Of a DNA stretch of 64,000 nucleotides, positions 1-64,000 are shown in pieces. The DNA is from Piromyces finnis finn (Eukaryota; Fungi; Neocallimastigomycota). The notes under the pieces are model-generated. The model had not been told where the DNA came from. It did not search any database and worked only from the letters and a program-made list of their open reading frames with translations. Both the position numbers and the translations under genes were made by a program. The stretch lies in NCBI GenBank assembly GCA_002104945.1, contig MCFH01000006.1, positions 186,001-250,000 of the forward strand, in the 5' to 3' direction. Numbering within the stretch: the first letter of the stretch is position 1; each line of letters starts with the position of its first letter.

Positions 1-676
1 TATTTTTAAATATATTAAAGGGTTAGTTTAAAATAAAGGTTAAGGTAGAGTATACTAAAAACATTATTCTTTACACTATGGTCTTTATTAGATTTTCACT
101 TTAACAATAAAATAAGTTTGACGACTTAAAATGCAATAGATTTTTACTTTAGTTTATATCTTTATTTTCTTAATTAATAGTTTCAATTGACAATTAAAAT
201 CTATTACAATTTTAAGACATCAAACTTACTGTTTGTACTTTCATCATTGATTTATATATTTAATATAAAATTTGATAATTATATTAAATAGCTCTTTCTA
301 AACTTTTAGTAATAATCTCTATTAAAATAGACTTTATAATACCATTTTATTGGATAAAAATATATATATAATCGATTATAGAATAACCAAGGTGATGATA
401 ACAACAATAACAACAAAACAATAATAATAATAAACATTTTATAATTTCTATAATTAATTTATTAAATGTAATTATATTTGTTTAGTATAAAAAAATATGA
501 AATCTATAAATCTATAAATCTATACATATATATGTTAAAGAAAAAAAGAAATAAAATAAAAAAAAGTGTATTAAATATTTATATTTAGTATTAATAATAT
601 TTATTAATAGTTGATAATTATATATATATATAAAGAATATTTATTATATTGCTTTAATTAATTAGAATTTTACATA

Positions 677-751
<75 letters not shown>

Positions 752-752
752 A
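677..752. repeat. (TAAA)n microsatellite
   Basis: Perfect tetranucleotide run. Confidence 0.95.
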
Positions 753-1312
753 TTTAAAATGTGGTTGCTTGATATTTTGACAATTAAATAATTTTCCTTT
801 TAATTAATAATAAAAAAAATAATAAGCTATTTTATTTTGTATAATATGCATCGTTTATATTAATATTTTATTTAGTAAATAATAAATATATATTATATTT
901 TATAAAACTTTAAATTGGCTATTTATGAAAAAGCTTGTTTTACTAATTGATATAAAAATTCAAAGATATTTTTTTATTTTATTTTTTTTTATTCTTTAAT
1001 AATTGGTAAAAATAAAAGTAAAAAGAAAACTTACATTATGATTATTAATAGTCATGTTTTTCTAATTTTAGATTTTTTACTCTTTATATAAAAAAATTTA
1101 TATTTTATAACTAATTTTTTTTTCATCTGTTATTGAAATATCAAAGAAATTTTATTGTTTATTCAGTAATAATTTTTTTTTAATATAGAATTAAAACATT
1201 TTTGTTATTCATTTTATTACATTATATATCTATATACATATCTAAATAAAAGTCATCACAATTTTTTTTTTAAAAAATATATTTTATTTTTAGTAATGAA
1301 GGATCAAATATT

Positions 1313-2801
1313 TTACATCCTACTGCCTAAACAATATTCGGGGGCATAACCTTGACGATTTGATTGAATATCTTTAACCATAACCCATCCACCTTCAAAT
1401 TTCTGAATAAGTTGAACAATCATTCCTCTTCTTAATGAAATATCTCTTGCATCTGAACTATTATAATCTTCGGCTACATTATAACTATTTGGTGGATATC
1501 TTCCTCCAAGAGTCGCATTAGAACTATTTCCAAGAGTTGAACCATTTGATTTCATAGTACCTGTATTTCTTAATGTTCCATTTAAATTTCTAGATTTTGA
1601 ATTAAATGTTTGTACTTTAGGATCAAATCCTTCATTATATGCATTTTGTAGATTTTGGTTGCTTGATTTTTGATATTCTTTTTCTTGTTGATGAAGCGAC
1701 TTTTTAATATTTTCTTGCATTTTAATTTCTTTTACAATCTTTGCAGAGAAAAATGAACCTATTACAATAAATACTGAAGAAACAATGACACCATAATAAA
1801 AGGGTTCCATATTGAACTTATATTCAAATGGAATTTGATATTTATGTAAAGGACAACAATATCCATCATTAGATTTTTTACAATATTCATTTTTTAGATC
1901 TTGTGTTGGATAACCTAAAATATTATTATAAATTTTATATTTATTATTAATTTGTATTATAATTAATTATTTAAAAATCTAATAGCTTAAATAGTTTGTA
2001 AAACATTTTTTGATATTAAATAAAACAATTACCGCAATTAACTATTTCTAAGTTTCTTGTATCATATTCCAAATTTGTTTCGTATTGTAAAACTTCTTTT
2101 TGATTTAATTTTTCATTATAATAAGTATTATTTAATCTTAGGTATAAATCCCTGATTTCTATAAGGAATTTATTTCTTTCTTCATTAATAACTTTAATAG
2201 GATCTTCATTTGGATATAGATCAGCTATACTTTTCATATTTTTAGTTGGATATGGACATGCATTTATATCATTTAAAAAAAAACTAACTGAAGTAAAATA
2301 AGTGTTTAAGTGATTAAGTGCTATATCATGACTTCTTAATGCATATATAGATTCTTCATCTTCATACATATATTTTTCATAGTATAAATAACAATTAACT
2401 GTTTTATCATATCTAATAGAATCTTTATAAACTTTATCTACATTTCCTAAATTGTCTTCGAGTCTAATTTCAATTTTATCCATTTTATTTATTTCTTTAA
2501 CATTATCTTCTTCATAATAACAAAGACCTCTTGATATCAATGAATAACGAATATAGTAATCTAATTTAGTACTGTAATACGTTGGATTAGAAAAATCTTC
2601 TAATATGTATTGATTATTTTCAAGCTGTTGAAGTTTTGCTTTACTTAAATATATTTTTGTATCTTTAAAATGATCACAATATGGATGTTCAGCTAATATT
2701 TTGTCATCACTAACTACACTTACTTTTTTCTTAGCCCCTTGAATTTTTATAATGAAGAGTAATAATATATAATTAAATTTTACAAATATTGAAGTTTTCA
2801 T
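1313..2801 (-). CDS. Single-pass membrane protein (signal peptide, 8-Cys ectodomain, TM helix, C-terminal SH3), copy 1; 2 exons, 456 aa
   Basis: ORFs 2016-2801 and 1313-1810 join through a phase-1 GT-AG intron at 1915-2032 (TGC G|GTAATT ... TTTTAG|GT TAT CCA). The join reads VNC-GYPTQDLKNEYCKKSNDGYCCPLHKYQIPFEYKFNMEPFYY without a stop. TM segment FYYGVIVSSVFIVIGSFFSAKIV; SH3 motifs DISLRRGMIVQLIQKFEGGWV and GYAPEYCL. Confidence 0.88.
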
Positions 2802-4305
2802 TTTATATATGTATTTTCTTTCTTTTCTTTTTTTTTTTTTTTAAATTTTATATTAAATAACTATATAATTCTATTTTTTATTATATTTATCGATTAATCT
2901 TTTTTTTATCTACAGTTTTAATATTGGAAGAGAAATCAATAGATGATTTTTATAAAATACTTTTATATATATAAAGAATATTTATTAAATACAAATAAAA
3001 AAAAATAAAATGAAAAGAAAAAAAAATGAAAATTCTTTACATAATTTATAAAAGTATCATTGCATAATAATAATTAAATTTATAATTTTAATTATAGTTT
3101 TTGTTTGAAAAGTTAAAGCAAATTACATTTATTAATTGGCTTTATCTATAAATTTTAATAAATTAATTAAATTTCATTAGCTAACCAAATAAATTAGCAT
3201 TTCATTATTTTGAAAATTCAAGTTTAAAGTTACACGAATATTCTTATATTGTTAAATAATTTAAATTTAAATTATATGTTTTTTTTATTTTTTATTTTTT
3301 ATTTTTAATGAACTTTAGGTGTTAAATAATTTAATAGTGATATAAATTCATCAATAATATAATGTATGTATAGTATTATTAATATCATTTTATAGTGAGC
3401 ATAATATATAATAATCAACATTATATAAAAATATAAAAAATGTATTTAAAATGATAAAAAAAAAAAAAAAAAAGCAATTAACTTAAATATATATACATTT
3501 ATTGTTGTCCTACTATTCTAAATATTTTGATAAAAAAAAAACTCTTCTTCCTTTAATAATAGTATTTACCAAAAAAAAAAAAAAAAAAAAAGTATTAGGG
3601 AATAAAATAACTTAAAAAAACTAATATTTATTTTATCTATCTGAAAAATAAATAACTATTAACCATACTAAAGCGTTATTTTAATTATGCCATTAAAACT
3701 TTTAATAATTATGAAAATTATATAGATTGTACTTTAATAAATGAAACCTTTTTTTATTTACAATATATATAAAACATACTATTAATAAAAATTGTTATTT
3801 TTTTTTATTTCATTTTATTTTATATTCTTCATGTATTATTTTCCCCATCTATCAAAATAATAATTATTCATTTTTATTTTTTATTAAAAAAAAAAAAAAG
3901 AATTACATTATACAAAACATAAATTGAAGATAAATCTAATTTTAAAGAATAATCTTTATTGAGAAAAAAAAAAATTGTTTGCTTCTAATTTCTTATTTTT
4001 CTACACTTCTATTTACTTAAATAATATTCCTTTAATTATTATATATATACATTTTTAATTAAATTTATATCATTTAATAGGCTGATAAATATAATTAAAT
4101 TATTCAAAGTTAAAAAATGAAAAAAAAAAAAAAAAAGAATTTATATTTATATCTAATAATAAAATAATAGATGGATGAATGTTGAATAACTATTAATTTA
4201 TAATTTATATCTACATGCCTACATACATATATTTATATAAAAAAATTTTTATCAAAAAGTTTTATTTTGTAATTGTGTGATTTTTTAATGAGAATTTTAA
4301 TATTT

Positions 4306-4336
<31 letters not shown>

Positions 4337-4351
4337 CTTTTTCTTTTTTTT

Positions 4352-5873
4352 TTATTGCATTCTACTACCTAAACAATATTCGGGGGCATAACCTTGACGA
4401 TTTGATTGAATATCCTTAACCATAACCCATCCACCTTCAAATTTCTGAATAAGTTGAACAATCATTCCTCTTCTTAATGAAATATCTCTTGCATCTGAAC
4501 TATTATAATCCTCGGCTACATTATAACTATTTGGTGGATATCTTCCTCCTCCATTTCTTAATGTGGCACCATTATTCATTCCAAGAGTTGAACCGTTTGA
4601 TGATTTCATAGTACCTGTATTTCTTAATGTTCCATTTAAATTTCTGGAATTTGAATTAAATGTTTGTAATTTAGGATCAAATCCTTCATTATATGCATTT
4701 TGTAGATTTTGGTTGCTTGATTCTTGATATTGTTTTTCTTGTTGATGAAGCGACTTTTTAATATTTTCTTGCATTTTAATTTCCTTTACAATCTTTGCAG
4801 AGAAAAATGAACCTATTATAATAAATGCTGAAGAAACAATGACACCATAATAAAATGGTTCCATATTGAATTTATATTCAAATGGAGTTTGATTTTTAAT
4901 TAAAGGACAACAATTTCCATCATTAGTTTTTTTACAATATTCATTTTTCAGATTTTGTGTTGGATAACCTATAGCATTATAATATGAAATTTTTTATTTA
5001 TAATTTAACAGTTAATAATATAATCGTTTATTCATTCTTAATATTTTATAACTAATTTTATAATTATAACAAATTCTTACCACAATTAACAATTTCCGAA
5101 TTATTGGTATCATATTCCAAAGTTGATTCATATTGTAAAACATCCTTTTCATTTAAATATTCATTAAAATAGGTATTACTTAATCTTGTATACAAATTTC
5201 CAATATCTTCAAGAAATTTTCTTCTTTCTTCAATAATGACATTAGTACGATCTTCATTTGGACGTAGATCAGCTATACTTTTCATTTCTTCAGAAGGATA
5301 TGGACAAAGAGATTCATTATTTAAAAAATTACTAACTGCATTATAGTAAATAGATAAATGATTAAGTCCTATTCTATGATCTTTTAAAGCATTTATAGAT
5401 TCTTCATCTTCATACATATATTTTTCATAATATAAATAACAATTGACTGTTTTATCATATCTAATAGAATCCTTGTAAGTTTCTTTTACACTTCCATCAT
5501 TATTAAAAACTGTTATATCAAATTTATCCATTTTATTTATTTCCTTAGCATTAATTTCATCATAATAACATAAACCTCTTGATATCAATGAATAACGAAT
5601 ATAATAATCTAATTTTGCACCATCAGGTAGTTTTGTGAATTCTGATTCTTCCAATATAAATTGATTAAGACTTTGAAGTTTTGATTTACTTAAATATAAT
5701 TTATTTGTAGAATTTGCAAAATGTTCACAATATGGATGTGTAGCTTCTATTTTATCTTCAGCATATGCATTATTATTGTTAGTGATTTTTTTTTTTTTAT
5801 ATTTAACACCTTGAATTTCTAAAGCGAAAAATAATAGAATAAAGCTTAATTTTATAAATATTAAATTTTTCAT
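4352..5873 (-). CDS. Single-pass membrane protein with C-terminal SH3, copy 2 (tandem paralog); 2 exons, 469 aa
   Basis: Same phase-1 intron position (4969-5080, TGT G|GTAAGA ... TATAG|GT TAT CCA). Same eight Cys, TM and SH3 as copy 1; offset about 3.05 kb. Confidence 0.88.
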
Positions 5874-7463
5874 GGTTATATTTAAATACTGTAAATTTAA
5901 AAACTTTTATACATATATATATTGAAATATAAATAATGTTAATTTAGAAGAAAAAATATAATAATAATATATATATTTTTCTTAAAATTAGTAGTCCTTT
6001 CAAAACTATTAAAAGAATGGAGAATAATTTTAAAATATTATTAATAATTATTAAAATTACTTTATTGTTTTAAATATTTAATCAATATTTTATTTTTATA
6101 TAAATTCTTTTTTTTTTTTTTTTTTTCAACTATTTCTATTTGTTATGTTTTTGTTTTTTTTTTGTTGATAATATAACTTTTCAATAATAAAGGTTGTTAT
6201 TGTTTTTGTTGTTGGTTTAGTTAATAAAAAAAAAAAAAAAAAAAAAAAAAACAATTTTTTTTATTATAATAAAAAGAAAAATGAATTAATTACTTGATTT
6301 AGTTTCGAATATATTCCCATATATTATAATATGTGAAAAATTAATTATTAAATAATTTTTTTAGTAAAGTAATAGAAAAATATAATATAATTAATAAATA
6401 AAATATATTAAAATATATATTGTAATATATGAAAATAATACATATTTAATAATGAAAATTGAAATATTAGAAATATAAACTTTTATATTATGAAATAAAT
6501 AAATAGAACAATATGATTTATATATTTTAAAGTTTATATTCGTATTTATCATATATAGTTTGTGTAATATTTCAAATATTTTATTATAAATTATAGTTAT
6601 TAATATAATTCCTAATCACAATATTGTATACAAATGTAATAAATGTATTATTTATGTATTGAATAAAAGGAAGGAGGTAAAAATTTATAAGCATATATAT
6701 ACTACTTAATTTTAATACTATTTATTTATTATTGATTTTATTATTGATTTTATAAATAAATATAAAAAAAATAAAAAATATATAATAATGTTATTTAATT
6801 TTAAATGAAATAAAATTTATTGGAATGTTTTTTTATAATTTTTTGTTTGTTGCTGATTAAATATATCAAAGTTCTTATCATCAATTAAAGTGACATTAGA
6901 CATTAGTATCTATTAATATTATTTTATTATTTTTTATTAATAATATTATTTATGAATATTGAATATTAAAATAGTTTTATAAGATTAATAAAAAGGAAAG
7001 AAATCAAAAAGATTTTTTAATACTATGTGGATTATTTTGAAATTATTAATGTAGAACATTTAGTTAATGTAAAACAATGTATAAAATAATGTAATGTTAA
7101 AAATTTGGATTCATACTATTATTTTATAGGTTAAATAATTTATTATATATAATAATTATTAAAATATATATTTAACCTTTAATAACAATCCATTTAATAA
7201 ATTTACTTTTGTTCATTTACCATCTGAAGTATATATCCACCAAATTAATTTAAGTTTATTAAATTAAAGCTATTTATATATTAACCAACATTTATATTGT
7301 TTAATGGAGAAATATCTTCAATAAATGTAATACAAATATAATATAAATCAAATTATAGCATTGTATTTAAACGTAATAAAAAAATAAAGAAAAGTATAAT
7401 TAATTAATTAATCAATCAGTCAACTATTTATTTTATACAGATAAATATATACTTGATAATAAA

Positions 7464-8095
7464 ATGAGTGATTCAAGAGTTCATGAATTTGATGGGATTT
7501 ATCTCGGTGGTTCAATGATTCCTGTAATTATTATTATTATTATTATATATATATATATTTTAAAAGTTTTTCTATTTCATTTTAAATTTCATTTAATAAT
7601 ATTTATTTAATAATGAATAATAATACTAATAATAAATAATAAATAATAATAAGAAAAAAAAAATACTAAAGATCATTATATTTTCTTTTTATTCATTAAA
7701 ATTTATAATATTAATAATAATAATACATATATAAATTTCTATTTCAATTTCAATAATTATATAAATTTATATTTTTCTTTAATAAATTATTGATTAAAAT
7801 ATATATTTGAAATTCATAATAATTATTTTTTTTTATTAAGGCTGTGGGAAAATTAAAGTTAGCAACAAACGGTTTAGCATGGAGAAATTCAAACACAGGA
7901 AATATCATAACAGTTTTACAAAATGATATGAAGAAATTTTCTTGGTATAGAGTTGCAAAAAATTATGAAGTAAAATTACAATGTAATAATGGAATAATAT
8001 ACAAATTTGATGGATTTGCTAAAGAGGTATTTATGTTAATTAGTTGATTGATTTTCAAATTACTTGGTATTTTATTCATTTAATAAAATTTAGAT

Positions 8096-8147
<52 letters not shown>

Positions 8148-9328
8148 TAAATGTGAATATTACTGTTTTTATAATTATATTATGAAAGCGATACCAATCA
8201 GCCATTAATTAAATATAAAGAAAGTTATAATTGGAATTAATTTTTAAATTTATTTAAATAATTGGTTTTATATAAAAGGATTACGAAGGATTAGCATCTT
8301 TTATAAAATCTCATTATCGTATAGTATTAGAACAAAAAGAATTGTCATTGAGAGGATGGAACTGGGGTAGAACAGAATTTCAAGGTACACAATTATCTTT
8401 TTTAGTTGGTAATAGACAAGTTTTTGAAATTCCATTAACTGAAGTTGCTAATACAACTTCTACAAGAAATGAAGTAGCTTTGGAATTTACCCAACCAGAA
8501 ACTAGTAGTAAAAAAATTAAGGAAGATACAATCACAGAAATGAGATTTTATATTCCTGGTATGGCAACTATTCATACTGAAGGTGAAGACCTCGAAAAAT
8601 CATCAAAGAAAACAAATACAGAAGGTAATGAAGATGAAGATAGTGAAAACCTAGTATTAGGTGAAGATGGTGAAGCAATGACAGCTGCTGCTGTATTCCA
8701 CGATACCATTAAACAAAAAGCAGATCTTAGAATGGTTACTGGTGAAGGTATTGGTAGCTTCCAAGATTTACTTTGTCTCACTCCACGGTAAATAGATTTT
8801 ATTCATTTTTTATATTTTTAGTATATATAAATAAAAGTATAATTAATAATACTATTTATAAATAAAATAATAACTGACAATATTCATTTTATCATTGCTC
8901 AATTTGTTCAAATAATATACATTTATTGATTTATATTAATAATTCAAACTAATTTCCAAAAAATGATATTTGTAACAATAATATAGTGGTAGATTTGAAG
9001 TTGACTTTTATTCAACATTCCTTCGTCTTCGTGGTAAAACTCACGATTACAAAATTAATTATGTATCAGTTATAAAACTTTTCTTATTACCAAAACCTGA
9101 TGAAATGCACATGATGTTCGTTGTTGGCCTTGATCCACCAATTAGACAAGGTCAAACTCGTTATCCATTTTTAGTTTTCCAATTTGCTAGAGATGAAGAA
9201 ATAGATATTACACTTCAAATAGATGAGTAAATATAATAATATTATTTTATTTATATAATATATATAATATAAATATTAATAATAATAACAATTAATAATT
9301 AACATATTTATGAAATAAATAATTATTA

Positions 9329-9389
<61 letters not shown>

Positions 9390-11187
9390 GAGAATTATTA
9401 AAAACAAAATATGAAGGAAAGCTTCAAAAATCTTATGATGCTCCAACATTCGAAGTTGTATGTAGTATATTTAAAGGTTTAACAGGAAGAAAGGTTATTG
9501 TTCCAGGAAATTTATATAAAAGGTAAATTAATATTTATATTATTGTGATTAATTATTTGTAAATGTAATCTATATAAACCTAGCTATTTCTAAATAATAA
9601 ATTTTAATTTTCATTTATATAATATTTATATAAATCAATTGTATTTATATTAAAATATATTATTAATATAATTCAAATTGCTATTGGCTGTTGTTGTTGT
9701 AATTAATAGTCATCATTTACATCATGCTGTTAAATGTTCATTAAAGGCAAATGAAAGTTATCTCTATCCATTAGATAAGAGTTTCTTATTTATACCAAAG
9801 CCTCCAACTTTAATTGCTCATTCTGAAATTGCAAGTGTTACATTCTCTAGAGTTGGCAGAGGAATGGCAAATACCAGAACATTTGAAATGAAATTTAATA
9901 TGAAGAATGGTGTTGATTATCAATTTGGTGGTATTAACAGGTTAGTGATATTTAATAATTTAGAAAATTTATTTATAAAAAATATTTAAATTTTACATTA
10001 AAATCATTGTATATATCTACCTATCTATCAATAGAGAAGAATATCCAGCATTAAACGAATTCTTACAATTAAAGAAAATCAAGGTAAAGAATGAATTATT
10101 AGAAGAAAACACATTAAACTTCCATGATGAATTAAGTTCTAGTGAAGATGAGGATGATAGAAGAATTGGCCGTATGGGAGGTGATGATATGGGTGATAAT
10201 GATGAAGATTCAAGTGGTAAGTAATTTATTTATAATAAATAATAAATAATTTTCTAATTTTAACAATAGTCATAGTTCAAATAAACATAATAATTATTAT
10301 TATTACCATAATATAATCATGTTAATAGAGGATGAAGATTTCGTTGCAACAGAAAGTGAAAGTGATGTTGAAGAAGAATTTGATGAAAATTATGGTGGTA
10401 CAGATAGTGAAGAAGAAGAAGAAGAAAAAAGTCATTCAAGAAAGCATTCTCGTTCATCATCAAAGAATGTTGATTCCGATAGCGAATTAGAGGGTAAGAA
10501 AATTACTAAATTATTATATTATATGGAGTTTAAAATTTTTATATAAAATTTATAGTATTTAATAAACGTTAATTAAATATATATTTTATAAATAACAATA
10601 TAGTCGAAGAATCAAGAGAGAAAAAGAAGAAAAGTAGCACAAAGAAAGAATCTAAAAGTTCAAAGAGTGATGAAAAGCCAAATAAAAGAAAAAGAAAAGA
10701 AGACGGTGCACCAAAGCGTCCAATGATATCTTTTATGTTCTTTTCTCAAGATAAAAGAGCAGAAGTTAAGCGTGACAATCCAGATGCTAGTTTTGGTGAA
10801 ATAGGAAAAATCATAGGTAATCTCTGGAAAAATGCTTCACCTGAAGAAAAGAAAGTAAGATAATCGAATAATTATTTTATTGAAATTAATTATGTAATAT
10901 TATAAATATAAATACGCATTATAATTAAATATATATTTATATTTTTCAAATGTTAATAATAGAAATATGAAAAGAAGGCATTAGAGGATAAAGAACGTTA
11001 CAAGAGAGAAATGGAAGAATATGAAAAGAAGAAGGCTGCTAGTGGTGCATCATCACCAGTATCAAAAACTTCAAAAGGAAACCCAAAGAAAAAAGCAAAA
11101 ACAAGTCATTCGGAAACCAAATATAAAAGTAAAGAAGTATTAAATGATGACAGTGATAATATTAATTCTGATGATTTTAGTAGTTAA
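7464..11187 (+). CDS. SSRP1: FACT complex subunit SSRP1/Pob3 with C-terminal HMG box; multi-exon
   Basis: Exons encode [88 protein letters not shown], an acidic tract, and HMG box APKRPMISFMFFSQDKRAEVKRDNPDASFGEIGKIIGNLWK. ATG at 7464, TAA ends at 11187. Confidence 0.95.
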
Positions 11188-11917
11188 ATTTTAACATCAA
11201 TATACAAATAATAGGAATGATAATAATAGTGCCATTTATATTATTATTTTTCTTTTTTTTTTTCTTTTATCAGTAATTTATTATTAATAATAATAATATT
11301 TTTATTTATTTTATTTTTACATTAATTCATGTTATATTTATTTTTTAATTATTTAAATAAAAAGAAAAATATTTTGTAAAAATTTAATCCTTTTTAATTT
11401 TGTTTAAAAAGTAGTGTAATAGTGGTGTATTAATAAACAAAACATATGGCTTTAAAAATTTATATATAAATAATTTTGATATAAGTATTAGTTTTGTAAA
11501 AATAACGTGGCTAAACAAATAATGTATATATATTTTAAGAGGTTTATATATCTATTTTTTGAATAATGTAGTATATATTAACCATAAATATATTTAATAT
11601 TAATTAAGAAAAATTTAAGATATTTTTCTGTTTTTAATATTATTTATTTTATCAAAAGTTTTTTTTTTTTAATTTTTTATTTTTTTTACTTTTATTTTTT
11701 TTATATATTCTTTATTTTATTTTCTTTTAGATATATTAATAGAGTTTAAATATAATTTAATAAACTACTGATTGATAAATGAAATAATTAGAATATATAT
11801 ATGTAAAAATTCTTAAAGTAGAATATATATATTTTTTAGAAAAAAAAAAAAAAAAAATTATCAATTAATTCATCTTTTTATTAATTAAAATCTAATTTGA
11901 AAGTTAAAAAAAAAAAA

Positions 11918-14900
11918 ATGAATGAGTCAAATAACATTAATATTAATATGAATATAAATAATAATATGAACAATATGAATATTGACATGCACAATATAAA
12001 CAACATACCAAATAATAGTATAATTAATAATAATAATGGTGTAAATATAAATGTTCAATATGATATAAATAATATGTCCAATAATCAATTAAATTTCGTT
12101 GGAAACAATGGAATGAATAATAATATTAATAATGGTATACTTAATGGAAATAATTATTCAATGAATAATTATCAAAATGGTATAGCTAATGGAAATGTAA
12201 TACAAAATAATTATCCAAATAATATGATAAATAATAGTATGAATTTTCCAATGAATGGAAATTCATCAAATCCCATTGTTGAAGATCCAATGGATGCTGA
12301 AGTTAAAAAAATTTTAGAAATATCAGAAATATCAGAAAGATGCGAAAGAATTAAATCAATTCTATATAGAGAACTTAGTACATTTGAAGAAAATGAATTA
12401 CCAGATGCTTTTAGCATTCTCAAATTTATAATGAAATTTACAAAATTTCAAGATGAATTATTTGCAACAGACAATACTTTGAATATAATGAAAATACCTA
12501 CCAAATTTTTAAATATATATTATCCTGAATATTATGAAAAAATATTAATTAGTATTGTTAAAATAGGAATGGAATTTTTAAAAAGTAGAAATTTAGATCT
12601 TGACGGTCTTTATCGTCAAAAAAGTGAATATATTAGAATGATCATGAATATGGAAGAACATTTAAAATCACAGAAATATTTAGTAATACCAAATATTGTA
12701 ATGGCTTTAAATGTCACTGATGAAGAAAAAGCTGAAATTGAGAGTTTAGTAAAGGCTTTAAATGGTACATGATTTTTTTTTTATGATTTTTTTTTAAATA
12801 AAATTAATTTTTTCTAACGTATTTTATTTTAAATTTTTTATTTTTATTAATATTGTAATTATAATATTGAAATTTTATTATTTAATTTAAAAGCAACACT
12901 TACTCTTTCAAATAAAGAAGCAACTCATAAAATATATTCAACTTCTGTAAAAGCAGAACCTGAAAAAATGGATTATAGAGTTATTAATAAATTTAATGAT
13001 GATAACATTGTTATTCACTGTTTGAAATATCCAGATTCATATAATAAAATTGTTAAAAACTCCTCAGAATATGAGAACTGTAATTTCAATGAAAATAATG
13101 ATTATTTATGGAATGTATCAATAAACTGGCTTAGAAATTGCTATAGATTTAAAGATTGGGTAAGTGAACAAGATTTTGTTGTTGATAAACAGGAAATTAT
13201 TGATGAAAAAGAAAGAAGATTAAATAAATACCCAGAAACTGTTGAAGAAGCAAGAGATTATTTAATAAATAAATCAAAGAAAATTATTATTCCGGAATAT
13301 GCAAAATGGTTTTCATTTTTGAAAGTTCATGATAAAGAAAAAAAAGCTCTTCCAGAATTCTTTAGTAATAAAAACAGATCAAAAACAGAAGAAATATATA
13401 AAGAATATAGAAATTTTATTATAAACACCTATAGAATGAATCCATCAGAATACCTTACTGTTACATCATGTAGACGTTTTCTTGCCGGTGATATTAATTC
13501 AATTATGAGAATACATTCTTTCTTAGAACAATGGGGATTAATTAATTATCAAGTAAATATCAATTAATAAAAAGATTATATATTTTATATATAAGCGTTA
13601 AAATTTAATTTTTATGTATTAGTATTATTTATTATAAAATTTTAATATTTTATTAATTTTTTTTTTTAATTTTTTCTTTTGAATTTATTATATCATAATA
13701 TTAAAAAAATATATAAAAAATCAAATGAAACTAATTAGATTAATCCAGAGACACGTCCACACAAAATTGGACCTTCATTTACAGGCCATTTTAGAATTAC
13801 TGCTAATACACCAAAAGGCCTTGTTCCATTTTTCCCAAATATACCAGTATCTATTGCCACTTTAAATGAAAATAATGAACAAGGTCAAAAAATCAAAAAT
13901 AATATTAATAAGCAAGTCTTCTGTTCAGCTTGTAAAACAGAATGTTCCAGCAAAAGATATCATTGCTTAACTCAAAGAAGTATTAATTTATGTCCTAATT
14001 GTTATTCGGAAGGAATATTTCCTATAGATTTAACAAGTAGTAATTTTATTAAATTAGAAAATAACATTATCGATCAAGAAATAGATGATCGATGGACGGA
14101 TCAAGAGGTTTTATTATTATTAGAAGGTATTGAACTTTACGATGATGAATGGATGAAAATTGCTGAATATGTTGGAACTAAAACTCATCGTCAATGTATA
14201 TCTAAATTCCTTGAATTACCAATTGAAGATCCATTCCTTGAAAATAATGAACTTCAAGGTACAATCTTTTCATTTTATATTAATAATTAAGTTCATTTAA
14301 ATATATTATATTTTAATAATATTAAAAAATAATTTGATGTTATTAAACCTACATTAAATAATTAATATAATACTATTTGTTATTAACGTTTTTTTTTTAA
14401 ATAATAATAATTGAAAAAAAAAAAAAAAAAATAGATGCTCTTGGAAAATTAAATTCAGAAGCCTCAGTAAATGAATTAAAGTCAGCGTCATCAACAACAA
14501 ATATTGGTCCAATGAAATATTCAAGAATACCATTTAATCAAGCAGATAATCCTGTTCTTTCGGTAGTGACTTTCTTGGCATCAATAGCAGATTCAAAAGC
14601 AACTAAAGCAGCTGTTAAAGCAGCTATAGAAGAATTAGAAAAACCAAACGCTTTAAAGAAATATATTCAAAGTTATAAAGAATCTATATTAAAAAAGGAT
14701 GCATCATTAATTAAAAAAGAAGAAGATAATAATAAGCAAGAGAATAATTCATCAATACAACCAAGTAATTATATTTAAAATTTATTTAATTTTTTATTTT
14801 AAATATGAATTATATTATTATTATTATTATTATTATTTTATTCATTTATTTATATATTCTTTAATATTAATTAATTATTAGAAACAAAATTAAAATCATC

Positions 14901-15129
14901 AAAAGAAGAAAAGGAAACCCAAAAATTATTAAATAAATTAATTGAATTAAAATTGAAGAAATTTGAATTAAAATTCAAAAATTTTGAATTATTAGAAAAG
15001 AATGTTGAAAATGAAAAGAAAGAATTTGAAAGACAACATCAAAATCTTTATATTGATAAATTGGTATATAAAAGACATATACAACAACAAAACAGTGACA
15101 ATACCAATAAAAGGGCAAAGTTTTATTAA
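11918..15129 (+). CDS. SWI3: SWI/SNF-RSC core subunit of the SMARCC/Swi3/Rsc8 family (N-terminal SMARCC module, SWIRM, ZZ finger, SANT, coiled coil)
   Basis: [15 protein letters not shown]...[24 protein letters not shown]...[14 protein letters not shown]; ZZ-like CSACKTEC...CPNCYSEG; [24 protein letters not shown]...[16 protein letters not shown]; [18 protein letters not shown]. Exons join in frame at GT-AG sites. Confidence 0.92.
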
Positions 15130-15367
15130 ATTGTTTTCATAACTTTAATAATTTAATTGAATAATATGTTAATCCTTTACTATTTTCTTCTTTTTTATAT
15201 TAATTTCATTCTCTAAAGTGAGTAAACTAAAACATTTTAGTTTATAATACTACAATAGTCGCAATTGTAATACATTTATTTTATTAATTATTTAAGCATT
15301 AATTTTCATATATAATTTTTTTTTTGTTTTAATCTTTTGTATTTTTATTTAATATATTCTTTTAATA

Positions 15368-15400
<33 letters not shown>

Positions 15401-15844
15401 ATTTTTTTTTTTTTTTATTTCTACATCATAACAATAAATAAATTTAAATTTCAAAATATAATATATACTATAAATTTTAATTTAATGGTGTATATATAAG
15501 AAAAATACGATGAAATAATAAGAATTTGGTTTATTCAACTACAAAAAATATTTAGTTATTATGAAAGAAACAAAAAGTGTCATAATGCATATTTATTCAT
15601 CAAACTCTTCCTTTTTGCGTTTTAAAAAGCATTAAAATTACAAATTACAAGATCTTGTTAACTTTTGTTAATATTCAATAATGATTGGTTGAAAATCTAA
15701 AATAATTTCAATTTTATATTTTGTTATACTATACATTTATATATTTCGATCAAGGTTACACAAAACCAACATTATAATTTTATTATAAAAATAATTTTAT
15801 TTTAAAGTACTTAAAGTTTAAAATAATAAAGAAAAATAATAAAA

Positions 15845-17262
15845 ATGAATGACGAAAGAGTTATGTCATTATTAGAAGCTGCTTCTTTGGGGTATGACAA
15901 ATATAATATTATATATTTATTATTGTCTTTTTCAATTCCTGATATTTTATAATATTAATTATTAAGAAATTTTAATAAATTATAAACTAATATAATATTA
16001 TATTTTCCATAATAAAGTAACTTAAAAGCAGTTAAATATTTTGTTAATGCTGGTGTTAATGTAAAATAAAATAAAATTTGAAAAAAAAAAAAAAATTATT
16101 GTGTAAATAATATAGAAAATAAAAGCTTATAGATTTTATTATTTCATTTATTTTTGAAAATAAACATTTTAATATAAAGGTTAATAAGCAACACAATATG
16201 AATGGAATGACAGCTTTACATTGGTATTTAATCTAATTATCAAATAAATAAATAAAATCATTCGTATATTATATATTTATGATATATTTACAATTAATTT
16301 TTAACAATTTTAACTTGACAAAATGTTTCATTATAAATAAATAAAGGGCTGTTACAAGAAATCACATTGCTGTTGCACAATATTTATTGAATAATGTAAG
16401 CTTAATAAGGGTTTATTAGGGATATAATTTTATTTTTTATTTTTTATAAATTAATATATTCTATATTTTATTTTTAATAATTATAGGGTGCTGATCCAAC
16501 AATAAAAAATACTAAAGGTGAACTTCCATCAGATTTATCAAAATCTGAAGAAATGTCAAAAATTTTAAATGGTAAAAAAATAATAGTAATTACTTTCTTT
16601 ATGCAAAAAAAAAAAAAAAAAAAAATATTGGAATTTCTTTCAATAAATTAATTCAACTATATAAAAATTACTATTTAAATAAATATATATTTAATTAAAT
16701 CTCTAGCTGAATTACCAAAAGAAATTAAAAAATTACCAATCAACTTTGAATTAAGTTATATAAAGAATCCCGATTTATTAAAGGTATGGTCATCACCAGA
16801 TGAATTACCAGAAGAAAAATCTTTTACTCAAATTGAACAAGAAAGAAAAGAAGCAGAATTAAGAAAAATGCAACAACAGCAACAACAACAAAATACTGTT
16901 ACAGATGATAACGAAAAAGAATTTTTAATATATAAAAATGAACAAGAAATGAATAATTTACTTGGATGTGTTTCAATAAATGATAATAGACCAATTGAAG
17001 ATTTGGTTTTAACAATTAAAGAAGTAAATATATATATATATTTATTGAAATAAAGCATTATAAAATCGTATTAAATCTTAAATACATATATTAATAATTA
17101 TGAATTATTTCTTATATTTCGTTTAATTAGGAAATTGATGATTCATCTGAACTTACAACAATTTATAAATGTAATGGCTCTTTAAAAATCCCTGTTAATA
17201 AGAAGCAATACAAATATGCAATCAAGAAAATATTTAAATCCACAAATGTTGTTATTATTTAA
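15845..17262 (+). CDS. Ankyrin-repeat protein, ANKRD40-like; about 7 short exons
   Basis: Spliced N-terminus reads MNDERVMSLLEAASLG-NLKAVKYFVNAGVN-VNKQHNMNGMTALHW-AVTRNHIAVAQYLLNN-GADPTIKNTKGELPSDL. This matches the two-ankyrin N-terminus of ANKRD40 as I recall it. Confidence 0.75.
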
Positions 17263-17337
17263 ATTGAAAAAATAAAGTATATCGTATTAATAAATTATTA
17301 TCTATCTTAATTGTAAAATTGTTTAATATATAATTAT

Positions 17338-17341
17338 AAAA

Positions 17342-17412
<71 letters not shown>
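17338..17412. repeat. (TAAA)n microsatellite
   Basis: Perfect tetranucleotide run downstream of the ankyrin gene. Confidence 0.95.
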
Positions 17413-17417
<5 letters not shown>

Positions 17418-19697
17418 AAATTATATATATTTAGCATAAACAGATGGAGAATTATAATATTTTTTTCATTATTATTATTATTATTATTATTATTGATACC
17501 TATAATAATCGCATATGTGTTATAAAGTTTCATTGATTGTATAAAGATATTTAATTTCTTTCTTTTTTTTTTTATTAAATTTATTTTTTTAATTTGTATT
17601 CAAAAAAACTTTTAAAAGGTCATAATTAATATATTATACATATTATTTATTCTATTAATAATATTACTATATAGTAATGCATTATTTACTTTGTATGTCT
17701 TTTATTTTATATTATAAACTAATTTATTATTAACATATATAATCAAAAACAAAAAACTAATTTGTTATATTTTTTTTAAAAATTAAAAATATACCTAAAT
17801 TCTTAAATAGAATAAAATGATAAAAAAATATATCTTTATTTTTAATAAAATGAGAGATTATAATTATAATAAAATTATATATAAATATAGAACCTAATTT
17901 TAAGCTTTTCTTACACCAAAGAGTTAATTTTTCTTAGTTTTTTTCTAAAAAAAAAAAAAGAAAGAATCTTTTTTTAAACACTAAATTTTATCATAAAGTT
18001 GAATAGGTTGATTAATGATAATGGTAGTAATTGTACTATATATTTTGTAGACGACACACAGAACTCACATTTTTAATGAATTAAAATTTATTCAATCATT
18101 GAATATATAATATGTATTAAATTGTGTCCTTTAAATATGATACAATGATATTTATATTTATTATTATTTCTTTATATTTAAATTAATATTAGAACATTTA
18201 TCATTTTATATATATATATATATATATATAAAATTTCATGGTAAACTGCTCTAACTGTATTGCAACATTGGTTTTTCATAAATTTTTAGATTTTTGAATC
18301 CATTTTCATTTATCTCATTTATATTTACTAAATATTTGAATAAAGTTTTTAAAGAAGCATTAAATTATGAGAATGATTTATATGCCATAACACAATGTAT
18401 TTAACATCTTTTTTTTTTTTTTTTTTTTTTTTAAAGTGATTAATGATTTATGACATTTTAATAATTTATTTATTAAAATTTTCTTTTCATTAGATATCTA
18501 AATTTTATTTTAGAAAGGTGGTTTTTAGTAATATATATTTCTAATATATTTTCTTTGAAAACCATTATCCTTTGTATAGCTGGTTTATTTTTATAAATAT
18601 TTAAATTACATTTAATTATATTATAATTACTCTTACTATTACTAAAAGAACCTTTCTTCTTTTTATTTTTCAAAAATTGCTATAAATTGTTGTCGATAAC
18701 ATAGAATTTTTTCTTTTTTTCTTTTTTTTATTATTTAGTATTATTTTTCACAAAAATGTAAATATAAAAATAAAATAATTTTTTTTTTTTTTTCAGTTTA
18801 TTTTTTCATCTTACAAAAATTTTTATTTTTTCATACACTATATAATTATATTGATAATTATTAGTAATAATAATATTATATAAATTATATAATAGTATAG
18901 AAGGAGGAATAAAAAGAGGGAGAAGAAAATAGGAAAAAATAATGTAAGAAAAAAGAAACAAGTATATATATCCATAAATATATATATTTATATTTATATC
19001 ATATGAGTTAAAAATATTTAATATTGAAAAAAAGTCTTAACTTTAAATATCAAATAATAAAAGTTTTATTAATGTAATATAATAATAACAATAATAGTAA
19101 AAATAGTAATAGAAATAATAATAAAAAATAAATAATAAAGGCATTTAATATTGCTATATTATGTATATGTATGTTAAACCTTTTTCATATATTTTTTATT
19201 TAAAAAAAAAAGAAAAAGAAATATGCTTTTATATTTTTAATATATCAAAATAGAAGATATTAATTGAATTTCAAATTTGAAATTACCCATAAATAATCTT
19301 TTTAAAAATAAATGAATTATATATATATATTCTAATATATTCTAATATTTAAATATGCATACTTTTATTGAAATTTAATTAGATAATAATAGTAATAGTT
19401 GTAAGAAATATATAAAATATAGCATTTCTAAAACAAATTTTAACAACTAAATCTGACATTTATTACTGAATTAGTTTCAATTCAACAACAATATAATAAT
19501 AGTAATGTCAACAATAATACTTTTTTTTTTTTATTTTAAATATTTTAGTTTCCCTAATAATTCTTTTCATTTTAATATAATATTTTACTTTATTTTTTTA
19601 TTTTTTTGAAATTTATAATAGATTTTAAATGAATATTAATTGTATGTTATTTTTATTTTTAAAATCAATTTTTGTGCAATAGACCAACAAACTCAAC

Positions 19698-22600
19698 ATG
19701 GTAAATAAAAGAACTTTGGATTCTGATAAACAAAAAAATAAAAAACAGAAAACTGATAATGGTATGTTGATTTTTTTTTTAATTATTATATGTAAGTTTT
19801 TGTAATTTAGTAGTATCTAATCTAATATTAAAATACTATTTATTATACATATAACATATATATAATAAAGAAACAAACATTCAAGAATCAGTAAGAATAT
19901 AATAAATTGATTAAAGTTGAAATTTTTTTAATGATAATAAATATTTAAATTTTTAATTATTAATTATAAAGGAAAAACCAAATAAAAGTGAAATAGAAGT
20001 TAAACCAAAAAGGTCTGCAAGATTAAGGAATAGAAGTAAAACTAATAGTGTTAGTAGCGTAGAGAATAATTTGAACAATACTGATAATATTATAAATAAT
20101 AGTGTGAGTACTGGGGATAAGTCTATATCTTCAGGAGTAAATAACGAATCAAAAACATTAAATAATACAGAGGAAGAAAAATTGAATAGTAAAATTAGTA
20201 GTCCAAATGTTGGAACACGTGCGAAGAATATAAGAAAAACTAAAAAAGTAGATAATGAAATGTCTTCTTCTGCTCCATCAACCCCAACAGGTAGAAGTAG
20301 AAAATCTTCTGTGAAAACAGAAGATGTATCAGAGCAATCATTAATAAAGTCACCAAAAGCAAAACCAAAAACAAAACGTACTAGAGGAAGAAGATCAACA
20401 AAAAGTGAGGAATATATTGTAGAAGAACCAGAATCAGATGGTGGATCTGTTACTACTATTGATCCAGTGGAGAAAGAAATTAAGAGAAAATCACAATCAA
20501 TTGTAGTAGAGATTGAACAACATAAAGAATTGAATTTAATGAAATCTTCTTCTAATTTACTAACATCATCAGAAGTATCAAAACAAGACACTGAAACCTC
20601 AAATATTTTATCTAATCAAACGATTTCATCTATAGATGTAAATGATACAGATAATAATGAAAATATCAATCAACAATTGATAAATCAAGAACCTGTAAAG
20701 AAAGAAAATATTGAAATAAATTCTGGAGAAACTCCAAAACAATTTACTATTGATATAAAACCAAATGTAGAGGCAAATGAATTACTATCTAAATCTAATG
20801 AAAATAGTACGAATGATAAAAATAATAACAACGTTATATCATCGACAACAAATAATTCAACGAATAGTACAACAAAAAATACAGCATCATCTAATCATTA
20901 TAATTCAAGACTCCATAGTAAAAGAAAGAAGAAAATTACTTTGAAAAAATCAGATCTTTCAGGAAGAAGTATTCATATACCGGCAGGATTAGTAAATCCA
21001 TTTAAAGAAAAATCACATCATCAAAAAGTTGATGAAAGTATTAAAGAAGATATGTTAATTATTAGAGAATGCATTCAACAGAAATCAGAAACAACAAATA
21101 AAGAAGCACCAGAAAAACAAGATATTGGGTAATTTTTTTTTTCATTTTTATTTTGTTTAATAACAATATTGCTAATTTTTTTTTAACATATTTTAATTTT
21201 TTAATTTATGATACTAAATAATTAATTAAAGAACAAAAAAGTAAGTTTTTATTTCTTTCACAATCCATTATTATTATTATAATCAATAATTTTTTATTAA
21301 TTTAATCGTTAATATATTTATATATATTGTCTTTATTATTTTTTAAATTTTATTTAATTATTATTAATACTTGCTTTAGGAATCCACATGGAACTCGTAG
21401 AAGTTTGAGAAGAACATCTTTAGCAAATTCAAATCAATCTCATGGCACAAATGTTAATAGTGTTACTTCACCTAAGGCACGATATTCATCAGAACAACTA
21501 ACAAAATTAAATTCATATAATCAAGGTGTTCTTCCATTTTATGCATTAGATGATGTGTCAAAGGTATTTTTCATACACACACTTTTTTTTTTTTTTCATT
21601 TAATTATAAAATTATAAGCATTATTTGTATTTATTTTATTCATGTTAAATAATAATCTAATTCTAAAATTTAATATAAAAAGACTGAAGTAAATGATGAT
21701 TATTGTTCAACATGCCACCAATCTACAGGATGCTTTTTATGTTGTGATTCCTGTCCAAAAAGTTTTCATTTTGATTGTGTAAATCCTCCATTAGATAAGT
21801 CTAATATACCAGAAGGCATATGGGAATGTAAAGAATGTCGTGCTAAGAAAGATCCAGACTTATTAAAAAATGATTCAAATGAAAAGGATTATTGGAAGGT
21901 ATTATTAAAAAATTTAGATAGACATAATCCAAGAAACTTCGAATTACCAGATTGGCTGGTTAATGAATATGAAAATATAATTAAAAATCCAGTTACTGGT
22001 GATTATTTGGATGTTTCACAATGGAAGTCTGTTAGAATAAGTAGAAATGGTACAATATCACATTCATCACAAAATGACAATTCTCTAAAAACTATACCTA
22101 TTTGCTATAAATGTGGTGAAGGAATTTCAAAAGTACGAAAAAACATATTTATAATAATATTATATTTTTAATTTCTATTTAATTTTTTATTAATGAAAGT
22201 ATAATATATATATATATAAATATTTATAAAAAGGATCATTTAGTTCAATGCGATTATTGTGACCTTTCATGGCATTTAGATTGTTTAGACCCACCATTAT
22301 CTAGTAACCCAAATACTAATGTTATTTTAATAGGCAACGCCAATAGTAATGGCATTATCACAAAACATAATAATAATTCTAGCAATCATGATAATAATTC
22401 AGAACATATTCATTCAAAAGAAAATGTAGTAATAGAAAATCATAGAATTTATGGAATGAAAAGAAAATGGATGTGTCCATGCCATGCTGACTGGGAAATG
22501 CCTAAAAAAAGACACAAAAAATCTGTTATTGAAGTAGATATTGAAAATTTAAGTGAAGCAGATTTTGAAAAAATCGATGAATTTGAAGCAGAAAGAGTTG

Positions 22601-23925
22601 GTAGTGATGATGAATTAAGCAATAATTCACATGCTAAATCTAATAATATAAATAATTCAAATGATATATCTACGAATAATATCAACAATTCTACTATAGA
22701 TATTAAAAAAGAAAGTAATGATAAAGTAATTGATTTATGTGATGATGTAGATATTAAAAAAGAAGATTCAGAAGAACCAGTAATTAATCATTATAGTGAT
22801 AATACTAAGGAAATAAAAAGAGGAATCAGTAAATCTTATGTTGAATTAGGTAATTAGTTTAAGAATTAATATTTCATTTTACAATTAATATTGATACTTA
22901 TTATAATAAATTAATATAAAATTAAATGATAATGCATAATAAAGATAAAACAAACTTTAATCCAGTTGCAGTTCAAAATGAATTCATAGAGCATGTTCAA
23001 AAGTAACTATAAATTTATAATTTTAAATATATTAAGTATATTATATTAATAAACTTCATTTATTTTTAATATTCATTAATTATTAATTTAAACTAATAGC
23101 TTAAAAAGTTCATTAAGATCATATAATAAGAAAGTTATGGAATTACCGGATCAACCAATAGTGTATCATTCTAATATTCATAATTTATATTCTAATAATG
23201 AAAGTGATAAGGAGTTAATTCCAAATATTCCAGAACAAGATATTGAAGATGTAAGTTTAATTTGAGTAAAAAAAAAAAAAAAAGAAATTATAATTTAAAA
23301 AATAATTTATTAAAACAATTATATCAATGTTTTCTTTTTAATTTTTTATATAGTGGCTGTCTACAGTATCGTCATTACAACAAGATATAGCTAAAGAATT
23401 AAATTATAGAAAGTCCTTTAAAAAGTTTTGGGATAATATTCGTATTGAAAGACTACCTGACCCACCATATGATGCTTGCACTAAAAATAAACAATATGAA
23501 AAGGATCAAATTAATAAATTAGAAATTTTATGTAAAACAGCATTAGTTAGTATCCTATAAATATTAAGAAATATAAGAATCAAACTATTAGCTATTTAAT
23601 ACTAGATTCTAACTTTTTATTATTATAATATATAATTTAATAATTTTTATTTAATTAATAGGATGCTCCATATAATCAATATGTAAATTCTAATAATATT
23701 ACACAATTATTAGATTCAAAGATTTTATTCAATGATGATAAAACGATAAAAGAAAGAATTATGAATGAGACAGATGAAATAACTGAAGAACAAAGTAATA
23801 ATAAAGCAGACAAAGATTCATCTTCTGAAATTATATCAAAAGATGATCCATTATTTAAGCAATTTTTAACATGGAGAAAACTTTGTAAAACTATTTTAAA
23901 TCCATCGTCTATCAATAATATATAA
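19698..23925 (+). CDS. RCO1: Double PHD-finger protein, Rco1/Cph1-2/PHF12-like (Rpd3S/Sin3 HDAC complex)
   Basis: PHD1 NDDYCSTCHQSTGCFLCCDSCPKSFHFDCVNPPL...WECKEC (about 21690-21840). PHD2 ICYKCGE / LVQCDYCDLSWHLDCLDPPL...KRKWMCPCHAD. Long S/K/N-rich N-terminal exon. Some internal exon boundaries are approximate. Confidence 0.8.
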
Positions 23926-24502
23926 TTTTCAAAAATATTTATTCTTAATATCACTTTTTTTTTTTTTTATTTCTAAATAATTTAAAATTATAAAATTATT
24001 TTTGTTGTGCAACGCAACATCATATTAATAGATATTAATTGTTGGGTTTTTCTTTCTTTCTTTTTTTTTTTTTTTTTTTCCTATTTCTCTTTTGTTATAT
24101 ACATATTGGCATTCATTTTTCATTTTTCTATTTATATTATTTAACAACACTTTCATTTTTTGTTCTTAATTAATAATTTAATTTTCTGTTTATCTTTTTT
24201 TTTTTTTTTAAATTTTTATAAATGCCAATAAAAAAATGAAAGATTATTATAGTAGTAATAAAAAAATATATATATATATTAATAAAAAGATAATAATATT
24301 AAATAAATACTTAATATATAATATTATAGTAAAGTGTTAACAAAACGTAATGAATTATAAAATTTTATAGATATGGATATATGAATAAAAATAATTTGTT
24401 TTTATTTTTGGTTTTATTAATAAATTAAATTAATAAATATAAATTCATAAAATAATTTTTTTCTATTTCTATTTCTATAAGGTATATAAAATTATTTTAT
24501 AT

Positions 24503-25810
24503 TTATGTTACATAATTTATACGTTGTTGGACATAGTGATGATCAACGACTGATAAATCAACGATACTATCATTTCATATAATGATTTAACATGATATAT
24601 AATATACTGTTAATACTTATATTTTTTTTTTTTTTCATTTTATTTTATTTTTTTTATTACTTTGATATTTACCCTTTTAAATATGATGCAAATGTATTTA
24701 ATTCATCAGTAACAATTTTTACATTATCTTTAGTATAAGTTGAATATGCTTCAACAAGCCAAATTGATTTTGTATGTTTTAAATGTTTTGCGGAAGATAA
24801 ATCATATTGCTTCTTTATCTTTTATTATTACGATATTAATTTAGAAATGATACAATAAATTTATTAGCTGTGAATGTTTTATTATCAAATTATATATTAT
24901 TATCATTAAATTTTTGTTAATATTTATATAAAAAATAAAATATATAGAAAAAAAAACCCCTACTTGATATGTTTGGACTACTTTTATTCTTATATTTTTA
25001 CAACCGAAAATAAAACCTCTTTGTACATATTCAAAATGAAATCTTTTTTATATTGCAAAATATTGATTTTTTTTTTTATTATAATTATTAGTACTGAGAA
25101 ATGTATAATAATACTAATACTAATACTACTACTACTACTACTACTAATAATAATAATAATGTATTTACTTGTATCCTAATAATTTTAAAAATTCAAATAT
25201 ATTTCCATTTGTTTTTATTTTTCGTATTGGTTTAACAATGCAGCTTGTTATTCTTGAATCAGGATTTCCAATTAAATTGATTGTCCTGTATTTATGTATA
25301 AAATTTTTAAGATTTAATTCAAATTAAATATGATTATACTTTTGTTATTAACTTTATTATATTTTGTTTACCAGTCATTATCCAAAACAGAATTTGATTT
25401 ATAATTGTAATTTTCATCTAGTAAATTACAATTAATTTTTATTATAACATCATTATTTCTTTCTGGGCCAATTGGTGTTTCAACTAATTCATTTTTTTTT
25501 TTTTAAAAAAATATTAAAAATGAATAAGAAATTTATTTTAAATTATATATCCTTTTTTTTTTAATTACTGATATCTAAAATCCATACCTGAGGGTATAAA
25601 AGAAATAACGTGTTCAGCATAGTTTTGTTTTCCGTTATAACCATTAATATTTTCTGATAAACCTAGTAATCTGTCAAATAATTTCGGAAGCTGTGATGAT
25701 TTTATATAACCATATAACGATGCTTTTAAGATTTCTGAATCGTTGACATTTTTATTAAACTTTAAATTATGACCTATTTTTAAATTAGAATCATTGGATG
25801 GGTTTAACAT
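24503..25810 (-). CDS. MED18: Mediator head subunit Med18 (Srb5); 6 exons, mostly missed by the ORF track
   Basis: Spliced protein: KASLYGYIKSSQLPKLFDRLLGLSE...EHVISFIPS / ELVETPIGPERNNDVIIKINC...DNDW / TINLIGNPDS...NIFEFLKLLGYK / FHFEYVQRGFIF..IRIKVVQTYQ / IWLVEAYS...DELNTFASYLKG / IVDLSVVDHHYVQQRINYVT*. The motifs follow the Med18 pattern in order. Confidence 0.82.
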
Positions 25811-26184
25811 TATTTAATATTAATTTTTTTTTTTTTTACTGTAATTGATAAAATTTAAAAAAAAAAAAAAATAATATAAGAATAAAACTTTAATTAGAAA
25901 AAGTGAAAATTTTAAAAAGTACAGAAAAAACATAAATTTTGTCTATGAATGATTATCACATGACATAAAACATATACTTAAAAAAGTGGAACTTATATTC
26001 AGAACCAAATTTAAAATTTTAACTTTATATAAATAAAATTAATACTTTGAGTTTTGAAAACAAGCTTTGAAAGAAAAAGAATAAAAATAGAAAAGAAAAA
26101 TTATCTTTAAATAAAATTTACTTATTTTATATAATATCATATTAATTAAAGCATGAATTAATATAAAGTATATTACATTTCTAT

Positions 26185-26264
26185 TAAATAAATCAATAAA
26201 TCAATAAGTAAATAAATAAATCAATAAATCAATAAGTAAATAAATAAGTAAATAAATCAATAAG

Positions 26265-26319
<55 letters not shown>

Positions 26320-26364
26320 ATCAATAAATCAATAAGTAAATAAATAAATCAATAAATCAATAAG

Positions 26365-26415
<51 letters not shown>

Positions 26416-26416
26416 G

Positions 26417-26455
<39 letters not shown>

Positions 26456-26548
26456 GTAAATAAATAAATAAATAAGTAAATAAATAAATAAGTAAATAAA
26501 TAGATAAATAAGTAAATAAGTAAATAAATAAATAAATAAATAAATAAG

Positions 26549-26587
<39 letters not shown>

Positions 26588-26644
26588 GTAAATAAATAAA
26601 TAAATAAGTAAATAAATAAATAAGTAAATAAATAGATAAATAAG

Positions 26645-26675
<31 letters not shown>

Positions 26676-26676
26676 G

Positions 26677-26739
<63 letters not shown>

Positions 26740-26796
26740 ATGAATAAATAAATAAATAAATAAGTAACTAACTAACTAAATAAATGAATGAATGAA

Positions 26797-26847
<51 letters not shown>

Positions 26848-26848
26848 A
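26185..26848. repeat. About 660-bp degenerate (TAAA)n array with TAAG/TCAA/TAGA variants
   Basis: Continuous 4-bp periodicity between the divergent MED18 and PP2A-A genes. Confidence 0.95.
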
Positions 26849-27578
26849 AACTTTTTTATATTAATTATGATTCTGAATGTATTTATTAATAATATTTATT
26901 TTAATTATTTTTTATATTATATTATCAACAAAGATATGTTAAAAAGAAAAATTAAATTATATATTAATAATTTAGTTTTATAATTAAAAAAAAAAAAAAT
27001 TAATAATATTTTTAAAAAAACTAAATCTTCTTCATTTTAAATTTTTTAAAGTAAATAAATTTTAATAAAAATCAATTGGAAATTTAAAATAAAATGTGTG
27101 TATAAAATAATTAAATATCAATAATAAAAACAATAATAACAAAAAAAAAATAGTATATAATATTTAACACATCAATATAAAATAAAAATTATATTAATAA
27201 TTCATTTTATAATAGTAATAATAAAAATTATAAGTGATTGTAATATTAATGAAGCCGATAGATATATAAATATATAAACTCTAAACAATTATTTATTTTA
27301 CTAGAAATAAAAAAAAATATTATTGACACTATTTTATTTTTCATAATATTGATAAAAATTATTTTTATAAATTAAATCATTAACAATTTTATTTTTATTT
27401 ATAATTTTATTTATAAATGTAATAATAATATATTATTCAATAAATAAATATAAAACAATAAAAAAACAACAACAACAAACAACAACAACAACAGCTACAC
27501 TTTTTTTTTATATAAATAATTTTAAAATAAAAATAAATCAATTAACTTTTTATTTCATATATATAAAGAGAGGAAAAT

Positions 27579-28292
27579 ATGAATCCAGAAGACGAAGTTA
27601 ATTCACTTTATCCAATTGCTGTTTTAATTGATGAATTAAAACACGATGATGTTTCATTAAGATTAAATGCAATCCGTAATTTAACCACCATTGCCTCTGC
27701 TTTAGGTGTTGAAAGAACAAGAGAAGAATTAATTCCATTTCTTGATGGTAAAATTTTATATATAATAATAAAAATAAAATTCTTTGAAATATAGAGAAAA
27801 ATAGGGATTATATTTTTTTTATTAAATTTTATAAAGTTAAAAATACTTAAAACTGCATTTTTAATTAATGTTAAAAAGAGATAATATAATATAGCAAATT
27901 TGTAATTTATTATTACTATCATAATTTCTAAAAGTTCTATTAAGAAAGATATTCCTTTTATTTGATGGACAATACATAAAGCCAAATATTACAAATTAAT
28001 TATATTGTTACTTTTAAAATTATGATTTATCATACATCTTAAATATTATTGTGTAGCAATAGTATATTTATAATAATATTTTTATGTTTTTATGTTAAGA
28101 AGCAGAAAATGTAAAATAAAATTAATAAGTTAAAAGAAAAATTAATATTAATAATGCAATAGGACAAATCAAAAAGAAAATAATTGAAACATTACTTTAT
28201 AATATTTGGATATTTATATACATAAACATAAAAAACAAAAAAATAAAAATAGTCTAATGAAACATTTACAAATAATGAATTTAAGGGAAATC

Positions 28293-28323
<31 letters not shown>

Positions 28324-31109
28324 AAATACAAATAATATATTATTTTATATATATCATACTCAAACAATTAAATAGTATGAGTATTACTTATAAAAATTAA
28401 TTATAAAGATTGTAAAAACAATAATAACAACAAAAACTAAAAACAAAAATAGCTTAAATAAATTCATATTAAAAAAAAAAAAAAAAAAAGATAGCATAAT
28501 TTTATTAATAGTTGAAAAAATTCTTAAAAATTTAAAATGAAAAATTATTAATTTAATATTTCTATGTGAAATGAAATGTAAATTTATTATTTATATTCAA
28601 AACAATTAACTTTTTGATTTTTTATAAATATATAGAATCCATTGATGATGAAGATGAAGTTCTTTTAGCTCTTGCTGAAGAATTAGGAAATTTAATTGAT
28701 CATGTTGGTGGACCAGCCTATGCTCATTGTCTTTTATCACCATTAGAAAATTTAGCTGCTGTTGAAGAAACTGTAGTTAGAGAAAAGGTATATTTTTTTT
28801 TCTATTTAAATATGTTATAAACAATAAAATTGAAGTATAGAATATTTATAATTTTTTTTAATTGATATATATTGAAAAGGCTATTGAATCATTATCTAAA
28901 ATTGCTCAAGTATTTTCATCAGAACAAATTGAAAATCAATATATAAGTTTAATTAAAAGATTAACAAATGGTGATTGGTTTACTAGCAGAACTAGTGCTT
29001 GTGGTTTATATGCACCAATATACAAGAAGTGCCAACCAAATACTCAAGCTGAATTAAAAAAGTATATATGATTTAATAAAAATTAAATAATAATATAATA
29101 AAATAAATATTAAATGGGGTTTAAATATTGCCCTCCTTTTTTTTTTATTATTACAATTACAAATTATTTATTTTATTTAAATTATTTTAGATTATATGCT
29201 CAATTATGTAAAGATGATACACCAATGGTTCGTCGTGCTGCTACTACTAACATGGCTGTAAGTTAATAAAATAAATTTTATGAAAATATTAAAAAGCTTT
29301 TATTTATAATAATACTATTTTATTTATTTTATTGATGTAGAAATTTGTTAAAGAAGTTTCTCAAGACAGTATCGTTAACGAATTTATTCCACTTTTCAAA
29401 TTTTTATCCAAAGATGACCAAGTAAATTGAATATTATACATTAATGTTATGAAAAGAATATTATTAAATATTTATTATATATAAAAATATTACAATATAG
29501 GATTCCGTAAGATTATTAACAGTTGAAGTATTTGTTTCAATCTTTGAATGTTTATCTTTCGAAAGTAATGAAAGTCTTTTAAATAAAGAATTAAGAGGAT
29601 TATGTACTGATAATTCTTGGAGAGTTAGATATATGGTTGCTGATAATTTAGTTAAGGTCGCAAATGTTGTTGGTCAAAAAATTATCCAAAGTGAATTGGT
29701 TGAATACTTTATTAACTTTTTAAGTGATAACGAACCAGAAGTTAGAACAGCTGCTTCTACTCAAATATCTGGATTCTGTGCCTTTATTTCTAAGGAAGCT
29801 ATTCTTAGTAAGATTTTACCATGCTTAAAGAATTTAGTTACTGATTCATCTCAACATGTTCGTGGTTCATTAGCTCTTAACATTGGTGGTTTAGCTCCAT
29901 TATTAGGAAAGGAATCGTAAGTATTTAATTTGTATAAATTAGATTTTTTTTTTATTTATAGATTTTAATAAATTAATAATAAAAAAAAAAAATCTTTATA
30001 CATTTACAAGCACCATCGAATTTTTATTACCATTATTCTTACAATTATTAAAGGATGAAATTCCAGAAGTTCGTTTAAATATTATATCCAAATTAGATTT
30101 AGTCAATAAAGGTATATATATATATATTATTGAGAAAATTATTAATTCGAAATAATTATTAATATCGATTTTAAAATTAAAATATACATATTTATTTTTA
30201 AAAATCGTCTATCTTTATTATAGTCATTGGTATTGAATTATTATCACAATCATTACTTCCAGCTATTGTTGAACTTGCTGAAGATAAACAATGGAGAGTT
30301 CGTTTAGCTATTATTGAACATATTCCATTACTTGCTAGTCAATTAGTAAATATATTATTACTCTAAAAATATATATTGTTAGGATTATTTGTTAAACATA
30401 TATATTATTACATTTAAATTCAATAAATAGGGTGTTCAATTCTTTGATGAAAAGCTTGGTAGTTTATGTATGTCATGGTTAGGTGATTGTGTATATTCTA
30501 TTCGTGAAGCCGCAACTGCTAACCTTAGAAAATTAACTGATGTTTTCGGTGTTGAATGGGCCAAGACTACTATTATTCCACAAATTATGGTTTTTGCTCA
30601 ACATACTAACTATTTATATAGAATGACCATGATTTTTGCTATTACAGTAATTATATATTTTTATATATATATATATTTTAATTTAATAAAAAAAAAGTTT
30701 TTTTTTTTTTTTTCGTAAATTTAACCATTGATTCATAATTTTTTTAAATAAAATTTATAGACTTTAGCTCAAGCCTTAACTCCAGAAATGATTGCTGAAA
30801 TAATAATTCCAACTATTGCTAACTTATCTGATGATCCAATTCCAAATATCAGATTCAATGTTGCTAAATCATTTGAACAATTAATTCCATTAATGAAAAC
30901 ACCACAACTTCAAAATGCTAAAGAAGAAATTGTAAAACCAACTTTAATGAAATTATATGAAGATACTGATAATGATGTTAAATTCTTTGCAAATAGAGCT
31001 TTATCAATTGGTAATTAATATATATATCTTAAAAAAAAAAATCAAGAAGATATATTATTTATTAATTTTTTTTTTTTTAATAAATATTTTAATAGTTGAT
31101 TCTGTATAA
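27579..31109 (+). CDS. TPD3: Protein phosphatase 2A scaffold (A) subunit, HEAT repeats
   Basis: [46 protein letters not shown]; [14 protein letters not shown]; [13 protein letters not shown]; [12 protein letters not shown]; [13 protein letters not shown]; [12 protein letters not shown]. Last exon VDSV* ends at 31109. Confidence 0.97.
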
Positions 31110-31368
31110 ATAAACAATCAAAAATAAATTCATAGAAAAATTTGTTTCAAAGAACAAGGCAAAAAAAAATTAAAAAAAAAAAAAAATAAATAAAAAAAGC
31201 AGAAGAAAACAAACTCGTAAATATAAAAAAAGAGGGAAATTTTCACTCAAGTAACTAAATATATATATATAAAACAAACAAACAAAAAGTCATTAAAAAA
31301 AGAAAAAAAAAAGAAAAAAAAACTTTCTACTACTAAAAAATTATATATATTTATTTTTTTATGTAAAG

Positions 31369-31402
<34 letters not shown>

Positions 31403-31900
31403 ATTATTAATAACTAATAAATATAAATAAAAAAAAAATAAAAAAAAAATATATATGTATATATATATAATATATATATTAAATTAATACTGTTTATTTC
31501 TACATTAAAGAGTGTCCTATTTTAATAATTCAAAAAAAAATGTAAAATATTTATTATTAAAAAAAAAATTGATTTTTTTTTTTTTTATTTGGCTTGTCTT
31601 TATAAACTAAATAGAATTAAATTTTTATTATTATTATTTTTATTTAATAAAAAGATAGAATGAACTAATAATAAGAATAACAATAATAATAATTTTTATT
31701 TAAAACTTTATTTTTCTTCTTTAAAATTTGTCTTTTATTTCATATTTATTAATTTATATATATATGAATATTTATTAAATAAGCCAGGAATTGAATAGAA
31801 AACTAATTTAATCTGTATATAATTAAAAAAAAAAAAGTTTTATAGTTTTAGTTAAATTTATTATATTTTAAATAGGTATGTATAGATTGATAAGTGCCTT

Positions 31901-33916
31901 TTACCAATTTCTTTTAATATTATGACTTCTATAAATAACAGTTTTTGGCCTAATCCCTTCTGAGATAGAATATGATTCTGTTATAGATGCTGTTGTATTA
32001 CAGTTATGGAATGCGAAAAGAATATTATAATTTTCAATAGCCCAACGTACAAATGCACCAACAGTACCTTCCTGTGCTACTGTTGCCATTTCGAAATCTT
32101 CTAAAGGTTTTCCACTTTTAACTAAATTAGGTGCCCATACAATAGCTAAATTAGATGCAGACATTAAATTAACTTTTGAATGATTATTGACTTCATTTAA
32201 AAGACGACAAATTTCAGCAAATAATATGCGATTATTAGTTGATAATTTATCTAGTATGTTTTCATTAATTTTTATGGCTAATTCTGAAGTTTCCAATTCA
32301 TCTTTTTAGATATTTGCATATATATATAATAATATAAATTTTTGAAAATTTTATAATATTTAAAATAAATATATTAATAATATTATTATAATAATTTTCA
32401 AAAAAAAAAAAAAAATTCATTGTAATATTTCTTTAATTACAATAAACAAAAAAGATAAAAAAAAATATATATATATATATTCTATTCCAAAGATATTTAC
32501 AATTTATTTTTCTAAATTCAGGATAAAATTCAGGTGGAAATATTGGTTTTGGTAATTCTCTAACAAATGTTTTTAAAATAACAGCAGCTAAGTGAGAACT
32601 GTTTAAAGTTTGTATTGTAATATTGGGATTTCCAGTATTATAAGCTTCTTTTACTGTTTTTATTAAATGTATGGATGGTGATCTTCTAAATAAACCTTCT
32701 TCTTCTAATCCATTCTCTAATAAAAATTTAATTGCATCATTAACAATTTTTGGTAATCCAAGTTCACCTTCATCACCCATAATGAGTTCTAATGGTACTC
32801 CAAATACATTAGATGAATTAATATTTGGTGGGGTATAATCACTTGCTTCGCTTGAATTACTTGAAGAACTACTTGAATCTTCTATAACAGGTTGTCTATT
32901 TGAAGTTATTTTATCAAGAGAATATCTCCTTTCATATCTTTAAAAATTTTATATAAAATATAATTATAATTTTTTTTTTTTTAATTTTATTAATATATAT
33001 AAAACTTTTTCAAAAATAAATTATATCGCTAAAAACAAATATAATAAAACAAGTACTCGAATATTCTTAGAGGTATATTAATTTCATTATATGGTATATA
33101 TCTACTAAGTTGGTATAAAGAATTTATCCATAATATTTTTTGACCGAATTTAGGACTATATTTAATAATAGACATAAAATAAAAATATTTTATAAATATA
33201 ATTAAAAATAATTAATAAAGTATAAATGTAATGAGTATGGATTATAATTTTACCTTAATATTTTTGTAAAAGTTGCAACTAAAACTTTAGTCCAAAATGA
33301 AGGATGAACAATATATAAATATTTTAGGTTTTTCTTATAGCTGTATCAAGTTATTATAATAAATTGTTGATATCAGTATTGAAAAATAACGAACTTTTAT
33401 AAATTTTTTTTTAAAATTTTTATATACCTTCTACTCATGGCTTTGTATGTTTGAATTACCCAAGACCATGATGGTTTATAAACTGTATCACTACAAAATA
33501 AAATTAAAACATAATCATGTTCAACTACTGAATTCAAATTTTTAAGAGCAAATCTGAATTTTTGTATTATGATATATATTCATAATTTCATAATTAATTA
33601 TATATTATTATGATAATATTAATAAAATAATATATATATTTATAAGTTTCGTAGTTTAATTTACTCTGTAAATAAATCATAGTTAGTAGCTTGAGGGTCA
33701 GGTAAACTTGATAAATAAAGACTAATTACTTGCCGATTTTTATTATCTTTTCCTGAATTTATGAATATTAATAAATTATAAATAGGTATATATTTCTTTT
33801 TTTCGAGAATTTTATATTTATTTCATTTTATAAATGAATTTTTTTTCATTACCTTTAATACTAACTAAATTATTATAGATATTGCGATATTCGTTTTCAT
33901 AATTATAGGAATCCAT
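31901..33916 (-). CDS. BCH/Sec14-like plus RhoGAP protein (ARHGAP1/ARHGAP8-like)
   Basis: Exons give DYVLILFCSDTVYKPSWSW, YKKNLKYLYIVHPSFWTK, SPKFGQKILWINSL (BCH domain), then VFGVPL, EEGLFRRSPS (arginine finger present), AVILKTFVRELPKP and NLMSASNLAIVWAPNL. ATG at 33916; the 3' end is uncertain. Confidence 0.88.
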
Positions 33917-36535
33917 TGTTTTTATTGATAAAAATTACATATATTAATTAATTTAAACAATATGGAAAAGTAATTATAATAATAATGTAAATGACGAAAT
34001 GTAATAAAATTGTTGGTACTGCTTTATAATAATTTTATGATTTTCGAAATAGTAATATTTATATTTGCTTATAAAAGATAGCGCTATTTTTTCTTAATAT
34101 TTAATTCTATTATATATATATTTTTTGCTTTTGATATATTTATTTAATTTTGTTAAATAATATTTTTATTACTGTTATTTAATTTGTTTATATAAATAAT
34201 AAAGCTATTATTTATTTATCCTTCGTTATTGATATTGAATATAAATATAAATTTATTAAAATTCTGTTTGAAATATTGTGAGTATATTCATATCTATTGA
34301 TATTTATAACATAAATAGTCTAAAAAAAAAAAAAAAAAAACAATAATTTAAATTTTGGTATGAAGTTAATAAACTTCTTTTTAATAAATTATTTTGTTTT
34401 CTTTATAAAAAATTTATTCTACATAATAATAATTATTATATAGAAATGTTGTTTATATTGAAAGGGATTTTTAATAATTGGTCCTTATTTTAACATTACG
34501 ATTATATGATTAAAATGATATTTTAAAATATTATGAAATGTTTATAATAACACTTTCACTATTATTTTTTTATCAATAAATATATTTATTAACAAACAAT
34601 TAAATTAAATTAAACTTATAAAGTACTAAAATTGAAATAAAAATCCATAAAAAAAAAAAAAAAAAAAAAGCTGTTTATATTATATATATATATAATTTTT
34701 TATAAAGTTTTTTATTATGGAAATTCTGTATAATATATTATACATTAATTTATAATAATTTTATTATTAAGGAATAGTAGAATTAGTTAAATACTAATAA
34801 TTAAAATTTTAATACCAAATTTATAAATAGCACCACTTCTAATTAATGTAGTTATAAATATAAATTATGTAAAAAAAAAATTAATAGATAATATATATTT
34901 TGTATAAACTATATAAAAAACTAAAGAAATAGTATACGCTTTATTAACTTCTTTTTTTTTTTTTCCACAACTTCTTTATCTATCATTACTTTTTTTTGTT
35001 CAAAAAAATGATATTTATTCAAAAATCCAATAAAAAATTATTTGAATGTTACATTATAATAAAAGCCATATAAAAATCAACATTTACAATAATGTAATAT
35101 AAATTGTAGTCATGTGAATCAAGTGATAGTAATACATAAAAATTATTAATTGTTTAAAAATAATAAAAAAAATATATAAAAGTGTTACTTTTTTCTTTTT
35201 TACTTAATAAAGTAAAAATCGATATTTTTTTTTAAAAGAAAAAAATAAAGTATACCTTTGAAGAAAAATAAAAATATAATAATATTATTAAATACTTTAA
35301 AATTTTAAAATATATTTATTAAAGTTAATGTATTATGCATAACCTTAAATATTTAATTTCACAGATTATAAAAATTAGCCAATGGGAATTTTTTTAATTA
35401 AATTAATTTTTATATAATATTTTTATCCAAAATAGTGAATATAATTCCATATAAAAACGAATTTTAAAATGAAAACATGAAATGTTAAAATATAAAGTTT
35501 ATTAATAAATATCGATTGATGGTTCGAGATTAAGATGATTTCTAATTTATAATTTGTAATAAATATAGGAATTTTGTTTAAATATTTTGAGTATTTATTT
35601 TTATTAATGTCCCTTTATAGTTATAGTGTTCCTAGATGAATATTCGAGGGTATATGTTTTTTTTTTTTTGTTTTTTTAAAATTATTTAAATATTTAATTT
35701 CATGATAATAAAATACAAATATTATCTTTCATTATTATTATGCCGTTTTTAAAAATACATTATATATTCTTTCATTTGAAATAGGTGAAATAATCTGCTA
35801 TTCAACTTATTTGATTCCTTCAAATATAAAATATTGGGTAAAAATATAGGTAAAATATTTAAGTTTGGAAACTGATTTTATCCAAACATACTCAATATAA
35901 TACATTGTTGTATTATATAGGAGACAAATAAATAGATCATTTTAAATTAATCAAAAAAAAAAAAAAAGTAAACGTTTTATACTTTATCATATTTTATATA
36001 AAAATAATTACAAAATTCACAATTAGTTTAATATTTAAGTATATTTTATTATCATGCTTTAGTATTAAAGTAATATTCATTATGCTTAATTTTCAAATTA
36101 ATAAATATTATAACTTTTAATTACTACATTATTTTGTTGAAAATAAACAAAAATTATAATAAATATTTGTAATATTTAAATATTATTATTATAAAAAAAA
36201 GAAATGCTTTCATCCATAACAATTATATAAATATTATTAAAACATTATTACTAAATGTATACAAATATGTAGTTACAACATGCAATACTTTCATTTTTAG
36301 AATAACCAATCATATTATTCGATATATCAATTTATTTTGTTTATAAAAATGTTAACTAGTTTATATTTAGTTTTCAAATTAAAAAAAAATAAAAAAAAAA
36401 GAAAAATATGAGATAAAAGCAAAAATAATAAAATCTATAATATTACATTAAGTAACAATGAACTAATATTATATTTTTTAAAGAGAATAAAGTATTAATT
36501 AACGCAAAAAAGTAAATGAAAAGTGAATTTCGGTT

Positions 36536-36699
36536 GATAGCAGTTTATTTTTTAAACAGCAGTCCTGAAAATGAATGTACTTTTTGTTACTGTTTTTTTT
36601 TTTTAAAAAAAACTACTTGCAAAAATAATATTTCTGTATTTATTGACTGGTTTATCGAATTATTAATGATAATATCAGTTTACTAGTACAGATACATTT
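36536..36699 (+). ncRNA. Candidate box H/ACA snoRNA
   Basis: 3' hairpin: lower stem UCUGUA(36633-38)/UACAGA(36687-92), 6x6 internal loop, and upper stem GACUGGUUUAUCG/UGAUAA-U-AUCAGUU whose G-U pairs fit only the + strand. ACA at 36694-96, about 14 nt from the top of the pocket. ANANNA box at about 36622-30 is preceded by a second long AT stem. Confidence 0.55.
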
Positions 36700-37069
36700 A
36701 AATTATTTATAATAAATGAATTTAAAAATAATATATTTATATAAAGCATTTTATTTACTATATTTAAATTGAGATTATTAAAATTAAAAAAAAAAAAAAA
36801 AAGAAAGAAAAGTAAATAATATTGATGAAAATGATATTAATAAAGTGTAAAATTAGATCAATATTAAAGATATCTTTTTCATATTTTATATTTTAATTTT
36901 TTATAAAATAAGAATTAAGATCTATAAAAATAAAATAAAATTAAAAGTTGGTGAAAGAAAGGAAATATTTATGTAATTTTAGCAATATTATTAGTAAAAA
37001 GATAATAATGTAGTTTTTGTACTTTTATTATATATTTCATTCTAATATTCTTATTTCATTGTTACTATC

Positions 37070-37236
37070 TTTTGTGTGTTTAAACTTTTTACTTATTTGA
37101 AACTATTATTATTTTCTAATTTATAATAACCCTTTGACAAGCACCTATAGCACCTATTTTACTATATTCATTACCACAATAACCACAATGAATAATGAAA
37201 ATTTCAAAATTCATATCTTGGTCCATAATGCCTATT
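37070..37236 (-). ncRNA. Second candidate box H/ACA snoRNA (alternatively a 36-codon micro-ORF)
   Basis: GC-richer island. On the - strand: hairpin CAUUAU..ACCA..UGGU..GUAAUG, ANANNA box AUAGUA, second hairpin with UGCUUG/UAAGUA and UUAUUAU/AUAAUAA, and ACA 14 nt after the upper stem. The lower stem of hairpin 2 is weak. Confidence 0.3.
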
Positions 37237-38263
37237 TATTATTGAATTAATATATTAAATCTCAATTTTATTTATGAATTAATTATAAAATTAAATATTA
37301 AATTTGCAATTATAATTTTAATATATATGTAATATATAAATAAATTGTTTTAATATATGGAATATATTTTTGCATTTAGTGAAAATATAAATATATTATT
37401 ATTTAATGAAAGAAACTTTTTCTTTTTCTTTTTATTTATTCATTAGGATTTTAGAAAAATAGTTTTTTTTTTTTTTAAAAAGGTAGAGTGACAAGGAAGG
37501 ATTTTATTAAATATAAAAGTTTGGAAAAGGTCAGGAAAAACAAAATGTGAATAAAAATTTAAACATTTAGAATTATGTAGACTTTTTTTTTCGGTGTTAA
37601 TTATTGTCAATTAATAATGTCTTTTCATAATAATATATAAAAACAAAAAACGACGCTATAAAACAAAAAAGCCAATATCAGAAGAATATAATACGATATA
37701 ATATTATTTAATAAAAATTTATTATTCAAGGGATAAAAAATACTTTTATTTTTGAAAAGTGTTTTTTTTTCTTCTTCTAATTTTTTAGGGAAAAAATAAA
37801 TATAAATATATACATATATTATTATTTATGCAAATGCAAATAATTGAAAAAAGAATAAACAATATTTCATATGAAAAAATAAAAATATGTTAATATACTA
37901 AATATAATATTACTAAAATTAAAGATACAAAGTAAAATAAAGAATATTTATCAATTTTTTTAATACCCTTTTAAAAAATGAAAAAAAAAAAAATTAATAA
38001 ATGGTTTTTTTTTTTTTTTTTGTAAATACACAGTAAATAATAATTCCAAACCATTTTTTAAATTTTCTCGGTATATTAATTTAAATAAAGTGAAATTTAA
38101 ATTGAATTATACTTGCATTAATAATACTGTTTTTATTACATCAGAAAAACTGGCATTTAATAAAATTTAGTGTTATTGTTATTGGAAACAAACTTTAAAA
38201 GTTATATATAAAAAATATAAACATTTATATATTAATTTTTTTTTTAATTATTTATAGTACATT

Positions 38264-39256
38264 ATGAAGGTTTTCAATATTTCCATCTTAACAAACTCTT
38301 CTCCAGCCAAATTACTTTGTTCTGAACAAGATTTATCTTCATTTGGTTTCTTCCAACGTGGAAGGTAAATTAGATAAATATATATAAAAATGATAGTATC
38401 TTATAAACAATTAAATTTATATGAGTGAAATTTTAAGAAATGATTAATTATTTCTATTATTTTATAATAATAATTAAATTTTAATAGTGTTCAAGAATTT
38501 ATTAATTTCTTCTCTACAACTGCTGCCGAAAGAACTCAAGTTGGTGAAAGATCTAAAATTGAACAACAAAGTAACTGCTTATAAATTTTTGTTATAAAGT
38601 ATTTTCTTTAAAAAAAAAAAAAAAAATTCAAAAGATTTAATATTAATATTTTCATAAAAAAATATCAATTATATGTATATTTTTTTTAAAGGTTATATTG
38701 GTTATGTCTATTCTAATTCAAATGGTCTTGCCGGTGTTGTTGTTACTGATACTGAATACCCAAGTCGTGTAGCTTTCTCAATTATTAATAAAGTATTAGA
38801 TGATTTTACTCTTAAATACAAGAAAAGTGACTGGGAAAATTTAGATTCTAAGAATAGATTACCATTCCCAGAATTAAAAACTTATCTTACTGATTTCCAA
38901 GACCCACATAAAGCTGATCCATTCATGAAGGTTCAACAAGAATTAGATGAAACTAAAGTTATTTTAGTAAGTTTTTAAAATATAAAAAAATTAATAAGAT
39001 AAAATCTTTAATAATTGATTAATAATAAAATTTAATATATTATTAAAAATTAAATTTAGCATAAAACTATGGATTCTTTATTACAAAGAGGTGAAAAGTT
39101 AGATGATCTTGTTGCCAAATCTGATCAATTATCATCTCAATCAAAAATGTTTTACAAAACTTCCAAGAAGACAAATACTTGTTGTTACTTAATGGTAATT
39201 ATTTTATAATTTTGAAATAGTAATTTTAGTATTATGTTAAAATATATTAATATCCT

Positions 39257-39291
<35 letters not shown>

Positions 39292-39312
39292 AATTAAAAT
39301 TATTTATAGTAA
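38264..39312 (+). CDS. YKT6: R-SNARE Ykt6 (longin domain, prenylated CCYLM terminus)
   Basis: [95 protein letters not shown]. The stop TAA (39310-12) lies after a final intron at 39195-39309. Confidence 0.96.
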
Positions 39313-39813
39313 AAAAATAAAAAAATCTTGAGTATATGAACGAAGTATTTAATTCTTTAATTCATTCGATACTAAGGGCATATGATATAAAATTACATGA
39401 ATCGAAATAAATAATATATAATAGATTATCAATAGAAAAAACAATAATTAAAAAAAAAAAAAAAAAAAAAACATTTTATATAATAATTTAGGTGATAATT
39501 ATAAAGATAAAAAATTTAAATAATAATAAAAAACGAATAAAATGATAAAATAAAATAAAATAAATAAAATAATAATAAAAAAATAAAAAAATATTATATA
39601 TACATATCAATCGTAGTAGTTGATTGATTTTAACTTTGATTTAAATTATTTTATTGATTTATTTATATTTTGTATATATATATATATGCTTTTTTTTTTT
39701 TTTTTTTTTTTTTTTTTTCGTAATATTAAATATTTATTTCTCTAAAAATTTTATACATTAAATATTTTTAAAATAAGAAAATTTTATTATCGTTTTCAAT
39801 GATTAAGAGTAAT

Positions 39814-42800
39814 TCAAACTTTACATGTGTAAGGAATTACACACCAATTTCTATTTTCGTAACCCCATTTTATACCATCTTCTTCTGTTTCTATTGTACA
39901 ACCTTCACAGCAGTCATAACCTTCAACTTCTTCACATTTTTTATTTTTTTCTGTATAGAATGGATCGCAAATATTTGGAGAAATACCACACCAATTATCA
40001 TTTTCAAAACCCCACTATATCATACATACAAAAAAATTATATAAAGATAAAAAATAAATAAATAATAATTTATTATTATTTATTATTATTATTATCATTA
40101 TTACAAAAATATTTAGATCTATTTTTTATCAATATACTAATATTAATATACTTACATTTCCAAAGTCATCAATATATTGGAGTTCACATGTGTTGCAACA
40201 AGGAAAACCAAATCTTGTGGAATGTCTACAAAGAATTGGTGGTTCATAACATTCATCTGGAATGCCACACCATTCTCCATTTTCATAACCGTACTTTATA
40301 TTTTCATCAATAAATTTAATTTCACATGAATCACAACATCTATAGCCTAATTTCATTGCAGCATCACAAACATATGGTTTACAACATTTTGGTTTAGGAA
40401 AATGTTTTGTGTAATATTGTGAGTAAAGACCTTGTGCTAATAATATTTCACATTGTTCCCAAAATCTGTGATATTTAAAAGTAGGAATGGTTGTTCCTTT
40501 ATTTAAAAAGGTATTTATTATTTTCCAATCTTTGTCCTTTTTATAGTATGGACGTATGGAGATAAAGGTTGATTTATCATTAATTTTTGATGATCTTCCA
40601 TACATTCCTTTAAATCCTTCTGGTATTGGTAATTTTTTATTAAAACGACGATATTGATAAAAAGTTTCGGTTACTGAATAACCTTGACTATCTTTACTTG
40701 ATATTTCTATTCTTTCTAAAATATCTCTACCAAGCGTTAGATAATCTTCATTATTATTTTTTTTTCCAATTAATAATAAGATTTTTGACAATGAGGCAGC
40801 AACACCAATACTATTGTTATAGTCTTCAACGATAACATTTAATTTATCATTTTTGTGATTCTTTATACCATCCTTTTGATTCCAATCTTTTGGTTGTCCT
40901 TCAAAGGTTAGCTTATTTGGAATTTTAAATAATCGATCACTTGTTAAATGAAAAACGGATAAAACCCAATCTAACCATTTTGTTATTATAATCTCAATAT
41001 CCTTATCTTTAGTAATATAATAAAGTTCAGCAAGACTCTCAAAAACATAACATTGAGTACCTTTTGTATAATATAAAAAAAATAATATTATAGATAATAA
41101 TATAATAATAATAATAATAAAAAAAAAAAAGTAATAATACAAAAAATGTTAGATATTAAAAATTATATTATGGTTAATGAAAAAGAAGTAATAAAAAAAT
41201 GTTAGAAATTAATTATTATTATTATTATTCTTTTTTTTCGTTTATACAACTAATAATATAATATTTAATAGGTAGGGTGAATCATGTACCAAATAAATTA
41301 TTTTCTTCAACTTCAAAATTTTTTGAGAATATTAAATTATAAAAGGAAGGCATTTTTTTTGAGCTTAAATTATGATTTGAAGGGTATTGAGCTACACCAA
41401 CAATAGCTCCTTCAGAACTTTGTAACCATCGTATAAATTCAATTTGTCTTTGGTATGATTTCTTCCATTTTGATACAAATTCAGGGTTTTCTGAATTGAA
41501 GTTTTTATCATTTGATAAGACATAAGCAATTAATGGATTTTGACTTCCAATACCAATAATATCTGTAGTAACTTCTTTTTCTAACCACTTTCCTTCCATA
41601 CTGCCTTTCCATGAAAAGTATCGAGATAATAAATAATTCTTATTGTCTTCATTTGATTCGGAATCAAATGATTGTAGCGAATCATCACTATTAATAAAAT
41701 ATAACATATAATCACTCATTTTTATGATTTTTTTAAGTATTGGTTTCATAAATTTATTCTTTTTTTGCTCAGTTGACCAGCAATAAGCCCTATAAACCGA
41801 TTCTATTATTTTTGAAATGTAACGAGAATCACTAATATATTCCCATTGCTTTATTTCAGTAATTTCATTATCCAAATATGGATTTAAATAATTATTAGAG
41901 TTAATTATACTTGGATAAAATAATGAACACCATATTGAATCTTTATCATTATTTTTATGATTTTTAATGAATCTTTTTTTATTTTTGCTACTAAAATATT
42001 TATTCCCTATAATTTTTTTTTTAAAAAAAAAATAAAAGAAAGAAAAAATATAAAAATATTTAAAATTAATAAATATATCTTTATTATATATAAAAGTAAT
42101 ATAATTTATTATTTGTATGAAACTACAATTATCGGTATCAATAATATTATGTGGTAAATCTTTAAATATTTAATATATATTTAAATATAATAAATTTATG
42201 TTATATATATATATATATAAAATAGTGTTATTTAAGAAAGAAATATCAAAATAGATAATACTATATTATATTGCTTAAAATCATATTAAATATTACATAG
42301 AGACCAGGTTTGATATTGTTCATATAATTCTTTATAAAGTGAATCCTTTGTATTTATTGAATTATTTGTTGTTGAATAGTATTTACTATTTCCTTTTTGA
42401 CTTTCATCCTTTGGTATCATATTATTTTCAAATATGTTCCATGCATTAACTAAATATATATATTAATTTAACATAATATTTATATTTCTGTAAGCATTCT
42501 TTTTTCTTTCTTTCTCATTAATTAATTGAAGGATAAAATATATATCAAGAGTAACATATTTATTTAAATGGATATAATATTAATTACCAAAAGGTTTCCA
42601 TTTTCCTGAAATTTTTCCTTGTAATGCTTCTATCCATAGTTTATATGAAATTTCCTTTAATGTTGTTAAATGACCATAATCTACATTTTGATCTATATAT
42701 AGGGTTTCTAAAGTAGAATATGGTATTGAATCAGCATTGTAGTATATAGAGGAAGAATTATTTATATTTAATTTATCATACTAAAAGGATATATTAGTAA

Positions 42801-43081
42801 ATTTTATAAATATTTATAATTTACTAATTATTAATATAAAAATATCTTTACATGATTTTGATATATTTCAATAAAGGAAGGTAATGGAGGCTATTTAAAA
42901 TATATATTCAATATTTTAGTTACACATATATATTCTTCTGTTTTTGAGTAATATTTATAAAGTACATTTGGAAATATCTATAAAAAATTTTAAATTTTAC
43001 TTTGGTTGGAACTGCATTTAATTTTGCTATTAAATTAAGAGATAAAAACAATTGAGTATACTTTAATAATAACCGACCCAT
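39814..43081 (-). CDS. Secreted, highly divergent GH48 (Cel48-like) protein with 3 fungal dockerin (NCDD/CBM10-type) domains; 8 exons, 773 aa; catalytic positions substituted
   Basis: Exons 43081-43001, 42890-42852, 42780-42588, 42449-42297, 42159-42127, 42006-41290, 41060-40156 and 40014-39814 are all GT-AG and phase-consistent (2322 nt). GH48 motifs: IPYSTLETL, DYGHLTT, IDTDNW, KQWEY, QNPLIAYVLS, RQIEFIRWLQSSEGAIVG, YHRFWEQ. Dockerins: GYRCC..YGYENGEWCG, GFPCC..WGFENDNWCG, GYDCC..WGYENRNWCV. Confidence 0.9.
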
Positions 43082-43662
43082 TAAGACAATATAATATTGC
43101 AAAAGAAAGTTTGAATTTATTATTATATTATTATTTTTAAATTGCTTGGTTATTTAAATTTTTTTAAAACTTTTATATTGTATTATTTAATGAATTATAT
43201 TTTTTTATTTGAAAGTAATTAATATTTGTTATAATCAATTTTAGTATTTGGTTTCCTTATTTCTTTAATACATCTTTCTTTTTTTTTTTTATTATTTTTT
43301 ATTTTTTTTTTTTTTTATTTGTTGAGTATATATATTTAAAAAACTTAGGATACAATATAAAATGTTAATTATTTTTTTTTATCAAAGGTTTACTTTGAAG
43401 TCATTAAATTTTATATTTAAAACTTTAATTATTGTGTTTAAAAAAACCAATATAATTACTTTATTAATTAAACATTAATAATTAATTATAGTTGATGAAT
43501 CAATTTTTTATTATTAATACAAGAATAATGTACGAGTATTAAAACATTTTGTAAATGTAAATACGAAAATATACTTTTAAAGGATAAAAGGATATTTATT
43601 ATTAAATATAAAATAAAAACTGATACAATACAATATATAAAATAATAATAATAATAATTATA

Positions 43663-43855
<193 letters not shown>

Positions 43856-44430
43856 GAATACAAATATAGATATATAAAAAAACAAAACAACAATAATAGT
43901 AATATCATTTATAAAGAAAATATATTTCTACCTGAAAGTTATACAGAAATTGTAAACAAAGATTTTAAATAAATTTAATATAATATATTGATTGATATAT
44001 AAATGAATAAATAAATAAATTTGTAATATAAAACTTAATTTTTTTTTTTCCTATTTTTATCTTTATTCTTTAAACAGAATATTATAATTATTATTTATAT
44101 TTTAAAGTATAAATTCGTCGTTTTGTGTTATAGACGATTCTTATTTATACTTTTCTCTTTATATCTTTATATAGTTTAGTTTGATATTTAGTTTTTTTTT
44201 TTTTTTCTTTTCTTTTAAAGGTAAATTTTTGATTTAGTAATTTCATATGATATATTTATTAAAATATGATAAATTACAAATAAAATAAATAAATAATATT
44301 ATTATTAAAATAAAAACTCAAACATAAACATTCTCTATATATTTTTCTTAATAAATAATTAAAATATATTAAAAAAAAAAAAAAAAAAAATCAATTATAT
44401 ATATTTTTATTTTCTATAGGAATTTTTGAA

Positions 44431-51894
<7,464 letters not shown>

Positions 51895-53401
51895 GTTTTA
51901 TAAAATTTTTAATAACTCATTTTCAAAGATTATATAATTAATTCATCATCATCATTTATATTTTTATTTTAAAATAAAAACAAAAAATAAAAAAAAAAAA
52001 AAAAAGAAATAAAAAAAAAAAAAAGAAACAAAAAAAAAAAAGAAAATAAAAAAAAAAAAAAGCAAATAAGCAAATAAGCAAATAAGCAAACAAATAAATA
52101 AATAAACATGAATAAAATAAAATATTATTATATTAAAAATATTACTCTTATAAATCATTATACAGATATAGATAATTAAAAATATAAAATACCTTTATTA
52201 TATAAAATTAAAATAACAATTAATAATTAAATAAAAACACTATAAAAGTAAACAGTATTTTAAAGAAAAAAAAATAGTTTAATTTTTATTTGATTATAAT
52301 ATAATTTACTCAATAGTAACATAATAAACAACAACAACAAAAAAAAAAATTGTAATAATAAATAGAAACAAGATAAATAAACATAGAATATTAAAAAAAA
52401 AAATAAAGAAAAATTAATATATGATAACATAATTATTAAATGAAATAAAATATTAATCTTTATATTAGAAAAACAGGTTTTTATGTCTAAATCTAAGCAT
52501 TAATATTTTATTTATTTTTATTTTTATAATATTTTTTTTTTTTTTAATATTAATTATATAACATTGTATTTAATATATATATATAAGCTATTTCGAACTT
52601 TAAAAGTTTGGGATATATATATTATTTAAATAATAAATAAATAAATAAATAATAAATAAATAAATAAATAAATAATAAAATAAATAAATATATATTATTA
52701 ATATTTATAATAAAATAGTAATTGAAAATAAATATATATCATTTGGATTATATATATAATTAAATTGGATTTAACTATTTTTTCTCTTTTACTTTTTTGA
52801 CCTTTCAAAAAATTACTTAATTTTATTTTTTTTAAAAAATCGGGAAACAAAAAAGTATATAAAGTATAAATTAACAAGAGAAATCCAAATAACTAAAATA
52901 TATATGTATTCATATATCATAATTTATAATAATAGATGTAATTAAATAATACTCTAAAAAAAATTAAAGAAATAATACCTTTATAAAAACATTTATACAC
53001 CTTTTATATTTTTGTTAATTGAATTAATATTATATATAAGTTTAATTTTACTTCTTTTTTTTTTTTTTTCATTTTGTGTTTTATTCTCCTAATCATTTAT
53101 TTCTATTTATGAAGGTACATTTTTTTATATATTTTCCGTAAGATTTTACCATTTATTATAAATTAAAATTTAAACATTAATAATATATGAATAAAATATT
53201 TTTTAAAAATCATAATAAATAAAAGAAATTTTTGAAGTTTTAAAAGTATTAAATATATGTTAACATTTATATTTAATATTAATATTAATATATATATCCA
53301 AAAGAAAAAATAAGAAAATATTATAATAATAAATTAGTAATAAAAAAATATTAGAGGAAATATAAATACATAAATAAAAGGTATTAAATAAAATATAAGT
53401 A

Positions 53402-56400
53402 ATGGCTACAGTTAAAAGCTTAAGATTTAAGGAACCCGAAGTAGATGATTATGTTATATATAAATATACAGAGTCTGAAAGTACAGATGATAATGATAAT
53501 AGTAATGAAAATAGCTTAGAGGAAATTAAAGAAGAGGAAGAGGATGGTGGTGAAGAAGGAAATCTAATTTCTGAAAATGAAATTAGAAATTCAATTGAAT
53601 TATTGAGTCATGATAAACGTCAGGATGAAAATGATAGTGATAATAAAAAGAGTATTAATGATGATGCCAACAGTAATAATGTTAATAACGAGAATGATAA
53701 TACCATTAATGATAAAAATGAAAATAACAACAACAATGACGACAACAACAACAATAATAATGTAAATGTTAATAAAAGCAATAGTGAAATAAATAAATCC
53801 TATGAATCAATGGGAAGTAGTTTTGTAATTTACAAGGAGGGTGATGATAATATTATTGAAGGAATCCCCCAAATTGAAATTAAATTAAATATTAGTAGAG
53901 ATAATTTATTAGCAAATAACAATTTAGGACCAAAAAAAACCAGTGCTCAAAATATTGCAAACAATATCGTTAAATATAGCAATACTTCTCTTAATTCAAT
54001 TGGATCAAATATTAAAAAAGAATCAAGTAAAAATTGTTCATCAAACAGTCAAGAAAAGTTAAATAAAAATGAAAATACAAAAATAACATCAACACCAAAT
54101 GAAAAGAATTTACAAAATAAATGTAATATTAGTATGCATTCTATACATTCCAAGCATGGAAGTCAAAATAGTCTATTAAATCATGCTCCAGGACAAGAAC
54201 GTAATACAAAAGAAAAACCTAAAATCATTGCTAATAGAAGTAAGGAAAGATCAATAGAATCTCAAAAGAAATTACAAGAAAGAAAATTAATGAGAATGAA
54301 ATTAAGAACTGCTTTAAATGAAAAAAGGAACTCAAAAGTTCAAGGAGAGGTTTCAATTAATATTACTAATTTAGAAAATAGTGAAAATAAGGATAATAAT
54401 GATGGTGAAGAACAAAGTAAAGTAAAATTAGCTGAAAGAGAAAAACCACTAACAAAAAATACATCATCAACAAATGCTGGTAATACAAATGAAAATATAG
54501 AATCAAATATAAACTCTGATCCATATACACCAAGGAAAAATACTAAAAGTTCCGAGATTATACCAAAAAAAGATGAAGATATTAATCAAATATTAAAAGA
54601 AGTTAATATGATATTATTATAAATAGATAATTATAAATATATATATATATATAAAAACTAATCATGGAATCAAAATAATAATAATAATTTATAATATAAA
54701 TAAAATATATAAAATATATAATTATTTATTATTTTTAAAAAAAAAGATAGGAGAAACTCACTTTTTAATTGATGATAGAGGAATAACTTTAGATAAAATA
54801 CTAGAAATTTTAGATCAAACCGAGGTGTCTACAATTAACGGAACTATTGGAGACGAGTATGAATTATTAATTAAATAAATATATATGTATATTTATATTA
54901 GGATAACCATTCAAAAAGATTGTAAACATTAAGGGTATTAATAATAATTTTTATATATTTTGTGTACTTTAGAAATCTGGATAATGCAACTCATATGAAA
55001 AATTATGAGCATGGTGCTATATTTAGATTACCTTCAGAAAATAATCATATATTAAAAATTATTCCTTTTGATACAGAAAGAGATGATTTAGATATAGATT
55101 ATAATACCGATAATAATCAAGTTTCATTAAAAACAGTTTTCCAAGAAGTCGTTGCAACAACAATTTTATCATCATTACATGCTTCTGGAGATGTATCATT
55201 AAATAATTTAAATGAAGATGAAAATAAAAATCAAGTTTCATTAGCAATTGAAGATGATCAAATATGTAATGAGAAAAAAATTTTAGCTTTTCCAAAACCT
55301 TCTGGGTAAATTAAACGTTATAATTATATAATTATATATGTATATATATTTTAGTTTATTAACAGTATTCTTTGAAAAAAATTTTTTTTATTTCAAAAAG
55401 AATTTTTATTTGTAAAGGTTCAACTAATCAAGCATTTAATTACGAATTTCAAAACTATCAATTAGGTATTATTAATAATAAATATATACAAAATTAAACT
55501 TTATATAAAAAAATATTATTCCTTTTTTTTTTTTTCATTCTTTAAAAATATATATATTTATATATTATCTGTATTATTATTTATTTATAATTAAATTAAT
55601 TTAGATGGATTTAATCAAGATCAATACTATTTAGTAGTTTTATATAATAGCACAGGTGAAATTATAAATTCAGTTAATAATACATATAGATCATTAGATC
55701 AAGTTAAATCTATTTTATGGCAAATTTGTTATTCCTTAGCTATTGCTGAAGAATCCTTAGGATTTGAACATAGAGAATTATATCCTGAATGTATATTAGT
55801 TGAGGAAGTTCCTAGAGAGGAGTTAACTTATCCAATAAATGATAGAGAAATAGTAAAAGATAATTTCGGTGTAAAAGCATCAATATTAGATTTCTCAAGA
55901 TCACGTCTTGAATATAGTATTAATCACATAATATATATAAATAAAAAGATATATTATTAGAATAAACTATTAATAGACTTGTTAAAATGACATTTTTTTA
56001 CAAATAGAGGGAAAAGTTTACTACTCTGATTTAACTAGTGTTATATATGATGATCCAGAAAGTTTGTTTTTTTTTTTTTTTTTTTTTTTTAATGAAAAAA
56101 TATATATCATAAATGAAATTATAATATTAATATTAATTTCTTGAAAATAAATATATGCATGTTAATTCATATTAATATAGAAAAAAAAAGTTTAGAAGAT
56201 ATAAAAGCTGTACTAGATTCAACATGGTATCAATCAGCTTCCATTGTTAACAGAGCCTCATTTGCTGATTTAATTCAATCATTTTCATGGATGATAGAAT
56301 GTGATAAAGGAATGATTAATTGGCTCTATAATAATATGTTAGAATTTGCTGTAAGAGTTGAATATAATGTTAGATCAATGAAAGATGCTCTCAATGATCC

Positions 56401-56500
56401 ATTCTGGGATCTCACTGCAAAGAATTGGGAGATGCGTGAAATGAAAAAATTATCAATGGATTATAATGCAGATAGTGAACAAGAATGTATTATTTTATAA
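53402..56500 (+). CDS. Haspin-family (Alk1/GSG2-like) protein with a degenerate active site and C-terminal CaaX (CIIL); probable pseudokinase
   Basis: Spliced: long N/E/K-rich N-terminus, ILKIIPF, VFQEVVATTILSSL, QVKSILWQICYSLAIAEESLGFEHRELYPECILV, GVKASILDFSRSRLEY-KGKVYYSDL, INWLYNNML, ...EQECIIL*. The order and spacing follow the haspin kinase domain. Confidence 0.82.
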
Positions 56501-57139
56501 GTACCATTAAAGAGATCCGAGATAATAAATTTATATATTTTTTGATAGATAAAAATCTTAATGTATATATGTTTATTATTTATTTATATTATAATTTTAT
56601 TATTTATATTTAAAAAATATTATTCCATCTGTTAAATAAATAGATATCAATATTTTAAATATTTTTGGCTATTTTTTTTTTAAAAAAAAAAAAAAAATAT
56701 TAAGCACATATGAATGTATTCAAATTTTACTTTTTTTTACACAATTACATTTCATTTATTTTAACTTTTTTCCTTTATATTTTATTTAAATTTAATATGA
56801 AATTATAGAAATTCATAAAGTTTTATAAAACTATTTTAAAGTATATTAAGATAAGAAACAAATACATTCTATATATTTTTTTTTTTTCTTCGTTAAAATA
56901 ATTAATAATAAATAAATATAATTAATTTTGTTAATTGAATTCTTCAATAATTTTTGAGATTTAATTAATTTTTAATTAAATTTAAATTATATATAAATTT
57001 CAATTAAAAGTTTTTTTTTTTTTATCATTTTAGTATTGATATAGAATTTTAGTAAATTTTAAAAAAAATAAAATTTAAATAATTTTATTATATCGAACTA
57101 GTTTTTAATAATAATTCTATTATAAATTGAAATTTCAAA

Positions 57140-57690
57140 ATGGAAGCAAATATATCGAATAAAGGTAGTGATTTCTTTGAATCCGATGCTGATATTGCTA
57201 AAAGACTTGCAAAAGATAAAAAAAGTAAAGAAGTAGAAAAGCTTGGTGAACCAATTCAAATAACTTCAAAAGTTTTAGGTTTGAAATTAGTTCAAGCTGA
57301 AAATCCAAAATATGCCTATATTGCTGAATCTGGTTTTATTATTAGAAAAGTCAACTTGGAAGTAATATATCTAGTTTAGAATATGTATAATAGTTGAAAT
57401 AGAAATGTTTTATTTATTCTTTTTTTTTTTTTTTAATAATAAATGAATCATAAATTTAATGTGGTTAGACTGGTAAATTTGTTAAAACATTTAAAGGTCA
57501 TAATGGTCCAGTTACTTGTATTGATATTATATATAATTCAAAGGGAGAAGATGAATTTATTTTAACAGGTTCTTGGGATAAAACAATTAAAAAATGGGAT
57601 GTCAATGTTAGTAGCTACATTTATATTATTATATAATACATGAAATATAAATAAAAATAATATAATTATTATTAAATAATTTTTATCTAA

Positions 57691-57754
<64 letters not shown>

Positions 57755-59088
57755 ATTATTTGAATATTAATAATAAATTTTAAATTTTAAATAAATAAAT
57801 TAATAAATTTCACCATTTATTTTATTAATAAGACTAAAGAAGTTGTAAAGGAATATACCAATCATAGTGATTTTATTAAATGTATTGCATATGAACCAAT
57901 TAATCGTACATTTATTTCAGGTTCCTCAGATAAAACTATTCGCCATATTGATGTTGAAACAGGAAATCAAATTAAATATTTAACTGAACATACTCGTGCC
58001 ATTGAAGACATTTGCTTTGAAGATTATACCTACACTTCATTTTATAGTTGCTCATCAGATTCAACAATTAGAAAATGGAATCTTCAAACTGGTGAATGTT
58101 TATATACTTTTACTGGTCACTTAACTTCTGTCTATAAAATTTTATGTGATGTTGAAGAAAATAATTTATGGTCAGGTAAAAAATGATAGTCCTATTATAT
58201 ATATATATAAATTTAATTCGACGATTATCTAATAATTGATATATATAAAATTTTAGTTTCTGCTGATAAGACTGTAAGAAGATGGGATCTTGATGTAAGT
58301 TTAAGTGTTTTTTTTTTGTTTTTTTTTTTTTTTCTTCTATTATATTATAATAAATTTATATAATTTATCAAAATAATAATAACTTTTTTTTTTTTTTGTT
58401 ATAAAATAAAATATTAGACATTGAAAAATGATTTAACTATTGATCAAGAAGATTTTGTTAAAACATGTATAAAGGTTGGAGGAAACATTATTACTGGTAG
58501 TCGTGATAATAAAATTAGAGTGTATGATATATCTGTAAGTATTTTTTAACGATTATATCTAATTTCTATACTTTTAAATTAAAAACAATATTGAAACTAA
58601 TTTTATGTATATTACATTGATAAATAATTTTTTTCTTGGATATAGTCAGGAAAATTAATTAAAGTTGTTGATTATCATTTTGATGAAGTTTCAAGTTTAT
58701 TCAATATTAAATCTATTGTTTTCTCCGGTTCACTAGATTGTACTCTTAAAAGATTTGATTTATTAGGTAATAGAAAGATAAATTTATTTTTCTATGTTTT
58801 AAATATTATAATTAAAAAAAAAAAAGAGAGAGAGAGAGAAAAAAGAAAAAAAAAATAATTATTAATCCTTTCTATTTTTTTTTTTTTTATTACAAACATA
58901 TATATATAAAATATTTTTTTTTAAAAAAAGATAATACTTCTTCTTACATAACTGAAATAAAAGCACCAGTTAACCAACCAAAAACTATACCAAAGAAGAA
59001 AAAAGAATCAAAACCAGAACCAACTGGTGATGATTTATTAACAGCTGAAGAACTTGCTGAATTAGAAGAATTAATGGGTGATGATTAA
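57140..59088 (+). CDS. WD40-repeat protein
   Basis: KGHNGPVTCI...TGSWDKTIKKWD, NHSDFIKCI...SGSSDKTIRHID, SCSSDSTIRKWN, TGHLTSVYK...SADKTVRRWD, TGSRDNKIRVYD, SGSLDCTLKRFD; acidic C-terminus ELAELEELMGDD*. Confidence 0.92.
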
Positions 59089-59954
59089 TTATTTCATGAT
59101 TTCATCCCTACGTTCTTTACATTATATCGCTAATAATTCTATTAAAAATAATAGAATTAAAATTAAAAAGTAAACGAAGATAAAAAATATAAATAAAATG
59201 AAATATCATTTAATTCAAAAAAAAAAAAAAAAAAAAAAAATTTCAAAGAAAGTCAATATAATATTTCATTATCAATAAATAAAATATCTATGAAATTAAG
59301 AAAAAAAAATTACAAATAAAAAATTATACATTATAATAAAGTTAATAACCTTTCATTATGTGTAAATTCTTCTTTTCATGTCTGTTAACTTTTAATAATT
59401 TTTTTATTAATATTAAAATAAATGAATTAAAAAAAAGAAAGTTTCTGTTTCAGTGTAATGATAATAATGAAAAGTTAAAAGCTTAAAAAAAAAAATTCTT
59501 TAATTATATAGAAGATAATTATAATGAAGCAGTTATTATTAAAAGCTATAAAAAGAAAATATTTCATCAAATAAAACAATGGAACAGGTATAGGATAAGA
59601 ATCAGTAACGTATAGTGTAAAGAAAAAAAGAATATAGTAAAAAGGAAACTTTTTTTTTTCTTAGTAAAAACAAGCTATTAAAGATAGAGAAATGTATTTG
59701 TAGGAGAGAAAATTGTGATTTAATAATTTATATTCATCTTTAAAAAAAAAAAAAAAAAATGAAATATCATTTAATGAATATTTGTAAATTAGATAAAAAG
59801 GGAAAATAAAAATAAATATATAAATATATATTTATATATATATTTATAAAATCTATCATGAATATATCAACAATATTGAAAAAAAAAAAAAAAATTTTTT
59901 TTTATCATTACTCATAATAATGAGTATTGTTTTAATTTTTATTAAGAATAAAAT

Positions 59955-62900
59955 TTATGTATTACTCGATACACTTTTAACATATTCCTTTATCGAGTAA
60001 TATTTTTCAGGTGACAACGGTATCTGATTATCAATATTATTATCCATATCTTTATCATCATCATTAATATTTAATATTTCATAGTCTTCTTCTTCCTCAG
60101 GACTTATAGGAGAATAAAATTGAGCATCATAATCATAAAAAATTTGACTATTTTCTCTATATTTATCATCAATAAATTTTTTGCTTCTTTTTATTTCAAA
60201 AATATCACTACATTTGAATTGATCATATCCTTTGTTTATCCTTGATCGTTTTAAGGTAGAATAAAATCTTTTTACTGGAGGTAAATCATGCTCATTATCA
60301 TTATATAATGTTGGTCTAGGTATTGGGTTAGAATTAGAACGATATAAATCAACATCAAAATTTGGATATAATCTATTATTTTTAACAGAATTAATCGTGC
60401 TAGTATCACCACTATTATAATATTCATTTCTACCATTATATTCACTATTACTTAATTTATTAATAAGGATTGAATTATCAATAGGAATCTTCTTAATATT
60501 TATAGTACTTGGTTTTCTATTAATATTTATTGAAGGCATACGTAGATTTCTTAATTTACGATATTTATTATTATATTGAGATATATTATTGGCGTGTTCA
60601 TAAACACTTGAAGAATTGTTTCTTTTTATTACTGACAAGGTGGATTGAGATGAACAATTAAAAGAATTACTTTCTTGATCATAAAATCTTGGAAGTGTAG
60701 TTTCGCTCAAGTTTTGTTTATAGTAATAGGTATTTTCCGAATCATCATGTCCATTTATGATTGAATTTATTATAACTTCGTTAGATCTTTCTAATGGATG
60801 TAACTGGTAAGCCATTTGTTCATTATTATTTTCATTATTTATATTTTCTTTATCAGTATTTATATAATTTCTTTTAATACTAATTGAATTATTTTCCGAT
60901 TTTTGGTATGATTTTTTTAACAAGCCGGTAAGTCTTTTATTATTAATATTATTCATATTCAAATGACTTTTTCTATTTCGATGACAATTAACTCTTGATG
61001 TAAACTTATCGTCGAGGTAATAATGATCAATATCGTTAATGACAGAACCAGAATTATAAGTTCCTCTATCACTACTATTTTCAATTATTTTTTTGTCCAT
61101 ACTTTTTATTCCAAGATAAGAAGTATTATCAGGAATATTCTTATGGTGGTCATGATCATCACTAGAACTTATACTATCTTCAATAGATATCGAATCATCG
61201 GTTGAATCCGTCAACCTTACTTTGACACATTTAATGTTATTTATAATGTCTTTTGGATTTATGTTGTTATCAATTTTTTCTGTACTGATTATTGTATCAT
61301 AAACAGAATTAAATCGTTTTAGTTTTTGATCCATGTCTGTATTACTGTAAACAACATCAGAGGAATAATGTTTCTCTTGGATTAGTTTATTGATTTGATG
61401 ATTAGTTATAGCATCATTTGGAAGGGAAATATGTTCTATTGGAGGATTATGGGTAGCATCTGAGATTTTCAGAGTTTCAGAAGTCATATCTATTCCATTA
61501 ATATATTCTTCTGAAAACGAATTTGATTCTAAAATTGTTTTTCCATCTGATATTAATTGACATTGACTTTCACCCAAGTATTCATTCTCCTTTTGATGAA
61601 AAGAGTATGAATCATGATTTTCCTCACCCGAATATTCTAATGTTTCTTGTTTCTGAAGCAAAGAGCTACCACTTTTAATAATTTTTTTTTCTTTTAATTC
61701 ATTATTATATACGGGTGATGGAATGCTAATTTTATTTACTTCAAAATGACCTGAAGAAATTGAAGATATACTCTGCCTATCATTCTCTTTATAACGAAGA
61801 TTTTCTCCTTTCATATATTCTTTCCTTAGAAAAGATGATTCTGACGATCCATTTTCATTTTCATCATGGTTTGAATCATAAAGTACTGGGGACACAATAG
61901 AACCCTTAACTGACGCAACACTTAATCTTGATAAGTTAGCATCTTCTGGATAGGCTGGATATGATGAATGAACACTATTTACTATATGATCATGACCTTC
62001 TATCATCTCTTTGGTAATATTTTTAATGGAATTTATTGAATTAAATAATTGTTGTTTAAAGGAATGTCCAGGTGATGTTTCATTACTATTTGCTATTGGT
62101 GGTGCTATAGATGTTTTTATTATACTATCATGACGACTGCAAATACTAGTAATATTACTTTTATATCTTTTTCTTGGTGAGTTAATCGGTGTCTGAGTTC
62201 GTATAGATTCCATTCTTGGGTGATAATTTTGTGAATCATTATTAATTGATGATGTTTTTGTACCATTTGTTTGTTTTTTTGGAGGAGGAATTATAAAATT
62301 GGATGTTTTGATTGAACTAGTTTTCTTTTTATTAAAAATATAATAATAAAAGTATATAATATAAAATATGATAATTCCTATAAACATTGTTAATACTATA
62401 CAATCTAAGGAATTGAATTTAGAATTATAATTACTATTATGATCTATTAAGTTTTTTAAAATAACAGATGAATATAAATCTTGATGTTCTAATGAATTTG
62501 GATTAACTATAATAAATTTAATATTTAATAGATATATAAAAAAAGTATTAATATATTTTAATTCTATTGTAATTACTATGCAACCTTTATAAAATTTCAA
62601 ACAATAATAATAATAATAATAATAAAATATATATACATGATGATAAACAACTTTTTACACAAGGGTATGGCCAATAATCAGGTTCGTATCTTGCTTGAAA
62701 TATTTCATTGCAAGGCTTATAACATGTTTCTAACTTTATACTTTCTTTATTTGTAAGAAAGCCTTTAAAGTTATTATATCCAGCAACATTTCTTTTATAC
62801 ATAAAAAGGGTTGTATTTATAATTAATATATAATAATTATAATATATTTATATTATTGAATAGTAATGAAAAATTTTTGATATAGATTATTGGAACTATT

Positions 62901-63850
62901 TTAAAAAATAGAAAGGATACTTACAATTCTTTTAAATTTGTAAACTTTATCAAAAAGTCTAAATTTCCACTCATTGGGTTATTAGATAGATTACTTAAAA
63001 GTACATAGATATAATTAATTTAAAGGAAATATATTATTTATGATTTTTTTTATTATAACTTAAACTTACATTGTGTTAATAACTGAAATTGAGGGATAAT
63101 TTATGGATGTTATATTACATTCAAAATTTTCTATTATATTATTATCTGATAAATTTCTTTTATATATAATTAAAAATAATATATATTAAATATGAGCGTA
63201 TGAAGGAATATTGGTAATATTTTAATATTAGTAGTATTGTTTTACTGTAGTATTGTATATATTCTTTAACTTACAAGATTTTTAAACTGGGTAAATTAAA
63301 TATACTACAAGGAAAATTAATAGAAGTGGTTGATAAACCATCTAAATTACTTTTTTTTTTTTTATTTTAATTTTTTTTATTAAAAAAAAGAAAGGAAGAA
63401 GGAAAGAAAGAAAGAAAGAAAAAAGAGAGAAATTCAATTAAAATACGCCATTTCAAAATTTTAATTGTAAAATATTATAAATTGAAAGAAAAAAAAAAAT
63501 AGAATAATTCCATACACTTTAAGAATATTATTATTTTCATTACAAGATATATATTCTTCAGATATATTACAACAACGACTTGACTTATTGAAGTCTTGAT
63601 ATATTATATGAGATTTAGATATTGATAGTTCTTCTAACACTGTATATAAGATACTACAATCATTATTAGTTAAAAATGTTGTGTCCCTAACTATACTTGC
63701 ATTTGAATTCACATTGGAACTCACGTTTGCTTTATTATTATTATTATTATTGATTATTGAATTTGAATTTCCATTATTTTTTTTTCCATAAGTTTGTATT
63801 AAAAAAAATAAATTGACACCAAGTATTATAATACTGAAATGAATATTCAT
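59955..63850 (-). CDS. LRR receptor-like protein: signal peptide, Cys-rich cap, about 3-4 LRRs, TM helix, and about 790-aa S/N-rich cytoplasmic tail without a kinase domain
   Basis: Exon 1 has a signal peptide and DCSIL...RCCNISEEYISCNENNNILKV. Short phase-2 exons encode NLDGLS..FPCSIFNLPSLKIL, NLSDNNIIENF and NLSNNPMSGNLDFLIKFTNLKEL (a 72-nt exon). TM CIVLTMFIGIIIFYIIYFYYYIF is followed by NKKK, then the large last exon. Confidence 0.75.
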
Positions 63851-64000
63851 TATTCTTTCTTAATAGTTTTTTTTTTAAAGGCGCTTTTTTTTATTGCTTA
63901 AAAAATAAATATATATATATATATATAAATGAAAGTGTTTTTTTTTTACTTTAATATTTTATTTTATATAATTATAATTATATATGTTATCGAATATATT

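What the first reader, a model, noticed from the sequence alone, without database searches (positions are those of the whole stretch)
39814..43081. Intact dockerin-bearing GH48 with both catalytic positions changed to basic residues: candidate non-catalytic cellulosome subunit
Seen in sequence: an uninterrupted 8-exon, 773-aa ORF with a signal peptide, a full-length GH48 scaffold and three dockerins with intact Cys/Trp patterns. Established knowledge: GH48 exocellulases use the Glu of DYGHxTTSEAxSY as acid (Cel48F E55 / CelS E87) and the Asp of QWRYTNAPDA as base (E55's partner D230 / CelS D255). Here the motifs read DYGHLTTLKEISY (Lys codon AAG, 42657-42655) and QWEYISDSRY (Arg codon CGT, 41824-41822). 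Several tunnel aromatics are also gone (MHWL to LPHNI, SWYYAW to SRYFSW, NTWFG to NNLFG), and a roughly 25-aa loop appears deleted, while other Trps and YHRFW remain. Inference: this is a maintained pseudo-enzyme that is still cellulosome-targeted, possibly a cellulose-binding or amorphogenesis subunit, a structural spacer, or a binder of an acidic ligand. GH48s are major components of gut-fungal cellulosomes, and I know of no described inactive paralog. Caveat: a Glu lies one residue after the Lys and an Asp two residues before the Arg, so a register-shifted active site cannot be excluded by eye.
Basis: partly seen in the sequence, partly recalled or inferred. Interest (0 to 1): 0.85.

Follow-up and report, generated by a model that had tools for sequence, protein, structure and literature searches.

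The report
Conserved non-catalytic GH48 cellulosome protein
This anaerobic gut fungus gene encodes a cellulase-shaped (GH48) protein with three cellulosome-docking modules that has lost the cellulase catalytic and sugar-binding residues, yet several fungal genera keep it intact, expressed and under selection, so it looks like a repurposed, probably non-hydrolytic, cellulosome subunit that no paper I found describes.

Summary
An 8-exon, 773-aa gene lies on the minus strand (39814-43081). All its introns are GT-AG. It encodes a signal-peptide-like N-terminus, a full GH48 domain and three fungal dockerins (CBM10).

- **Catalytic positions.** Ungapped alignments to solved GH48 structures put Lys82 at the catalytic acid (Cel48F E55) and Arg228 at the base (D230).
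- **Not a decaying copy.** Orthologs at 71-80% identity exist in Anaeromyces robustus, Neocallimastix californiae and N. lanati, Pecoramyces and one unnamed lineage. All carry K/R at both positions. The A. robustus and N. californiae genes have the same seven intron positions. The flanking genes are shared with A. robustus (both sides) and N. californiae (upstream).
- **Selection and expression.** Pairwise dN/dS is 0.16-0.23. Intronless transcript contigs exist in other taxa. Four RNA runs of the window's organism hold 63-65% of the locus words, which fits a spliced mRNA.
- **Remodelled cleft.** Twelve of 16 near-invariant catalytic or sugar-contact sites are replaced or deleted (for example W298 to R, Q181 to K). 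Neighbouring charges are swapped. Domain pI rises from about 5 to about 9, and half the Trp residues are lost.
- **Fold.** An AlphaFold2 model of an ortholog keeps the GH48 fold (TM 0.88).

Best reading: a maintained, non-cellulolytic, dockerin-borne GH48 derivative. A binding or structural role, perhaps for an anionic partner, is inference. Databases label these proteins only "Six-hairpin glycosidase", and I found no published description.

The parts
39814..43081 (-). Whole gene: 8 exons and 7 GT-AG introns; 773-aa product plus stop codon
   Evidence: The same exon pattern occurs in A. robustus and N. californiae.
43001..43081 (-). Exon 1 (aa 1-27): start codon and signal-peptide-like N-terminus, ending ...NAVPTK
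   Evidence: Exon 1 is 81 nt in the orthologs too, and AVPT[KN]PP is conserved. The signal peptide was judged by eye.
42852..42890 (-). Exon 2 (aa 28-40)
   Evidence: It is 39 nt in all three genomes.
42588..42780 (-). Exon 3 (aa 41-104): first GH48 block, holding the acid-position motif DYGHLTTLKE
   Evidence: Pfam PF02011, E 9e-13; PDB alignment.
42655..42657 (-). Codon AAG = Lys82, at the catalytic-acid position (Cel48F E55, CelS E87)
   Evidence: It is K or R in every ortholog.
42297..42449 (-). Exon 4 (aa 105-155): region carrying the 21-residue deletion relative to Cel48F positions about 108-128
42127..42159 (-). Exon 5 (aa 156-166): LPHNIIDTDN, where W154 is replaced by N160
   Evidence: It was not sent to any search tool afterwards.
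41290..42006 (-). Exon 6 (aa 167-405): central GH48 block
   Evidence: Pfam PF02011, E 6e-34; PDB alignment.
41954..41956 (-). Codon AAA = Lys184, replacing the sugar-contact residue Q181
   Evidence: K in all six clade sequences compared.
41822..41824 (-). Codon CGT = Arg228, at the catalytic-base position (Cel48F D230, CelS D255)
   Evidence: It is K in all other orthologs.
41621..41623 (-). Codon CGA = Arg295, replacing the tunnel tryptophan W298 (SWYYAW becomes SRYFSW)
   Evidence: R in all orthologs.
40156..41060 (-). Exon 7 (aa 406-707): C-terminal GH48 block, dockerin 1 and the first half of dockerin 2
   Evidence: Pfam PF02011 E 7e-52 and CBM_10 E 7e-10; PDB alignment.
40249..40386 (-). 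Dockerin 1 (aa 631-676), fungal dockerin / CBM10
   Evidence: CBM_10 hit in exon 7. It also matches the Piromyces Cel45A dockerin structure 2j4m.
39967..40230 (-). Dockerin 2 (aa 683-723), split by intron 7 (40155-40015)
   Evidence: By sequence. Orthologs score three CBM_10 stretches.
39823..39936 (-). Dockerin 3 (aa 734-771)
   Evidence: CBM_10 hit in exon 8, E 4e-10.
39814..40014 (-). Exon 8 (aa 708-773 plus TGA stop)
38264..39197 (+). Downstream neighbour: a longin/synaptobrevin gene, used as a synteny anchor shared with A. robustus
   Evidence: tblastn of A. robustus flank ORFs, 85-93% aa identity; Pfam labels of the A. robustus gene.
45485..48361 (+). Upstream neighbour: a large low-complexity protein, used as a synteny anchor shared with A. 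robustus and N. californiae

Best explanation
The gene encodes a maintained, expressed GH48-derived protein that no longer works as a cellulase.

**Origin (inferred).** It probably arose by an old duplication of the horizontally acquired fungal GH48. It then diverged very fast on its stem branch and has since been held under purifying selection as a single-copy, syntenic, intron-bearing gene in several Neocallimastigomycota genera.

**What the sequence shows.** It keeps the GH48 (alpha/alpha)6 scaffold, a secretion signal and three fungal dockerins. It has lost the acid (E to K/R), the base (D to R/K), the helper residues E44 and H36, and most sugar-stacking tryptophans. Neighbouring charges are swapped, and the domain has changed from acidic (pI about 5) to basic (pI about 9).

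**How it most likely works (inferred).** The protein is secreted and docked to the cellulosome scaffoldin through its dockerins. There it acts without hydrolysis, as a binding or structural subunit. Its basic, remodelled cleft and surface would engage an anionic partner. Candidates are uronic-acid-bearing plant polymers such as pectin or glucuronoxylan, or the acidic cellulosomal enzymes themselves.

**Shown versus inferred.** Shown: gene structure, residue replacements, conservation, selection, transcription and (on an ortholog model) the fold. Inferred: secretion, cellulosome docking, absence of hydrolytic activity and the nature of the ligand.
For: - **Gene model and motifs:**
- **Role of the replaced residues:** E87/E55 is the proton donor and D255/D230/D225 the base. 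E55Q inactivates Cel48F and E44Q leaves about 1% activity (PMC2953488; PMC4055089).
- **Cleft sites:** 12 of 16 near-invariant catalytic or sugar-contact sites are replaced or deleted, and the replacements are shared across the clade.
- **Orthologs:** at 71-80% identity in A. robustus (ORX85904.1), N. californiae (ORY21412.1), N. lanati, Pecoramyces and an unnamed lineage.
- **Gene structure and synteny:** identical 8-exon structure in A. robustus and N. californiae; shared flanking genes.
- **Selection:** NG86 dN/dS is 0.16-0.23 over all pairs, against 0.32 for a canonical GH48 pair from the same two species.
- **Transcripts:** intronless contigs L002, L003, L004 and L006. L006 equals the spliced N. 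californiae CDS exactly.
- **Expression of the window's own gene:** four RNA runs hold 0.63-0.65 of the sampled words, against 0.99 in the DNA run. Exons are 0.66 of the stretch searched.
- **Charge and Trp content:** domain pI 8.6-9.2 and 16-18 Trp, against pI 4.8-5.5 and 28-32 Trp in 28 canonical fungal GH48s.
- **K/R interchange:** K and R interchange at both former catalytic positions, which argues for a charge role rather than precise chemistry.
- **Fold:** the AlphaFold2 model of ortholog P0153:26-624 has pLDDT 87.8 and pTM 0.92, with TM 0.87-0.89 to GH48 crystal structures.
- **Phylogeny:** the clade is monophyletic (100) on a stem of 2.63 substitutions per site.
Against: - No activity, binding or proteomic data exist. 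A rumen metaproteome supplement lists only two-dockerin GH48s, and Orpsp1_1|1191449 was not found, although one of its files was cut when stored.
- Glu83 and Asp226 are invariant in the clade and sit next to the lost acid and base. A shifted or new active site therefore cannot be excluded without coordinates.
- Several cleft residues survive (Y299, W302, E542, W611, D74, H77, D162/D164 region), so some glycan binding or catalysis could persist.
- The cleft positions are about as conserved as the rest of the domain (9 of 18 invariant against 58% overall). This gives no special signal of a precise ligand site.
- Dockerin function and secretion are inferred from sequence only.
- The structure model is of an ortholog, not of the window's own protein.
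Confidence: 0.75

Rival explanations
1. Neo-enzyme. The GH48 scaffold was re-tooled for a different reaction or substrate. One option is a hydrolase using Glu83, Asp226, Asp70 or Glu537. Another is a lyase-like activity on uronic-acid polysaccharides, in which Lys/Arg neutralise a carboxylate and Tyr296 acts as base or acid.
For: - Purifying selection and clade-wide conservation of the remodelled cleft residues K184, R295, Q71, S225, L404 and E537.
- Invariant new acidic residues E83, D226, D70 and E222 beside the new basic ones.
- Tyr296 and W299 are retained.
- The domain is strongly basic.
- From my own knowledge: (alpha/alpha)n-toroid polysaccharide lyases use Tyr/His with Arg/Lys/Asn.
Against: - K and R interchange at both key positions, and S/T, Y/F and N/Y vary at others. 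True catalytic residues are usually invariant.
- The paired changes look like charge-swapped salt bridges: R/K224 to E222 together with D230 to R/K228, and E55 to K together with A56 to E.
- No similarity to any PL family was detected. Only GH48 structures scored high.
Confidence: 0.15
2. Register-shifted cellulase. Glu83 and Asp226 take over as acid and base, so the protein is still a cellobiohydrolase.
For: Both residues are invariant in the clade and lie within two positions of the originals.
Against: - H36, E44, W154, Q181, T226, K274, W298, Y403, W411 and W417 are also replaced or deleted.
- E44Q alone leaves about 1% activity in Cel48F (PMC4055089).
- Residue 83 is the third residue of a helix and points about 100 degrees away from residue 82 (secondary structure; the geometry is inferred).
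- Half of all Trp residues are lost.
Confidence: 0.04
3. Decoy. An inactive paralog that soaks up inhibitors or binding proteins aimed at the abundant canonical GH48s, like the PsXLP1 decoy for the GH12 enzyme XEG1 in Phytophthora (from my own knowledge).
For: It is an inactive, conserved, secreted paralog of the dominant cellulosomal enzyme. [quoted passage not shown]
Against: A decoy must mimic the target's surface. This domain is only about 31% identical to canonical fungal GH48, with reversed net charge and remodelled loops. No GH48 inhibitor is known to me.
Confidence: 0.04
4. Decaying pseudogene or annotation artefact.
For: Both catalytic residues are lost, and the stem branch is very long.
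Against: - Intact ORFs in at least six lineages.
- Conserved introns and flanking genes.
- dN/dS of about 0.2.
- Spliced transcripts.
Confidence: 0.01

Closest known systems
Canonical fungal cellulosomal GH48 (Cel48A of Piromyces, Neocallimastix and Anaeromyces, e.g. P0182, P0183, P0192)
   Same: - Same Pfam family (PF02011), same fold and same phylum.
- C-terminal fungal dockerins (CBM10).
- The ML tree places the two clades together, though only weakly (support 36).
   Different: - Only about 31% identity, whereas canonical fungal and bacterial GH48s share about 50%.
- Acid, base and 10 further conserved cleft residues are lost.
- pI about 9 against about 5, and half the Trp.
- Three dockerins against two.
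- Seven conserved introns and 25-27% GC, against intronless genes of 42-44% GC.
- A single copy was found per genome in the searches run, whereas canonical GH48 is multi-copy.
Bacterial GH48 cellobiohydrolases Cel48F (1F9O), CelS (1L1Y) and C. bescii CelA GH48 (4EL8)
   Same: (alpha/alpha)6 barrel, with TM 0.87-0.89 for the ortholog model. Alignable end to end.
   Different: - E55 to K/R, D230 to R/K, E44 to Q, H36 to S/T, W298 to R, Q181 to K, W411 to L, W417 to Y/F.
- T110 and Y403 are deleted, and a 21-residue loop (about 108-128) is missing.
Catalytically dead glycoside-hydrolase homologs kept as binding proteins, e.g. GH18 chi-lectins such as YKL-40 (from my own knowledge)
   Same: The GH fold is kept, the catalytic acid is replaced, and the gene is conserved under selection. 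This is the pseudoenzyme or lectin route.
   Different: Different fold and family. Chi-lectins keep the sugar-binding aromatics, whereas here most are lost and the cleft turns basic. This one is delivered on dockerins into a multienzyme complex.
Beetle GH48 proteins reported as chitinases rather than cellulases (from my own knowledge; papers listed were not read)
   Same: They show that the GH48 scaffold can be redeployed in eukaryotes after horizontal transfer.
   Different: The one beetle sequence that I aligned (P0282) was not among the rows with changed catalytic or cleft residues, and it clusters within the bacterial GH48s.

Membership tests
GH48 (sequence family, Pfam PF02011) | Significant match to the family profile above the gathering score | tested here: met
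   Exons 3, 6 and 7 score 48, 118 and 177 bits against a cut-off of 25. Ortholog P0153 scores 390 bits, against 862 for canonical P0182.
GH48 (fold) | (alpha/alpha)6 barrel superposable on solved GH48 structures | tested here: met
   The AlphaFold2 model of ortholog P0153:26-624 has pLDDT 87.8 and pTM 0.92. Foldseek gives TM 0.87-0.89 and E 1e-39 to 7e-44 against 14 GH48 entries. This was tested on an ortholog 71% identical to the window protein, not on the window protein itself.
GH48 cellobiohydrolase (enzyme) | Catalytic acid Glu (Cel48F E55 / CelS E87) | tested here: not met
   Lys82 in the window; K or R in all orthologs.
GH48 cellobiohydrolase (enzyme) | Catalytic base Asp (Cel48F D230 / CelS D255 / T. 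fusca D225) | tested here: not met
   Arg228 in the window; Lys in all orthologs.
GH48 cellobiohydrolase (enzyme) | Conserved sugar-contact set (H36, E44, W154, Q181, T226, K274, W298, Y403, W411, W417 and others) | tested here: not met
   All ten are replaced or deleted. Only Y299, W302, E542 and W611 are kept.
GH48 cellobiohydrolase (enzyme) | Hydrolysis of cellulose or cello-oligosaccharides | not testable with these tools
   Needs a recombinant protein assay.
Fungal dockerin (CBM10 / DOC2) cellulosome component | CBM_10 modules with the Cys/Trp pattern | tested here: met
   CBM_10 hits in exons 7 and 8, and three stretches in the orthologs. There is also a match to the Piromyces Cel45A dockerin structures 2j4m and 1e8p.
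Fungal dockerin (CBM10 / DOC2) cellulosome component | Binding to scaffoldin, or presence in purified cellulosomes | not testable with these tools
   The protein was not found in the held text of one rumen metaproteome supplement. This is inconclusive.
Pseudoenzyme (maintained catalytically dead homolog) | Loss of catalytic residues together with conservation under purifying selection and expression | tested here: met
   residue loss; dN/dS 0.16-0.23; conserved structure and flanking genes; transcripts.
Pseudoenzyme (maintained catalytically dead homolog) | Demonstrated lack of any catalytic activity | not testable with these tools
   Needs biochemistry. A new activity is not excluded.

The most novel reading that the evidence does not exclude
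The clade is a GH48 scaffold that evolved a new molecular function inside the fungal cellulosome: a basic-cleft module that specifically recognises, or even cleaves in a lyase-like way, anionic plant or microbial polymers such as pectate, glucuronoxylan or glucuronan. That would make it the first GH48-derived lectin or non-cellulase enzyme, and a new class of cellulosome subunit.
Probability: 0.15. Interest if true: 0.85.

Novelty: new variant of a known kind. Interest (0 to 1): 0.66.

Why it matters
GH48 is described as the dominant dockerin-fused enzyme of gut-fungal cellulosomes (PMC8262932), and it is a benchmark processive cellulase. A single-copy, catalytically disabled GH48 with reversed charge and three dockerins, conserved across genera, implies that fungal cellulosomes carry a dedicated non-hydrolytic subunit that no paper in the searched library describes.

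Public records call these proteins only "Six-hairpin glycosidase". A metaproteomic study I checked annotates fungal proteins by CAZy module string, such as GH48-DOC2-DOC2. CAZyme counts made that way would presumably score these proteins as cellulases, which would overstate cellulase gene numbers.

If the protein binds an anionic polymer or organises acidic enzymes, it would be a new part for designer cellulosomes. It would also be a clear case of pseudoenzyme evolution after horizontal gene transfer: intron gain, compositional amelioration towards the host genome, and charge-swap remodelling.

Tried and rejected
- **Read laying.** There is therefore no per-base RNA coverage or splice-junction evidence for the window's own gene. 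Only the share of words held by the runs is available. Local scripts did read the whole window file, for a tblastn synteny check and for the spliced model.
- **Window protein as a query.** The full spliced window protein has no reference id and is not in the protein collection. The structure prediction therefore used ortholog P0153 and not the window protein.
- **Side-chain geometry.** The position of Glu83 and Asp226 could not be examined, because the tools return no coordinates.
- **Origin of the clade.**
  - The tree only weakly joins it to canonical fungal GH48 (support 36).
  - A count of exclusively shared residues was uninformative: 5 with fungal canonical GH48 against 3 with a three-member bacterial cluster.
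- **Proteomics.** A search of the PMC8026616 supplements for ORX85904, ORY21412, Orpsp1_1|1191449 and a three-dockerin GH48 found nothing. One file was cut when stored, and the JGI ids of most orthologs are unknown to me.
- **P0151 coding sequence.** The look-up of encoding contigs for P0151 found no record.
- **Rejected readings.** Decaying pseudogene (see rivals). A tandem-duplicate origin at this locus: the ORFs of at least 110 aa between 30000 and 52000 show no second GH48, and the flanking genes are the same unrelated genes as in A. robustus.
Full report
**1. The observation**

Reading the minus strand of 39600-43400 and splicing it in a script gives eight exons: 43081-43001, 42890-42852, 42780-42588, 42449-42297, 42159-42127, 42006-41290, 41060-40156 and 40014-39814. 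All seven introns have GT-AG ends. The CDS is 2322 nt and the product 773 aa.

Pfam finds Glyco_hydro_48 in exons 3, 6 and 7, and CBM_10 in exons 7 and 8. The second of the three dockerins spans the last intron, so it is seen only by eye in the window. Orthologs score three CBM_10 stretches.

phmmer against PDB chains aligns both catalytic motifs without gaps.

I transferred Cel48F numbering through a close homolog, P0167, using its printed alignment to 1F9O. This confirms E55 to K82 and D230 to R228. The literature in the held library assigns:
- E87/E55 as proton donor;
- D255/D230 (T. fusca D225) as base;
- E55Q as inactive;
- E44Q as about 1% active (PMC2953488; PMC4055089).

**2. It is not a lone, decaying copy**

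A search of 1.84 billion representative proteins with exon 7 found one relative at 74% identity. Everything else was at 38% or below. A follow-up search and a cluster look-up gave full-length orthologs in:
- Anaeromyces robustus (ORX85904.1);
- Neocallimastix californiae (ORY21412.1) and N. lanati (KAG4097496.1);
- Pecoramyces ruminantium (Orpsp1_1|1191449);
- an unnamed lineage known from metatranscriptome contigs (P0153), plus an Anaeromyces-like fragment (P0154).

They are 71-80% identical to each other and about 71% identical to the window protein. The window's own protein is not in the collection.

Every ortholog has K or R at the acid position ([DE]YGH[LI]TT[LI][KR]E) and K at the base position (QWEY.SDSKY). 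The window has R at the base position.

The A. robustus and N. californiae genes have the same eight exons, with lengths 81, 39, 193, 150-153, 33, 711-717, 905 and 195-201.

The flanking genes are shared. A longin/synaptobrevin gene lies downstream (window 38264-39197, 85-93% aa identity to the A. robustus neighbour). A low-complexity protein of about 2200 aa lies upstream.

**3. Selection and expression**

Nei-Gojobori dN/dS is 0.16-0.23 for all pairs. A canonical GH48 pair from A. robustus and N. californiae gives 0.32 by the same crude method. That pair's dS is probably depressed by codon bias, so the comparison is only a rough control.

Contigs L002, L003, L004 and L006 are intronless and carry the ORF. 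L006, from a Logan run assembly, equals the spliced N. californiae CDS base for base. The gene is therefore transcribed and correctly spliced in other taxa.

For the window's own organism, four RNA runs from three studies hold 0.63-0.65 of the sampled words of 39700-43200. The DNA run holds 0.99. Exons make up 0.66 of that stretch. This fits a spliced mRNA.

Junction-level evidence for the window is therefore missing. I worked beside those places afterwards.

**4. What has changed in the protein**

I aligned 178 GH48 domains (6 clade members, 28 canonical fungal, 144 bacterial or other). I compared 20 Cel48F residues, mostly those that PMC4055089 lists as catalytic or sugar-contacting:

| Cel48F residue | State in the clade |
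|---|---|
| H36 | S/T |
| E44 | Q, with an inserted Asp before it |
| E55 | K/R |
| T110 | deleted |
| W154 | N/Y |
| Q181 | K |
| T226 | I/N |
| N227 | S |
| D230 | R/K |
| K274 | D/N |
| W298 | R |
| Y403 | deleted |
| W411 | L |
| W417 | Y/F |
| Y299, W302, E542, W611 | kept |

Of the 16 sites that are near-invariant in other GH48s, 12 are replaced or deleted.

Around the former active centre the changes look like charge swaps, and each is invariant or conservative within the clade:
- E55 to K/R together with A/T56 to E;
- R/K224 to E together with D230 to R/K;
- A228 to D;
- D232 to I/V/T;
- K274 to D/N;
- G303 to K.

A 21-residue loop (Cel48F positions about 108-128) and several smaller loops are deleted.

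The domain's computed pI is 8.6-9.2 (net +6 to +20), against 4.8-5.5 (net -13 to -33) for all 28 canonical fungal domains. Trp count is 16-18 against 28-32.

Identity to canonical fungal GH48 is about 31%, whereas canonical fungal and bacterial enzymes share about 50%.

An AlphaFold2 model of ortholog P0153:26-624 is confident (pLDDT 87.8, pTM 0.92). Its weak stretches lie broadly where the alignment places the remodelled loops. The model matches GH48 crystal structures at TM 0.87-0.89.

**5. Origin**

In an LG+C20 tree of 62 domains the clade is monophyletic (100). It sits on a stem of 2.63 substitutions per site, against 0.83 for the canonical fungal clade. In the best tree it falls on the same side of a branch as the canonical fungal GH48s, but with support of only 36. 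A within-fungus duplication of the horizontally acquired GH48 is therefore the most economical reading, not a demonstrated one.

Two further contrasts stand out:
- The canonical genes examined are intronless and 42-44% GC.
- This gene has seven conserved introns and 25-27% GC, close to the genome's 15-25%.

That suggests long residence as an ordinary fungal gene.

**6. How it most likely works**

Shown: an intact, conserved, transcribed gene for a GH48-fold protein that lacks the cellulase machinery and carries three dockerins.

Inferred: it is secreted, docks to the scaffoldin, and acts non-hydrolytically.

Several observations fit an electrostatic binding or structural role better than a new precise catalytic site:
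- K and R interchange at both former catalytic positions.
- The paired changes look like swapped salt bridges.
- The cleft is no more conserved than the domain average (9 of 18 aligned cleft sites invariant among four full-length members, against 58% overall).

Loss of the stacking tryptophans argues against cellulose-chain threading. The basic cleft and surface suggest an anionic partner, which could be uronic-acid polymers of the plant wall or the acidic cellulosomal enzymes.

I put about 0.75 on 'maintained non-cellulolytic dockerin-borne GH48 derivative', and perhaps a third of that on the anionic-partner detail.

Rivals:
- a neo-enzyme, including a lyase-like chemistry (0.15);
- a register-shifted cellulase using E83 and D226 (0.04);
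- an inhibitor decoy (0.04);
- a pseudogene (0.01).

**7. Comparison with what is known, and novelty**

By sequence and fold this is a member of family GH48. It fails the defining features of the GH48 enzyme (acid, base and sugar-contact set).

It works like the maintained catalytically dead GH homologs known elsewhere, such as GH18 chi-lectins (my own knowledge). It differs in that it also loses the aromatic platform, reverses its charge, and is delivered by dockerins.

Three full-text searches found no description of an inactive or divergent GH48. Public records call the orthologs only 'Six-hairpin glycosidase'. I rate it a new variant of a known kind.

**8. Limits**

- No biochemical or proteomic evidence.
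- No coordinates, so the Glu83/Asp226 geometry is untested.
- The structure model is of an ortholog.
- dN/dS comes from a simple counting method at high divergence.
- The organism of the window was not identified.

Noticed in passing
L007:1001-3286, L008:1001-3280, L009:1001-3280, compared with window 39814-43081, L001:6001-9610 and L005:6001-9352: Canonical GH48 genes of A. robustus and N. californiae are intronless and 42-44% GC. N. californiae has two identical copies in inverted orientation about 500 bp apart on one contig. The catalytically dead paralog has seven conserved introns and 25-27% GC. The two GH48 lineages therefore have very different genomic histories or expression regimes.
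   Followed up: partly
L003:270-311 compared with L006:187-235: A N. californiae metatranscriptome contig uses an acceptor 49 nt inside exon 3. This shifts the frame, so the called ORF (P0001, 658 aa) starts at an internal Met. It is either an alternative or erroneous splice isoform, or an assembly effect.
   Followed up: partly
Proteins P0095 (1402 aa), P0035 (737 aa), P0018 (889 aa) and P0207 (fungal, 772 aa): A few other GH48 sequences in the alignment also deviate at the catalytic positions: P0095 has E55 to K and D230 to V; P0035 has S and A; P0018 has D and C; fungal P0207 has D and G. Other catalytically altered GH48 lineages may exist. Alignment error was not excluded.
   Followed up: no
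window 44891-49267 (+): Two long ORFs (734 and 670 aa) encode a low-complexity Asn/Ser/Thr-rich protein with tandem PPPPMAGTPG(I/V)S(A/T)TP repeats. It is orthologous to proteins of about 2200 aa beside the same gene in A. robustus and N. californiae.
   Followed up: partly
window 38264-39197 (+): A longin/synaptobrevin (R-SNARE-like) gene is highly conserved with A. robustus (85-93% aa identity over the exon pieces). It is the downstream synteny anchor.
   Followed up: partly
window 31901-32780 (-): Two ORFs encode pieces that look like a RhoGAP domain, judged by eye from the translation. This was not checked.
   Followed up: no
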